From: Nitrospirota bacterium
GTDB taxonomy: Bacteria; Nitrospirota; UBA9217
DNA: 64,000 nt
NCBI GenBank assembly: GCA_963840455.1
Contig: CAWIYV010000011.1
Location: 160,001-224,000, forward strand
Direction of reading: 5' to 3'
The position numbers and the translations under genes are program-made. Below are positions 1-64,000 of this stretch, in pieces; position 1 is the first letter of the stretch; the number at the start of each line of letters is the position of its first letter. Below the pieces are notes generated by a model. It was not told where the DNA came from, ran no database searches, and worked only from the letters and a program-made list of their open reading frames with translations.

Positions 1-279
1 AGAAATAGCATCGTTCTCTTTAATATGATCTGTCTTGCCCTTTGCGTTCTCATTCAGGTGCGGAATCGCGGATTCAGGAGGAGGAACTAGATAAGATGTG
101 CCTTCCTCCTTACGCTGGTTGCGAAGAACGTTATCGGAAATGGTTTCCTCTCCCTTTGTTTGTTCCGGGGAAAGCTCCTCAGTATTGGTCCATAGAGCAT
201 TGTGGACAGACGGACTTATGGAGAAATGATGGCAACTTCCGTTGATCCTGCTCACGATTTGTCGTAAATATCCGCTCAT
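1..279 (-). CDS. Hypothetical eCIS-locus protein, N-terminal part (runs off window)
   Basis: ATG at 279-277 overlaps the TGA of the upstream ORF (ATGA). Open to the window edge: MSGYLRQIVSRINGSCHHFSISPSV...; not in the ORF track because it is truncated. Confidence 0.7.
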   Translation of the reverse strand, partial: MSGYLRQIVSRINGSCHHFSISPSVHNALWTNTEELSPEQTKGEETISDNVLRNQRKEEGTSYLVPPPESAIPHLNENAKGKTDHIKENDAIS

Positions 280-1076
280 GAATGCCCCCTTTGTCGGACT
301 GAGGATCCGGTGTCGGCCAGGTCCACATACATGAGCCTCACGCTCCGGGGCAACGATAGGATCTCGTTGAGGCTCCAGCCATAGGTGCGTGCGAGCCGGT
401 CCACTTCACGGGCAAGAAGCTTTTTGCCGCTTCCAAGGGCAGTAAGGAGGAAATACTGGATGTCGAAATGTACTACCTGTTGCTCACCACACTCAGGACA
501 TCGTGCGTCCATATCAAGATCCAGCAGGGGGGCCGCTTCTTCCATCGCGCGCTCTATGGCATCCGGGTCGTCTTGAGTTTGTCTGTTAATGACACAGCGC
601 TGGAGTAGCACGTTAATAGCTCGGTCTGGTTCTATTTCCAACACGGCGCATTCATCCTCTCCGGTAGGAAGCCGGAAGCAGGTGCCTTCCGGCAGGGTAA
701 AAACGCCGTCATGCTCCTGCTGAGTATGCGCGTGTTTCACGTTCCGGGCCAAGTGGTCAAGCAGGGCGCCAAGGTCAAAGCCCACATCAAAGGGGGCCTT
801 GCATTTCCTGCACATCACAGTACTTTCGATTGTTGACCCGTATGTGCGCGAATATATCTCGGCCAACAGCCGATCCCGCTCTGCTGTTGGCAATTTCTTG
901 GCAGTGCCAGATACAACATTGGAGCCTGGATCATTCACGAGGAGTCGATCCAGCAGGTGGATGGCCTCCATCGTCCCAAGGCCGCCCATATCCTGTTCGT
1001 CATGGCCGCATATTTCCCTCAAAGTTGCCCAGTGACAGTTCGGCATGAAGCATATTGGCACTTGATAGATCGACAT
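276..1076 (-). CDS. T4 baseplate-hub assembly chaperone-like protein of contractile injection system loci
   Basis: RLPTGEDE, CPECG and C-terminal EVDRLARTYGWSLNEILSLP motifs are typical of the protein following the tube gene in eCIS loci. Confidence 0.75.
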   Translation of the reverse strand: MSIYQVPICFMPNCHWATLREICGHDEQDMGGLGTMEAIHLLDRLLVNDPGSNVVSGTAKKLPTAERDRLLAEIYSRTYGSTIESTVMCRKCKAPFDVGFDLGALLDHLARNVKHAHTQQEHDGVFTLPEGTCFRLPTGEDECAVLEIEPDRAINVLLQRCVINRQTQDDPDAIERAMEEAAPLLDLDMDARCPECGEQQVVHFDIQYFLLTALGSGKKLLAREVDRLARTYGWSLNEILSLPRSVRLMYVDLADTGSSVRQRGHS

Positions 1077-1099
1077 GACACCTTTTTACTCGTGATCGA

Positions 1100-1606
1100 T
1101 TACTTCTCTGTTGGTTCGGGAACTTCGACATCGCGCTCCCAACCTTCATTCTGCACGACCATGGATTCGATGGCCACGGAGTTTCCTCCGGCATCCAGCT
1201 CCGGCAATGCCGTATACTCGGAAACCCAGCAGCGATACACCTTGTACGCCTTTGCCACGCTTCCTTGCTCGTTCAGAAGCTCAATGATGATGTCTTTGCG
1301 GAAGTTCTTGAGAGAGATGGCGGCGTCGCCTCCGGTGTTGTAGATGAGCTTTGCCCAGTTCTCGAACTCCACATCGTGCGTCACGCCGCGCTCAAGGTGG
1401 ATGGGCTCAAATTTCCATTTCGACGGTGCAACGCGTGAAGTACTTGGATCGCCTCCCTCGCGGTGCGTGACCGGCTCCGTCGACTGCTTCAGAGCGCCGA
1501 TCTTGCTGACACCCGCGACGTATTTGCCGTCCCACTTGATCCGGAACTTGAAGTTCTTGTACGGATCGAATCGATGCGCATTAACGGGGAATTGTGGCGC
1601 GCCCAT
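1100..1606 (-). CDS. Phage tail tube protein (T4 gp19-like, eCIS inner tube)
   Basis: RFDPYKNFKFRIKWDG...HREGGD...LERGVTHD..FENWA...ELDA motifs. Confidence 0.93.
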   Translation of the reverse strand: MGAPQFPVNAHRFDPYKNFKFRIKWDGKYVAGVSKIGALKQSTEPVTHREGGDPSTSRVAPSKWKFEPIHLERGVTHDVEFENWAKLIYNTGGDAAISLKNFRKDIIIELLNEQGSVAKAYKVYRCWVSEYTALPELDAGGNSVAIESMVVQNEGWERDVEVPEPTEK

Positions 1607-1633
1607 ATCATTTTCTCCTTTTTTTACAGTATG

Positions 1634-4180
1634 TTAGACTTGGACCTGTCCAGCCATCTGCTGTAGTTTGATAATTACGAATTCTGCCGGCTTGAGAGGT
1701 GCAAAGCCCACGTGAATGTTGACTATGCCAAGATTGATGTCATTCTGCGTCGTCGTCTCCTTGTCGCATTTGACAAAATAGGCATCTCGCGGCACCTGGC
1801 CCTGGAACGCTCCCTGCCGGAAGAGATCGTGCATGAACGCCCCGACGTTGAGGCGAATCTGCGACCAGAGTGGCTCGTCGTTGGGTTCAAAGACAACCCA
1901 TTTTAGATTTCGATAGAGAGTTTCTTCTATGAAGAGAGCCAATCTCTTAACGGGTATATATTTATACTCGCTCGCAAAACTGTCATCGCCATCCATGGTG
2001 CGTGCGCCCCAATTGACAATGCCGTTGGGGAATAGTCGCAAGGTATTGACCGCTTTGGGATTCATGTAACCATTTTCTGTATCTGAAAAATTATACTCTA
2101 GGCCTTGTACACCTCTCAGATCGGCTTCGGTTCCTGCCGGGGCTTTCCACACGCCACGGGCGCTATCGATGCGCGCCATGAGTCCGGCAATGGCACCACT
2201 CGGGCCGATTGTTACAGTACCACCGTTTTCACGCACTTTGATTCTTGGAAAAAATACAGCACTCGAGTTCTTTACTAGTCCAATTCGCAGTGAATTTACT
2301 CCATCAGTGGGACTGACAGCGATATTAGAATCCTTCCATTTCTCAGGTGGATCAATCAGGAGGAACGCTCGACGTTTTTCACAAAAAACACTTGCAGGCG
2401 GCCAAAGACTTGCTGATGTCTTATCATCATGATCTCTATCTTTTGGCAAAACCATTATATTGAACAAATCCACTTCGCTGTCGATAATCTTAAAAGCTTT
2501 TTCATAATCAGGCAACTGAGGTGTGCCGCCATCATTTCCCGCTATCCCGGGAACAACCTGACATGCGCTGGATCCGCTGGTGCCGAGGCAATAGCATCGC
2601 GTATTTTTTATGAAGCTTGGACCGACATCTTTTCCTCCACCTGCTATGCTGCTCGTGCTGATATTCGTTGATATGTTTTCAGTTTTTTCAGTGCTCTTTA
2701 TTACGAGGCGTGCGCCCCACACCTCAGCACTCCAGACAAAATCCCGTTTTTTTACCCGCACGCTGTTAATTGCTTCCGCAATTATATTCAGCTTTTCTCT
2801 GACACCCCGGGCACCATTATTTACGTTTGTCGCGCTACTATCGTGATACATACTTGCCACGTTACCCGACGGCAAGGGAGGGGTCGTCGTGAGTTTGTAA
2901 GGCCCTGTTAAATCAATATCGGTTCCAGCAATCGTAATTCTGTCAAAAGCTGTTTGATCAGATTGGGAAAATTCATCGAGATCATCTATGTTAAACGTGC
3001 CTCCTGATGGATCTGTCGGGCGAAAGACGATTCCGTTTGGGGCCGGTCGCTTTTTAGCATATTTAGATATTTCAAGCCCACCTAGAGCCGGACCCAGCAT
3101 CAGAGGGGCGGCGAGGTCTTTATCAGCCGCCGGCTCAATAAGTACATCTCCTTTGGCTGATGCGATAATAATGTAGTAAGTAATTTGATTATCCTGACCT
3201 GGATAGCTGTTCGGGCCTGTATAGAAGGGAAGTGCAGTAAGCCCGGCCGGGGTATAACTAGAATTTATGCATACGTATACCTTCGCTCCAAATGCGAGAC
3301 TGTCGTTAATAGTCTTCTCGACCACACCCCCTATGTTATTCCATATTGTATCGTTAGTATATAATTGCATATTCGCGGCGCCACCGCTCCCGTAAATGGG
3401 ATGAGCCGCATCAAGAAATGTAATAGCGGATAGATCGACATCTACAAAAGGATTACCGTCAACGCTGATTCTGAATTTATTTCCAAGTGCATTAGCATTG
3501 GCCCCAAACAGTTGTGAAATTTGTTGGGCAAAAAAAGGATGGTCATTGTTTTTAGCGGAAATCGGTCTCCCCGATTGTGAGTACCCATAAGCCGCTTCAG
3601 TTCCGGGGCCGCCGCTGACATCTGTAATGTCGACTAAGGCCGAGTTTTGAGTTACAAGCGTCGGTGCAAATCGTGGGCTATTCGGATCCATGCATAATTC
3701 TCGATATATCTCGCTCTCAGATTCAGAGAGAGAATCTCCTCTCTTTATCATTCGGAATACTCTGAGATTGAAAGTGGACTCTGGTCGTTGGGTATTGTAG
3801 TCAACGGCAATACGAATTTCATCTCCGGCAACACCCGCTGATTTAGCAGTGATCTTTATAGAGTCGGCACTGGCATCTTCGTTTTTTATTGTTATTTCAG
3901 ACTTTCTCCATGTGTTATCTGCGATGCGCATGACATAACAATCTGTCCCGCCGTTCATAAAAAACATTTTCACCGCTCTCACGAGGTCGCTTCCGGCGTC
4001 AAGAGCTGTAAATTTCCGTTCGAACGCATCAAAGCTTGAACATCGATTCGGTTTGAACAATTCGCCTTTCTTCGCTCGGCCAATGAACATCGCAGTTGAA
4101 GTTCCAACTCCTACAATGGTTCTTACTCCACTTGGGATTTCTTCTACATAAACGCCCGGATACGTCGGATTTACTGGCAT
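1634..4180 (-). CDS. Phage tail sheath protein (contractile), 848 aa with large internal insertion
   Basis: N-terminal YPGVYVEE; C-terminal RGVWKAPAG, WGART, WVVFEPND, GFAPLKPAEFV. RBS AGGAGG upstream. Confidence 0.95.
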   Translation of the reverse strand: MPVNPTYPGVYVEEIPSGVRTIVGVGTSTAMFIGRAKKGELFKPNRCSSFDAFERKFTALDAGSDLVRAVKMFFMNGGTDCYVMRIADNTWRKSEITIKNEDASADSIKITAKSAGVAGDEIRIAVDYNTQRPESTFNLRVFRMIKRGDSLSESESEIYRELCMDPNSPRFAPTLVTQNSALVDITDVSGGPGTEAAYGYSQSGRPISAKNNDHPFFAQQISQLFGANANALGNKFRISVDGNPFVDVDLSAITFLDAAHPIYGSGGAANMQLYTNDTIWNNIGGVVEKTINDSLAFGAKVYVCINSSYTPAGLTALPFYTGPNSYPGQDNQITYYIIIASAKGDVLIEPAADKDLAAPLMLGPALGGLEISKYAKKRPAPNGIVFRPTDPSGGTFNIDDLDEFSQSDQTAFDRITIAGTDIDLTGPYKLTTTPPLPSGNVASMYHDSSATNVNNGARGVREKLNIIAEAINSVRVKKRDFVWSAEVWGARLVIKSTEKTENISTNISTSSIAGGGKDVGPSFIKNTRCYCLGTSGSSACQVVPGIAGNDGGTPQLPDYEKAFKIIDSEVDLFNIMVLPKDRDHDDKTSASLWPPASVFCEKRRAFLLIDPPEKWKDSNIAVSPTDGVNSLRIGLVKNSSAVFFPRIKVRENGGTVTIGPSGAIAGLMARIDSARGVWKAPAGTEADLRGVQGLEYNFSDTENGYMNPKAVNTLRLFPNGIVNWGARTMDGDDSFASEYKYIPVKRLALFIEETLYRNLKWVVFEPNDEPLWSQIRLNVGAFMHDLFRQGAFQGQVPRDAYFVKCDKETTTQNDINLGIVNIHVGFAPLKPAEFVIIKLQQMAGQVQV

Positions 4181-4220
4181 GGGAAAACCTCCTTAACTTA
4201 TGGCTGATTAGTATCAGAAT

Positions 4221-4514
4221 TTACTTATCATGTTCGATGTCATTTAGGATCTTATGTATTACCTCAGCCTTATGTTCGTTAAGTCGATAGCGTATTCGTG
4301 AATACGAATCCTTCCATGTCAGAATGAACTTTTGGTCGACAAGTCTGGCAATCGCCTCTTCGACCAAGTCTCGCTGATACTTGATCTTCCTTTCCAGCAG
4401 CCACCACTGAACGATACCCTCCAAGGTATCCTGTGCATCAGGGTGGTCTGCCAGATACGCCAGGATCTCCTGTGCTATCTGTGTTTTGTCGGGAAGACAG
4501 AGGTCGCCTTTCAC
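4221..4514 (-). CDS. Small winged-helix-like protein leading the eCIS operon
   Basis: EILAYLADHPDAQDTLEGIVQWWL motif. The ORF-track TTG (4532) lies inside the sigma-54 promoter, so GTG at 4514 is a more plausible start. Confidence 0.65.
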   Translation of the reverse strand: MKGDLCLPDKTQIAQEILAYLADHPDAQDTLEGIVQWWLLERKIKYQRDLVEEAIARLVDQKFILTWKDSYSRIRYRLNEHKAEVIHKILNDIEHDK

Positions 4515-4527
4515 GATATTATCTATT

Positions 4528-4543
4528 TGCAACTGATATGCCG
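4528..4543 (-). promoter_or_regulatory. Sigma-54 (-24/-12) promoter for the eCIS operon
   Basis: - strand CGGCATATCAGTTGCA = GG-N10-GC with TTGCA -12 box. It lies just downstream of a sigma-54 activator gene. Confidence 0.8.
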
Positions 4544-4780
4544 TACAACATTGGGAGAAAGCGCGCGCCTCGCAAAACCATTTTATTGTTAAGAATCAAC
4601 GCGGAAAGGGTAAGTCTAAAAGCGGAAGGATCGCAAAGGATCGCAACTGAATGACTCTCGACGACAAGCTGCCAGATGACAGGTGGAGGTTTTTATCCGG
4701 GTGATTGTGCTGCAGATTGCGCAAGAGGCTGATGATCAAGGAGATTGCTGCTAGGACAGAAATGTCATGGTACGGCGTAT

Positions 4781-6205
4781 CTATATCCTGGATTTTGGCG
4801 AATGTGGCTTGAAAGTTTCTCCATCGATCTCGTACTTCCGCATGAGTTCCCAGAAGGCACGGCGGTTTTTCTGTGCGGCCTGCGCTGCTTTCGTTATATT
4901 TCCCTGATAGGTCTGCAGCAGTCCCTGCATATATCGTTTCTCGAAATCCGCGATCACTTTCGCTTTTTCCGCCCGGAACGAGTCTCGTTGGTTTTCGGTA
5001 TCCGCATGAGGAAGACAAATATCTGTTTCCTTCAGACTGTTGCCCTGAGAGAAGATCACTGCTCGTTTTATTATATTTTCCAACTCCCGCACGTTGCCCG
5101 GCCAGTCGTATCTACAGAGCTTCTGTATCGCCCTGGGCGTCAGATCATTGATCTGTTTTCCCGCTTCATCCGCTGACTCTTCAAGAAAATGGCGTGTCAG
5201 GAGCGGCAGGTCGTCTATCCGCTCCCTGAGAGGCGGCAGCGGTACATGTATGATGCTCAGCCGATAGAAGAGATCCTGCCGGAACCTGCCGGTCTTCACT
5301 GCCTGATCAAGCTCCGTGTTTGCCGCAACAATGATACGCACGTCGGCCCGCTGCACTTTTGACGACCCAAGCTTTCTATATTCTTTTTCCTGAAGGAAGC
5401 GAAGGAGCTTGACCTGGGCCTGGAGCGGCAGGCAGTCTATCTCATCAAGGAACAGCGTTCCCTCGTCAGCCTCGCTGATCAGCCCGTCATGAGAATGGGT
5501 CGCACCCGTATAGGCCCCGCGGACATGGCCGAAGAGCTCGTTTTCCACAAGGTCGGTGGGAATGGCGCCGCAGTTCACCGGCAGGAAAGGCTTACCCGCC
5601 CGGGGGCCAAGGTAGTGAATCGCACGAGCGCACAGTTCCTTGCCGGTACCGGTCTCGCCTGATATTTGCACACAAACGTCGCTCTGAGCTATCAAGGGGA
5701 TCGTATTGATGACCTCCCGGAACACGGCGCTTTCGCCGATCATTTGCTGCAGACCGATTTTCGTTTTGAGCGTGTGCGTGAGCGTCGTTCTTCGTTGTGC
5801 GTGATCGACCAATCGCCACAAGCGCGGAAGGATATCAACAGCTCTCAGAGGGCCAGGAATATAGTCGGCCGCACCGAGCTTGAGATATTCTATGGCCTCA
5901 TCGGGATCACTCGCTTCGCTTACAATAACGAGTGGAACATTGGGCTTCTTCTTGTTTAATATTGAGATTATACGGCCGACCTCGGCAGGTGGTATTGAGG
6001 AAGAAACGAGGAAATGAACATCGCCGTCTTCGATGTATTTTTTTGCATGGCTATTTATGTGGTCAACCAGGTCTGATGCAGTTGTATACGGGCATTTGAG
6101 ATGATTTACTAGAATGTTCGGTGAGCTCGCAAGAATATCGTCGAGAGTGATCCCTAGCTCAGCAGATGGGTGAATATCCAGTAGGAGTATCCTCATATTT
6201 TTCAT
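4781..6205 (-). CDS. Sigma-54-dependent enhancer-binding protein (degenerate REC + AAA+ + Fis-type HTH)
   Basis: GETGTGKE Walker A, ELFGHVRGAYTGA, LFLDEID, WPGNVRELEN, C-terminal HTH. Confidence 0.93.
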   Translation of the reverse strand: MKNMRILLLDIHPSAELGITLDDILASSPNILVNHLKCPYTTASDLVDHINSHAKKYIEDGDVHFLVSSSIPPAEVGRIISILNKKKPNVPLVIVSEASDPDEAIEYLKLGAADYIPGPLRAVDILPRLWRLVDHAQRRTTLTHTLKTKIGLQQMIGESAVFREVINTIPLIAQSDVCVQISGETGTGKELCARAIHYLGPRAGKPFLPVNCGAIPTDLVENELFGHVRGAYTGATHSHDGLISEADEGTLFLDEIDCLPLQAQVKLLRFLQEKEYRKLGSSKVQRADVRIIVAANTELDQAVKTGRFRQDLFYRLSIIHVPLPPLRERIDDLPLLTRHFLEESADEAGKQINDLTPRAIQKLCRYDWPGNVRELENIIKRAVIFSQGNSLKETDICLPHADTENQRDSFRAEKAKVIADFEKRYMQGLLQTYQGNITKAAQAAQKNRRAFWELMRKYEIDGETFKPHSPKSRI

Positions 6206-7656
6206 GGTGTCTGCCTTGGATTAATTTGCATAGGTTAGGTACCTGCCTGCGAGATAGGCATCCGGCAGGAGGCTTCGGAATGCTTCGTCCGAAGTGCATG
6301 AATTGTTTTTCGCTGCTAGCGGGTTATTTGTGCTTGCAATTCAGGAGACAATGCCCTCCTGGGTTTCTCAATATATCCGACTCGGCGATCCAGTCATGGC
6401 CGTCGGGTCTTCAACAAGTGAAGACGAACACATGCACCTAGATGCTCGGTTTCCTGTCCAGCATGATCAGCGCCTGCGCTTCGCAGATCGCCTTGTGGAT
6501 TCAGAGCATTCGACCCACCAGCCCAAGCGCGCACTTTTTCGCATACCACGCCCGGAATTATTCCGTTCAAATGCCGGTAATCTCTTGGGTAGGCATCATA
6601 GGCCTCCTAGCGGGGCCATGCCTCGTCTTAAGTGTGACGGATTGCGGAACGCTTGCAGGCGATAGAGAAAGAGCCGTCCCGTAGCCCGTTCGCAATATTT
6701 GGGGCGTGACCGCATGGACCTCCTGAGCGCGTATGCGATCGTTTTTTAAAAGGGCAGCAAGGTAACATCTACTGCTATAAATGCCATGATTCTTATACAT
6801 CCACGATTCACAGTATCTCCAGTATCCGTCTTTATTGCACGTAGTTGTGGTGCATAGGAGACACCCGCACCCAATACGATAGGAGATTTTTTAATATTCA
6901 CGTGAGGAAAGACTCCCAATGATATCACTTGCGGCCAACCAATATCAGATTTGGTATCCATTTGATCATCATTGGTATAACGCGCACTTGCGAAATTTCC
7001 AAGGTCGATAACTGACGTGAATACACCCCAAGACCCAAATGTGTTGGTATACCAATTGGTAAACCCATTGCTAAGCTTGGTCAACCAACTGGTATCACGT
7101 GTATTTCTATATGATTGGGGAATGATATTTGTTGTGAAATCGAGGCCAACAGGGGCAAAGATTCCCATGGCGTTTCCGTCAGGCGCATCAACCGTAAATT
7201 CATAAGAGATTTGGCCGCCTACCAAGGCACCGATGGCGCTCACATTCTTCTTTTCTTTCATTGACCAGGCGCCCACGGGGGACGAAACATTGTTCAGCAC
7301 CGTCTTAACATCTTCTTTCGTTTTTACGTTTGCGAGTTCGGCCATTACGGGAATATACGTATAGAGAGGTTGCAGCGCCTCGAAGTTCTCCATGGTTTTA
7401 TTATTTTTAGGATCATACTTGTCGATTGCGCTTACGTTATCAGCTTTTAGCTGGCAAAGAATACATTCATCATTATCGTTGACCTTCTTTTTCTCTAAAC
7501 ACTTATTTTCTTCGTAGCAGGTATCCCGTTCCTTTTCATAATCCTTCTTCTGTTTCTTGTACTGATCCACGATCCATTTTGTTTTAAAAGTACAATCCAT
7601 ATCTGGAATACGCATGCGCATATCCTCGCAGAATTTAGTACTGCTGTAATTAATCA

Positions 7657-9034
7657 GGGTCTTCCGGGTTTAGTGTGGGTCCTTTTTGGCATCTGGGAGG
7701 AAGGAAGTCAGCACTTTGAGTCGCAGATACTCCCTGTCCTTGATGCCGTAGGCCCGACGTTGAATCACTCGTATCTTGTTGTTTAATCCCTCCATGAAGC
7801 CGAGGGAGACTTTGTGATCGGGATGGCAGTAGCTGATGATGCCATCCCAATGCCGCTCGATCATTGCAGCGAATTTCTGAAAGGGTTCCAAGCGGCTCCA
7901 TCGGAGCTGCGCTTTCCAGTTCTCAAAGAACTTCCGCGCCCAGGTCGGATTGTTGTACGACCAGAGCTGGCTGAAAGACTCTTTGAGAAGATAGGCCTTG
8001 TGGATACGGCTGTTGGCCTTGAGCAGGAGCGTCAAGGCCCGCTTGCCGTCCAAATCCAGGTTCTCCCGGTTGGAAAGCAGCGTGTACCGCTGGCCCTTGA
8101 TGAACCGTCGTTCTTTCTCACTGACACGTTTGTACTCGCGCCGCCTGACGTCATCCATGGCTCTTGAAAGATGATTCAGCACATGGAACTTATCGAAGAC
8201 AAGCTGGGCGGATGGCGCATGGTTCAGCGTGGAGTTTCTGAAGGGCTTCCACATGTCCATGACTGCGAGTTGGATGCTTTTCGCTCGATCCGGCCCGATT
8301 TCCTTGAAGAAGAGGTCCATATCCTCTTCCTTGCGGCCTTCGCCGCCAAGCCAGATCGGGCGCTGCTGATCCATGTCGGCGACGACGATCGCATAGGTAT
8401 GGCCCTTGGAGATGGAAACCTCGTCGATTCCGATGGCCCGAAGATTATCTGACGGCGGATGCTGGGCAACGAGCTGGCGCATATAGTTCTTCTCGATGCG
8501 CTGGACCTGGTCCCAGCTTAAGCGATTCATCTCGGCCACTCGGGCAATGGACATCTCCCGGCACTGGCGGCCGATGGCCTGCTCGAACCGCCCGGTAAAG
8601 CGCTTGGAGGATGCAAGCCATGCCAAGGTCTCTCGCTTCACGGCCTGGCACCTCTTGCAGCGCACCCGGCGGTACTCGAACTCCAAGTAGATGCTGATGC
8701 CGCCAGCGTCCAGGTCCCGGATCCGATGGGTCGTCCGATCGTAGAAGCCCTTTTGACGGTGCCCGCAGGAACAGGTCGTTTTTTTTGCCGCCGTCGAAGA
8801 ACAATAACGCGGCCACTTGGATCACCAGGGGCTTCCTTGAGCGTGGCGAGAGCTCGAAAACCGGGAAAACTGTAGAGCGACTGGAGCGAGGTCCTTTTCA
8901 TGAGACAAGACCTTACTCCCTGCACCCAAACGTGTCAAGTTTTCAAAGAACAAGCAAAGCGAGTTAACCGCACCAGTGGCGGATGAAATTGCTATCAGGG
9001 CCTAATTTAGGCCCATTGAAAAGTCGGAAGAGCC
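7657..9034 (-). mobile_element. ISL3-family insertion sequence, 1378 bp, 8-bp TSD ATTAATCA
   Basis: Imperfect IRs GGCTCTTCCGACTTTTCAATGGGCC / GGGTCTTCCGGGTTTAGTGTGGGTCC. ATTAATCA is present at 7649-7656 and 9035-9042. Confidence 0.93.
7670..8901 (-). CDS. ISL3 transposase (about 410 aa), needs -1 frameshift at A8 run 8779-8786
   Basis: IGIDE, MDMWKPF, VFDKFHV, EGLNNKIRVIQRRAYG motifs. N-terminal MKRTSL...RRRQKK joins KTTCSCG...RIRDL zinc-finger in the -1 frame. Confidence 0.9.
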
Positions 9035-12000
9035 ATTAATCATATCGCGTATGCTTTTTGCGGCATCTGCATATTGCCCGGATACCAGCGCTGCGGTCGA
9101 ATTCGACATCAAGCGCGCATATTCGAGCGATTCGAGCGTGTCCGGTCTGATGTCCATCACAGGACGCATACTACTTACGATCTCCACGACGCTTCGGCTC
9201 ATCCTGATGGCCAGCAAGAGACGATCGGCATATGCACTCTTAGCAGTATCCGATGTCAATCGCTCGAGGTCTCGGGCAATTATTTGCTGATTCTGCAGAA
9301 GGTCGTTATATCTCGTGAGTGCTCTTGTGATCTCCACATGCTTTCGCACAAGCCGAAGTTTAAGGTCGTCAAGTTTTTCTTTGTTCGTCGGACGGTCATC
9401 AAGCTTTTCTTTGTTCTTCGGATCGATCTTTAAATCATGATCGAGTTTTTCATTCGCTTGGAGAAATACATCATTCCAGTATATCTTTTTGTGGTTTCGC
9501 GCTTCGGCGGCGCCCAGATACGCCTGCATGATAACGCCGGACATATACAAACTGCATGCTAATGGTCGTCTCCTACCATCGAAACACTCTTTCCGCACAT
9601 CTTCACTTTCACCAAGGCCGGCAATCATATTGGCAGGTACTGCACCTCTGCTGACCTTCTTTAACAAATCAATCATCACGTAGGAAAAGAATTGCTGGTC
9701 CCGGTTCATGTTCAAATTACATACGATCCCAGCGGGCATATTTTCCAAATCATTACGGATGGCTTGATATAGGTCTGATCTAGAAATGATTTCGTGTTCC
9801 TTCGAGTCTGTTCTTAATTTACAAAGCTCCCATGAATTCATATTGCTGCTGCCATCCCGGCAAAAATGCTCCGTCCACTGAGCCACATACCACCGTATCA
9901 ATTCTTGCTCAGCACGTTCGAAAATAAAATCAGTAACACCCGCTAGTAGTTCGGTGTCCCATGAACCCCTAGTTGCCACGGTGATGTTCGGTACCACGAT
10001 CTTTTCTCCCTCGTTGGTACGGGTCCTCATTTTTTCGTCATCTAGCCTGTAGAGTGTAAGTTGCGCGCTCTGTGGTTTTGTTGTAGCGGTTGTGGTTGGA
10101 TAACTTCTTAAATCGGCACTGAGATCATCAACCTGGCTCTTTAGATCTTTGAGTAATTCCTTTGCTCGTACTATCTTGACCTTGTTCTTTCTAATTTTAA
10201 TATTTTCAAAAGTGATATCTTCATTTTTCAGTAAGGTCGCAAGCGGACTCTTTTCGCACTTACTTTGAGCGGCATCGATCTTGATCGTGTCATTACCCGA
10301 GTCGTGTTCACATATTTCTATAAGTTTCTCGAAATCTTCTGTCTCCTCCTTAAGCTTCTCTAGATAAGATAATGCCTTATCTCTCCATTCAGCATAATTA
10401 GTTAACCGGTCCTTCATTTCAGGGAACCAGGGGGATATCTGCGGCCATTCCCCTTTTCTACATTCTGATAGTTCCTGGAATCGGATTTTTTCGAGAGCTT
10501 GGTCCTCGTCCAGCGTTTCCAATATCCATCTAAAGAACGTATTCCCTTGTCTTCTTCGTCCATAGCTACTTTCAAATTTCTCATCACAACATGATTGAAA
10601 TCCCACAAGCTCGTCTTTTGAAAGATTATTATGAAAACCGAAATCGGCAAACTCTTTAATGTTAGTCGCGAAGTAGCCTGAAGGAGTCCAGAAAATACCA
10701 GCTACTTCACCGTTCTTAGGGAAGAATGACAATATTTCTACCAGATTTTTCTTTTCGGTAATCCGATACCATCTGATCGTCCCGTCGCCTAAAGCTGCAA
10801 CGGCAACCTTGTCATTCTGAACTAATTTTAGTGAGTATACAGGCGCTGGCAGAGACAGACGACTTTTCAGTTCTTCTTTGCCGTCTTTGTTATATACACG
10901 AAAGTTCCATCTGGTCCCGATAAGATAGAAATCATCTTTTACTAACACACCTAAGCATCCAAACTCCTGCACTTCTCCTGTGTTTAAGGCCTGTTCTAGT
11001 GTTATAGTAGTTGAATTGCCTATCGTAGTTGTATTGCAACTAATTATCTTTGCACGGTTTTTTGCGATGTAGTCTGATGCGTTATATGTGTATGTTTGTT
11101 TAGTATCAACAGTATCATCAATCGTCGCGTGGTATCTAGTTGAGGTATTAGCTGAATACCATATAGCCATCCCATCATCAGAAACTATTAAATCTTTCTG
11201 CGGGTCGCGCTTCATTTCAGCGGCAAGTTTATCGAAATTTATCGCCTTCGAATCTATCTTATTATTCTTTGTCTTGTTCTTATAGTAGCCTAAATCAACT
11301 CTATTAAATACGAATATAATATTGTCTTCGACTTCATCTTTGCTATTGTCTTCGACTTCACCTTTGCTCATGATAAAATTATCGATATATTGTATCTCCT
11401 TATTATCAATCGTGATGCTATCTCCTATATCTTTGACTATAATTATCTCTTTGCCCTGATAGGTCACCCCATGCTTATAGATTTTTTTTTCATCGCCGCC
11501 CAAAACATACAGGGCCTTTCCGCTCGTCGACCACACCACTTTTTCCGGCTGCGGAATCTGTTGGTAGGGCGTTGTTGGTTCTCTAAATACTTTCGCCTCG
11601 ATGTTTTTCAGTGCATCTTCATCGAACGCACTGATATAATATTTCCCTTTTGACTTAACCTGATCAAGCCAACCGATAGCGATACGACCGCGCTTTTCAT
11701 GAAAACTGTAGCTAGCCGCTTTTATATCAATTCCTGGAATCTTAATGGGAACGGGTTCTATGTATGATTTTTTCACTTCATCAAGTTTCATCCAATCGAG
11801 ATCATACAGCCGCATGGTACCCTTATTAGAAAGCGTTAGTATTCCTTTTTTCGTTAGATTTATGGTTTTTATGCGTTCGTCTTCAGCATATTGTTTATCT
11901 TTCTCATCTTTTTTATCTGACGCCACCAAAGCAGCATCGGATAATCGATAGATTTGAAGCTCTGTTTTTGGACTCAATCCCACAATCAAGTACCTCTCGT

Positions 12001-12597
12001 TGAACGCTAAGTGTATCATCGAATTTGGTAGCCCGGAGATTGCCTTTAAGAATTCGAACTTGTCCTTGTCTCGCTGCTTCCTATAGATATAAATACTGAA
12101 TTTTTCATTCTCTACCGTCCATCCGCCGCAGGCGATCAACTTACCGTTGGGTGAGATTGCGACCGCATAAATATGTCCAACGCCGCCGTTGCCCAAAGGC
12201 GGACGTATCGTGTCCACCAGTTCCAGTGCATTTTCCCCATTATCTACTTTCCAGACCCTTACTGTCTTATCAATCGATCCAGTCACAATAAAATGAGGGC
12301 TCTTGTCCGTTGATACTGCCATGCTCATGATTCTGGCAGTATGTGTCCCTGTCTCGATGCTAAGCTTCGGCCCTATTATCATATCTGCAGAGAATCCCAT
12401 CGTTGCGAAGGTAATCATCAGAATACTGCTCAGTAAGAACAGGAGGTTTCGGAGAGATCGCTGAATATTGATAGCCATTTTTATATCCTCTCATGTTTAT
12501 GCAAAGAGCTTATTACACCCACGTATGCCTGGGCACAATGAAGCGGCTCTCCGGCCCATTCCCTCAAACAATGATCACGCGGCAGTTGATCAGCGAA

Positions 12598-13437
12598 TTA
12601 CTTATCCTTTCCACCACCTGCTGCGGCACTTGCCTGCGTCCCGGGTACACTCCGCTTCAGCACGGTCTGCCAGAAAAAGCCGTTCTGAAACGCCAGAAGA
12701 CACAAGACGACGAATGTTTGCGTTGAAGCCGAAAATTGGCCTGCGCTCAGGAAACCGAGAAACACGATGGGCGATACTAGGATGGCAACGAAGGCATTTC
12801 TTATATGCTGTTTCACCAGGACCTTATCTGATGAATCGAGCCAATCAACGCCGGCTTTTGCCAGCATCCCGAACAGCATCGCGATGAAGAGCGGCCAGTA
12901 GAGCTCGCCGAGATCGCTCAGCGATGCGGAACTGGGCTCCCTGGCTAAGGATGCGGATTTTTCCTCCCTCTGCGGCGCGGGCACCGGGGGTGGCGGACCG
13001 AGTGCCCACGCGGGCTTGTCCTTACCTCCCGCAGGCGAATCTGCTGCTAAGGCGACAGCAATCAGCGAATAGCCGAGAACATCGGTCTCGCGAAGGCTGC
13101 TGTTCAAGCCTGTAGTGCTGTCCTTTAGAACCCAGCCGTATTGCCATGCGTTCGCGCCGCTCATAAAGGCGATCTGGACCCATGCTTTTGTGGAAAATCC
13201 GAACGCCGCGCTCTGTTCTCCGCAAATGTACACTTGGGTGTTCTTGCTGAGCCGGGCGATCCGTTCCCCTTGCCATCCGCTGCCGGTTACGAATCTCGGC
13301 ACCTGTTTATACACGTCGGTATCCTGCTGTATCATGCCTTTTTGATTGCACTTCTGCTGTGCTGTCGCCGCTGATGGAAGAAAAAACATGATGGTGCTTA
13401 CGGCGAATAGGCAACTGTTTCGAATAGTATTTCTCAT
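12598..13437 (-). CDS. Exported SH3-like domain plus C-terminal 3-TM membrane protein
   Basis: Signal peptide from MRNTIRNS (RBS AGGAGG). SH3-like W-V-Q-I...YGWV, Pro-rich linker, hydrophobic helices ending AFQNGFFWQ. Confidence 0.65.
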   Translation of the reverse strand: MRNTIRNSCLFAVSTIMFFLPSAATAQQKCNQKGMIQQDTDVYKQVPRFVTGSGWQGERIARLSKNTQVYICGEQSAAFGFSTKAWVQIAFMSGANAWQYGWVLKDSTTGLNSSLRETDVLGYSLIAVALAADSPAGGKDKPAWALGPPPPVPAPQREEKSASLAREPSSASLSDLGELYWPLFIAMLFGMLAKAGVDWLDSSDKVLVKQHIRNAFVAILVSPIVFLGFLSAGQFSASTQTFVVLCLLAFQNGFFWQTVLKRSVPGTQASAAAGGGKDK

Positions 13438-13489
13438 CCCTGACCTCCTTGACTGAGAACGTCTATGGTTTGTTTTCCTGATGAAACGG

Positions 13490-14326
13490 TCAGATCGTAA
13501 AAGGCTTCTGACCCTCGAACTCGGCATTCACCGGCCCAACCCGGTAGTAATTCGGCGTCTGGTCAGGCGGCATTCGCTGCACGATGGTTTTACAGAACTT
13601 CCGGTAAGCACCCGAGAATTTCCCCTGGTTCCAGACCCGGAGCATCGTTCCGGTGAAAAGGCCGTTGAAATCACCGTCGCTCGAGAGCTGGTTGTCCTGG
13701 CATCCGGAGAGGAGAAGCACTGATGCATGGACTGCCTGCTGCGACTTCGCTAGATCGGCCTTTCTGAGGATCGGGTCATAGAATTTCCTGTTCAAGCGAT
13801 AGGTGCGCAGCGCTACGTCCGGCGGCATGGCGCGGTAACGGACCTGCGCGGTCACTGCGCCCGCGCTCCGGGCCGCGGCAGTCCTGTAATAGTAGACGGC
13901 CTTGACGACCGTGCCGCTGTGGCAGCTGTCGGAAAATACCAGGACGCGCACGCCTTTGGCGAATTTTCCCAGCAGGCTGTAAAGCTCGTCGTCCACGAGC
14001 TCTCCATTGTAGAGGCACCACGTTTCATCCTGTCCGTCGGGCTCGTCGCCGTTCAGGTCCGGGAGCTGCCCCCCGTGTCCGGAATAGGTCAGCAGAAAGA
14101 TGTCCCCGGCTTTGAGCGCCTTTGCCGCCGTCGTGATCTCCGCCGACACCTTAGCGCGCGTGGCGGCTTTCGTGAGCAGGGTCCTGACTGTGAACTTCTG
14201 CGACTGCGCAATGTCCGCCATGTCCGCGGCATCCGCTTCGCAGGCGGTCAACACACCGCTCCATCCTCCGTAGTGTTTCGGATCGACCGCGTTCAAGCCT
14301 ATCGTGAGAGCACGTCCCTTTGGCAT
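13490..14326 (-). CDS. Metacaspase / caspase-family peptidase (C14)
   Basis: ALTIGLN, YSGHGG (His) and SDSCHSG (Cys) catalytic dyad, SGCQDNQLSSD. RBS GGAGG before MPKGRAL. Confidence 0.93.
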   Translation of the reverse strand: MPKGRALTIGLNAVDPKHYGGWSGVLTACEADAADMADIAQSQKFTVRTLLTKAATRAKVSAEITTAAKALKAGDIFLLTYSGHGGQLPDLNGDEPDGQDETWCLYNGELVDDELYSLLGKFAKGVRVLVFSDSCHSGTVVKAVYYYRTAAARSAGAVTAQVRYRAMPPDVALRTYRLNRKFYDPILRKADLAKSQQAVHASVLLLSGCQDNQLSSDGDFNGLFTGTMLRVWNQGKFSGAYRKFCKTIVQRMPPDQTPNYYRVGPVNAEFEGQKPFTI

Positions 14327-14419
14327 ATCCATTCCTCCTTCGTCATGATGGCGCCGCACCAGGCACGCTGCTGCGGGAGCTTCGCTGCAATGCGGCGCAA
14401 CGGCGGCCTTTCGATCTGT

Positions 14420-16378
14420 CTAGAGCTTCAACCGCTGTTCACGGAGCGACGATGCCGACCGGTTGAACTTCATGCCTGCACCGGCCTGCCCGTGGCCGAG
14501 TATCCTGGCCAGCGTTGCCTTGACCGTTGGTTCATCATCATCGAAATCTCCGTGGTGCCGCGCGGTCGACAGGCGGTTCGGATCTTTTTCAGTGTTCGGT
14601 GCCAGGACCCAGTCCGCGGTCCCGTCGCTGAACATCGATTTAAGGTCTTTGTCTGCGGCGATGAACTTTTCCATGCCGAGCAGCGGTTCCCCGGCCTGGA
14701 AAAGGGGAATGCGCTCCCGCTCCTCGAAAGCGTTCGACACGAGATAGAGGAGGGATTTGTTGTAAATATTGGCGCAATTGTCATCCTGCTCGGCCTTGTC
14801 CGTCAGCGTGAACAGGCTGAAGTGCTGGATTTTCTGGTTCATAATGGCGGGTAGATACGCTTCCTTGAACAAACCAGTCGTACACGCGGGAGCCCAGAGC
14901 GTGCAGGTGGACACCGGGAGGTTGTAGTCCTTGTTGGTGAGGAGCCTGAGAAGAAAGCCGAGAAAAATGCTCCCTGCGCTGTGACCGACCATGTGTATCT
15001 CGACATCCCGGTCGTTCTCGACGAGCTTCTTCAGATACCCGGCGACAATTTCAGCGCCGCCCTTCTGCTTCGATGCGCCTTCCGCGTTCTCCTTCATCTC
15101 TTTCCACAGGATCTTCCCGCCCAGCGCACGGGACAGGGGTTCGAGGACATCATCGAGACGGTCGAGCATGAAATCCTTAGCAAGATCGAGGACGCCTTCA
15201 GGCCTGCGTTGCCTGACGGCATCCTTCAGCAGGTTCGTGACCGTCGACCAGAAATCGGTGTGCCAGATGAAAAACAGGGGATAGACTTCCGACGCGAGCA
15301 TGGTCGGCCGGTAATCGATAAGGCGCTGTACCGCGGAGGCCTCATCAACGAGGCCGCCATGGGCATAGAGCAAAAGTCTTTTTCTTTTCCAATTCCGGGT
15401 CGTCTCCCGGAAATAATCGTCGACGATATGCCGGACATCATCCTCGCCGGTACCGTAGGTTCCGCTGGGGCTCAGGAACCCGTCGTTGCCGATGCTGATG
15501 ATGTGACGGCGCAACTCATAGTTGTCGAGCGCATCGGCGCGGGAGACCGTCCCGGAATACCGCGAAGCGACCGCGTCCGGACCGGTCAAGGACACCGGGA
15601 CGCCGAGCCGTGCGACCCACACGTCGGTCGCATTCGCAAGCCAGTCGTCATAACTGATATGACCGAACCCGCCCTTTCCCCAGCCGTCTGTCCAGGAATT
15701 TTGCAGCCAGAAGCCATCGGCATCATAGGCAACGATCGCAAAGGCATGGCCACCCAGCATGTTCTCGCTGAACCGGATGATGCCATTGGATTTGACCTCG
15801 TCCCATCCCTCATGGACCGAGGCGGTAGCGTAAAGGACGCCCACTTCGGCAATCGCGCTATGCATTGCCACCAGGTCCTTGTGGTTCACGCGGTAGTATG
15901 CGCCCAGAGGGCGTTTCGTCGCCTCTTTCGCCGCCTGCGGCTTCAATTGCGTTTCTTTCTTCGAATACAGCTTCTCGGCACAGACGCCGTGCTTATGCCA
16001 CCCCTTCATCGCGCCCCGCGCACTCGATCCCTCGTAACGTTCTCCCGGCCATTCGTCGTATCGCTTGGCCAACTGGTAGAGCATCCACGGACTGACCCGC
16101 GTCGTATCGCGTACTTTTTTTCTCGTACGCAGAAGATAATTCACCACCGTTGCAAGCCCGAAGCCCGTACAGGCGCCCTCTTTCCCCTGGTCCAGGACCG
16201 GTATTCGTTTTTGCTGGTAGCTCCTCAGGTCGATATTCGTGGGGACCTCGACCAGAGTCGGCTCGAACATCTTGTCGCGGAAATCAAGCGTATCCGGCCT
16301 CACATTGACCTTTCGGCCGCTTCTGGTCTTGAAGGGCAAACCGCCGTTATGCATGGTACCTCCCGTCCTCGATATCAA
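14420..16378 (-). CDS. Papain-like C1 cysteine peptidase fused to an alpha/beta hydrolase domain
   Basis: DQGKEGACTGF, GGHAF, QNSW (C1 triad). YAHGGL and VGHSAG nucleophile elbow; late HGDFD His. Confidence 0.88.
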   Translation of the reverse strand: MISRTGGTMHNGGLPFKTRSGRKVNVRPDTLDFRDKMFEPTLVEVPTNIDLRSYQQKRIPVLDQGKEGACTGFGLATVVNYLLRTRKKVRDTTRVSPWMLYQLAKRYDEWPGERYEGSSARGAMKGWHKHGVCAEKLYSKKETQLKPQAAKEATKRPLGAYYRVNHKDLVAMHSAIAEVGVLYATASVHEGWDEVKSNGIIRFSENMLGGHAFAIVAYDADGFWLQNSWTDGWGKGGFGHISYDDWLANATDVWVARLGVPVSLTGPDAVASRYSGTVSRADALDNYELRRHIISIGNDGFLSPSGTYGTGEDDVRHIVDDYFRETTRNWKRKRLLLYAHGGLVDEASAVQRLIDYRPTMLASEVYPLFFIWHTDFWSTVTNLLKDAVRQRRPEGVLDLAKDFMLDRLDDVLEPLSRALGGKILWKEMKENAEGASKQKGGAEIVAGYLKKLVENDRDVEIHMVGHSAGSIFLGFLLRLLTNKDYNLPVSTCTLWAPACTTGLFKEAYLPAIMNQKIQHFSLFTLTDKAEQDDNCANIYNKSLLYLVSNAFEERERIPLFQAGEPLLGMEKFIAADKDLKSMFSDGTADWVLAPNTEKDPNRLSTARHHGDFDDDEPTVKATLARILGHGQAGAGMKFNRSASSLREQRLKL

Positions 16379-16452
16379 TCATCATCCCTGGCAGGAAACG
16401 AGGCAGCTCAGCGCAGTATATTGATATTAATACATAAAAGGTAATCGTTGTC

Positions 16453-16489
16453 TCGGCATCCGTTGCTGAAACATTCGGCATTTATTGCT
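16453..16489 (-). promoter_or_regulatory. Tandem direct repeat, candidate AraC-type operator
   Basis: - strand AGCAATAAATGCCGA and AGCAACGGATGCCGA, 22 bp apart, upstream of the peptidase operon and next to an AraC regulator. Confidence 0.45.
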
Positions 16490-16640
16490 ATTTCACCTTT
16501 TTTTCACAAATAAAACCGTGACGTAACTCTTAAAGGCGGAGCTCATGGTTCTCCTCTGTTCAACAATGACACAGTGAGACGTACTGCAATAGAGAAAGAG
16601 AGGTGTGGGGAGTGAGGCCGGAGGGGAGCTGCGGCGGATC

Positions 16641-17480
16641 CTACCGGTGGTCCCAGAGGGCAGAAGGAAGAGACAATGTTTGTCGTCGATACTGGGAAGG
16701 AGTAGTGCCGGCAAGTTTCTTGAATATTCTTTCGAAGTGTGTAAGGTCGGAATAACCGACGGCATACCCCGTGTCTGTGATGGACAGGGCGCCATCATTC
16801 AGTATTTTTTTTGCCTGCTCTATCCTGATGCGATTGACATAACTTTGATAGGTCAGACCGGTCATCTCTTTAAAGAGGCGGGAGAAGTGATATTTGGATA
16901 TACCGGCCGTGCCTGCCACGCGATCGAGACTGATATCGGTCGCAAAGTTGTTGTGGATATATTTAAGGGCCTGGTGCAGGTGATGGCTTTTCCTGCCTGT
17001 CTTCGTACCGGGAATGCCGTCATCGGCAAATGCATCGGCTTCGCTGGTCAATGCCTTTCTGCGTTCGGCCTGTTCGATGATATTCAGCGACAGGCAGAAC
17101 TTGATCCGCCTCACCAATTCATCATACTTGAACGGTTTTTTGACATAATCCCGCGCCCCGCATCTGAAGGCCTTCACGGCCACATCTTCGTTCCCGAATG
17201 CGGTCATGATGATCGTGGGAACACAAGGCTTCTTCAATTTTATTTCCTTCAGGACTTCGATACCCGATATGTCCGGCAGCTTGATGTCGATGAGCGCGAG
17301 ATCAATATCAGGATCATCCCTCAGATAGTTGATGGCATCCATGCCCGAGGACGCTATGATGACCGTGAAGTGATCTGAAAGCAGATCCTGGTGGACTTTG
17401 ATGATTTTGGGATCATCTTCGACAACAAGAATCCTTTTCTTATTTTCAATTACCCGCGCGCGAGCACTCATCTGGTGCAC
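16641..17480 (-). CDS. Response regulator with AraC-family HTH
   Basis: REC (VVEDD, LIDIKLP, KP) plus AraC signature (SKYHFSRLFK, VGYSDLTHFERIFKKLAGTTPSQYR). Confidence 0.92.
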   Translation of the reverse strand: MHQMSARARVIENKKRILVVEDDPKIIKVHQDLLSDHFTVIIASSGMDAINYLRDDPDIDLALIDIKLPDISGIEVLKEIKLKKPCVPTIIMTAFGNEDVAVKAFRCGARDYVKKPFKYDELVRRIKFCLSLNIIEQAERRKALTSEADAFADDGIPGTKTGRKSHHLHQALKYIHNNFATDISLDRVAGTAGISKYHFSRLFKEMTGLTYQSYVNRIRIEQAKKILNDGALSITDTGYAVGYSDLTHFERIFKKLAGTTPSQYRRQTLSLPSALWDHR

Positions 17481-18056
17481 TCCTCAAACATGAAGAAACA
17501 TGAAGAACTACTCAGCAGGATCTCGTTATTAATTTAATTAAGTGCTCTGAGACACCTTCTGCAGATTGACAGACAAACAAACTACAGGCGGGCACTAAAG
17601 GCAAGAAAAAGAACAGGTGATCTACCTGAATCAGTATTTTGATTTAATCAAATATTTTCTTATATGTCAATATATTATAGTTGATGATGCTTTATGGGTT
17701 GTTACTGAATTACCCACAGGATGCGTCTTTTGAGAGAGAGCGGCATTATTGCCTGTAGAGGTCTCGATGGTCAATCCTGAGCAACCAGCCGAGACAAGGG
17801 GGCAGCAATCTTTGGCAGGGGGCCAGCGATACGCTATGGTCAGTATCGCCATGCAAAGCCTGTGATGAAAACCTAAGAGGATGTTCTCATCTTCGATCAT
17901 CCTTTTGTTCATCGAACGGTCATAACGATGATGTCGCAGCCAAGGGGTGTTCACACCGGTGCCCAGGGGGGTCTGCATACGGAACAGCAATGGACAATTC
18001 CTTGCATTTTAGCAGCCGTTATGAGATAAGAGAATGTTCGGAAATCAGGAGGCACC

Positions 18057-18416
18057 ATGGAACGCATCCAGTTCATCCAGCACAAGGGGAAGAAGATCCT
18101 GCATCTCAATTTCGCGAACTGCTCGATCGATGAGGTCCTCCAGACCGTCGAGATGGCCAAGGCTGCCATCCGGACCCAGTCCCCCGGTTCCGTTCTCACG
18201 CTCACCGATGTGACGAACACCGCCTTCAATAGCAAGGTGTCCGAGGCCATGAAGGAGTTCGTGATCCACAACAAGCCCTATGTCGTTGCCGCCGCCGTCG
18301 TGGGCGTGACCGGCCTCAAGCAGGTCATCCTTAACGCCGTCATGAAGCTGAGCGGCAGGAAGCTCACCGCCTTCAATACCCTTGCCGAGGCAAAGGACTG
18401 GCTCGCAGTGCAGTAG
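18057..18416 (+). CDS. Small STAS/SEC14 (SpoIIAA-like) protein
   Basis: RBS GGAGG; HKGKKILHLNF...AVVGVTGLKQ...AFNTLAEAKDWL pattern. Confidence 0.7.
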   Translation: MERIQFIQHKGKKILHLNFANCSIDEVLQTVEMAKAAIRTQSPGSVLTLTDVTNTAFNSKVSEAMKEFVIHNKPYVVAAAVVGVTGLKQVILNAVMKLSGRKLTAFNTLAEAKDWLAVQ

Positions 18417-18472
18417 CCCCGCTATGCCCCCCGACTACGCCGATCTCGCCAACATCAAGGGAAAGGCTTTTT

Positions 18473-18678
18473 ACCACAGAGATCATGAAAAGCACGAAGT
18501 ACTGCGAAAGAGCGGATTCCTGTATTGAAGCTCCCTGCAGCAAGCTGCAGGGAATCTTCGATCCTCAAGGTAGTACGATTTATTCTAATCGCTCGCTAAC
18601 CCCGCAGCAAGCTACGGGGAATGCGCTCGCTCCTGGATTCAGGCTTTCCTTCGTGACCTTCGTGGGCTTTGTGGTGAA
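18473..18678. repeat. 9-nt-periodic inverted-repeat element (ACCAC...GTGGT) enclosing a double-hairpin repeat copy
   Basis: accacagagatcatgaaaagcacgaag ... cttcgtgaccttcgtgggctttgtggt flank the 18524-18641 element. Confidence 0.5.
18524..18641 (+). repeat. ~118-bp double-hairpin dispersed repeat (MITE/REP-like), copy 1
   Basis: ATTGAAGCTCCCTGCAGCAAGCTGCAGGGAATCTTCGATCCTCAAGG...CCCCGCAGCAAGCTACGGGGAATGCGCTCGCTCCTGGATTCA. Confidence 0.9.
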
Positions 18679-18713
18679 GGTTCTCCTCGTCACCCCGCCC
18701 CGGCTGTTCCGCA

Positions 18714-20294
18714 TCAACGGCCCTTCGGCGATATCATGCTCATCGCCCGTTCTGCCAGCGCCGCGATGGTGAGTGACGGGTTCACACCCGGGTTCGCCGA
18801 TACCACTGATCCGTCGCAGATGTACAGTTCCTTGTAGCCGAACACGCGGTTGCCGCTGTCGATGACCCCTTCGCTCCGGTCCCTGCCCATCACCGCGCCG
18901 CCCAGGATGTGCGCCGTCGTCGGGATGCCGAGCAGCGTCTCGGAAAGCAGCACCATGGGCTTGCCTTTCACGATCCGGGCGTATTGCTCCGCCAGTTCCT
19001 TCGCCTCGGGGATGAACGCCGTGGGGGGATCGCCCCTGTCCTTCTCGGACCGAAGGCGCCAACGCCCGGCAACGAGTCGCAAGGTGCTGTCGATGGTGCG
19101 CATGTACAGCAGGATCTGCGTCTTCTCAGCCCAGTTACCGACGGAGTAAATTCTCAAATTTTCGACCGGATGGCGGACAAGGTCGTAGAGCATCTTCGCG
19201 ATGCGCGTGACCACGCTCTTGCCATGGGCCAGGGGAGCCATGAACAGCCGCCAGAATCCCGACCCCGACGGGTAGCGCACCGGTTCAAGGAAACTATGCT
19301 CGTCTGTTTGTAGGATGGACCCGATCGCGACGCCGTCGGAGAACTTCGTGGCCTTGTCGAAGGTCATGATGCCCATGAGGCTCTCGGAGTTCGTCCGCAC
19401 CCCCTGGCCGACGCGCCCCGAGAGCTCCGGCAGGGACGACTTCCCGAGCTTCGCCAGGAGCTTCACCGTGCCGAGCACTCCGCCGCTGAACACCACGCCG
19501 CGGCAGGTAGCGGATCCCTGCCTCCCCATCCATGCGGTCGATGATCGCCACCTGACGCAATATCCCTCGGATCCGTCCGCCTTCCCCAAGGGTGCCACGT
19601 CCACGGCCTCTGATTCCGGCTGGATCTTTACGCCATGCTGTTCCGCAAGGTAGAGGTAGTTCTTGTCCAGGGTGTTCTTGGCATTGAAGCGGCAGCCTAC
19701 CATGCAGCCGCCGCAGAAGCTGCATCCTGCCCGCTCCGGCCCCTTTCCGCCGAAGTAGGGGTCGGGCACTGTTACCTCGGGCTCGCCGAAGAACACCGCT
19801 GTCGTCGTCGGGCCGAACGTGCCGGCCTGCCCCCTGTCTGCGGCGAGCTTTTCCAGCGCCCGGTCTCCGGGCTCGAGGCGCGGATTCGGCACGGCGCCGA
19901 GCATGGTGAGCACGGTCTGATAATGCGGGGCAAGCTCTTGCTCCCAGTCTGCCAGGCCCGCCCAGCTAGCCGACCGGAAGAACTCCTTCGGCGGCACCTG
20001 CAGCGCGTTGGCGTACACCAGGGAGCCGCCGCCCACACCAACGCCGGAAAGCACCGTGAGGTGCCGGAACAGGGTGATGCGGAAGAACCCGAAGAACCGC
20101 AGGGCCGGGACCCACAGCCACTTCCGGAGGTTCCAGTTCCGTTTCGGGAAGTCCTGTGCCGACAGCCGCTTTCCCTTTTCGAGGACCAGCACCCGGTAGC
20201 CCTTTTCGGACAGGCGGAGCGCCGCCACCGAGCCGCCGAAGCCGGAACCAATGACAATGTAGTCATGATCGTATAGCCGTCCTGGGGTCATCAT
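18714..20294 (-). CDS. GMC oxidoreductase, cholesterol-oxidase-like
   Basis: IVIGSGFGGSV FAD motif, GVGGGSLVYAN, CxxCGGCMVGC, TAHILGG, GVNPSLTI. Confidence 0.9.
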   Translation of the reverse strand: MMTPGRLYDHDYIVIGSGFGGSVAALRLSEKGYRVLVLEKGKRLSAQDFPKRNWNLRKWLWVPALRFFGFFRITLFRHLTVLSGVGVGGGSLVYANALQVPPKEFFRSASWAGLADWEQELAPHYQTVLTMLGAVPNPRLEPGDRALEKLAADRGQAGTFGPTTTAVFFGEPEVTVPDPYFGGKGPERAGCSFCGGCMVGCRFNAKNTLDKNYLYLAEQHGVKIQPESEAVDVAPLGKADGSEGYCVRWRSSTAWMGRQGSATCRGVVFSGGVLGTVKLLAKLGKSSLPELSGRVGQGVRTNSESLMGIMTFDKATKFSDGVAIGSILQTDEHSFLEPVRYPSGSGFWRLFMAPLAHGKSVVTRIAKMLYDLVRHPVENLRIYSVGNWAEKTQILLYMRTIDSTLRLVAGRWRLRSEKDRGDPPTAFIPEAKELAEQYARIVKGKPMVLLSETLLGIPTTAHILGGAVMGRDRSEGVIDSGNRVFGYKELYICDGSVVSANPGVNPSLTIAALAERAMSMISPKGR

Positions 20295-20442
20295 ACCGGC
20301 TGCAATTCTATCACTTGCGCGAGTTCTTTGCCAAGAGGAAAGGCGCAGGCCTTTGTCTTTCAAAAACCCCCTGCATCCCAGTGAATCCAGGAGCGAGCAA
20401 CGGCATCCTGCATGCTTAGTACAGCGGAGTTTCAGCGGTCCG

Positions 20443-20556
20443 GTTGAAGCTCCCAATTGAAACTGCTTTGGAGCTTCGATCCCCAAGGCATTAAGCTATT
20501 CTAATCGCTCGCTATTCCCACAAAGAACAGCCGGGAATGCGCTCGCTCCTGGATTC
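20443..20556 (+). repeat. Double-hairpin dispersed repeat, degenerate copy 2
   Basis: Retains ttgaagctccc, ttctaatcgctcgcta and gggaatgcgctcgctcctggattc. Confidence 0.75.
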
Positions 20557-21039
20557 GCACTGCGCTGCAGGCATGCAGTTTGTCTGTGGTTTCCTTTTCT
20601 ACTCTATCCTATCCTCAGGCACTTCCGCTGACGCACGCGCTGGAAGCGATACGGTGATTCTGCCGATGCTGCTCCGCGATGCATGCTTGTGCGCGGACAG
20701 TGCTCACGGACCGCAGGGGCTTTTGGAACTGCGAGAATCTAAGGTCTTGAACCTGCCCCACCCCAACACCGGGCAGCCCGGCTGCGACGACTGTGCGTAT
20801 GCATGCCCTTTCACGGATCGAACAGGAACAGATCCCAAAGCAGCGCGGCCGCAGGGGAAGCGCTGCAGGAAATGCAAGATCAGGATAGAGCGAGCAACGG
20901 CATCCTGCATGCTGAGCACAGCGGAGCAGCGGGCTGCCCAAAAAAGAGCCCTGTTTTTTCGACGGTCTGCGTCATTGCTGCGCATGCGGATATCATCGCC
21001 GGCGTTGCGTAAACGGTATTCCGGTGCTATCTTTGAACC

Positions 21040-21876
21040 ATGTACCGCAAGGTCCTCGCCGCCGTGAACGAGCATGTGAACTCCGAGGTGGCCGCCCGCT
21101 ATGCCATGCACCTGGCCAGGGCCGCCGGGGCCAAACTCTTCCTCTACTCTGTCAGGCAGCCGGGACAGACGGAGGCGGCCTTCGAGCTCGCCCGGGACGC
21201 ATCGAAGCGCCTCCAGCACCGTGCACGGGAGATTGACATCGATGCCGAGTGCCTGTTCGAGGCGGGCGATCCTGTGGAGAAGATCCGCGCGATCGTCCTC
21301 GCCGAAGGCATCGACCTCGTCTTCACCGCCACCCGCCGGGAGGACGTCAACCACCATCTCATCAAGGGGGGCACCACGGCGCGGAGGCTCCTGCCCGGCC
21401 TCCCCTGCTCCGTGGCGCTCGTCCGTGTCGTGCACATGGGCAGGACCCACCCCCGGGAGATCCTCGTCGCACTCAAGAAACAGATCGATCACATCCCCGA
21501 GCGCTCCGAGTTCACCGCCCTGCTTGCAAAGGCCTTCGAGGCCAGGGTCCATCTCTTTCATGTGACCAGGCCTGTGAAGAAGTTCTTCCACGGCGAGATG
21601 CACCTGACCCCCGTGGAATGGGAGGAAAAGGTCCCACCCGACATGTCCCGCTTCATCAGCCACCTTGATGGCTACGGTGTGGATCACGAGAAGCGGCTTT
21701 CGCCGGGCAAGGCGGGAAAGAGCATCGCCATCGAGGCCGCGTCCCGAAGGCGGGACCTGATCGTCATGGGCGCCAGCGAGCGGGGTATCATTGACCAGCT
21801 CCTGCACCGGACGCCGGTGGAGGAGGTCCTGCGGGAAACGCCGTGCAATCTCATCATCCTGAAGCCGGGTGTGTGA
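21040..21876 (+). CDS. Universal stress protein (two USP domains)
   Basis: MYRKVLAAVN, GDPVEKI, DLIVMGAS...VEEVLRETPCNLIILK. Confidence 0.9.
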   Translation: MYRKVLAAVNEHVNSEVAARYAMHLARAAGAKLFLYSVRQPGQTEAAFELARDASKRLQHRAREIDIDAECLFEAGDPVEKIRAIVLAEGIDLVFTATRREDVNHHLIKGGTTARRLLPGLPCSVALVRVVHMGRTHPREILVALKKQIDHIPERSEFTALLAKAFEARVHLFHVTRPVKKFFHGEMHLTPVEWEEKVPPDMSRFISHLDGYGVDHEKRLSPGKAGKSIAIEAASRRRDLIVMGASERGIIDQLLHRTPVEEVLRETPCNLIILKPGV

Positions 21877-22096
21877 CGTGAAAACTGACACGGGGACACG
21901 GGGACGCGGGGACGGGGAGAAACAATAATACCGTTTGCTCTTTGAACACCAATGAACGTTCTTCCGAATTCTCAAATGCTCATGTACCTTCCTGCATTAC
22001 CACTACAAACCGTGTTTATCCATTGTTACTCATGTTGTATTTCGCTTTCTCTCTGCGCCTCTGTGACTCTGTGGCAGACGGTAATATCCTGATACC

Positions 22097-24733
22097 ATGA
22101 AGATCAACGAACTCACCCGGGAAGATATCTTCCGCACTCTCGTCACCTCCGAACAGGGGTTGTCCGAGGATGAGGCAGGCCGGCGCCTTGCCGAGTTCGG
22201 GCCGAACGCCATCACGGCTGCCCGGAAGCGTCCGCTCTGGCTCCGGTTCCTCGGCCAGTTCACTCATTTCCTCGCCGTGCTCCTTTGGGTCGCCGCGGGC
22301 CTATCGTTCCTTTCGGAATATCTGCACCCCGGCGAAGGCATGTATACCCTGGGCTTTGCCATCTTCGGCGTCATCGTGATCAACGCCGTCTTTACCTTCA
22401 TCCAGGAATACCGCGCCGAAAAAGCGCTCGAGGCGCTCAAGAAGCTCTTGCCCTTCCATGTCACGGTCTGCCGCGGCGGCCAAGAACGCGAGCTCCCTGC
22501 TGAGAATGTGGTCCCGGGGGATATCATCAGGATCGCCGAGGGCGACAAGGTCCCGGCGGACCTCCGGCTCATTGAAGCCAATGACCTCCGGGCGAACAAC
22601 GCGTCGCTCACCGGCGAGTCCGAGCCGGTACTGCGCGAGACCAGGCCGTCCCCGGGCGACCCCATTAACAGCCCAAACATTGCCTTCGCCGGCACCACGG
22701 TGGTGAACGGCAGCGGCAGCGGCGTGGTATACGCAACAGGCATGCGAACGGAGTTCGGCAGGATCGCCCAGCTGACAGGCACCGTGACCCCCGGGCTCTC
22801 GCCCCTCCAGAAGGAGATCGTGAGGGCGACGCGGCTCGTTGCCGCCATTGCCGGGGGCGTAGGCATCCTTTTTTTCATCATTGGATTCTTCATCGGCCGG
22901 GACTTCTGGGACAATTTCATCTTCGGCGTGGGCATCAGTGTTGCGCTCATCCCGGAGGGCATGCTGCCCACGGTCACGCTCGCCCTGGCAATGGGCAGCC
23001 AGCGCATGGCAAAGCGCAACGCGCTCATCAAGACCCTTACGTCCGTGGAGACCCTCGGCTCGGTCTCGGTCATCTGCACCGACAAGACCGGCACCCTCAC
23101 GCAGAACCGCATGGAGGTCAAGGAGGCCACGGGTCTCGGGAAGATGAACGGGTCAGCGAGGGAGATGCTCTTCACGGTGGCTTTGCACTGCAACAATACG
23201 AAGGAGGTAGCAGGCGAGCTCAAGGGCGAACCCACCGAGATGGCGCTGTATCGCGCCGCCCGCGAGGTGCTGGGGAGCAAGCCCGGTAGGCGGGTCCGCG
23301 AGTTCCCCTTCGACCCTGACCGCAAGAGAATGAGCACCGTTATCGAGATGAACAGTTCGACCTTCGTCCTGGCCAAGGGTGCGCCGGAAAGCGTCCTGGC
23401 GGTCTGCACCCATGCCCGCAAGGACGGGGGGACGGTCCCCTTCGACGAGGCGCTGAAGCAGGAGGCCACGCGCCTGTTCCATGCCCTCATGGACAAGGGA
23501 CTTCGCGTTCTTGCTTTCGCCGAGCGTGAGAGCAGGACAGGAGAGGACGTAGCGAACAAGGAAACCGCCGAGCAGGCCATGGTCTTTGACGGCTTCATCG
23601 GCCTCGAAGACCCGCCACGGCCCGAGGTGCCCGACGCGCTCCGGAAGTGCCGCGAAGCAGGCGTCCGCATCATCATGATCACCGGCGATGCGTCGAGGAC
23701 GGCCGTTGCCATCGCCCGCGAGATCGGGCTCGTTACGCGCGAACCCGTGGTGGTCGAGGGCGCGGAGTTCACGCGCCTATCGGACCAGGACCTGCGGAAC
23801 GTACTTGCGAAACCCGAGGTGCTCTTCACCCGCATGACGCCCAAGTACAAGCTCCGGGTGGTGAACACGCTCAAGGACCAGGGCGAGCGCGTTGCCGTGA
23901 CCGGCGATGGAGTGAACGACGCGCCGGCGCTGAAGCGCGCCGATATCGGCATCGCCATGGGAATCACCGGCACGGACGTCGCGAAGGAATCCGCGGACAT
24001 GGTTCTGCTGGACGACAACTTCGCCACGATCGTGAACGCCATCGAAGAGGGCAGGGGCGTTTACGAGAACATCAAGAAGTTCATCACCTACATCTTCGCG
24101 TCCAATATCCCCGAGGCGGTGCCGTACCTCGCTTATATCCTGTTCCGCATCCCGCTGCCGCTGACGATCATGCAGATCCTCGCCGTTGACCTCGGCACGG
24201 ACATGCTCCCTGCCCTCGCCCTGGGCTCGGAAAAACCCACGCCCGGCGTGATGAAGCTTCCGCCGCGCAAACCAGATGAGCGGCTCATCGGGCTTGCGCT
24301 CATCTCGCGGGCATACCTCTTCCTCGGCATGATCGAGGCGGTTGCCTGCATGTTCGGATTCTTCTGGATCCTCCGGAAAGGCGGATGGGCATGGGGAACG
24401 GACCTTCCAGGGACGGACCCGCTCTATCTCCAGGCGACCACAGCCTGCCTCACGGCCATCATCGTGACCCAGATGGCGAACGTCTTCGCTTGCCGGTCAC
24501 TGCGGGAATCGATATTTACCGTCGGCTGGACGACCAACCGGCTCATCTTCCTCGGTCTCGCTGTAGAGCTCGGACTCCAGCTCTTCATCGTCTACCATCC
24601 CTGGGGCCATGCGGTCTTCAGCACTGCGCCGCTGCCGTTCAGCGCCTGGCTCGTGCTCATCCCCTTTGCCGCCGCGCTGCTGCTGGCCGAAGAGACGCGG
24701 AAGTTCGCCGTCCGGCGCATAGCAGTGCGATGA
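22097..24733 (+). CDS. Cation-transporting P-type ATPase (P2 type)
   Basis: LTGES, IPEGM, DKTGTLT, KGAPE, MITGD, TGDGVNDAPAL. Confidence 0.96.
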   Translation: MKINELTREDIFRTLVTSEQGLSEDEAGRRLAEFGPNAITAARKRPLWLRFLGQFTHFLAVLLWVAAGLSFLSEYLHPGEGMYTLGFAIFGVIVINAVFTFIQEYRAEKALEALKKLLPFHVTVCRGGQERELPAENVVPGDIIRIAEGDKVPADLRLIEANDLRANNASLTGESEPVLRETRPSPGDPINSPNIAFAGTTVVNGSGSGVVYATGMRTEFGRIAQLTGTVTPGLSPLQKEIVRATRLVAAIAGGVGILFFIIGFFIGRDFWDNFIFGVGISVALIPEGMLPTVTLALAMGSQRMAKRNALIKTLTSVETLGSVSVICTDKTGTLTQNRMEVKEATGLGKMNGSAREMLFTVALHCNNTKEVAGELKGEPTEMALYRAAREVLGSKPGRRVREFPFDPDRKRMSTVIEMNSSTFVLAKGAPESVLAVCTHARKDGGTVPFDEALKQEATRLFHALMDKGLRVLAFAERESRTGEDVANKETAEQAMVFDGFIGLEDPPRPEVPDALRKCREAGVRIIMITGDASRTAVAIAREIGLVTREPVVVEGAEFTRLSDQDLRNVLAKPEVLFTRMTPKYKLRVVNTLKDQGERVAVTGDGVNDAPALKRADIGIAMGITGTDVAKESADMVLLDDNFATIVNAIEEGRGVYENIKKFITYIFASNIPEAVPYLAYILFRIPLPLTIMQILAVDLGTDMLPALALGSEKPTPGVMKLPPRKPDERLIGLALISRAYLFLGMIEAVACMFGFFWILRKGGWAWGTDLPGTDPLYLQATTACLTAIIVTQMANVFACRSLRESIFTVGWTTNRLIFLGLAVELGLQLFIVYHPWGHAVFSTAPLPFSAWLVLIPFAAALLLAEETRKFAVRRIAVR

Positions 24734-24873
24734 TACTGGCTATCTCCGAGCTCGAAGAATGACATGACCGGTCATTTTCTCCATAATAAGGAATGAAAAA
24801 GATCTACTTCCCCGTCGAAGCCCGACCTCGAAAGCTTGCATCGGGGGCGCCTTCGCGGTAAAATACTTCTGCC

Positions 24874-24991
24874 ATTGAAGCTCCCTGCAGCAAGCTGCAG
24901 GGAATCTTCGATCCTCATGGTAGTAATATGTGTCCTAATCGCTTGCTAATCCCTGCATGAAGCTGCGGGGAATGCGCTCGCTCCTGGATTC
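24874..24991 (+). repeat. Double-hairpin dispersed repeat, copy 3
   Basis: Near-identical to 18524-18641. Confidence 0.9.
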
Positions 24992-25032
24992 TTTTGAGAA
25001 CATATCATCCCCGGAAGCCGGTATCGCACCCC

Positions 25033-25854
25033 ATGTCCCAGATCAAGAACCCCCTTGAACTCTACAAACATCTGCCGAAGACCAACTGCGGCGACTGCGG
25101 GATATCGACCTGCCTTGCCTTTGCCGCTGCAATCATCAAAAAGGAAAAACAGCTCGCCGACTGCCCCCATATCCACCGGGACCTTGCTGCCGGCCTCGAG
25201 GGACGGGTCGGCAGACAGGTGAATATCGAGAGCATCCGGGAGGAACAGGTGAAGGAGCTGAGGAAGAAGATCGAGACCATCGATATTGGTTCTCGGGCGA
25301 AGCTGCTGGGAGCGAGAAACAACGGCAGGACGATAACCATCAAATGCCTTGGCAAGGACTTCGAGGTCGATGGGCAGGGCCATGTGGCCTCGCAGTGCCA
25401 TACCCATGCGTGGTTCTCGTTGCCGCTGCTCGACTACATCCTGCATGCCCAGGGCAGGGACATAGCCGGAAGGTGGGTCCCCTTCCGGGAACTGGAGAAC
25501 GGCAAGACCTGGAACCCGCTGTTCGAGCAGCGGTGCGAGAAGCCGCTGAAGCTGATCGCAGACGCCTACAGCGACCTTTTCGAGGACCTGGTGACGATGT
25601 TCAGCGGCACATCGTCCTTCAATAATTTCAGCTCCGATATCTCCGTGGTGCTCTATCCCTTTCCCAAGGTGCCGGTCCTGATCTGCTACTGGAAACCCGA
25701 GGACGACATCGGGTCGAAGCTCCACCTGTTCTTCGACGACACCGCCGAAAAGAACCTGCACATCGAGTCGCTCTTCACGCTCGGGACCGGCCTGGTCCGC
25801 ATGTTAGAGAAGATCATGCACCGGCATACGGACGGCAAGAGCGACTTGTCCTGA
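25033..25854 (+). CDS. Putative Fe-S cluster domain + DUF3786-like protein
   Basis: LPKTNCGDCGISTCLAFA...CPH Fe-S motif; C-terminal PFPKVPVLICYW...LFFD. Confidence 0.85.
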   Translation: MSQIKNPLELYKHLPKTNCGDCGISTCLAFAAAIIKKEKQLADCPHIHRDLAAGLEGRVGRQVNIESIREEQVKELRKKIETIDIGSRAKLLGARNNGRTITIKCLGKDFEVDGQGHVASQCHTHAWFSLPLLDYILHAQGRDIAGRWVPFRELENGKTWNPLFEQRCEKPLKLIADAYSDLFEDLVTMFSGTSSFNNFSSDISVVLYPFPKVPVLICYWKPEDDIGSKLHLFFDDTAEKNLHIESLFTLGTGLVRMLEKIMHRHTDGKSDLS

Positions 25855-26090
25855 TAAAATACTTCCTCATAAATCAGCTTATACCTCACCTCTTTTATTC
25901 CTTTCCCCCCTTTCCTGATCTGCAAACCGGTATATGGGGAGATCCAATTTACCTAACCGGCCATGAATGCGACCTGTTATTTATCAACAGCTTACGATGT
26001 ACATTTCTCCATTTCACGATAGGAAAAGACAAAAGTGGCCGTTGAACAAGACTCCTGTGCCTACCCTTTGTTAACTAGTTGCGCACATGC

Positions 26091-26118
26091 TTGACAATTG
26101 CCAATTCGGTGCTAAACT
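26091..26118 (+). promoter_or_regulatory. Sigma-70-like promoter of secreted paralog 1
   Basis: TTGACA-N16-TAAACT with extended-10 TG; same architecture at 27176-27203. Confidence 0.55.
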
Positions 26119-26162
26119 TGAACCAGGCAACAAAGGCTGTCGGGAAAGAGAGGTAATTAAAC

Positions 26163-26543
26163 ATGAAAAAGCTATTTACTTTTATAACACTGATGGTTTT
26201 CACTATAGCGATCAGCGTGGCGTATGCTGATGAGATAATTGCGTTCGGCAGCAATAAAGACATCGGCACCTTTCTCTATGAAGATACCTTTGCACCACGT
26301 GACACGGTTTTGGCAGACAAAGAGGCAGTAAGCTCGACTCCGGGAGGAGATGAAATACCCATGTTTGGTAGCAACAAAGATATTGGCACCATGCTCTATG
26401 AGGATGCATTTGCCGTACATGAGACGGCTATGGCGGGAAGAGACGCAAGAGGTTCTGCCGCGGGTGGTGTGGCAAATGTTGACGAGAACACCAGGATCTG
26501 GGATACACTTCTCAGCCCGGTGGGAGGTTCAGACCTTCCGTAG
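26163..26543 (+). CDS. Small secreted protein with internal repeats, paralog 1
   Basis: Signal peptide; two FGSNKDIGTxLYEDxFA repeats; RGSAAGG...DENTRIWDTLL...GGSDLP. Confidence 0.8.
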   Translation: MKKLFTFITLMVFTIAISVAYADEIIAFGSNKDIGTFLYEDTFAPRDTVLADKEAVSSTPGGDEIPMFGSNKDIGTMLYEDAFAVHETAMAGRDARGSAAGGVANVDENTRIWDTLLSPVGGSDLP

Positions 26544-26571
26544 TTAGATTATGTGCACCAAATGATTGATC

Positions 26572-26602
26572 AAAAGCAGGCCGGTTTCCGGCCTGCTTTT
26601 TT
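26572..26602 (+). terminator. Rho-independent terminator
   Basis: aaaagcaggccgg-ttt-ccggcctgctttttt. Confidence 0.8.
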
Positions 26603-26688
26603 ATTCTCCCGGATTTCGTGAGGCCTCCCGATTTATCAACGGTCCCCGTCCTTTGCCCTGCCTTTGCGATCCCCTCAGCCTGTCTATC

Positions 26689-26787
26689 CTACCACCGCTC
26701 CTTGTGCACCCGCGCTACGCCGAACCGGTCCGCCGGCTTTGCTGGGACAATCTTCTCGGCGCCCCCGGTGGATCTGATCTGCCATAG
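26689..26787. pseudogene. Back-to-back relics: nitroreductase 3' end (- strand, 26689-26737) and secreted-paralog 3' end (+ strand, 26743-26787)
   Basis: PADRFGVARVHKERW* versus PADRFDAASVHKDRW* at 28769; WDNLLGAPGGSDLP* versus the paralog C-termini. Confidence 0.75.
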
Positions 26788-27175
26788 TTGGTCCACAGCC
26801 ATCTGATCAGGATCAGACGGGAACAACAGAGAAACATAACAGTTGATCATCGAGCAGACCGGATATCTAGCCTGCTTTTCTTTTGGAATACCGTGCTGCG
26901 ATCACGGGAAAAAACGTCCCGAACAGCCTTTTATAAGATTATCCGGTCAGTACCGTTAATGGTCTGTATTTTACCGGCCGAATCCAATGCCCTTTGATAG
27001 CACGTCCATTGATGTATCTGTTACTTTAGCTGCACTGATTTTTCCGTCTAATTCTCGGGTTCCCTAACAAGGTAAGCATGATCATTTTTTGCGCATTGTT
27101 AACATGCTATTACAAGCACAACAAGGGGGGTCCGACTAATGCATTACCCATCAATGACCGTTCCAAGAACTGCCC

Positions 27176-27203
27176 TTGACAAACTGTAAGTAAGTGCTAA
27201 CAT
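27176..27203 (+). promoter_or_regulatory. Sigma-70-like promoter of secreted paralog 2
   Basis: TTGACA-N16-TAACAT preceded by GTGC, as at 26091. Confidence 0.5.
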
Positions 27204-27285
27204 TACATTAGACTATAATATACAGTTAAGAAAAGAGGTGAGGAAAGCTGAATAACTGCATAGTTAAGGAAAAGAGGTGATTTGT

Positions 27286-27675
27286 ATGAAGAGGACCATA
27301 ACCATAGTAGCAGCAATGGTGCTCGTCCTCGCCTTCGTGACGGCCTTCGCAGATGAAATGCCGATCTTGACGACGGTGAGCAAGGATGCCGGGAACATGC
27401 TGTACCTTGAAGAGGCGCCGGGACACGCGCACACAAAGCGGTTCCAGGGGGACCTTTTTTACGAACCCAAGGATGTTCTCAGGCCAACGGCCAAGAAGGA
27501 TTTCAGCGCTCCTATCGTTGAGGAAAAACTCGTCGATTCGGGCACCGCTCTCTACGAGTCAGCATTCGAAACGAAGCCGGTAGGCATCACCGGAATGGCG
27601 GCAGGAGGTGTTGCTAGAGAGGACGAGAACACCAGGATCTGGGACAATCTCATGGGACCTCCAGGGGGTAATTAG
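27286..27675 (+). CDS. Small secreted protein, paralog 2
   Basis: Signal peptide; KDAGNMLY and DSGTALYESAF repeats; GMAAGGVAREDENTRIWDNLMGPPGGN. Confidence 0.8.
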   Translation: MKRTITIVAAMVLVLAFVTAFADEMPILTTVSKDAGNMLYLEEAPGHAHTKRFQGDLFYEPKDVLRPTAKKDFSAPIVEEKLVDSGTALYESAFETKPVGITGMAAGGVAREDENTRIWDNLMGPPGGN

Positions 27676-27730
27676 TAGCCCCAGAACCGCCATGAGCGAG
27701 GCGGTGAACAAATAACGCTCAGTGATGATC

Positions 27731-27823
27731 AAGCAGGCAGATGGTTGCCTGCTTTTTCTATTCTCTGAAAGCGCCCGGACCTTTCAAAAAAAAACGGCCG
27801 GCGATGGTCGCCCGGCCGTGTTT
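27731..27823. terminator. Two convergent terminator hairpins
   Basis: aagcaggca-gatggt-tgcctgcttttt (+) and aaaaaaaacggccggcga-tgg-tcgcccggccgt (-). Confidence 0.65.
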
Positions 27824-27847
27824 TCATTCTCGTTCCATTCCCGACGA

Positions 27848-28483
27848 TCAGGGGAAAACGGCGCCTTGCTCAGCTCCGTGGAGGGTCGCAGCGTCGTACT
27901 CCTTTGCATCGTCGTTCAGCTTCGCCATCCGCTCATGACACAGGGACCGGACCCGCCGGTCGAGCTCGGCACAGGTCGGTGCGGCAGGCAGCAGCGCTAC
28001 CGCGCGGGTAAGGTCCTCGACCGCCTCCACCACCATGTCGCGATGCCCCTGCTCATGCTCGATGAGACTCGCCAGGTACCCGTCCCATTTGTCCGCGAGC
28101 TCCTGCGGGGCAGCGTCGGTCCGGACCCACTTGGGATACCGGATTGTTATCTCGGCGGTCGCCTGGAATGTCTCGGCGCTGCAGGACTGCAATGACCGTT
28201 CGTGCTCGTAATCCCATGTCACGTGCCAGCTGGTGACGGAGTCATACTTTTTCCCGTCGCTCCACGCAATGCCCTGACGGTTCATCTGGTCACGAAGATC
28301 CTTTTCCCCGTATCCCGTGATCTCGTAGAGCACGTGCTTTTCGCGCACCGCCGGGGCCAGGACGACCCGTTCCTGGTGGCGATAGATGTCGCGGTCCACG
28401 CTGGCGATGTCGATCCGGCCGTCGTCCGCGAAGGCCGGGAGTGCGGTGAGATATACGAGTGAAATAACAATGGCTTTCTTCAA
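27848..28483 (-). CDS. DUF922-family secreted Zn-dependent protease
   Basis: Signal peptide; YEITG, ITIRYPKW, HEQGH (HExxH), YDAATLHGAEQG. Confidence 0.85.
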   Translation of the reverse strand: MKKAIVISLVYLTALPAFADDGRIDIASVDRDIYRHQERVVLAPAVREKHVLYEITGYGEKDLRDQMNRQGIAWSDGKKYDSVTSWHVTWDYEHERSLQSCSAETFQATAEITIRYPKWVRTDAAPQELADKWDGYLASLIEHEQGHRDMVVEAVEDLTRAVALLPAAPTCAELDRRVRSLCHERMAKLNDDAKEYDAATLHGAEQGAVFP

Positions 28484-28768
28484 GAACGTTCGCCCCCTAT
28501 TGTTACCCGGCCGCCATGACCGTCAAAACGTTTGGGCATATTACGACTCTATGAATTTGATTTCAAGAGGGAAAATGAGTGAAGGGAAGACGTGAGGAAC
28601 AATGCAACCGGGCAGGGAACGCACATCCGGTGCGCTTCATTCGCGGTGATGTGCCGAAGGGTCTTTCGGGGACCTCGCCGGCAAAACAACGGGGAGAGAT
28701 GAGGTGCCAGAACCTGTCCGCTCGCGCGATGCGTGTTGTCTGCCAAGTGCGGTCAGCGCTCACGCGTC

Positions 28769-29278
28769 TTACCACCGATCCTTGTGCACGCTCGCTGCGT
28801 CGAACCGGTCCGCCGGCCCTGGATGTTCGTCCGGGTAGCCGATGGGAACGAGCGCAAGCGGTATGATGTGCTCCGGAAGGCCGAGGAGCTTCCGCATGCC
28901 TACAACACGGTCCTCTATGGGGTGGAAGGCGGTCCATACCGCGCCGAGGCCACGTGCCGTGGCCGCAAGCAGGATATTCTGCGTGGCAGCCGAGCAGTCT
29001 TGCACCCAGAAGTCCTTGAACTTCTCCCGGGACAGGTCCCCGCAGACCAGGATCGCCACCGATGCGTACTTCAACATGGCCGAGTAGGGATGGAACTTCG
29101 GCACGGCGTCGAGGAGCGCCCGGTCCCGGATCACCATGAACTGCCAGGCCTGCTCGTTCCCGGCCGAGGGTGCAGCCATGGCCGCTTTCAGAAGCTCGGT
29201 GACCAGCTCCTCCGGCACCGGCTGGGGCGTGTACTTCCTGATGCTCCGTCTGGTGAAGATCGCGTCAAAGGTGTTCAT
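28769..29278 (-). CDS. Nitroreductase family protein
   Basis: RRSIRKY, APSAGNEQAW, QDCSAATQNILLAA, IGYP. Confidence 0.95.
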   Translation of the reverse strand: MNTFDAIFTRRSIRKYTPQPVPEELVTELLKAAMAAPSAGNEQAWQFMVIRDRALLDAVPKFHPYSAMLKYASVAILVCGDLSREKFKDFWVQDCSAATQNILLAATARGLGAVWTAFHPIEDRVVGMRKLLGLPEHIIPLALVPIGYPDEHPGPADRFDAASVHKDRW

Positions 29279-29281
29279 GGC

Positions 29282-30262
29282 TCACTCCTTTCTCTTCGCG
29301 TACCACGCCGCCATGTCGCGCATGGCTTCGCTGAGATCGCGGTACGACGGCTCCCATCCCAGGACGGACTTCGCGCGGCCGCAGTCGAAGTGGACATCGC
29401 GGGATACGTAGGAAACGAACGCCGGGAGGTCCAGCGACTGCCCGAAGATGCCGGTGAACAGGTCGACGAACATGGCGGGGAACTTCGCCAGCGCGGGATG
29501 GACGGGGATCAGCCGGAATCGCTTGCGCTGCGCTTCGGCGATGGCAGTGAAGAGTCCGAGCCAGGTGCGGCGCTCGCCGTCGGTGACGTTCAGGGTCTGG
29601 TTTGCGGCACCGGGGACCGTGCCCGCAAGATAGACAGCGCGGGCCAGGTCCTTCACGTGGATGAGCGGCATGAGGTTCATCCCGGCGCCGATGAACGGCA
29701 GGCCGAGCGGCCCGAACCGGCGGATGGCGTCGATCATGCTGCCAAGGTGCCGCGAGCCGGGTCCGTACACCACGCCGGGCCGCACGATGACGTGCTCCAC
29801 CCCGCTCGGAGACTGCCGTATGACCTCCTCGGCCTTCCGCTTGTATTCCGTGTACTGGTCGCGAAGGTCCTGGAACGCTGGCGTGTCCTCGGTGGCGGGT
29901 ATAACCAGCGGAATGCCGGCGACGGAAATGGAGCTCACGAACACCAGCCGTTTCACCCCTGACGGCTTCAGTGCCATGACCATGCGCTCCACCAGACCGA
30001 CATTCAGTGCGGCATTGCCCGCCGTCGTGCTCCTGACCTCGCCGATGTGGAAGACCGTGTCCATGCCCTTCATGGCGTCGACCACCGGTCCGGGGTCACG
30101 GAGGTCTCCCAGCACGACCGTGACATCCCTGCCTTTCCATGCTGCGGGCACGTCCTCCCTCCGCGACAGGAGCCTGACGGAATGGCCGTTCTCCAGGAGA
30201 AGATCCACGACATGGCTGCCGATGAAACCCGTACCACCCGTGACAAGCGTCTGCATGGTCAT
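29282..30262 (-). CDS. NAD-dependent epimerase/dehydratase (extended SDR)
   Basis: VTGGTGFIG, VFVSS, YTEYK (YxxxK), RPGVVYGP. Confidence 0.9.
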   Translation of the reverse strand: MTMQTLVTGGTGFIGSHVVDLLLENGHSVRLLSRREDVPAAWKGRDVTVVLGDLRDPGPVVDAMKGMDTVFHIGEVRSTTAGNAALNVGLVERMVMALKPSGVKRLVFVSSISVAGIPLVIPATEDTPAFQDLRDQYTEYKRKAEEVIRQSPSGVEHVIVRPGVVYGPGSRHLGSMIDAIRRFGPLGLPFIGAGMNLMPLIHVKDLARAVYLAGTVPGAANQTLNVTDGERRTWLGLFTAIAEAQRKRFRLIPVHPALAKFPAMFVDLFTGIFGQSLDLPAFVSYVSRDVHFDCGRAKSVLGWEPSYRDLSEAMRDMAAWYAKRKE

Positions 30263-30287
30263 CTCCCCGCTGCCGATCAATTGCAAA

Positions 30288-31034
30288 TCAGTCCCCGGTG
30301 CTGAGCAGGCTCGCGGCTTTGCCATCAAGGTACCAGAAGAGCTCCCCTTTTACGGGCAGGACCAGCCCGGCAGGATAGCCCTTCGGATTCCCCTCGTCCA
30401 GGATCTCGCGGACCGTCGCAGCCTTTTCCGGACCCGCAACGAGGAACAATGCCGTTACGACATGGTTCAGGACCGGCATCGTGACGGAGATCCGTCGGTG
30501 CTGCTGTCCCTTGGGCTGCACAACAACAGCAACCTGTTCGGTCTCGGACACCGCGGGGTCCCCGGGGAAAAGCGACGCCGTGTGGCCGTCGATGCCCATA
30601 CCAAGGACCGCCAGGTCAAAGGTAAACAGGCTCTTGGACATATAGTTCGATACTTCCATCCCATAGTATTTTGCAGCTATCTCCGGATCTTCCTCCCCCC
30701 GGATGCGATGGACCTGTTTTTCCTCAAGGGGCACCTTTGACAGCAGCAGCTCGTTCGCCATCCGGTAGTTGCTCTCCGAATGCTCCGGCGGAACGCATTG
30801 TTCGTCCACCCAGAACACCTCGGTCTTCTTCCAGTCCACCCGGTCGCTGTATGCCGGCGAGGCCAGGAGCGCATAGAGCCGGCGAGGCGTCGTCCCCCCC
30901 GAAAGCGCGACCAGGAACCGCCCGCGCCTCCTGAGGGCCTGTTCGCTCCGCTCCACGAAAAGATCGGCGGCCACAGCGGCCAGCTCCTCCTCGTCATCGC
31001 ACACCTTGATCTCAATTTCATACTGTTGCGTCAT
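30288..31034 (-). CDS. pgl: 6-phosphogluconolactonase
   Basis: ALSGGTTP, FWVDE..VP....SNY, LGMGIDGHTASLFP. Confidence 0.92.
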   Translation of the reverse strand: MTQQYEIEIKVCDDEEELAAVAADLFVERSEQALRRRGRFLVALSGGTTPRRLYALLASPAYSDRVDWKKTEVFWVDEQCVPPEHSESNYRMANELLLSKVPLEEKQVHRIRGEEDPEIAAKYYGMEVSNYMSKSLFTFDLAVLGMGIDGHTASLFPGDPAVSETEQVAVVVQPKGQQHRRISVTMPVLNHVVTALFLVAGPEKAATVREILDEGNPKGYPAGLVLPVKGELFWYLDGKAASLLSTGD

Positions 31035-31170
31035 AAGTTCCCTCCAACCGTTGTCGTCCCCAAGGACGCAGTCGATGATGGTCACGTAGGATCCCCGAAT
31101 GGGGATGGGAGATAGTATAGCAAATGTAACGGGAACTGAACAGGGACAAGAGGGGGCAAAAAGGAGTCGG

Positions 31171-32175
31171 TCAATGGGAAAGGCTGTTGACCTGGGGGAC
31201 GAGGCGCTGGTACTCCTCGTAGGGGATCTGGGAATGCCACTTGCCGGCAAGCACACCGATGCCGATGACGAGGTAGAACAGCACGACGAGAAGGACGGGA
31301 TAGAGATAGGGCTTGAGCACGGACACGCGCTTCCCCGCCTTGACCGTCATGTCCAGGGCGCCCGGTGCAGGGCAGTGGCTCACGCAGGTCATGCAGCCGA
31401 AGCACTCTCCGGACTTGATGACGTCCTTCTTTTCCACGTCGATGAGCGCGGGGCAGTGCTTTGTGCAGGCGTGGCAATGGATGCACTTCTCCTCGTTCCG
31501 CCGGACCTTGACGGGGCTTAAGCGGCTTACGATCCCGAGGAGCGCGCCGTAGGGGCAAAGGTAGCGGCACCAGACGTTCTTGTACAGGAGGGAAAGGATG
31601 CCCAGAGCAACAAGGACCCAGAAGGTGAGCGAGGACATGTCGGTGAAGAACTTGAGCATCTTCACGTCCGCCACCTTGTAGTAGTCGGACCCGAAGAACA
31701 TGAGGATCATGGTGCTGCCCATGGCGACGACGATGACCCAGAAGAACAGGGAGAGCAGGACATATTTGATGGACCGGAGGCCGATGTCGGTGTACTGCTC
31801 CACCCGGAAGTTCCTGCCGAAGATCTTCTCGCCGGCCATCCAGACATACTGCGACAGCGTGCCCACGGGGCAGATCCACCCGCAGAAGCCCTTTTTCAGG
31901 GACAGCGATACGCCGGTTATGGCGATGAACAGGATGAGGCCCGAGGGATGGAGGGGCTCCACGAGGCCGGTGACGGCGAAGAACTTGAAGGCCATCAGCC
32001 CGCCGATGGGCAGGAACGCGTCCACTGACGGCGGCCGCTGGACAAAAGGATGGCCGGGGGCCTCGAAGTGCAGCACGAACTGGGCGAACTGCCAGCCGAC
32101 AAATAGCGTAACGAGCAGGAACCAGGCCTGGACAGCGTATCGGACAAAGCGGATGGAATTCCGGGGATAGGACAT
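31171..32175 (-). CDS. Membrane-bound 4Fe-4S binding protein (NapH/YccM-like)
   Basis: FCGWICPVG and WCRYLCPYG motifs; CIHCHACTKHCP and CFGCMTCVSHCP ferredoxin pair; TM helices. Confidence 0.9.
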   Translation of the reverse strand: MSYPRNSIRFVRYAVQAWFLLVTLFVGWQFAQFVLHFEAPGHPFVQRPPSVDAFLPIGGLMAFKFFAVTGLVEPLHPSGLILFIAITGVSLSLKKGFCGWICPVGTLSQYVWMAGEKIFGRNFRVEQYTDIGLRSIKYVLLSLFFWVIVVAMGSTMILMFFGSDYYKVADVKMLKFFTDMSSLTFWVLVALGILSLLYKNVWCRYLCPYGALLGIVSRLSPVKVRRNEEKCIHCHACTKHCPALIDVEKKDVIKSGECFGCMTCVSHCPAPGALDMTVKAGKRVSVLKPYLYPVLLVVLFYLVIGIGVLAGKWHSQIPYEEYQRLVPQVNSLSH

Positions 32176-32232
32176 GAAATGATTATAGCATCATGCCCGG
32201 CCGGGGTTTTATGATTATTATCATATCAAGGC

Positions 32233-32484
32233 TTATGCGGACTGCCGCTTCCTGATCGCGGCCTCAAGCTGCTCAGTGGTGATATCGCATCCCTCGAACA
32301 CCACAGTACCGTCGATCTCGATGGCGGGGAACTTCGGCAGCGACACCCGCTGCAGCAGGCCGAAGGACGTCTTCTTGACGACCTCAATGTCAAAGGCATA
32401 TTTCTTCTTCAGCTCCGTGACCACGGAGGTTATGTTGTTTCACCATTTCCCCTGCGGGTCGTTGAAATAGAGCTTGATCAGCAT
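32233..32484 (-). CDS. Predicted thioredoxin-like selenoprotein, NDPQGKWU motif (83 aa, Sec15)
   Basis: RBS AAGGAG and ATG 32484; in-frame TGA 32442-32440; hairpin CTCCGT-GGTC-ACGGAG 11 nt downstream. Paralog of 36136..36405 (shared KKTS and FPAIEIDG/CPSVMVDG). Confidence 0.8.
32413..32428 (-). promoter_or_regulatory. Candidate bacterial SECIS hairpin
   Basis: CTCCGT/ACGGAG stem with GGTC loop. Confidence 0.7.
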
Positions 32485-32519
32485 ACAGGTGCTCCTTTCC
32501 TGTGACGATCGTCATATGA

Positions 32520-32638
32520 TGAATTCAGGAGCGAGCGCATTCCCCGTGGCTTGCTGCGGGGTTAGCGGGCGCTTAGAATAAGTTATTGCCACCTTGAGGA
32601 TCGAAGATTCCCTGCAGCTTGCTGCAGGGAGCTTCAAT
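32520..32638 (-). repeat. Double-hairpin dispersed repeat, copy 4
   Basis: Reverse-complement copy between sqr and the selenoprotein gene. Confidence 0.9.
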
Positions 32639-32642
32639 AGCC

Positions 32643-33833
32643 TCACGGTAAATTGCTCATCCCGTTCCTCATCTTCCAGAGGAAATACCGTTCGAACGAA
32701 AGCTTCAGCCACTTCGCCCAAACTGCCTTCTTCGTGTATGAACTCTGCCGTGGAGGCAGGACCGGATAGGCCTTCATCAGAGCGGCGGTGTTCCCCATGT
32801 CCATCAGGCAGACGACCCCGAGCTCGTCCGCAAGCGGCGGCGTCTTGCCCGTTATATCCGACGCAATGGTCGCAGCAGCCGTCTTCGCCATCTTCACGGT
32901 CATGAAACCTGTTTTCGGCACACCCGTGGGCACCGGAGTCACTTCGGGCGGAGCGATCGCAATCGCAACACCTATGGCAAAGATGTTCCTGTGCTTGGTG
33001 TGGCGATAGTTCTTGTCCACCGGGATGAAGCCCCGCGGATTGCCCAGCGGCGCGACAGCGGGAACGCCCTTGAAGGGAGGCGCGATCATGGCGAGCTTGA
33101 AGGGGATCTTCGTACCGTCTTTTAATTTGATCTCGCCCGGCGTGACTTCCTCGATGGCCCGGCTGACGATCGGCTTGATATCACGCTCGGCAAATTCGTG
33201 TTCCATAAAAGTTTTTGAGGCCCCGAGTCCACCCACGCCCATATGGCCGAGATACGGTTCGGAAGTGAGATAGATGATCGGCACCTTGTGGCGCATCTTC
33301 CTGCGCCGAAGCTCCGCATCCATCTCGAATGCAAGCTCGTAGGACGGGCCGAAGCAGCTCACCATCTGCGATGATCCGAGGACGATCGGGCCGGGATTCT
33401 CAAGAACGCTCCGCCAGGTCGCGCCGGTCTTTACCGCATGATCGAGCGTGAAGGTGCAGGCCGTGTATCCTTTGTCCGGCCCGAGGCCGGGGATCTCATC
33501 AAAAGCAAGATGCGGCCCCGTCGATATGACGAGATGATCATAGGGAATCTCTTTGCCTTGAGCTGTGATGACCTTCGATTTATCAGCATCGATCTGCTTA
33601 GCGCCATCATGAACAAACTCGATCCCCTTCCGCCTCAGGATGTCACTCACTTTGATCGAAATGTCCTCCGGCTTTCGCCAGCCCATGATCAGCCACGGCA
33701 AGGACGGCAGGAACACGAACCGCTCATCGTCGCTCACCACGGTCACGTCCGCTTTCCCGCCAAGCAGTCGCTTCAGTTCCAGGGCCGCGGTCAGCCCTCC
33801 GAACGATCCGCCTAAAACAACGATCTTTGGCAT
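32643..33833 (-). CDS. sqr: Sulfide:quinone oxidoreductase-like flavoprotein
   Basis: VVLGGSFGG FAD motif; SCFGPSYE, GVPKTGFM and VCLMDMG SQR motifs. Confidence 0.85.
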   Translation of the reverse strand: MPKIVVLGGSFGGLTAALELKRLLGGKADVTVVSDDERFVFLPSLPWLIMGWRKPEDISIKVSDILRRKGIEFVHDGAKQIDADKSKVITAQGKEIPYDHLVISTGPHLAFDEIPGLGPDKGYTACTFTLDHAVKTGATWRSVLENPGPIVLGSSQMVSCFGPSYELAFEMDAELRRRKMRHKVPIIYLTSEPYLGHMGVGGLGASKTFMEHEFAERDIKPIVSRAIEEVTPGEIKLKDGTKIPFKLAMIAPPFKGVPAVAPLGNPRGFIPVDKNYRHTKHRNIFAIGVAIAIAPPEVTPVPTGVPKTGFMTVKMAKTAAATIASDITGKTPPLADELGVVCLMDMGNTAALMKAYPVLPPRQSSYTKKAVWAKWLKLSFERYFLWKMRNGMSNLP

Positions 33834-33886
33834 ACTATCCTCCCCAGGATTTTATTGCTTCGCGCACCCTATCTCCTGCCGGCAGT

Positions 33887-34168
33887 CTAAAACATGCCTG
33901 TTACTTTCTCGCCGCTCGTTATAATGTCAGTCAGTTTGTCGTAGTCGATGACTTTGACCCGTTCATCCAGCTCGGAATCCTTGAGCCCCCGGAGCTTCTT
34001 GTCGTCATCCAGCACATACACCGCGCCGGGAAAAGACCCGAGTCGCTCCTTTTGTGCGAACAAGACCCCGTTTTGCAGCAGGACCAGATCGGCCCGGCCT
34101 TCTTGCGCAAGGGTCAGGCCGAGCGCTCCATCGTTCGTATCCGGTGCGCTTTTTACGATCACCAGCAT
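33887..34168 (-). CDS. dsrH: DsrH/TusB-family sulfur relay protein
   Basis: MLVIVKSAP, LVLLQNGV, YVLDDDKKLRGL, IDYDKL. Confidence 0.85.
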   Translation of the reverse strand: MLVIVKSAPDTNDGALGLTLAQEGRADLVLLQNGVLFAQKERLGSFPGAVYVLDDDKKLRGLKDSELDERVKVIDYDKLTDIITSGEKVTGMF

Positions 34169-34178
34169 GGTCGTCTCC

Positions 34179-34532
34179 TTAAAATATCATGGTAGTATCT
34201 GTTTTACCGATAATATCGGCGATCTCCGCGCCATTGGCAATGGTGACCCCCTCGATTATACGATCATTATCGAGCTGCTCCCTCTTTAATGACGCTTCAT
34301 CGGCATAGACCGCGACACCCATGTCAATGCAATCCTGAATGCCGTCTCCTGCATTCAAATATTCCGTCTGGGATGCGTCCTGTCCCTTTCTTGCCGCATG
34401 CACCCCACCGCCGACAAGCAGCAGCTTTACCTCCATGTCGTCGGTCACCCCTCCGAGCGCATGGCGGAGCGCCTCCGAGGCATCGACCGTCCCGTAGGGA
34501 GGCCTTCTTAAAATTATGCTTATGCTTCCCAT
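34179..34532 (-). CDS. dsrF: DsrF/TusC-family sulfur relay protein
   Basis: ILRRPPYGT..ASEALR, GGVHAARKGQ, VYADEASL; lies between dsrE and dsrH. Confidence 0.82.
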   Translation of the reverse strand: MGSISIILRRPPYGTVDASEALRHALGGVTDDMEVKLLLVGGGVHAARKGQDASQTEYLNAGDGIQDCIDMGVAVYADEASLKREQLDNDRIIEGVTIANGAEIADIIGKTDTTMIF

Positions 34533-34542
34533 GGTAGCCCCC

Positions 34543-34887
34543 TTATATGCCGAAATTTAGAAACACGGGTTTTGACTTCACAACATTGAAGAGCCCCTTC
34601 AACGAGCTCATCTCGCCGCCCTCAATGGAATCGTCAGCCGCAAGACCGCGGCTTTTCATGCACCCTGTTCAGATATCCACCTTGAGGCCTTTACCCACAA
34701 GGTCTACCAGCGTGGAGAGCGCCTGCGGGACCTGTCCCTTCACAATAGAAAAAACGCCGTCGCCCGAAGCAATAAGTCTTGCCCGGTGCCCCTTCTTCAG
34801 AGCAGCTTCCGCCAGCTTGAAAATCGTGTGCGTGTTCTCAAAGCTGTAGGGAGTCGTGGAAAGGAACATCACAATCTCTTTTTGCAT
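34543..34887 (-). CDS. dsrE: DsrE/TusD-family protein with predicted Sec (UxxC), 114 aa
   Basis: TTPYS...DGV motif. TGA 34671-34669 reads through to VDI-U-TGCMKSRGL...FLNFGI*, completing the family fold; hairpin follows. Confidence 0.85.
34636..34653 (-). promoter_or_regulatory. Candidate bacterial SECIS hairpin
   Basis: AGCCGC-GGTCTT-GCGGCT, 15 nt after the TGA. Confidence 0.72.
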
Positions 34888-34942
34888 GTCTGCCTCCTTT
34901 TTTTGATTGGGAAAGTGCCGTTTCAGGAACGTTCACAAAATA

Positions 34943-36095
34943 TCAGTTCCGGACACCAAGCAGTATCTGCTCGTGATAAATCGGATAAGCGATCGGATCG
35001 ACATTGTTGTAGCCGATCTTTTTCCGCCGTGCTTCATCCAGAAGATGATATTGCACGGTCACATCCACAACTGCGGGAGTGTCGCTGCCACGCTCGCTCA
35101 CGGAAAACCTGAAATCTCTCGGCTGCCCGTACGGCAGCCGCGTGTCCCGGAGGTCGACAATGAACGGCCTCCACAGGATGTACCGCTTCATGGTGTACAC
35201 TTTCTCAGCCAGTACCTGCCCGCTCGATCCGAGGAGCCGAAGCTCCAGGGTAAGATGCCGGTCCGGTGTGCCGGTCGGCAGATAGTGAGCCGCTCCCACG
35301 TTCGTAAGGGTGACGACCAGCCTGTCGCCCTCCAACCGATGGTCTACCCGGAGCGACTCCTTCACGCGCTCCGGTTCATGTCCGCCGTGGAACAGATGCC
35401 GTCGCCCTTTCCGGGATGGCATCCCCTCGGCGGCCGGACGCACGACGGCGGGCATGTGGCAGGAAACGCAGTCTATCGTCTGACTGCCCTCTTCTATTTC
35501 CGCTACGGTGCCGCAGGGCGGAATAGTATAGAACGTATCCCACCGTTTTCCCGCTACCACATGGCACCTCTGGCACGGTTTGATCCCCTGCGACATCCCG
35601 GGATCGTACTCTACAGGATGAGGCGCCCTGACCGTTGGGAACGGACCGACGATCCTGCCATTCCGGATGTGGCACACCGCGCACGTTACGCCCTCGTCCC
35701 GCAGCGCTGCTGTCGTAGTCCGGATTCGGTGCGAGGATGGGGTCGAATTTATCCCGGTCCCTGAAGCCAAGGACGAGATTCTGTTGCTGGTTCACCAGCG
35801 GCGTGTGGCAGTTGAGGCAGATCTGCTGGGAACCATCATAGAGGAAATCAACCTGGAAGTAGGGCTCGGTCCACGCCAGGGCGTGCATGCTGCCGGCCCA
35901 CTCGCGATAGATCGCCTCATGACATTTCCCGCATTCCTTCGCCTTTACTGAGGCGATGCCGGGAACCGTCCCGATGTGCATCGGCCGCTCGAACCGTTCA
36001 TCGACCACGAAGATGTTCATCGGCCGCAGGAACCGCCAGAGCAGGAACAGGACAACCAACACCACAAGGCTTATCCACAACGCTTTCCTTGTCAT
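34943..36095 (-). pseudogene. Membrane-anchored pentaheme cytochrome c (about 383 aa), single-base frameshift near 35711
   Basis: CGKCH and CLNCH in one frame; CAVCH, CQRCH and CVSCH in another. Deleting one base gives NPDYD-AALRDEGVTCAVCH. Confidence 0.8.
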
Positions 36096-36135
36096 CGACC
36101 GCTTAGACCTTCGCTCCGCCGGATCAGCGCATCTG

Positions 36136-36405
36136 TCACGCGCCTCCCGTTGATGTGCCGGCCAGGGCCGCCCGCAGCAGCTCAACGTCGGCCACGCCGT
36201 CCCGTACAATGAACTTCCCGTCCACCATCACCGACGGGCAGGGGGGTGGATCCTTCTCCGCGGCGTATTCCGATGAAGTCTTCTTGATGGTCCTGATCTC
36301 GGCGCCGAACTCCTGCGCCGCCCGCCGGGCGGCGTCCTGGTTCGCCAATCATCGTTTCCCCATGGGATCGTTCGCGAACAAGGTGATCGTATGCTTCTGC
36401 ATCAT
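36136..36405 (-). CDS. Predicted thioredoxin-like selenoprotein, NDPMGKRU motif (TsoC-like NEPxGxxU family, from memory)
   Basis: ATG overlaps the ArsR stop; in-frame TGA 36351-36349; hairpin CGCCGCCC-GGC-GGGCGGCG 14 nt downstream; PPPCPSVMVDG. Confidence 0.83.
36316..36334 (-). promoter_or_regulatory. Candidate bacterial SECIS hairpin
   Basis: 8-bp GC stem with GGC loop; same apex and spacing as 56747-56765. Confidence 0.72.
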
Positions 36406-36743
36406 CGTCTCCTCTCTCCGGGATAGGTTCCTTTTTTCGTCACCGGACAGCACGCCGGCGCGGGGATATCCTCTTCATATTCCTTTTTCATCAGTTGCAG
36501 CAGGTCAGGGATGAGGGGTTCCTTGAGGAAATAACACTTGAGCCGGCCGTCAACGAAGAAATCAACGATTTGATGCGAACGCAGCAGCTTGAGGTGCTGC
36601 GACACGTTCGGCTGGCTGATGTCGAGGGAATCCTCGAAGTCGCTCACGCACTTGACTCCCTGCACGAGCTCTTCAAGTATCTTGATCCTGACCGGGTGGG
36701 CAAGTATCTTTAAAAGCTCTATCCTTTTGTCCGTCGAAAGCAT
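36402..36743 (-). CDS. ArsR/SmtB-family metalloregulator with C-terminal CC motif
   Basis: LKILAHPVRIKIL...KCVSD...SQPNVSQHLKLLR...PACCP. Confidence 0.92.
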   Translation of the reverse strand: MLSTDKRIELLKILAHPVRIKILEELVQGVKCVSDFEDSLDISQPNVSQHLKLLRSHQIVDFFVDGRLKCYFLKEPLIPDLLQLMKKEYEEDIPAPACCPVTKKGTYPGERRR

Positions 36744-36773
36744 AAGCGCAAACCTCCGATAAGATATATGCAA

Positions 36774-36802
36774 ACATTATTATGTTTTTATGAAATTGTC
36801 AA
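36774..36802 (-). promoter_or_regulatory. Sigma-70 promoter of the ArsR/selenoprotein operon
   Basis: TTGACA-N17-TAATGT. Confidence 0.55.
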
Positions 36803-36818
36803 TAAATATTCCGCGTGG

Positions 36819-36855
36819 ATTGAAGCCCCCTGCAGCAAGCAGCAGGGAGCTTCAA
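36819..36855. repeat. Short palindromic derivative of the double-hairpin repeat (copy 5)
   Basis: ttgaagccccctgcagc-aa-gcagcagggagcttcaa. Confidence 0.75.
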
Positions 36856-37082
36856 CTCTGTGTTCTCTATGGTAAATGATGTCAAGGATACTGTGCTCTC
36901 CTTGGTAAAACGTCCCCGCCAAAGATGTATCCGGGTGGATCCGTGTCTCAATGCTCTTTTCGGGCTTAATGGATGCAGCGGCGCATCGCTGCCATCCAGC
37001 CCGGTCATGCGGCTTCTCGATCTCACGGGCGGAGCAGCGGGATTGTTGAAACAGGAAGCGGTGCGGGAAAATGGCGGTGGGC

Positions 37083-37832
37083 TTAGCGGGGCGGGCCTTC
37101 GGGAGTGCCGGCGGAAAAGCTCTCCTGGATGTATGTCTTAATGAGGGCGAGGTCTACCGGTTCGATGCTCATGAACTTCATGCCCATGCCGGGGTCCTTG
37201 GCGGAATCTTCGCCAAAGCCATACGCGTACAGGACCATCGCCTCGACCCAGATGATCTTCTTCTTAAGGCTGAAGCTGACCGTTTGCTTCGACCCCAGGG
37301 GCCCGGGATGCAGTGTCTTGACGAACATGCCCTGCTCCGAGATAACGGTCACGAACTCTGCGCCGGTCCCGGTGCCGTTGACCGAAGCTTTCAGGTACGT
37401 GGAGACACGCACGTTCTTCCGCGGTGTCCGCTCGAGGATCGACTGGACAGCGCGGTACAGGTCCTCGCCTGTCACCGGTTTTCTGAGATAGAGGAAGCAG
37501 CCGGCTTGCAGGCACCGGTCCCTGCCCGACGGATCAGCATGGGAGGTCTGGACCACTACGGGGACCTTGGAGACCACGGGGTCCCGGCGCATGCGGTCCA
37601 TCAGGACTATGCCGTTCATTCCCGGCAGGATGAATTCCGTGATGACCAGTGAGGGCACGGCGATCGACAGGAACTCGAGCGCTTCCTCTGCGGACTTCAC
37701 GGTCGTTACGCTGTACCCGAAGTTCTGGAGGATCATCGAGGTCGTGAGCGCATCCTTGGGATTGCCGTCCACGACCATGACGAACTTCTTCTTTTTCTGC
37801 CCTGTTTCCGTCACGTCCGCAGGCTCTCCCAT
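37083..37832 (-). CDS. Response regulator (atypical REC) with PilZ domain
   Basis: REC fold with VITEFILP (Glu at the phospho-Asp position); PRKNVRV RxxxR, ISEQGMF and GMGMKF PilZ motifs. Confidence 0.82.
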   Translation of the reverse strand: MGEPADVTETGQKKKKFVMVVDGNPKDALTTSMILQNFGYSVTTVKSAEEALEFLSIAVPSLVITEFILPGMNGIVLMDRMRRDPVVSKVPVVVQTSHADPSGRDRCLQAGCFLYLRKPVTGEDLYRAVQSILERTPRKNVRVSTYLKASVNGTGTGAEFVTVISEQGMFVKTLHPGPLGSKQTVSFSLKKKIIWVEAMVLYAYGFGEDSAKDPGMGMKFMSIEPVDLALIKTYIQESFSAGTPEGPPR

Positions 37833-37944
37833 CGATGATGCCGTTCCTTTCCGCATCGGTCATTATTATAGTATAGAAAACCCGAAACCGAAACTCCGAA
37901 CCGTCTCCTCGCAGACGTTTATTCCGCGCTACGCGATCGATTTG

Positions 37945-39588
37945 TTATTCGATCCTCACCCGGTCCCCTTCCCGGACGCCCGATCCCGCGGCCGTCTCGA
38001 TCACCCAGCGCACCGGTCCCTGGGAAGGGTAGAGGTCGCGCTGGTTGGGGCGGCAGTCGCGGTAGACCCGCGAAACAATCATCGCCGGATCGACAAAGAT
38101 GATGTCGATGGGAAAGGCGACGCTCCCCATCCAGAAGGTCACCTCCACGGGCGCTGGATAGGGAAAGAGCGCTGCCTCGTCCTTCGCAAGCTGCCGGAAT
38201 CCCTGCAGCCCCCGGCGCTGGCTCTCCCCGGTATCGCACAGCAGCACCACCCGGAACGAGCGCGCCCTGCCGGACGGCCCCGCGGGGGTGACGGTCACGG
38301 TCATTTCCTTCGTCTTCTGCGCGGTCTGCAACGCATCAGCGCCCTTCGCGATCTTCACCTCGACTGCCAGCACCAGGATGCCGGCGGCGATCGTGATGAC
38401 GGTGATCAGGGCTCCGACGCGGAAATATTCCATGAACCCGATCTCGATCCGCTTCCTCGCCTGCTGGGCGACAATAAGGTTCGCCACGGACCCGATGAGG
38501 GTGAAGTTGCCGGCCAGCGTGCTGCTCATGGCGAGCGCCAGCCACGCGACCCGGTCGCCGCCCAGGGACTCGATGAACGGCTTCAGCAGCATCACTGCCG
38601 GGACGTTGCTTACAATGTTTGAAAGGAGGGCCGACAGGAGGGACAGGCCCGCGATCCTGCCCGCCGGAGGATAGGACGACAGGTCGCCCGCCTGCCCGAT
38701 CATTAAGCCGGCGAGACCGGAGACCTCGACGCCGTGCATCACGACGAACAGGCCCGAAAAGAACAGCAGGAGCGTCCAGTCGACCCCCTCGAGGACCCGC
38801 TCCGTGCGGATCCCGCCGATGAGCATCAGGAGCACCGCCCCCGCCGCAGCGGTCAGCGAATAGGGATAGCCGAGGGAGAACGCCGCCAGCACACCGGCGC
38901 AGACGGCGAGCGACTTTGCCAGCAGCGGGCCGTTCACCTCTACGGCGGGCATGATCGGGTTACGCGTGAACGGACGCCCATTCAGGTCCTTCCGGTACAC
39001 GACCCGTATCACGGCGATGCTCACCAGGAACCCGATTATCGTGACCGGGACAAGCGCGCCGAAAAAGGACAGGTAGGGGATCCCGGAGTGGATGCCGATC
39101 AGCATGTTCTGCGGATTGCCGGTGATGGTCATGACGCTGCCGATGTTCGATGCCGTGGCGAGCGCCAGGAGGTAGGGCATGGGGCGGACGCCGAGCTGCG
39201 CTGTCACTTCCAGGATGACCGGCGTGTACAGCAGGCAGATGGTATCGTTCACGAACAGGGCGGAGAGGATGCCCGACGACAGGGTCACGAGCGTCACGAG
39301 CTGGAGCGGGGTCCTGGAGAGCGAAAGGATCCGGCCTGCCATGAGTTCGAAGAAACCGGCCACCCGGAGGTAGACCGTGATGATCATCATCCCGAGCAGC
39401 AGCAGGAGCGTGTGCAGGTCGACGGCCGCAAAGGCCTCGTCGAGCGTGAGCACGCCCGTTACGACCATGAGCACGGCGCCCACCAGCGCTCCGGCGGGCC
39501 GGTCGATGTGCACGCGCGGGATCTGGCGCAAGCCGATGAAAAGATAGGTGATGAGGAAGATGACGAGCGCGGTGATCACGGGGGGCAC
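37945..39588 (-). CDS. ArsB/NhaD/CitMHS-type anion transporter fused to C-terminal DUF192
   Basis: SALFVNDT, SNIGSVMTITGNPQN, SNVPAV, STLAGN; then RGLQG...FWMGSVAFPIDIIF...VIETAAG...GDRV. Confidence 0.88.
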   Translation of the reverse strand: MPPVITALVIFLITYLFIGLRQIPRVHIDRPAGALVGAVLMVVTGVLTLDEAFAAVDLHTLLLLLGMMIITVYLRVAGFFELMAGRILSLSRTPLQLVTLVTLSSGILSALFVNDTICLLYTPVILEVTAQLGVRPMPYLLALATASNIGSVMTITGNPQNMLIGIHSGIPYLSFFGALVPVTIIGFLVSIAVIRVVYRKDLNGRPFTRNPIMPAVEVNGPLLAKSLAVCAGVLAAFSLGYPYSLTAAAGAVLLMLIGGIRTERVLEGVDWTLLLFFSGLFVVMHGVEVSGLAGLMIGQAGDLSSYPPAGRIAGLSLLSALLSNIVSNVPAVMLLKPFIESLGGDRVAWLALAMSSTLAGNFTLIGSVANLIVAQQARKRIEIGFMEYFRVGALITVITIAAGILVLAVEVKIAKGADALQTAQKTKEMTVTVTPAGPSGRARSFRVVLLCDTGESQRRGLQGFRQLAKDEAALFPYPAPVEVTFWMGSVAFPIDIIFVDPAMIVSRVYRDCRPNQRDLYPSQGPVRWVIETAAGSGVREGDRVRIE

Positions 39589-39777
39589 TCTAACATATAC
39601 GGATGGAGAAATTCAAGCATCCAATGAGAGCGAGCTCATACGGACACACTGCCGATTGTGTCTTTGCGAGGAGCATAGCGGCGGAGCTATCCCACATTTG
39701 CCAAGAGGGATAATTTTCATAAGGATCGGCCGAAAAGTCCTCAAACAGGGGAAATGGGGTGTTGAGCGAATTGCGCC

Positions 39778-39890
39778 AAGCTCCCTGCAGCAAGCTGCAG
39801 GGAATCTTCGATCCTCAAGGCAGTACTATTGATTCTAATCGCCCGCGAACCCCGCAGCAAGCTGCGGGGAATGCGCTCGCTCCTGGATTA
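39778..39890 (+). repeat. Double-hairpin dispersed repeat, copy 6
   Basis: Matches 18524-18641. Confidence 0.88.
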
Positions 39891-39999
39891 AATAAGCCTT
39901 CGTGCCGTGAACGCGACAAATCATGTGACAGCCGAACCTGGATTTTGATATAATGCCGAAAACACCTCAACCCTTTGTTAAGCGTAACAGGAGCTGAGC

Positions 40000-40521
40000 A
40001 TGCGCCGTCTCAGATATAACGTGGCCGCGAGCCTCGACGGCTTCATCGCCGGTGTCACAGGCGACTACGACTGGATCGTTCAAGACAGTAGCATCGACTT
40101 CGACGCTTTGTTCGCCGAATTTGATCTGCTCGTCATGGGCAGAAAGACCTACGAGGTGCTTAAGACCCAAGGTGATCAAGACCCTACGATTGGGCGGAAA
40201 GTGATCGTGGCTTCCCGTACACTGGCATCTGCCGATCGCGAGGACGTTCAAATCATTGGTCACGACATTGTTGAAAAGGTTGCTGCGCTGAAGGAACAGC
40301 CGGGGAAGGATATTTGGCTCTTCGGCGGCGGGACCTTGGCGCGGACACTCTTTGACGCGAGGCTCGTCGACACAGTCGAAGTGGCGGTCATGCCCGTTGT
40401 TCTTAGCGAAGGGATCCCCCTATTGCCGCCAGGCAGGCGGATACATCTTTCGCTGCTTTCGGCCGCTTCGCTTGCTACGGGAATTCAGCTGCTGAAGTAC
40501 CGTGCAGAATATGACGCCTAA
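40000..40521 (+). CDS. Dihydrofolate reductase / RibD C-terminal family protein
   Basis: AASLDGFIA, MGRKTYE, DIWLFGGG, MPVVLSEGIPL. Confidence 0.9.
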   Translation: MRRLRYNVAASLDGFIAGVTGDYDWIVQDSSIDFDALFAEFDLLVMGRKTYEVLKTQGDQDPTIGRKVIVASRTLASADREDVQIIGHDIVEKVAALKEQPGKDIWLFGGGTLARTLFDARLVDTVEVAVMPVVLSEGIPLLPPGRRIHLSLLSAASLATGIQLLKYRAEYDA

Positions 40522-40661
40522 CCCCTCGATGGAGCGTGCGTCTTTCAGTGGCTGTGCCAGCTTCCAGCCGTCGCTCATGTCGAATGGTGCCCGGCAGAAC
40601 AAGATCACGACCACGGTCCTCCCGTGACCATGGTCCGGCATCGCGAGGCCACCGATACATT

Positions 40662-41411
40662 ATGAGTTCCTCCCTCCCCATTCTCGACCGCATCCTTGCC
40701 GCCCACGGCGGCATCGATACCTGGAACAGCCTCGAGACCATCGACGCGGTCATCTCGGCCTCGGGCTTCCTGTTCACGGCCAAGCAACGGCCTGCGCTGG
40801 ACCATGTCCGTATGCGCGCCTGGACCCGCGAGCCGCGCTTCGCCTTCTATGATTTCCCCCGCACCGGCCAGACCGCCGAACTCATCGGAGCGAACGAGGT
40901 CCGCATCAGCGACAGGGATGGCATCGTGCTCAGCCGCCGGGAAGATCCGCGTTCAGCGTTCCGTTCGTTCAGGCGTCTGTTCTCATGGGACGACCTCGAC
41001 TTCATCTACTTCGCCGGATACGCGACATGGAACTATCTGACCTCGCCCTTTCTCCTCGCCTTTCCCGGCGTCATGGTCACGGAGCTGGGGCCGGCGAAGG
41101 GCAGCCTGGCATCGTTCACCCGCCTGCAGATCACGTTCCCCGACTCCATCCCGACCCACTGCAGACAGCAGACCTTCTATTTCGACGGGCAGCATCTCCT
41201 CCGGCGGCTGGACTACACCGCCGAGGTCGTCGGCGGCTGGGCCCATGCCGCCCATCTGTGCGACGGGTACCGTTCCTTCGACGGCATCAATGCCCCGACA
41301 GAGCGGCGCGTTCTGCCGCTCTTCTTCGGACGCGGCCCGCTTCCCGGTCCGACGCTCGTCGCCATCAGTGTCCATGAACTCCGGCCGAAGGCAGGGGTGA
41401 CAGCGGCATGA
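40662..41411 (+). CDS. Conserved hypothetical protein
   Basis: AHGGIDTW, WDDLDFIYFAGYATWNY and THCRQQTFYFD...RRLDY; core-like codon usage. Confidence 0.75.
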   Translation: MSSSLPILDRILAAHGGIDTWNSLETIDAVISASGFLFTAKQRPALDHVRMRAWTREPRFAFYDFPRTGQTAELIGANEVRISDRDGIVLSRREDPRSAFRSFRRLFSWDDLDFIYFAGYATWNYLTSPFLLAFPGVMVTELGPAKGSLASFTRLQITFPDSIPTHCRQQTFYFDGQHLLRRLDYTAEVVGGWAHAAHLCDGYRSFDGINAPTERRVLPLFFGRGPLPGPTLVAISVHELRPKAGVTAA

Positions 41412-41938
41412 CCATGACGTTTCCGCGACGATCGGGACGGACGGTCCGCGAACTTCCCCTCCTGATCGCTGCGCTCGTTCTTGTCTGCCTCTCCGCCGGC
41501 GCGCCGGCGGACGCTGCGGACCTGGCGGACTTTGCGAGCGACGGCTGCAGCCTCTTCCTCGACGGCACGATAACGGACCGGGCGAAGTGGTGCGGTTGCT
41601 GCCTGATGCATGACATCGCCTACTGGCGAGGCGGGACCGAGGAGGAGCGAAAACGAGCGGATGCGGCACTCCGCGACTGCGTGCTCGAACACACCGGCGA
41701 CAAGGCGCTTTCCGAGACCATGTACCTCGGCGTCCGTGCCGGCGGCCATCCCGTCTTCCCCGCTTGGTATCGCTGGGCCTACGGCTGGCCCTACGGCCGG
41801 GGCTACAAGCGTCTGCACGATGAGGAGCGGGAGCAGGTCCGGAAAAAGCTGGATGAGTATTGGATGAGCCATCCCGGGGGATACTGCGCTGAGAAACACG
41901 GAACTATGCCGAAGAAAGAACGAGGTGACGACAATTGA
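41408..41938 (+). CDS. Secreted Cys-rich protein, prokaryotic phospholipase-A2-like motif
   Basis: Signal peptide; SDGCS...CCLMHDIAYW...ADAALRDC. Confidence 0.65.
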   Translation: MTMTFPRRSGRTVRELPLLIAALVLVCLSAGAPADAADLADFASDGCSLFLDGTITDRAKWCGCCLMHDIAYWRGGTEEERKRADAALRDCVLEHTGDKALSETMYLGVRAGGHPVFPAWYRWAYGWPYGRGYKRLHDEEREQVRKKLDEYWMSHPGGYCAEKHGTMPKKERGDDN

Positions 41939-42507
41939 TCAGATGGCTGATGCGAACCACGCTCCTGGTGTGCGTCGTGACCATGGCGGCATTTCCCGCC
42001 GCGGCAGAACAGCCCGTCCGGCCGATCGAATGGGCAACGCCGGTCCAATCACAGCATCTCAAGAACTTCTATCGCCTCGACGAAAAGGTCTACCGTTCGG
42101 CTCAGCCGGACCGCAAGGGATTCGAGGAACTGAAACGGCTCGGCATCAGGAACGTGCTGAGCTTCCGCGACCATCATGCAGATGACCGTGACGCGAAAGG
42201 CCTGGGATTGACGCTCCATCGCATCAAGATGGAGGCAGGCGAGATCAAAGACGAACAGGTGGCCGAGGCGCTGCGGTTCATCAAGAGGGCGAAGGGGCCG
42301 GTCCTGATCCACTGCTGGCATGGCTCAGACCGTACGGGTCTCATAAGCGCCCTGTACCGCATCCTGTACCAGAACTGGTCAAAGGACGAAGCGATCGAGG
42401 AACTGATGAAGGGCGGCTATGGGTATCACTCGCTCTACCGGAACATCCCGGAGTATATACGGAAGGTGAACATCGAGGAGCTCAGGAAACACGTGGTCGC
42501 GCCGTGA
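41935..42507 (+). CDS. Exported tyrosine/dual-specificity phosphatase
   Basis: YRSAQP, HCWHGSDRTG (CX5R). Confidence 0.9.
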   Translation: MIRWLMRTTLLVCVVTMAAFPAAAEQPVRPIEWATPVQSQHLKNFYRLDEKVYRSAQPDRKGFEELKRLGIRNVLSFRDHHADDRDAKGLGLTLHRIKMEAGEIKDEQVAEALRFIKRAKGPVLIHCWHGSDRTGLISALYRILYQNWSKDEAIEELMKGGYGYHSLYRNIPEYIRKVNIEELRKHVVAP

Positions 42508-42581
42508 TGAGACAGCAACGGGCCAGCGCCTGCCCAATTGGTCAATGACAGCCGAAACCGGGACTTCCGTGAAAAACCGCC

Positions 42582-42610
42582 TTGACACGGTGGGATACAT
42601 GGATTATAAA
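42582..42610 (+). promoter_or_regulatory. Sigma-70 promoter of TA pair (likely leaderless transcript)
   Basis: TTGACA-N17-TATAAA ending 6 nt before ATG 42617; no RBS. Confidence 0.6.
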
Positions 42611-42616
42611 TAATGC

Positions 42617-42868
42617 ATGCAACTTACACAGGAAACAAAAAACTCACTTGTTCGCGAATACGCGCTGTGTTCAAGCGCTATAGCCTACTATAAAAAGGCG
42701 ACGAAGGAGTTTGAGCGAAAATATCGCATCACCACCAACACCTTCTTGAAGCGCTTTGAGACCGGAGAGATCGGCGATGATGCCGATTACTTCGACTGGT
42801 ATGCCTTTTCCCGGCTCCTTGCGCAATGGCAGAAGACCCAGACGGCGCTCCGCACCGCGATCAGATGA
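42617..42868 (+). CDS. Putative antitoxin (TumA-like)
   Basis: EFERKY.ITT..F..RF..GEIGDDADYFDW motif; overlaps the next gene (ATGA). Confidence 0.7.
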   Translation: MQLTQETKNSLVREYALCSSAIAYYKKATKEFERKYRITTNTFLKRFETGEIGDDADYFDWYAFSRLLAQWQKTQTALRTAIR

Positions 42869-43245
42869 TCCAGCGATATCTTGACGATATTGAAAAGGTC
42901 ATCGGGTCACATCCCACGATCCTCTCTTCCACTCTGCAAAAACGACTCGGCCCGGACGGCAAGACGATCTACGTAACAGGAAACATTATGTTCTCGGACC
43001 TGTCGGTCCTGGAGATCGCGATCTTCGCCGCGGAAATACGCAACAAGATAGCTGTGGACAAATACCGGTTTCAGTACATGGACAAGAAAGGCCGGATGGT
43101 CTTCCGCTACGACAACGCACCACATCATCGCGAAGCACCAACGTTCCCGCATCATAAACATTTACCCAATAGAGTAAGTCCATCGACGCAACCTTCCCTC
43201 ACAGATATCCTCAACGAGATCAGCGCAGCTATTCTCAACAAATAG
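42865..43245 (+). CDS. DUF6516 / TumE-like putative toxin
   Basis: YRFQY...FRYDNAPHH...TFPHHKH motif. Confidence 0.8.
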   Translation: MIQRYLDDIEKVIGSHPTILSSTLQKRLGPDGKTIYVTGNIMFSDLSVLEIAIFAAEIRNKIAVDKYRFQYMDKKGRMVFRYDNAPHHREAPTFPHHKHLPNRVSPSTQPSLTDILNEISAAILNK

Positions 43246-43295
43246 GCCAACCCGGCATAACATTCCATCAGGTCATGACGAACCCTCTATAGCCT

Positions 43296-43946
43296 TCAAT
43301 GGCCTCTGTGGATCCTTATAGTATTTCGAGAATACATGAAATCATCCAGTGAATATGCCACGATCGGCCGAAGACCCCTGCCAGCATATTCAAGCGTCTT
43401 GAACAAATAACCGATGAACGTTCCCGAATAACGATAGCAACGGATACAACCCTCAATGCGTTCCTGGATCATATCGTACCGACCGTCCCAGCACGATAGC
43501 TCTGGGCACTGTTCGATCCACGCATCTATCGTAAACCTGAGCAGCTTGGTAATTTCCTGTTTGGCAGCCGCGTTTCCCCGTTGAGCAATTCTTACCAGTG
43601 CAATGCTGATGATATCCCTTGCTTGCTCATCATATGCATCCACCGGAGAGAGAAACGTATAAAGTTTATCGTGGTACTTCCCCAGAATGATCCCGACTGC
43701 CTTACTGTCCCTGACACATTTTGTCGGTCTGCCCCTGCGCGATGCCTGCCATCTTCGCTGTAATTTTCGGTCCAATGCACGGGTGACCGTGTCCCAGTCT
43801 ATGCCGCCGATCTCCGTTCTGACGTTGTGCTGGATAAAGCAATAGGCCTGCGGGGCATGTTTTCGTATCCAGGAGCTGCAAAAGGTAGGAGGTTGGATAG
43901 TTCTGAGGAGATGGTTGATTGCCTTGACAGCGGAGGGAAAGTCCAT
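43296..43946 (-). CDS. Hypothetical protein with sigma-factor region-2-like segment
   Basis: LVRIAQRGNAAAKQEI...CIRCYRYSGTFIGYL. Confidence 0.55.
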   Translation of the reverse strand: MDFPSAVKAINHLLRTIQPPTFCSSWIRKHAPQAYCFIQHNVRTEIGGIDWDTVTRALDRKLQRRWQASRRGRPTKCVRDSKAVGIILGKYHDKLYTFLSPVDAYDEQARDIISIALVRIAQRGNAAAKQEITKLLRFTIDAWIEQCPELSCWDGRYDMIQERIEGCIRCYRYSGTFIGYLFKTLEYAGRGLRPIVAYSLDDFMYSRNTIRIHRGH

Positions 43947-44041
43947 GGATTCAGCATAGAATCTGAAATAAGCTATCTACTTCCGTACTGCCGCGCCAAG
44001 CCCTGTGGCCTGCGGTTTCTTAAACCGCGCGCCTGTGAGCA

Positions 44042-46915
44042 CTACTGCCCCTCCACGATCTTGATTTCCTCTCCCGTCAAACCGTATAGTTCATACACCA
44101 ACTGATCGATTTGCCGGTCGGTGGCGTCGATCTGGCGCTGGAGGGCAGTCTTTTCATGGTCGGTCTTGGCTCCAGGTAGTTGCTTGTTAAGCGAAAGCAT
44201 CTGGTCGACGAGAGAAACCAGCTTTTCTTTTGCTTGGTTACCCGATGTCATGATGGATATTTGAGACAATTGATTTGACGCTATATGGTTGTTTCCCGAG
44301 AAATGATTCCGAAAGAAAAAATTTACCAGGGTACTGTTCAATATACCCAACAAGTATTTTAAAGGCCAGGCACTCTTTGCTTCCGGTTTTAGATTAACGA
44401 CGTTGGTCGATTGTAAACAGAAATATTGTCTGTTGTCATAGGTGGCGATAATTCTCCGCGACAATGTTATGTTTCTTATCTCCTGAACTACCAGTTTCTC
44501 GTCTGATTCGAATATTTCTCGCTTACGAGGTGCGTCCAATACTGAAGGCTCATAATATACATACGTTCCTTCTTTAACGGGTTCATACCTTCCAATCTCG
44601 CTACCGCCTGCTGCTCGCATCCACAGACCCGATTGTTTCTTTGCAGAGATATATTTATCATTATCCCCTGTACGAAGACCTTGGTTGATCGTACAAAGGT
44701 CGCCCAGATGTGTTTTAGCTTTCGCCAGTTTGCTAAAAATACCCAATTCGCTCGGAGATATCTTGACTTGCCATGCCGCACGGTGATTATTTGCCCAGAC
44801 ATTTTGGTCGACCTTATATTCACGAGTAGGAGAGGGAAAAGTTTGTGCCGTCGTCAGAATCACGTCACACGATCTACACTTGGAATGTGTCGATTTCCTT
44901 TTCTCAACTACAAAAACCATAGTCTCATTTTTTGCATTTACAAAGACTCCCGGTCCAATATCAATGACTTTGATCAGACATGACGTGTCAAGAAGATATC
45001 GCCTTAGCTTTTCAAATGAGTCATTGCTCAGCAATGTATGAGGAATAATAAAGGAATGCAAACCAAGAGGCCGCAAGAGTTTTTTCAATGACAGCTCCAT
45101 GAAGAGTCCATAAACATCAAATCGATATTCGCATGTGTGGTATGTTTTACTGAAATACTGTTTTTCAACTTCATCAAGTTCGGTAATGAATAAGTATGGA
45201 GGATTTCCTATTATGGCATCAAAACCACCAGACTTAATTATTTCAGGAAAGCCATCCTCCCAGTCGAACATATTGATCAGAAATTTATCTGCGCCATCGA
45301 GCATCTTTTGTTGTGTTTGAAAGTCATACCCGATAAGTGAATTCCCGCACTTGATGTTGTCACCAAGGTCGGGAAGAGCACGCTCGTGAATGAAGGTGCT
45401 TTGAAGTGTCTGGCTGTTCTCGCCTTCGAGAACTTTCAACAGCAAAGAGAGCTTGGTCACTTCCACGGCCTGGGAGTCGATGTCCACGCCGTAGATGTTG
45501 TTCAACAGGATTCTCTTTCTCTCCGTTGTGGTCAGGCGATAATCCCCGCCCCGTACCTGGTAGAGTGTAGGGTTCTTGCCAATCGCCCACTTGCTCGGAT
45601 CATCTTTCACATACCATTCGTGGTGCCAGTCGAGAAGGTACTGATACGCACCGAGCAGGAACGAGCCGGAACCGCATGCGGGGTCGAGGATGCGGAACTT
45701 CTCGACTTCCTTCGGCTTATTATTCTCGACCAGTTTTCCCACAGTGTTCTTGACGATGTAATCGACAATGTACTTCGGTGTGTAGTAAACACCGCCGGCC
45801 TTCCTGACTTCGGGTTTCTCCTCAACCTTTGCCTGATGTCCTGCAGTGAGGCGAATGACTTTGCCGAGGAACTGTTCGTACACCTGGCCGAGGATATCGG
45901 CTGAGAGGACGGAAAATTCATAGGGGCTTTCAGGATAGTAGAGCCGCTTGATGATGTCCTTGAGCGGCTTGTCGTCGATCTCGATCTTCGGCGTGAGGCT
46001 GTCCGGCTCTTCATGGCGGTCTTTTTCTTTCTGAAAGTGGAACAGGCCGGAGTTGTACCGGTCATCGGCCTGGGAGAAGAGCTGGACGAGCCGCTTATAG
46101 GCATTGGTACCGTTCTGGAGTGCCTGCAGCCGGCCGTAGTTCTCAATGCCCCGGTCCTCGCAGATGCGCAGGAACACGATACGATCTATTGTGCGCTGAA
46201 CGCAGAAGTTAAGCTCCCGCTGGGACAGCTTCGGATTCCGGAGAGCGATGTTCCGGGCCAGCAGGTCGCGCCAATCCTCTATTTCCATCAGAAATGCATC
46301 GTCAACGGTCGCCGTACCCTTCTTGAGCCTGCTTGTTTCGGCATACTTGTCGAAGGACCCTTTGAGGACGGCGTCACGGGAGAAAATTGAGGATATCTCT
46401 CCCCATTTTTCCGGATAGTCCTTGAAGGTGAAATAGAGCGTTCGGGCGACCGAGGCTTTGTCGTTCTTGTCCGGCCTGATGCGGGTGTCGTAGACCGCGA
46501 ATTCCTCGAAGTCGCACAAGATACTTAGGGGGAGCTTTGCCGACCAGGCGTATCTGCGGAGTTGGAAGGCGGGCGGGATCTCCTCCTTTATATATACTGA
46601 AGGCTTTTTGGCTTCGAGGAAGAACTTGCGGGTGCCGCCGATGCGGAAGCAATAGTCCGGGGCCTTGGTCTCCTGGCCGATCTTGATTGCGTCCTCGTGA
46701 ATGACTTCCTTGTACGCCTCGGCATAGCCCGCGCGATTCGTCATGTCCCAGCCGAGCGCTTCGAACAGCGGGTTCAGAAACTCCTGCCGGAGCTGCGTTT
46801 CATTGTATTTTCCTGATCGATAGGATTCGAGGTTCTGGTCAAAGCGTTCGACGAGGGTGAGGACTTCTGGAGGGCAGGAAATGACGCGAGCTTCTTTGTT
46901 CTGCTCTTTCTTCAT
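44042..46915 (-). CDS. Type IIG (Eco57I-like) restriction-modification fusion enzyme
   Basis: N-terminal PDY...LEAKK nuclease; GVYYTP, LDPACGSGSFL, IGNPPY; TaqI-C-like TRD; IDQLVYELYGL tail. Confidence 0.93.
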   Translation of the reverse strand: MKKEQNKEARVISCPPEVLTLVERFDQNLESYRSGKYNETQLRQEFLNPLFEALGWDMTNRAGYAEAYKEVIHEDAIKIGQETKAPDYCFRIGGTRKFFLEAKKPSVYIKEEIPPAFQLRRYAWSAKLPLSILCDFEEFAVYDTRIRPDKNDKASVARTLYFTFKDYPEKWGEISSIFSRDAVLKGSFDKYAETSRLKKGTATVDDAFLMEIEDWRDLLARNIALRNPKLSQRELNFCVQRTIDRIVFLRICEDRGIENYGRLQALQNGTNAYKRLVQLFSQADDRYNSGLFHFQKEKDRHEEPDSLTPKIEIDDKPLKDIIKRLYYPESPYEFSVLSADILGQVYEQFLGKVIRLTAGHQAKVEEKPEVRKAGGVYYTPKYIVDYIVKNTVGKLVENNKPKEVEKFRILDPACGSGSFLLGAYQYLLDWHHEWYVKDDPSKWAIGKNPTLYQVRGGDYRLTTTERKRILLNNIYGVDIDSQAVEVTKLSLLLKVLEGENSQTLQSTFIHERALPDLGDNIKCGNSLIGYDFQTQQKMLDGADKFLINMFDWEDGFPEIIKSGGFDAIIGNPPYLFITELDEVEKQYFSKTYHTCEYRFDVYGLFMELSLKKLLRPLGLHSFIIPHTLLSNDSFEKLRRYLLDTSCLIKVIDIGPGVFVNAKNETMVFVVEKRKSTHSKCRSCDVILTTAQTFPSPTREYKVDQNVWANNHRAAWQVKISPSELGIFSKLAKAKTHLGDLCTINQGLRTGDNDKYISAKKQSGLWMRAAGGSEIGRYEPVKEGTYVYYEPSVLDAPRKREIFESDEKLVVQEIRNITLSRRIIATYDNRQYFCLQSTNVVNLKPEAKSAWPLKYLLGILNSTLVNFFFRNHFSGNNHIASNQLSQISIMTSGNQAKEKLVSLVDQMLSLNKQLPGAKTDHEKTALQRQIDATDRQIDQLVYELYGLTGEEIKIVEGQ

Positions 46916-46979
46916 TGTAGAGCAAGATTAGTATAAATCATGGAAAATGGCAAGGGACGTTTTCCGCGGGAAAAACGCG

Positions 46980-47016
46980 AAAAAAAAGGCCGCTGTCATT
47001 GTTGACAGCGGCCTTC
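46980..47016 (-). terminator. Rho-independent terminator of the S1 gene
   Basis: - strand aggccgctgtcaa-caa-tgacagcggcc followed by T-run. Confidence 0.8.
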
Positions 47017-47035
47017 GTTCGTACCTGTACTCATG

Positions 47036-48244
47036 TTAACTCTTCTTCTGCTCCATCTTGGCCTTCAGCAGTTCGCCGAAGGACCCGAGGTTCTGCGGGG
47101 CCGCGACCGACTGCTGCTTGTATTCCTTGATCGTCGCTGCCTCCTCTTCCTCGGCGCGCCGGACCTCGGCGAGCGCGAGGGAGATCTTCCTCTTCTCCCG
47201 GTCAACTGCCTCGATCTGCACCTCGACCGCCTGGCCTTCCTTCAGCACCTCGCGGGGATGGCTGAGCCTCCTGCCGCCTCCGAGCTTTGAGATGTGGATG
47301 AGGCCGTCAACACCCTGTGCCAGCGTCACGAAGGCACCGAAGGGCGCGAGGCGCGATACGGTCCCGCTGTGATAGGAACCCACGAGATAGTTATCCACCG
47401 CCTGGTCCCACGGGTCGGGCAGCGCGTCCTTCAGGCTGAAGGAGAACCGCTCCTGGTCCCAGTCGAGCTTCTTGAGGATGACCTCGACCTCCTGGCCGAC
47501 GGAGAGGACGTCGCCGACCTTCTCCGTCCTGCTCCAGGCGATCTCGGAGACCGGCAGCAGGCCTTCAACGCCGCCGATGTCCACGAATGCACCGAACTTC
47601 TGGATCGAGGTCACTTTGCCCCGCACCTTCATGCCTTCCTGCAGGCTCGCCTGCAGGGCCCGTTTTTTATCCTGCCGCTCGCCTTCAAGAATGGCCCTGC
47701 GGGACAGGACGATGTTCCGCCCGTTCTCGCCAAACTCGGCGATGTTGAAGGACAGGGACCTGCCGATGATGTCGGACTGCGGTTCGTCCCGCCGGAGACC
47801 CATCTGGGAGAAGGGGCAGAACGCGCGGACGGTCCCGCCGACCTTGATCTCGAACCCGCCCTTCACTTCCTTCGCCACCGTACCTTCGACGGGGATGCCG
47901 TTCCTCCATGCATCTTCGAGCTGGGTCTGTTTCCCCGGGCCCGATCCGATCTTCGTGGTGAAATGCATCTCGCTGTTCGCCGACGACTGGAAGTAGGCGC
48001 GCACCATGTCGCCTTCCCTGACCGCCAGGTTCCCGGCCTCGTCGGTGAGTTCCTTCCGGTCCAGGTAGCCTTCTCCCTTGCCGCCCAGGTCGAGGAAGAT
48101 CCACTCGCCCGTGATCTTGACGATCCTGGCCTCGACCATCTGGCCCGGCTCAAGCCGGCCCTGTTTCTTGAAGCTCTTCTCGAACATCTCGGCGAAGTTC
48201 TCTTCGCCGGACCCTGCGTTTGTTGGCTGGTTGTTGGTATCCAT
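47036..48244 (-). CDS. rpsA: 30S ribosomal protein S1 homolog (4 S1 domains)
   Basis: RAFCPFSQM, NIVLSRRA, FGAFVDIGGVEGLL, FGAFV...DGLIHIS. Confidence 0.85.
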   Translation of the reverse strand: MDTNNQPTNAGSGEENFAEMFEKSFKKQGRLEPGQMVEARIVKITGEWIFLDLGGKGEGYLDRKELTDEAGNLAVREGDMVRAYFQSSANSEMHFTTKIGSGPGKQTQLEDAWRNGIPVEGTVAKEVKGGFEIKVGGTVRAFCPFSQMGLRRDEPQSDIIGRSLSFNIAEFGENGRNIVLSRRAILEGERQDKKRALQASLQEGMKVRGKVTSIQKFGAFVDIGGVEGLLPVSEIAWSRTEKVGDVLSVGQEVEVILKKLDWDQERFSFSLKDALPDPWDQAVDNYLVGSYHSGTVSRLAPFGAFVTLAQGVDGLIHISKLGGGRRLSHPREVLKEGQAVEVQIEAVDREKRKISLALAEVRRAEEEEAATIKEYKQQSVAAPQNLGSFGELLKAKMEQKKS

Positions 48245-48342
48245 AAGGTCCCTTTCAAGATAATTTCAAATGACAGATCTCAAATAATATCCAAATTGAA
48301 AAATCCAATAGTTACGAACGGTCTCACACCGCGGCGATCCTG

Positions 48343-48404
48343 AGCGGGAATCCCGTCTTAGCCGTGAACTGCTGGATCCCCGATAGGAACGCTCGGGGAT
48401 GACG
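48343..48404 (-). repeat. GTCATCCCCG...CGGGGATCCAG REP-like palindrome
   Basis: ctggatccccgataggaacgctcggggatgac hairpin plus upstream gcgggaatcc half. Confidence 0.5.
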
Positions 48405-48419
48405 GTCGGTGCTTGGAAT

Positions 48420-49811
48420 TTATTTATTATTTAATGCTTGTGATATGGTGCTTCTTTTCCCCGTGTCTTCGCGTCTCCGCGTCTCCGTGTCGAGATTATG
48501 TGCCGTTCCCACGAGATCGTATTCCGCCGCGTCGGTGATCGTGACCTCCACGAACTCGCCGGGCAGGGCCTCGGTCTCGGAGAGATAGACCGCGCCGTCG
48601 ATCTCCGGCGCCTGGCTGGACAATCTTCCGAACAGGGCATCGTCCTCCAGGCCGTCCACGAGAACGACCGCACGCGTGCCGATGAGGGCCCGGTTCTTCC
48701 TGAGCGATATCTTCGCCTGGGCCTTCATGATCCGGTCGAGCCGTTCCTGCGCGACCTCGGGAGCGACCTGCGGCTCCAGCCGAACGGCCGGGGTCCCCTC
48801 TTCGGGAGAATAGGTGAACACACCGAGATGGTCGAACGCCGTCTCCTGCACGAAGGAGAGCAGCCGCTTGAACGCGGCCTCGGTCTCGCCGGGGAAGCCC
48901 GTAATGATCGATGTCCGGAGCGCGATCCCCGGGACCCGCTTCCGGAGCTTCTCGATGGTGCGCTTGATGTCGTCCGAGGTCCCCCGCCGGTTCATGGCGG
49001 CAAGGACCTTGTCGTCGATGTGCTGGACCGGGATGTCGAGATATTTACAAATCTTCTCCTCTTCCGCCAGGACCGCCATGAGCTCGTCGGTGATCCTGCC
49101 GGGATAGGCGTACATGAGGCGGACCCATCCGATGCCGCGGACCCGCGTCAATCTCCTCAGGAGCGCAGGAAGGTCCGTCGTCCCGTCCCGGTACCCCGTC
49201 GAGTCCTGCGCCAGGAGGATCAGCTCCTTCGCGCCGTTATCGGCCAGCTTCCGGGCCTCGTCGATGATCGACGCGGCGGGCCTGCTGACAAAGCTTCCCC
49301 GGATGATCGGAATGGCGCAGTAGGAGCAGCGGTTGCTGCACCCCTCGGCGATCTTAAGATAGCGGTAGTGGCGCGGCGTCGTGCTGAGCCGGGGCAGTCC
49401 GTAGACCATCGCGGGCGCCGAGACCCGGACAAGGGGCCCGCTCCCGGCCAGCGCCTGTTCGCAGATCTCGCCGATGCGGGCGACCTCCGCCGTGCCGATG
49501 ATGGCGTCCGCTTCGGGCAGCTCCTTCCGCAGTTCATCCTTATAGCGCTGCGCGAGGCAGCCGGCAACCACGAGGGCGCGGCACTTTCCCCGCTTCTTCA
49601 TGTTCGCGGCTTCCAGGATCGCCCCGATGGACTCCTCCTTGGCGGACTCGATGAAACCGCACGTGTTCACCACAATGATCTCGGCTTCCTGCTGGTCCGC
49701 GGTCAGCTCGAACCCCGAACCGGCAAGCACGCCCATCATCTGCTCGGCATCCACCTGGTTCTTGGGGCAGCCGAGGCTCACCATGCCTATCTTGTAGATT
49801 TTTTTCGTCAC
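48420..49811 (-). CDS. rimO: Ribosomal protein S12 methylthiotransferase
   Basis: SLGCPKN, NTCGFI, AEGCSNRCSYCAIP radical-SAM motif, APEIDG TRAM region. Confidence 0.95.
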   Translation of the reverse strand: MTKKIYKIGMVSLGCPKNQVDAEQMMGVLAGSGFELTADQQEAEIIVVNTCGFIESAKEESIGAILEAANMKKRGKCRALVVAGCLAQRYKDELRKELPEADAIIGTAEVARIGEICEQALAGSGPLVRVSAPAMVYGLPRLSTTPRHYRYLKIAEGCSNRCSYCAIPIIRGSFVSRPAASIIDEARKLADNGAKELILLAQDSTGYRDGTTDLPALLRRLTRVRGIGWVRLMYAYPGRITDELMAVLAEEEKICKYLDIPVQHIDDKVLAAMNRRGTSDDIKRTIEKLRKRVPGIALRTSIITGFPGETEAAFKRLLSFVQETAFDHLGVFTYSPEEGTPAVRLEPQVAPEVAQERLDRIMKAQAKISLRKNRALIGTRAVVLVDGLEDDALFGRLSSQAPEIDGAVYLSETEALPGEFVEVTITDAAEYDLVGTAHNLDTETRRREDTGKRSTISQALNNK

Positions 49812-49879
49812 GCGCTTGTTCCTGCAGCTGTGGAGAACCGGGAAGAAGATCGGGAAGAAGGACCACCGCGACCACAACC

Positions 49880-49994
49880 GTTGAAGCTTCCTGCAGCAAG
49901 CTGCAGGGAATCTTCGATCCTCAAGGAACTATTGTTATTCTAATCGCCCGCTAATCCCGCAGCAAGCTCCGGTACGGCGCTCGCTCCTGGATTC
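49880..49994 (+). repeat. Double-hairpin dispersed repeat, copy 7
   Basis: Matches 18524-18641 with a decayed second hairpin. Confidence 0.85.
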
Positions 49995-50046
49995 CGACCG
50001 ACGTGTATGATACCATTGTCGGGGTCGACGGACAACGTCTTTCTTG

Positions 50047-50505
50047 CTAGAACCCTCCGGACATGGCGAGGAAGCCTGCCAGTTTTTCGTTGGTCTCCCG
50101 CAGGCGCTTCGACAGGGTCTTCGTGAATGCCCAGAGAAGCTTGTAGCCCAGCTCGCGGTCCAGGATCAGGATCTTGTCGAGCTCGGTCTTGTTGATGGAG
50201 TACAGTTCAGAATCGCTGTTGGCGATTGCATGGGCCGAACGCGGGAAATTGTCGATAAGCGCCATCTCGCCGAAATAGTCCCCCGGCTTCAGCACCGCGA
50301 GGGCCTCCTCGCCGATGTTGGGGATGAACTTGCTGATGCGGACCTCGCCCTTCAGGATGATATAGCACCGGTCACCGGTGTCACCCTCCTTGAAGATGAC
50401 CGCGTCCTTGGCCGCGTTCTCGGGGCGGCCGATCCTCTCGATCTTGGCCAGTTCGGGCTCCAGAAGCGTTTCGAACAGATTGATCTTCTTGAGCAGAGGG
50501 ATCAC
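50047..50505 (-). CDS. Cyclic nucleotide-binding domain protein
   Basis: IFKEGDTGD, GDYFGEMAL...PRSAHA. Confidence 0.9.
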   Translation of the reverse strand: MIPLLKKINLFETLLEPELAKIERIGRPENAAKDAVIFKEGDTGDRCYIILKGEVRISKFIPNIGEEALAVLKPGDYFGEMALIDNFPRSAHAIANSDSELYSINKTELDKILILDRELGYKLLWAFTKTLSKRLRETNEKLAGFLAMSGGF

Positions 50506-50693
50506 GGAACCTCCTTGTCGTAACCGGGACAAACCAGAGCCAAAAACCGGGAACCGCGAAGGCGCAAAGGTCGCGAAGAAAATCCTGTGCCGCTTGAAAA
50601 AAAACAAGTTCCGATCTATTTTTGACGTCCTTCGAGTTCTTCGCGTCTCGCTGAGAAGCGCCTACTTTTGGTCGCGGTAATATTTTTTTTTGA

Positions 50694-51068
50694 TTAAAAC
50701 GTTCTCCGGTCCATCTCGAACGCGTTCCGGATGAGCTCCACCTTGTCTCCGTCCGCACCGCTGATCGCGACCACGTCGAAGCGGCAGGGCATCTGGTGGA
50801 GCTTCTTGTACTTCAGGTAGCCAAGCGCGGCCTTGATCATGCGTTCCTGCTTCCGCCGGTCCACTGCCAGCTCGGGCGCGCCATAGGCGTTGCTCGTCCT
50901 CGTCTTCACTTCCACGAACACCAGCGTGTCCCCATCGAGGGCGATCAGGTCGAGCTCCCCCTGGGGCGCCCTATAGTTGCGCTCCAGGATGGTGTATCCC
51001 CGGCCGGCAAGATGTTTCGCGGCACGATCTTCGCCAGACCGTCCCAGCAGTTTCCCGAGCAGGCTCAC
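50694..51068 (-). CDS. yraN: YraN family nuclease-like protein
   Basis: GEDRAA, GELDLI, FVEVKTR, RFDVVAI, NAF. Confidence 0.92.
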   Translation of the reverse strand: MSLLGKLLGRSGEDRAAKHLAGRGYTILERNYRAPQGELDLIALDGDTLVFVEVKTRTSNAYGAPELAVDRRKQERMIKAALGYLKYKKLHQMPCRFDVVAISGADGDKVELIRNAFEMDRRTF

Positions 51069-51754
51069 CGGGACCCCGCCCGAAGCATTTCCGCGACAGG
51101 CTGGAAGCTTTTGCGGTGCGCATCGCAGGGACCGTGGAGCCGGATCATCTCCATGTGCTCCTTCGTTCCATAGCCTTTATGCTTCAGAAAATTATACTGG
51201 GGATATCGCTCGTGCAGATCCCGCATGAGGCGGTCGCGGGTCACTTTGGCAATGATCGATGCTGCTGAGATGGAATGGCTCCTGCAGTCGCCTTTGACAA
51301 CGGCCTGCTGGGAACAGCGTACGCGGGAAAGGCCGCAGTTGCCATCGATGAGAAGATGGTCCGGTGGCGGGGTGATGGCAGCGAGCGCCCGCTCCATGGC
51401 AAGGAGCGAGGCCTCGCGGATGTTGACCATATCGATGGTCCGCTCGTCCACGATGCCGATGCCGTAAGCGACTGCCGCACCAACAATAACGCCGAAGAGG
51501 CGTTCCCGCTCCTCTTCGGCGATCTGCTTTGAGTCGGTGACCCCGGGGATGATAAGGCCCTCAGGCAGGACAACGGCTGCAGCCACGACCGGACCGGCAA
51601 GCGGTCCGCGCCCGACCTCGTCCACTCCCGCGATGCGAACGGCTCCCCCTGCCCGTGCGCTTCGCTCATAGACCAACGGGTCGATGGGAATATCGAACAG
51701 ACCGTCCATTCCCGCCGGACGCGTCACCCGCGGACGGGATCCACCACGGGGCAT
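51065..51754 (-). CDS. rnhB: Ribonuclease HII
   Basis: GVDEVGRGPLAGPV, DSK, LIDG, ISAASIIAKVTRD, HKGYGT; exact start uncertain. Confidence 0.95.
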   Translation of the reverse strand: MPRGGSRPRVTRPAGMDGLFDIPIDPLVYERSARAGGAVRIAGVDEVGRGPLAGPVVAAAVVLPEGLIIPGVTDSKQIAEEERERLFGVIVGAAVAYGIGIVDERTIDMVNIREASLLAMERALAAITPPPDHLLIDGNCGLSRVRCSQQAVVKGDCRSHSISAASIIAKVTRDRLMRDLHERYPQYNFLKHKGYGTKEHMEMIRLHGPCDAHRKSFQPVAEMLRAGSR

Positions 51755-51813
51755 AAGCACCTCGGACAATGAAAATGACGAACTCAAAATTCAATACAAC
51801 CTGCGTTTGAATC

Positions 51814-51932
51814 TTGAATCCATGAGCGAGCGCCAACCCCGTAGCTTGCTACAGGGTTAGCGAGCGATTAGAATATCGATAGCTTCCTTGAGGATCGAAG
51901 ATTCCCTGCAGCTTGCTGCGGAGAGCTTCAAT
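51814..51932 (-). repeat. Double-hairpin dispersed repeat, copy 8
   Basis: Reverse-complement copy between rplS and rnhB. Confidence 0.85.
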
Positions 51933-51954
51933 GTTGAATATTGAATCTGTAGTA

Positions 51955-52353
51955 CTACTTCGCCTGCTCGGCGGATTGGTCGGCGCCGGCCACCACGGCA
52001 TAGGTGCGTTCCTTCTCCTTGATCCGGGCGGCCTTGCCGCGCAGTTCGCGGAGGAAGTACAGCTTGGCCCGGCGGACCTTGCCTTCCTTGGCCAGCTCGA
52101 TCTTGTCGATCATGGGCGAGTGGACCGGGAAGAGCCGCTCAACGCCGACACCGTACGAGAGCTTCCGCACCCGGACGGACTCGCGCGAGCCGGAGCCCTG
52201 GCGGCCGATCACCACGCCCTCGAAGATCTGGATCCTTTCCTTGTCGCCTTCCACTACCTTCGCATGGACCTTGACGGTGTCCCCCACGCGGAAGCTCGGG
52301 ATCCCCTGCTTCAGCTGGGGCTTCTCGATGGCATTAAGAATGGTGATGTTCAT
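51955..52353 (-). CDS. rplS: 50S ribosomal protein L19
   Basis: [34 protein letters not shown]. Confidence 0.98.
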
Positions 52354-52375
52354 GGTAAACCTCCTATAGCTTCGC

Positions 52376-52466
52376 TAATGGTAAAATGGGAAATTGTAAA
52401 GTTCAAATTGAAAATTTCACTGCTTTCCATTTACAATTTCCAATCTGCAATTTACAATTTTAAATT
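52376..52466. repeat. 7-nt-periodic AT-rich inverted repeat array
   Basis: aaatggg/aaattgt/aaagttc/aaattga ... ccattt/acaattt/ccaatct/gcaattt/acaattt. Confidence 0.6.
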
Positions 52467-53207
52467 CTGTTTCAGCTCCTGCAGGATCTTCCGGTCCTCA
52501 TCGCTCAGGTCCGCGGTCTCCAGCAGGTCCGGCCGCTTGAGGAGCGTGGCCCGGAGGGATTCGCGCCGCCGCCACTTCATGATCGCGTCATGGTTCCCGG
52601 AGAGCAGGACCTCGGGCACCTGCATGCCCCGGAACTCTGCCGGCCGCGTATAATGCGGATGATCGAGGAGACCGTCGCCGAAGGAGTCCCGGTAGGCTGA
52701 CTCCTCGTCGCCCAGCACCCCGGGTACCAGCCGCGCTGCCGCGTCGATCACCACCAGCGCTGCAAGCTCGCCGCCGGTCAGCACGTAGTCCCCGACGGAA
52801 AGTTCTTCGTCCACCAGGGCGTCCTTCACCCGCTCGTCGATTGCCTCGTAGTGACCGCAGAGCAAAATGACCCTGCGCCGTTCCCGGGAGAGCCGCTCCG
52901 CGTACCGCTGGTCGAACAGCGTTCCCTGCGGCGAGAGCAGGACCGTGAAGAAGCTTTCGCCGGGGGACGCGGCCTTCACCGCATCAACAGCCCTGAAGAT
53001 AGGTTCCGGCTTCAGCACCATGCCCGCTTCGCCGCCATACGGGCTGTCATCCGCTTTCCGGTGTTTATCTTCCGTATAGTCCCGGACGTTCCAGGTCCGG
53101 ACGAAGAGAAGCCCCTTCTCCCGCCCGCGCTTCAAAATGCTTTCATTGAGCGGCCCGGCAAGGATCCCCGGAAACAGGGTGAGCACTTCGAAGTTCAGTG
53201 TTCCCAT
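52452..53207 (-). CDS. trmD: tRNA (guanine37-N1)-methyltransferase
   Basis: LTLFP, PYGG..GMV, LSPQG, CGHYEAIDER, SVGDYVLTGGE, PHYTRP. Confidence 0.98.
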   Translation of the reverse strand: MGTLNFEVLTLFPGILAGPLNESILKRGREKGLLFVRTWNVRDYTEDKHRKADDSPYGGEAGMVLKPEPIFRAVDAVKAASPGESFFTVLLSPQGTLFDQRYAERLSRERRRVILLCGHYEAIDERVKDALVDEELSVGDYVLTGGELAALVVIDAAARLVPGVLGDEESAYRDSFGDGLLDHPHYTRPAEFRGMQVPEVLLSGNHDAIMKWRRRESLRATLLKRPDLLETADLSDEDRKILQELKQNLKL

Positions 53208-53237
53208 AGCTCAAGCCGGAAAACGGCAGCCGCATTT

Positions 53238-53367
53238 CGCCACGGAGTCACGGAGAGCACAGAGAAAACCACGAACATGAGATGATCACGGTTTAGTTGC
53301 TAATCTTCGCGTCATCAGCCGTTCTGCCCTTCACGTATTCCTCAGTGACCTCTGAGCCTCTGTGGCA
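53238..53367. repeat. 9-nt-periodic inverted-repeat element (GCCAC...GTGGC)
   Basis: gccacggagtcacggagagcacagag ... ctcagtgacctctgagcctctgtggc. Confidence 0.6.
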
Positions 53368-53380
53368 GATGTTCCTGTTC

Positions 53381-53902
53381 TTAATCCAGCAGGCCTTCCA
53401 TCACGTGGATGACCATGCGCTTCGCCGCGCGGTCGATCTGCCGGATGACTTCCTTGGTCGCAGGCAGATAGACTTCCTTCCCGCCCGCCTTCATTACATA
53501 GACGTCGTTGCTGCCGGTCTCGAAGATGTCAACGATCGTGCCGAGCTTCTCACCGGTCTCGGAGAGGACCTCCATGCCGATGAGCTCGAACCAGTAATAC
53601 TGCCCCTCAGGCAAAGGGACCGTCTCTTCCTGGGGGACCTGCACCAGCCAGCCGTTCAGTTCCCGCGCTTTCTCCGGGCTGTCATACCCCTTGAGGAGGA
53701 GGACCGGGGTCCCGTCCATATACCTCACCGATCTGACCGCGCATGCCCTGCTCTCCCCGCGGGAAGAGGTCAGGTACACCCGGCGCAGTTCCGTGAACCG
53801 TTCCGGGTGGTCCGTCAGGGCCTCGATCTTGATCTCGCCCTTGACGCCATGGGTCTTCTGCACCCTGCCGATGGTGATGAGCATGACGTCCACAGCTTGC
53901 AA
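53381..53902 (-). CDS. rimM: Ribosome maturation factor RimM
   Basis: IGRVQKTHGVKGE, YYWFELIG, TGSNDVYV. Confidence 0.95.
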   Translation of the reverse strand: MQAVDVMLITIGRVQKTHGVKGEIKIEALTDHPERFTELRRVYLTSSRGESRACAVRSVRYMDGTPVLLLKGYDSPEKARELNGWLVQVPQEETVPLPEGQYYWFELIGMEVLSETGEKLGTIVDIFETGSNDVYVMKAGGKEVYLPATKEVIRQIDRAAKRMVIHVMEGLLD

Positions 53903-53952
53903 ACTTGTCAGCGGCTCGACTGAGCTCGCCGAAGTCCTGCAGGCTTGACAGC

Positions 53953-54213
53953 TTACTTCGCGGCGAACTGCTTCATGATCCCGACCTTGGAAAGCAGGGA
54001 CCTGACCGTATCGGTGGGTACAGCACCCTTCTTGAGCCAGTCGAGGGCCTTTCCCTCGTCAACCTTCACCGGGGCGTCCTTCTTGACCGGATCGTAGGTC
54101 CCGATCTCCTCGATGAAGCGTCCGTCGCGCGGCGAACGGGAATCAGCGACGATCACCCGGTAGAACGGTTTCTTGTGGGTGCCTATCCTCTTGAGCCTTA
54201 TCTTTACTGCCAT
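53953..54213 (-). CDS. rpsP: 30S ribosomal protein S16
   Basis: [29 protein letters not shown]. Confidence 0.98.
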
Positions 54214-54233
54214 GTCTTCACCTCTTTCTGTTG

Positions 54234-54353
54234 ATTGAAGCCCCCTGCAGCAAGCTGCAGGGGACCTTTGATCCTCAAGGTAGTACTATTTATTCTAATC
54301 GCTCGCTAGCCCCGCAGCAAGCTACGGGGAATGCGCTCGCTCCTGGATTCAAT
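54234..54353 (+). repeat. Double-hairpin dispersed repeat, copy 9 (ATTGAA...TTCAAT termini intact)
   Basis: Full copy between ffh and rpsP. Confidence 0.9.
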
Positions 54354-54455
54354 TCCACTCTATCTGAGAAACTTGACCGCCTATGCCACGATTCAGATAT
54401 CTCAATTCTTATTCGTGAAACTCATCCATTCGTGTTATTCGCGTTCTGCTTTGCC

Positions 54456-55790
<1,335 letters not shown>

Positions 55791-55946
55791 GGGATTCCCG
55801 GGAACGGCAAAGAATAAGAATAATAAGAGATAAGTCCATTATTGTCAAGGATTTTCTCGCCTGAATAGACCATTTTCCAGCCCATGGATCCGACCCGGCA
55901 GTCTCGCTGCTACCGTCGCGGCGCACACAGTTAGTTTCGAAATTCA

Positions 55947-55975
55947 TTGACTATATCTCAATCGACAATTATAAT
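55947..55975 (+). promoter_or_regulatory. Sigma-70 promoter of the rhodanese selenoprotein gene
   Basis: TTGACT-N17-TATAAT. Confidence 0.65.
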
Positions 55976-56096
55976 AAAAGCTCACAATTGTAATTTGCCA
56001 TATGGCAGCTCTCTGGAACCTGCTGATTTTTCTTCATTCAGAGTTAATGTCTAAATCTGCCTTTTCCAAGGCACAGACTAAAAAGGAGGAGATACC

Positions 56097-57509
56097 ATGT
56101 TGCGAAAATGCATCAGCCTTTCCCTTGCAACGGTCCTGACATCCGGCATCCTTATCGCCGGCCAGGCCGGAGCGCAGGAAAAGGCCGCAGCACCGGCAGC
56201 TCCGCAGGCGAAGCCCACCGTGGCCAAGGTCTGCGCGAACTGTCACCAGCCGCAGCCCGGGAACCTTCGGGCAAATTTCGACAGCGTAGCCTACAAGACC
56301 AGGTCGATCCAGGTCAAGATCGACGAGGCGACCGAGATCCTGCGGTTCGATGATAAGCTCCAGCTCGTGAACATCCAGGCCCCCGCCGACGCACCGGACC
56401 AGCCGCTCCGGGCGCTCAAGAAGGGCAAGGAGGTCCGGATCGAGTATACCGAGAAGGACGGCAAGAAGTTCATGACCCTTATCTCGGCCAAGCCGCCCAT
56501 CAAGATCGCGCCCGAGAAGATGGTCAAGACCGAGGACGTTGAGAAGCTCGTTGCGCTGGGTCCGGAAAAGGGCAAGTATATGCTTATCGATGCCCGGCCG
56601 CTTCCGCGGTTCCAGGAAGGCTTCATTCCCACGGCGGTGAACATCCCCTTCCCGGCCTTCGAGAAGATGAAGGACAAGCTCCCGGCGGACAAGGCGACGC
56701 TCATCGTCTATTACTGCGCCGGGGTCACCTGAGCGATGAGCCCTGACTCTGCCCGGCGGGCAGAGAACCTTGGTTACACCAATGTGAAGGTCTACCACGA
56801 CGGCGTGCCGGAGTGGGTGAAGCGGAACTATCTCGTACTGTCAACGCAGTTCCTGAAGGATGCATGGATCGAGAAGGACATCCCGCATGTGCTCGTGGAC
56901 GTGCGGCCCGCAGCGGAAGCTGAAAAGGGATTCATCAAGGGCGCGGTCACGGTCCCCGTCGTAGAGATCGAGAAGGCCATCGCCAAGTTCCCGCCCAAGG
57001 ACAAGAAGGCGCCCATCATGATCTACGATCAGAAGGGCGGCGATGACGCGGTCAAGGCGGCGAAGGCGCTCATCACGGCGGGCTATGCGCCGGTGGACAT
57101 CGTATCAGGCGGGTTCGACGGCTGGAAGGCTGCGGGCTTCCCGGTCCAGACGGGCAAGCTCGCGACGAACATCGTGTACGTGCCCAAGCCGCGGCCCGGC
57201 GAGATCTCCATCGAGGACTTCACGAAGATCGCCATGAATACGCCTGCGGACACCCTGATCCTCGATGTACGCAACCGCGACGAGGGCAATGCCGGCATGA
57301 TCAAGGGCGCGAAGCTCGTGCCCGACGAGGAGATCCTCGACCGGTTTGCCGAGGTCCCGAAGGACAAGAAGATCGTGACCCATTGCTCCACAGGCGTGCG
57401 TGCCGAGATGGCCTACCACAAGCTGAAGGAGAAGGGCTACAACGTCCAGTTCCTGAACGCCAAGGTGGAGATCAACGACAAGGGCGAGTTCAAGCTCGAG
57501 AAGCCCTGA
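56097..57509 (+). CDS. Predicted exported selenoprotein: heme-c motif + three rhodanese domains (470 aa, Sec212)
   Basis: ORFs 56097..56732 and 56736..57509 are in the same frame, separated only by TGA in YCAGVT-U-AMS. Signal peptide, CANCH, hairpin after the TGA. Confidence 0.87.
56747..56765 (+). promoter_or_regulatory. Candidate bacterial SECIS hairpin
   Basis: CTCTGCCC-GGC-GGGCAGAG, 14 nt after TGA 56730-56732. Confidence 0.75.
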
Positions 57510-57515
57510 TGTGCC

Positions 57516-57569
57516 GTTGAAGCTCCCTGCAGCAAACTGCGGGGAAATGCGCTCGCTCCTGAATTCAAT
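57516..57569 (+). repeat. Internally deleted single-hairpin derivative of the dispersed repeat (copy 10)
   Basis: gttgaagctccctgcagcaaactgcggggaaatgcgctcgctcctgaattcaat. Confidence 0.8.
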
Positions 57570-57577
57570 ACCATTGC

Positions 57578-57613
57578 AAAAGCCCCGGGGAAGAACCTCC
57601 GGGGCTTTTTTTT
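57578..57613. terminator. Bidirectional rho-independent terminator
   Basis: aaaagccccgggg-aagaa-cctccggggctttttttt between convergent genes. Confidence 0.85.
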
Positions 57614-57640
57614 CAGCGCGCTGAACGTCGCCAGACCCGG

Positions 57641-58495
57641 TCAGGGCGCGCCGGGGAAACGCCGTTTTTCCAGAAGCAATACCATGCGGTCCAGGTGGAC
57701 CTTCTCCTCAGCTGCAAGGACCTGGAATACCCGCTTCGCGCTTTCCCCTGCCAGCTCCCGCTCCATTCTGATGTAGAGATCAAATGCGTGCGACTCCAGC
57801 GCTATGGACAGGTCCAGGACGTCGTTCACATCCTTGCCCTTCACCCATTCGAGGGCCTTCGTCACCGACATGCCTCCCTCCATCACCTCTCCCGGGACAG
57901 TACCCAAAAAGAACGCCTCCGGGATCGCCGTAGCAGCCGTGTCGCCGGTCGCCTCGCGATATACTCCGACCAGGGCCGCCTTGTGATGGTCCTCGGCACG
58001 CACTAGTCCGTCGAAGAGGCCGACGGCTTCGCGGTCCTCAAGTGCTGACGCCATGCTGTGGTAGAACCGTCGCGATCCTTCCTCCAGCGACCACGCGAGG
58101 GCGATCAGCTCTTCGGGCTTTTCCCTGCCGGAGAACAGGACCATGCCTGCCTCGGGCGGACCGTCGACAACGAGGCCGCGCCAGGCCTGGATCCCGCCCT
58201 CCATGCTGAACACGTTCGTGAAACCGGCGTCGAGCAGGATGCTCGCTGCAGCCCGGCTTCGGTTCCCGGAACGGCAATAGAGCACGGTCGGCCGGGAACG
58301 GTCGAGCTCCCGCTCGCGCTCATACAGATCTCCCAGCGGGACGAGCGCCGCGCCGGGGATATGTCCCTGGCCGTATTCGCCCGGCTGACGTACATCGATG
58401 AGATTATACGCGCCCGGGTCTCTCTCCCTGAGCAGGTCCTTCACCTGCCGGGCGGTCATGGCAGGTATGGGTTTGAACGGGCCGGTGGGGATCAT
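57641..58495 (-). CDS. Rhodanese domain + rubrerythrin/ferritin-like domain protein
   Basis: IDVRQPGEY..GHIPGA, YCRSGNRS; then EEGSRRFY...EDHH and ESHAFDLY...EEKVH di-iron motifs. Confidence 0.88.
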   Translation of the reverse strand: MIPTGPFKPIPAMTARQVKDLLRERDPGAYNLIDVRQPGEYGQGHIPGAALVPLGDLYERERELDRSRPTVLYCRSGNRSRAAASILLDAGFTNVFSMEGGIQAWRGLVVDGPPEAGMVLFSGREKPEELIALAWSLEEGSRRFYHSMASALEDREAVGLFDGLVRAEDHHKAALVGVYREATGDTAATAIPEAFFLGTVPGEVMEGGMSVTKALEWVKGKDVNDVLDLSIALESHAFDLYIRMERELAGESAKRVFQVLAAEEKVHLDRMVLLLEKRRFPGAP

Positions 58496-58822
58496 GATCG
58501 CATCGTAGGACGCCAGACATCGGCAAGCCGGGTCTGCGTTCCTCCTCCCTTTGACTCCAGCACATACCGAAAAAGCTCCCGGCACATCTGGAGGCGTTCA
58601 GAAGATCTTCCGCTCCGATTCGTTGAGCTTCTCGGTCCGTGGCTTGAGTGCCTCGCACGGGGGCACACCACGGTCAGAGACTGCGTATCCGCTGTCCTGC
58701 CGGAGATGTCGTTGAACTCGTTCAGCCAGTCAGGGGCCAATGTCCGAATGAGGAGAAAAGCAGTTTGTCGCTGCGATCTGTGCGCCGTCAGCGTCTGCGG
58801 TCAGCTCGCGGAAGCGGCCCGG

Positions 58823-59830
58823 CTACAGAGGGAAATGGCATGCGACCTGGTGTCCGCCTGCGATCTCGTGAAGCCGGGGTTCCGTGGCGGGGCTGGTGCA
58901 GACTTCGGGCCTGCCCTGGGACTCATAGACCGGGCAGCGCGGCGCGAACCGGCAGCCCTCGAGCGGCCGCTCGAAGTCGAACACTCCCCACCGACCTACT
59001 CGGACGCTTCTGGCTTTGCTGCCTGCCTCCCTGCTCTGCTTCTCGACCAGTGATGACCACAGGATATGCGTGTACGGGTGGCTTGCCTTGTGCGCGATGC
59101 GACCGGACAGCCCCATCTCCACGATCTTGCCCAGGTACATGACCGCCACCTTGTGGCTCATGAGCTCAACGACCCGAAGATCGTGGGAAATGAAAAGGTA
59201 GGATAGCCCAAGCTGCTTCTGGAGGTCCCGGAGCAGATTCACGACCTGCGCCTGGATCGAGACATCCAGCGCGCTGGTCGGCTCGTCCGCAACAAGGAAC
59301 TGCGCGCCCACGGACAGCACACGCGCTACACCTACCCGCCGCTTCTCGCCTCCCGACAGTTCATGGGGGAAGTTCGAGAGCTTGCTCTTCTTGAGATTGA
59401 CCTGGTCCAGGAGCTCACCAATGCGCTTCTCCACCTCCGCGTCGGTCATCTCGTGGTGGACCGTGATCGCCTCGTTCAGGATCTCGCGGATGCGCATTTT
59501 CGGGTTCAGCGCCGCGTCGAGGTCCTGGAAGATCATCTGCATCTTTCCCCGGAGCTGCCGAAGCTCGTTGGTCGAGGCCGCGGTGATGTCCTTCCTGTCG
59601 AAGATGATCCTGCCCGACGTCGGCTTCTCGAGCCGCAGGATGGTCCGGCCGATGGTCGTCTTGCCGCAGCCCGACTCTCCCACGAACCCGACGGTCTCGT
59701 TCTCCTTGAGGTAGAAGCTCACCCCGTCCACCGCAGGGATGGACCGGTGCTGCTCCCCGAAGGAGAACAGCCCCTTCGGTTGGGCGAAGTGCTTCTTCAG
59801 GTCGATGACTTCGAGGATGGTCTTGGACAT
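58823..59830 (-). CDS. oppF: Oligopeptide/dipeptide ABC transporter ATPase (OppF/DppF)
   Basis: GESGCGKT, LSGGEKRR, ADEPTSALDVS, HPYT, GCRFAPRC. Confidence 0.93.
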   Translation of the reverse strand: MSKTILEVIDLKKHFAQPKGLFSFGEQHRSIPAVDGVSFYLKENETVGFVGESGCGKTTIGRTILRLEKPTSGRIIFDRKDITAASTNELRQLRGKMQMIFQDLDAALNPKMRIREILNEAITVHHEMTDAEVEKRIGELLDQVNLKKSKLSNFPHELSGGEKRRVGVARVLSVGAQFLVADEPTSALDVSIQAQVVNLLRDLQKQLGLSYLFISHDLRVVELMSHKVAVMYLGKIVEMGLSGRIAHKASHPYTHILWSSLVEKQSREAGSKARSVRVGRWGVFDFERPLEGCRFAPRCPVYESQGRPEVCTSPATEPRLHEIAGGHQVACHFPL

Positions 59831-59845
59831 AATTTCCTTATTTCT

Positions 59846-60011
59846 GCCACAGAGGCGCAGAGACACAGGGAAGAACACGCCACTTGAACCGCCAAGGCCG
59901 CAAAGGTCATTATTGATTCTTATGTCGGACCTGCAAACCTTGCTTCGCGTCCTTCGCGTCTTAGCGGTAAAATAAATTTGCCTTTCCCTGTGTTCTTTGT
60001 GTCTCTGTGGC
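59846..60011. repeat. Nested periodic inverted-repeat elements
   Basis: Outer gccacagaggcgcagagacacaggg ... ccctgtgttctttgtgtctctgtggc; inner accgccaaggccgcaaagg ... cttcgcgtccttcgcgtcttagcggt. Confidence 0.6.
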
Positions 60012-60019
60012 GAATATCC

Positions 60020-61120
60020 TTAATCAAAATACAACCAGCACCGCGCCTTGTGCCCCGGCCCGATCTCGCGAAGGTCCGGCTCCTGACGCTCACATCTCTC
60101 CCGTATCTTGTCCGTCACTCTGTTGCACCGGCCGTAGAACCGGCACCCCGCCGGGATGTTGATGGTATCGAGCACATCTCCTTCGATGGCCTGGAGATGA
60201 CCCTTCCCCTTGATGTTCTCGGCGCTCGGGATGGACATGAGCAGCGCCGACGTGTAGGGATGTTTCCTGTCCTCACCCTTCGCGAGGATGTCCCTGGCCG
60301 GGCCGGTCTCGACCACGGTGCCGCCGTACATCACGGCGACCATGTCCGACAGCCGGGAGATGATGCTGATATCGTGGCTGATCAGCATGGTCGCGATGCC
60401 GAGCTCGGCCTTCAGCTCCGCCAGCAGGTCCGCGATCTTGGACTGAATGGTCGCGTCGAGGCCCGTTGTCGGCTCGTCGGCGATCAGGAGCGACGGCTCG
60501 CAGGACAGCGCCATGGCGATCATGGCCCGTTGGCACATGCCGCCCGACAGGCCGTATGGATAGTTATCGAACCGGAGCCGAGGGCTGTCGATCTTCACCC
60601 GGTCGAGCCATGATAGGGCGCGCTCCTTTGCCGCCGGTTCCTCTTTGATGGACGTATGGAGCTGGATGGCCTCGGTGATCTGCCTGCCCACGGTCATGAA
60701 AGGGTTCAGGGACTGCTTGGGGTTCTGGAAGATCATCGAGATCTCCTTGCCCCGGACCTTGGCCATGCGCCGCTCGGAAAGCTCCTGCCAGCCCTCCTCG
60801 TCCTTCTGCACGCCCATGATCCTGCCGTCCTCCCTCGTGAGCGTCACATAATCATCGAGGTCCTGCAGGATGTTCTTCTGAACGCGGTCGGACTTGAACC
60901 CGATCTTGCCGGTAATGATGCCCGGGCCCGCAGCGACCAAACCCATGATCGAGAGCGCCGTGATGCTCTTACCGCTGCCGCTCTCTCCCACCACGCCGAG
61001 CGTCTCGCCCTTTGTTATCTTGAGGCTCACACCGTCAACAGAGCGAATGAAGGCCTGCTTGCTCTTCGAGTAGAAGTAGGTCCGAAGGTCCTCTATTTTG
61101 AGGATCGGCGCCTTCATCAC
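60020..61120 (-). CDS. oppD: Oligopeptide/dipeptide ABC transporter ATPase (OppD/DppD)
   Basis: [37 protein letters not shown]. Confidence 0.93.
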
Positions 61121-62010
61121 TTGCTCCTCTTGCCTTCGAGAATGTTATTCAACCCGTCGCCAAGGAGGTGGAACCCGAGGATCGTGAAAAGGATGGCGAG
61201 GGACGGAGCAGTGGACGGCCAGAACTGCCCTTTCATGAAGTAGTTCGCCCCTGCCTGGACCATGTTGCCCCATGACGGGATCGGCTCCTGTACGCCGAAG
61301 CCGAGGTAGGAGAGCGATGTTTCCATCAGAATGGCCTCGCCCATGCCGAGCGTCGCCTGGATGATCAGGATGGAGCGGCAGTTGTGCCAGAGAATGTGCT
61401 TCAGGATGATGGTTCTCGTAGGAAGGCCGAGCGCGATGTCCGCCTCGATGAAATTCTTCTGCTTCAGGAACAGGACCTTCCCCTTGATGTGCGATGCGAC
61501 CGCAGGCACGTTCGTGATGCCCACGACCAGCATGATGTAGTAGATGTCCGGCTTGAACGCAGCGATCACGAGCAGGATAAGCACGAGCCGCGGGAAGGAA
61601 TCGACGAGATTGGTGAAATAGGTGATACCCATGTCCCATTTGCCGCCGCGATACCCGGCCAGCACGCCGAGCACTGTGCCGAAGAAGAGCGCGATGAAGA
61701 TCGCGAGCAATCCCGGCAGGAAGTAGGCCTGGATGCTCACGATAAGGCGCGAGAACATGTCCCGGCCCATGAAGTCCGTGCCGAGGAGATGCCCTGTCGT
61801 CAGCGGCGGCGCCATCATGAGCTCCAGGTCAATGTCCTGGGGGTCGCGCGGCAGGAGGTTGAAGGCGCCAAGGAGATAGGACACCACCACGAGCGTCACG
61901 ATCAGCAGGCCGTAGCCCACGTACGCGATGTCGATGGCGTTCGGCTTCTTCCAGAACGGCAGGTCCGAGAACTCGCCGATCTCACCGGATTGTTGGGTGT
62001 AGGATTTCAT
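61117..62010 (-). CDS. oppC: Peptide ABC transporter permease (OppC/DppC)
   Basis: LLGTDFMGRD, EAA-like loop, LSYLGFG...SWGNM. Confidence 0.92.
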   Translation of the reverse strand: MKSYTQQSGEIGEFSDLPFWKKPNAIDIAYVGYGLLIVTLVVVSYLLGAFNLLPRDPQDIDLELMMAPPLTTGHLLGTDFMGRDMFSRLIVSIQAYFLPGLLAIFIALFFGTVLGVLAGYRGGKWDMGITYFTNLVDSFPRLVLILLVIAAFKPDIYYIMLVVGITNVPAVASHIKGKVLFLKQKNFIEADIALGLPTRTIILKHILWHNCRSILIIQATLGMGEAILMETSLSYLGFGVQEPIPSWGNMVQAGANYFMKGQFWPSTAPSLAILFTILGFHLLGDGLNNILEGKRSK

Positions 62011-62295
62011 TCGAAATAACGTTCAACGCTTATTGTCGTTTTGTCTGTTTACGAAGCAACCGGAAATATATGGATTTTCAGGAGCCCTTTCGCTTTCAGG
62101 CTGAAACCGACGGGGGCTCGAACAAAGCATCATGGAGCAGCGGTCCCCGGATAGGTACAAATGGGACAGGCGTCCAGAGCATGCGACGAAGACGCGAACA
62201 GCGCTGTTTCCAAAGAATACAATCCCGCTATCCATGATATCGCTGTTTATTGGATCAAGAACGTATTCATAGTGTATCCTTTATATTTCCGGCCC

Positions 62296-63255
62296 CTATT
62301 CCTTCGACGCCCGCGGGTTCACCGCGACATACACCACGCTCTGGAACAGGCTGCCGAGGCGCACGAAGACCGCGGCGAGAATGGCAATGCCCATGATGAC
62401 CGGGAAGTCGCGGTCCTGCGCCGCCTGCCACGCCATCCTGCCCATGCCCGGCCAGTTGAACACCTGCTCAACGATGACCGCGCCGCCGAGGATGAACGGG
62501 ATCTTGGCCGCGATGATCTCGGTGACCGGGATGAGCAGCCCTTCCTTGAAGGCGTGGCCCATGACCGACGCGCCCTTGGCGCGGGCGGTGCGTATATAGT
62601 CCTCGTCCAGCACCCTCGCCATCTCATCGCGGAGCGACCGGATGACCTCGCTGATGGTCCCGTTCCCGATGCCCAGCACGAAGATGGGCAGCAGCGCATA
62701 CAGCCATTTCTGGCCGCCTGTCGCGAACCCGAAGGCCATGGGGAAGAGCCCGAGCTTGTGGGTGAAGAAGTAGATGACGATGTATCCCAGCCAGAAGACC
62801 GGCAGGGCCGAGATGATATAAGCGCCGATGGTAAGCGGCCAGGTGAGCCGCGTCATGCCGCGCCTGGCGGAGGAGAGCGCGATGGGAACGGCGAGCGCCA
62901 GGGTGATGATCAGAGAGCCGATGGTCAGAAGCAGGGTGTTCAGGCCTGTGCGCAGGACCTCCTTCAACACCGGCTGGCCCGTCCGGATTGAGGTGCCGAA
63001 GTCCCCGCGCAGCATGTTCCCGAGCCACGCGAGATACTGCCCGTACCACGACTTCTGCATGCCCATTGCCTCACGGATCCCTGCCCGCGCCGAATCCGTG
63101 GGCATCTGACCCTCCAGCAGGACGCTGAACGGGTCGCCAGGCGAGAAAAAGAGGATGATGAACACGACAAAGCTCACACCCAGGAGGAGCAGACTGGTGA
63201 TCAGCAGTTCGCGAGAAAGAACAAGGGCTATGGGCCGTATGGCGGTGAGCTTCAT
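62296..63255 (-). CDS. oppB: Peptide ABC transporter permease (OppB/DppB)
   Basis: PGDP, GDFGTS, PVFWLG, YIRTARAKG, VEQVFNWPGMG, RDFPVI. Confidence 0.93.
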   Translation of the reverse strand: MKLTAIRPIALVLSRELLITSLLLLGVSFVVFIILFFSPGDPFSVLLEGQMPTDSARAGIREAMGMQKSWYGQYLAWLGNMLRGDFGTSIRTGQPVLKEVLRTGLNTLLLTIGSLIITLALAVPIALSSARRGMTRLTWPLTIGAYIISALPVFWLGYIVIYFFTHKLGLFPMAFGFATGGQKWLYALLPIFVLGIGNGTISEVIRSLRDEMARVLDEDYIRTARAKGASVMGHAFKEGLLIPVTEIIAAKIPFILGGAVIVEQVFNWPGMGRMAWQAAQDRDFPVIMGIAILAAVFVRLGSLFQSVVYVAVNPRASKE

Positions 63256-63274
63256 AAGTATAACAAAATAATCG

Positions 63275-63335
63275 CCACAGAGGCACAGAGGTCACAGAGG
63301 AAAAATTTCCTATGTTCTCTCCGGTCTCTGTGGCT
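63275..63335. repeat. Periodic inverted-repeat element (GCCAC...GTGGC)
   Basis: gccacagaggcacagaggtcacagagg ... cctatgttctctccggtctctgtggc. Confidence 0.6.
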
Positions 63336-63415
63336 TAAATGACTTTTATCGGGTCCTGCCATCTGCTAGAATTTACTTCCCCGTGTCACCCTGTCTCCGC
63401 GTCCCCGTGTCGGGT

Positions 63416-64000
63416 TTATTTCTGGTCCTTCGTCTCAATGAACCACTCGTCGGCAAAGGAGAAGAACTTGTAGGGATGGATGGCCATGCGCCGGACCTTG
63501 TCCCGGTACGCCGCATAGTTCGTCAACGTCCAGAGGAAGGTGTAGGGGTTCTCCTCGGCGAGCAGCGCATGGAGCTTCCGGTTGATGGTGCGCCGCTTCT
63601 CGTGGTCCAGCGTGAGCTTGCTCTCGTTGATCAGGCCGTCAACCTCGGGATTGGCATACCCGCCGAAGTTGTTCTTCCAGGGCCCGATCTCGCCGGAATG
63701 GAAGAGCGACGAGATGTCCGCAGAGTCGTCGAACACCCACGACGCGAAGATGATGTCGAAGTCATGCTCCAGGAACACGTCCTCCTTCCAGGCCTGCCAT
63801 TCCTTGAACTCCACCTTGATGTCGGCGCCGATGTTCTTGAGGTAGTTCTTGAATGCCAGCACCACGCGCTTCACGGCCTCGCTCTCCTTCTCGATGGGCA
63901 CCTTGAGCGATAGGGCAAGCTTCTTGCCGTCCTTCTGCATGAACCCGTCGGCGCCCCGGGTGAACCCTGCCTCCTGCAGCAGGGCAATGGATTTCTGGGC
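63416..64000 (-). CDS. oppA: Peptide ABC transporter substrate-binding protein, C-terminal part
   Basis: LLQEAGF...DG.MQKDGKKL, FHS...NNFGGYANPEVD, ENPYTFL; continues off the window. Confidence 0.88.
   Translation of the reverse strand, partial: AQKSIALLQEAGFTRGADGFMQKDGKKLALSLKVPIEKESEAVKRVVLAFKNYLKNIGADIKVEFKEWQAWKEDVFLEHDFDIIFASWVFDDSADISSLFHSGEIGPWKNNFGGYANPEVDGLINESKLTLDHEKRRTINRKLHALLAEENPYTFLWTLTNYAAYRDKVRRMAIHPYKFFSFADEWFIETKDQK

Follow-up and report, generated by a model that had tools for sequence, protein, structure and literature searches.

Introduction

Selenocysteine (Sec) in a protein of the DsrE fold is already known: DsrE-like selenoproteins with a UxxC motif have been catalogued since 2005. 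Two sequences were recorded from the Sargasso Sea (PMC1088965). One is reported from Desulfovibrio vulgaris (PMC1794560), and the catalogues of 2022 and 2026 carry the family as functionally uncharacterised, with WP_014524487.1 as its representative (PMC9312934, PMC13188914; these and other papers are cited from their accessible parts). As described there, the catalogued family amounts to one or two sequences, with no EFH trio, Nitrospirota member or operon attached to it, and it is by description that we compare it here. Among related proteins, SaoD is a DsrE-like CxxC protein that is given as never being a selenoprotein (bioRxiv 10.1101/2022.07.06.499078); the accessible part of PMC9326234 concerns Actinobacteria, and the Tso families in that of PMC13188914 include no DsrE.

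Complete EFH trios have been characterised in two types, both of which pass sulfur from TusA to DsrC (PMC3397948, PMC13293266). Cys78 alone binds sulfur in DsrEFH and is essential in TusBCD (PMC3397948), and Cys67 of type II DsrEFH is its counterpart (PMC13293266). The type II form (DsrEFH/YTD) is a divergent EFH trio of lineages with reductive DsrAB; 57% of its subtype 1 is from Nitrospirota, and a cable-bacterial form is without DsrH Cys20 (PMC13293266, PMC13047784). Its membership is defined by more than 80 bits on type II HMMs, Cys is found in 99.3% of 985 sequences, and the trio is syntenic with yeeE and tusA (PMC13293266). The string 'seleno' is absent from the main text of that paper, and the two matches displayed of four in its supplement are unrelated annotations. 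In the literature covered, which leaves out most subscription journals, we found no report of a Sec-bearing complete EFH trio or of its link to a sulfide:quinone oxidoreductase (SQR). The compilations BSepDB and Haft and Tolstoy 2025 may already include the genes described below; the available part of the BSepDB supplement has no match to 'DsrE'.

The locus and its place among DsrE-fold systems

The window analysed here is a stretch of 64,000 nt (contig CAWIYV010000011.1, 160,001 to 224,000), and all coordinates refer to it unless another locus is named. On its minus strand, a 114-aa frame is interrupted by a single TGA in the context KVDI-U-TGCMKSRG (Table 1). The original prediction had taken this for a DsrE/TusD protein with Sec at the sulfur-carrying residue, set within a full DsrEFH trio. 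The trio is indeed complete, with dsrF and dsrH directly following dsrE, and the same arrangement recurs across a set of 80 loci. These were collected by searching GTDB genomes with a pair of N-terminal patterns blind to codon 73, from which 90 stretches were confirmed and 80 kept; 77 of the 80 are labelled Nitrospirota or a subgroup of it. A search of plasmids gave no match.

Table 1. Features of the dsrE(U) region in the window; counts refer to the 80 surveyed loci.
Feature	Position	Strand	Evidence or occurrence
dsrE/tusD-like gene, predicted selenoprotein, 114 aa, U73-T-G-C76-M-K-S-R-G	34543..34887	-	Pfam, profile, model
In-frame TGA, codon 73, predicted to be read as selenocysteine	34669..34671	-	TGA in 80/80 loci
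SECIS hairpin of bacterial type (stem 6-7 bp, loop begins GGU)	34653-34636	-	fold, covariation, codon freezing
dsrF/tusC-like, 117 aa	34179..34532	-	directly after dsrE; in 79/80 loci
dsrH/tusB-like, 93 aa, window copy without Cys	33887..34168	-	in 76/80 loci
Sulfide:quinone oxidoreductase, type I-like, Cys126/160/342	32643..33833	-	Aquifex SQR 3hyv E 3.9e-99; 48/80 loci
ArsR/SmtB-family regulator, invariant Cys32, Cys70, Cys98, Cys99	36402..36743	-	NF033788 passed; matches in 65/80 loci
Candidate promoter/operator: TTGACA then AT-rich imperfect palindrome	36766..36802	-	by eye, window and many loci
TsoC-like thioredoxin-fold selenoprotein A (predicted), NDPxGxxU, TGA 36351, accessory	36136..36405	-	NF045708 40 bits vs 45
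TsoC selenoprotein B (predicted), NDPxGxxU, TGA 32442, accessory	32233..32484	-	NF045708 78 bits, passes cut-off 45
Multiheme c-type cytochrome gene inside operon, window-specific	34943..36095	-	frameshift near 35720; 0/80 loci
NapH/MauN-like membrane 4Fe-4S protein, downstream, window-specific	31171..32175	-	0/80 loci; operon membership uncertain

The Pfam DsrE match (PF02635) spans the TGA, covering residues 5-104 (E 1.6e-12, 48 bits against a cut-off of 22.7). This domain together with UxxC defines the catalogued DsrE-like selenoprotein family, and the 114-aa protein has both; a bacterial SECIS is likewise common to the two. In a profile made of the window protein and 51 full-length homologs (52 rows), the codon-73 column is Cys in at least 90% of rows, and alignment against the PDB sets U73 on the Cys78 column of TusD from E. 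coli (2d1p_A) and DsrE from A. vinosum (2hy5_A), with RG seven residues further on, as had been proposed. Cys76 is invariant in all 75 gap-free loci, so the active site is a UxxC pair, again in keeping with the prediction. A single-sequence PDB search, dominated by designed repeat proteins, was set aside in favour of the profile search. The predicted structure of the protein with Cys in place of Sec (mean pLDDT 95.8) superposes on chains of DsrEFH, TusBCD and YchN with Z of 16-17 and rmsd of 1.4-1.7. A complex prediction for the 72-aa DsrE fragment with DsrF and DsrH scored 0.40, with one control at 0.29; because this trio was truncated, the result counts neither way.

The finer identity of the protein is less simple than its fold. 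The assignment to DsrE/TusD stands as regards the fold and the Cys78 column; against it, the protein reaches 16 bits where the family cut-off is 89, and the solved structure closest to it by profile is that of YchN, a CxxC protein (PDB 1JX7, E 6e-24). It passes no model of NCBIfam (June 2026), and the three chains all fail the respective TusD, TusC and TusB models (TIGR03012, 16 bits against 89.25; TIGR03010, 34.9 against 94.15; TIGR03011, 41.1 against 49.2). With type I DsrEFH of A. vinosum (PDB 2HY5) the trio shares the E-F-H order, detectable similarity in each chain and the Cys78 column. It differs in having Sec for Cys, an additional Cys at +3 (Ala in both A. vinosum DsrE and E. coli TusD), a shorter DsrE (114 aa as against 130 aa), no conserved equivalent of DsrH Cys20, and no dsr operon found around it, its neighbours instead being arsR and sqr. 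With E. coli TusBCD (PDB 2D1P) it has in common the catalytic column and the predicted fold (Z 16.1, rmsd 1.7 over 112 residues), whereas the failed cut-offs, the lack of a tusE/mnmA cluster among the flank clusters scanned and the link to SQR set it apart. As judged by the cut-offs and DsrH Cys20, the Nitrospirota trio is thus neither type I DsrEFH nor TusBCD. From type II/YTD it differs in having TGA at the Cys site and in its synteny, with tusA or yeeE found in only 2-3 of 80 loci and never adjacent.

The CxxC-x3-RG site, with the first Cys being Sec here, is shared with YchN and with a sister group of Cys-form relatives. The latter, about 47% identical, come from Chloroflexota, Aminicenantales, Bacillota, Spirochaetota and Bathyarchaeia, and 113 of the 120 listed have CxxC (108 by pattern, 5 by eye). 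In a quick tree (118 columns, 100 rows), in which we trust only this one grouping, the Nitrospirota DsrE proteins form a clade of their own (SH-aLRT 99). Outside the main clade, several clusters of DsrE homologs (P0139, P0141, P0142, P0235, P0237 and P0350-P0353, one of them named Nitrospirota) end just before the catalytic column; that several clusters are cut at this point suggests that they are probably further Sec-DsrE subfamilies.

The partner subunits bear on the proposal that, as DsrH has no Cys, chemistry would centre on Sec. In the window DsrH is indeed free of Cys, no conserved Cys is present among 33 aligned DsrH sequences, and the profile has a residue other than Cys in the Cys20 column. 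Cys is absent from only 24 of 76 DsrH sequences and present in the other 52, hence its lack is not a trait of the family; moreover, DsrF Cys68 (77/77) is invariant, as is DsrE Cys76. In the profile alignment DsrF Cys68 lies opposite Leu63 of DsrE, an invariant hydrophobic position, and DsrF Asp78 lies opposite Sec73; DsrF Cys68 is therefore probably structural.

Evidence that the UGA is recoded

Codon 73 is never TAA or TAG in the 80 loci, and the codons after it always continue as T/S-G-C-x-x-x-R-G. In a word-based protein search, all 120 of the 270 matches that were listed end at residue 72, just before the TGA, and the taxa named among them are Nitrospirota. Taken at face value, these annotations would make the TGA a true stop that leaves a 72-aa fragment or a pseudogene. 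The coding tail argues against this: among the 75 gap-free sequences, pairwise differences in the codons after 86 are 0.41 synonymous and 0.25 non-synonymous, as against 0.49 and 0.19 in the codons before the TGA, which indicates protein-level constraint on the tail. In all, the 41 post-TGA codons show the same kind of conservation as the remainder of the gene, and in the predicted model the read-through frame completes the DsrE fold.

Further evidence comes from a hairpin whose loop, GGUCUU, begins 21 nt past the UGA. The original prediction had likened this loop to the GGUC apex of the E. coli fdhF SECIS, which it may resemble. The hairpin folds at -11.5 kcal/mol and satisfies the bacterial SECIS model quoted in the accessible part of PMC13188914. 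Its energy by itself is unexceptional (z -0.28; 73 of 200 shuffles fold equally well) and this, like the annotations, might be held in favour of a true stop. Yet pairing in its six-pair stem is kept to 90.4% across 75 distinct rows, and both sides are altered in 32 cells, a level matched by none of 500 shuffles and well above the 29-45% of slid controls. Codons 80-83, which make up the hairpin, each use one codon in 93-100% of loci; the corresponding share is 80% at Gly75 and 31-61% at 29 further conserved degenerate codons. Since kindred sequences can outdo shuffles without any structure, it is the slid control and the codon freezing that carry the case for the SECIS. A strict SECIS script is a weak filter here: it recovered 65 dsrE sites among 81 sequences along with many chance matches. 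Covariation and frozen synonymous codons uphold the functional SECIS that had been proposed, and a true stop is very improbable. An alternative genetic code, with UGA read throughout as Trp or Gly, was rejected, as the neighbouring arsR, sqr and cytochrome genes end in TGA.

Rfam and tRNA scans of the window returned nothing. Three further Sec-type genes with hairpins are present in the window, namely two for TsoC-like thioredoxins and one for a rhodanese, and these suggest that the host probably decodes Sec. On the evidence of the aligned loci, the gene almost certainly encodes a genuine selenoprotein.

The operon and its variation

The minus-strand order in the window is arsR, TsoC-like A, a frameshifted multiheme cytochrome gene, dsrE(U), dsrF, dsrH, sqr, TsoC B and a NapH-like gene. 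Judging by gene order across the loci, arsR-dsrE(U)-dsrF-dsrH is a conserved Nitrospirota operon, usually followed by sqr. The frameshift in the cytochrome gene may be either a sequencing error or the mark of a pseudogene. An orthologous arsR is present in 63 of the 76 loci with enough flank. Its product fails both the BigR sulfur-sensor model (52 against 155 bits) and TsoR (35 against 115). A promoter consensus scan made no call at the arsR promoter in the window.

The product of sqr, whose type I label we take to be the class of the Aquifex enzyme, keeps the three catalytic Cys in 47/48, 48/48 and 46/46 of the aligned sequences, and its C-terminus is about 30 residues shorter than that of the Aquifex enzyme. 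Where 1.5 kb or more of downstream sequence is available (70 loci), sqr with all three Cys is found in 47 and no sqr in 23. In six sqr-less loci (L030, L039, L068, L069, L078 and L080) a NifS/IscS-like cysteine desulfurase gene directly follows dsrH; in all, a cysteine desulfurase is encoded near the trio in 9 of 80 loci. The flank survey took in 4818 ORFs, of which 26 representatives of clusters found in at least four loci and 83 proteins from rarer clusters were scanned. Among the 80 loci, it found genes for an MMPL transporter (22), a LolA-like protein (17) and an unassigned 412-aa protein (15), as well as the sulfur-trafficking proteins TauE (10), a second DsrE with a CGTC motif (10) and a DsrE2-like protein (8). 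The MMPL (for example L055:10177-12477), LolA-like (for example L034:11904-12689) and 412-aa protein (for example L018:17724-18959) genes recur directly downstream of sqr. No recurrent cluster of dsrA, dsrB, dsrC, tusE or mnmA was found within the 10-kb flanks of the 80 loci; a search for DsrC-like ORFs by C-terminal motif yielded none, and another gave five implausible frames. A motif search found TusA-like genes in two of 80 loci and a YeeE cluster was found in 2-3, none adjacent to the trio; YedF-like TusA-DsrE fusions are encoded in two loci.

TsoC-like Sec genes are accessory: they occur in nine loci and are missing from 71. In the window, their SECIS-like hairpins lie at 36334-36316 (A) and 32428-32413 (B). 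The Tso operon of Haft and Tolstoy (2025) is reportedly an ArsR-led cluster with NEPxGxxU TsoC selenoproteins. Our operon has an ArsR-led layout and a TsoC in common with it, one window gene passing NF045708; it differs in the failure of its ArsR on the TsoR model and in the accessory standing of its TsoC-like genes. Among the 12 operon-region proteins scanned, there was no match to TsoA or TsoB.

An intergenic repeat built around a palindromic core is dispersed through the window and gives 10 matches at nine places (18530, 24880, 32610, 36825, 39780, 49886, 51904, 54240 and 57522) with at most three mismatches, where none is expected. Two copies are in or next to the operon, one before arsR and one after sqr.

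Proposed function and its alternatives

On balance we lean towards the operon being an inducible module that pairs an SQR or a desulfurase with a DsrEFH-like carrier, in which a Sec73 selenopersulfide hands sulfur to an acceptor encoded elsewhere. We envisage its action as follows. The Cys-rich ArsR repressor would free the operon when sulfide or polysulfide rises. Sulfane sulfur would then be made by SQR or, in some relatives, by the cysteine desulfurase, and the selenolate of Sec73 would bind it, forming a selenopersulfide (Se-S-). A thiol acceptor encoded elsewhere might next receive the sulfur; this acceptor could be DsrC in hosts with the Dsr pathway, or TusA or a rhodanese. Cys76 would resolve the adduct as a selenenyl-sulfide, and TsoC-type thioredoxin-fold selenoproteins could re-reduce it where they are present.

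Several observations speak for the sulfur-carrier reading: U73 sits in the Cys78 column; dsrF and dsrH are syntenic with dsrE in nearly all loci; the next gene usually encodes a source of sulfane sulfur; and TauE, the second DsrE and the DsrE2-like neighbours are sulfur-trafficking genes. A Sec enzyme acting on elemental sulfur, of a family also found in Thermodesulfovibrionia, sets a precedent for such chemistry (PMC13510729). The selenopersulfide relay of the original prediction thus gains from the sqr/desulfurase context as far as the carrier role is concerned, but no dsrC, tusE or dsrAB turned up among the clusters scanned within 10 kb to serve as its endpoint, and the two TusA-like genes are not adjacent. 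Weighing further against a carrier, SQR is absent from 23 of the 70 loci that can be judged, the ArsR fails the BigR sulfur-sensor model, and the UxxC motif with YchN as best match would also fit a redox site of the thiol-disulfide type.

This last point leads to the main rival, a UxxC oxidoreductase that detoxifies persulfides, which we regard as possible though rather doubtful. It holds that a U73/C76 selenenyl-sulfide cycle would reduce persulfides, polysulfides or oxidants arising from SQR or oxygen stress, with no hand-over to Dsr. The invariance of Cys76, the CxxC of nearly all sister-clade relatives listed, the top profile match to the CxxC protein YchN, and the TsoC-like Sec thioredoxins encoded in the operon (two in the window) are all in line with it, as are an ArsR-led, apparently inducible operon suited to stress defence and the fact that no acceptor gene was found in the scanned flank clusters. 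Conversely, the separate F and H subunits, kept in nearly all loci, agree with the make-up of the characterised sulfur-transfer complexes; that one slot is taken by either SQR or a cysteine desulfurase hints at a role in sulfur supply; and 71 of 80 loci are without TsoC-like genes. The carrier and oxidoreductase readings have their first step in common and part ways over what becomes of the sulfur.

The trio might otherwise be a carrier or buffer of selenium that takes up selenide or selenane selenium to supply SelD, the NifS-like neighbour being a selenocysteine lyase. Of the 80 loci, 11 encode SelD near the trio, for the most part next to TauE, which is a sign of selenium handling as well and to that extent detracts from a pure sulfur carrier; several other selenoprotein genes are clustered here; and the YedF-like fusions are relevant in that YedF, with a CGxC DsrE domain, is tied to selenium metabolism (PMC5322559). 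Nevertheless, SQR is about four times as common a neighbour as SelD (48 against 11 of 80), and on the SclA lyase model the NifS-like protein reaches 139 where 525 is needed, yet it passes an IscS subfamily model. Selenoprotein genes and selD often cluster through shared supply, and we consider a selenium carrier unlikely. A role equivalent to that of TusBCD, in supplying sulfur for tRNA 2-thiouridine or cofactors, would agree with the fold, with a gene order like that of tusDCB, with the JGI naming of many homologs as TusD and with the nearby cysteine desulfurases; the failed Tus cut-offs, the lack of a tusE or mnmA cluster in the scanned flanks and an ArsR-led SQR operon that would ill suit a housekeeping tRNA pathway render it improbable.

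Further selenoprotein candidates and other features of the window

A secreted multi-rhodanese protein (56097-57509, plus strand) is likely a selenoprotein, its TGA (56730-56732) being in the context YYCAGVT-U-AMSP with a hairpin at 56747-56765; it passes no specific NCBIfam model (TsoB 80 against 805, LYCAU 76 against 115). Opposite its gene is one for a rhodanese-rubrerythrin protein (57641-58585). Near the operon in close relatives, we observed a small dual-CxxC selenoprotein candidate with a conserved SECIS (L001:1933-2103, plus strand; L006, L009, L012 and two more sequences; NF041197, 64.7 against 40). Two more candidates, each in two loci, are a small membrane protein with GLTGT-U-LLEG and a DUF5714 protein with a C-U motif at its start; their loci are L032 (near the 8871-equivalent) and L057 (minus strand, 5431 and 8871), and L044 (11167) and L076 (12236, plus strand).

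Elsewhere in the window, T4-like baseplate, tail tube and sheath genes (276-4180, minus strand) resemble a contractile injection system, and are followed by genes for a sigma-54 activator, an ISL3 transposase, a WD40 protein, and caspase-like and papain-like proteases. Two similar small proteins (26163-26543 and 27277-27675, plus strand) have signal-peptide-like starts and no Pfam match.

Implications

The dsrE(U) gene is very probably a real, conserved and mis-annotated selenoprotein gene in a defined operon, and its mis-annotation may matter for how sulfur metabolism is read from genomes. DsrEFH serves as a marker that separates sulfur oxidisers from sulfate reducers, a rule now under revision (PMC10591310, PMC13293266). 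In a survey of 750 Nitrospirota genomes, with pipelines based on Prodigal and annotation by DRAM, most Thermodesulfovibrionia with reductive dsrAB were reported to 'possess dsrFH, but no dsrE' (PMC11033732). A dsrE cut at its Sec codon beside intact dsrF and dsrH would yield just this pattern, and such truncation may explain it. Sequence divergence may also contribute to the missed dsrE, given that the 114-aa form, too, has low scores on TusD models.

Finally, we tentatively raise the possibility of a third, selenium-dependent type of DsrEFH, in which a selenopersulfide would link SQR polysulfide to DsrC in Thermodesulfovibrionia with reductive DsrAB and their relatives, giving presumed sulfate reducers an inducible route of sulfide oxidation or disproportionation; such a route would have escaped notice through the truncation of dsrE at the UGA by gene callers. 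If the reading of dsrE(U) given here is right, the annotation of at least 80 genomes would be repaired, the sulfide handling of a lineage widespread in aquifers and sediments would be tied to selenium supply, and a natural Sec/Cys pair would be at hand for asking whether selenium improves persulfide transfer.
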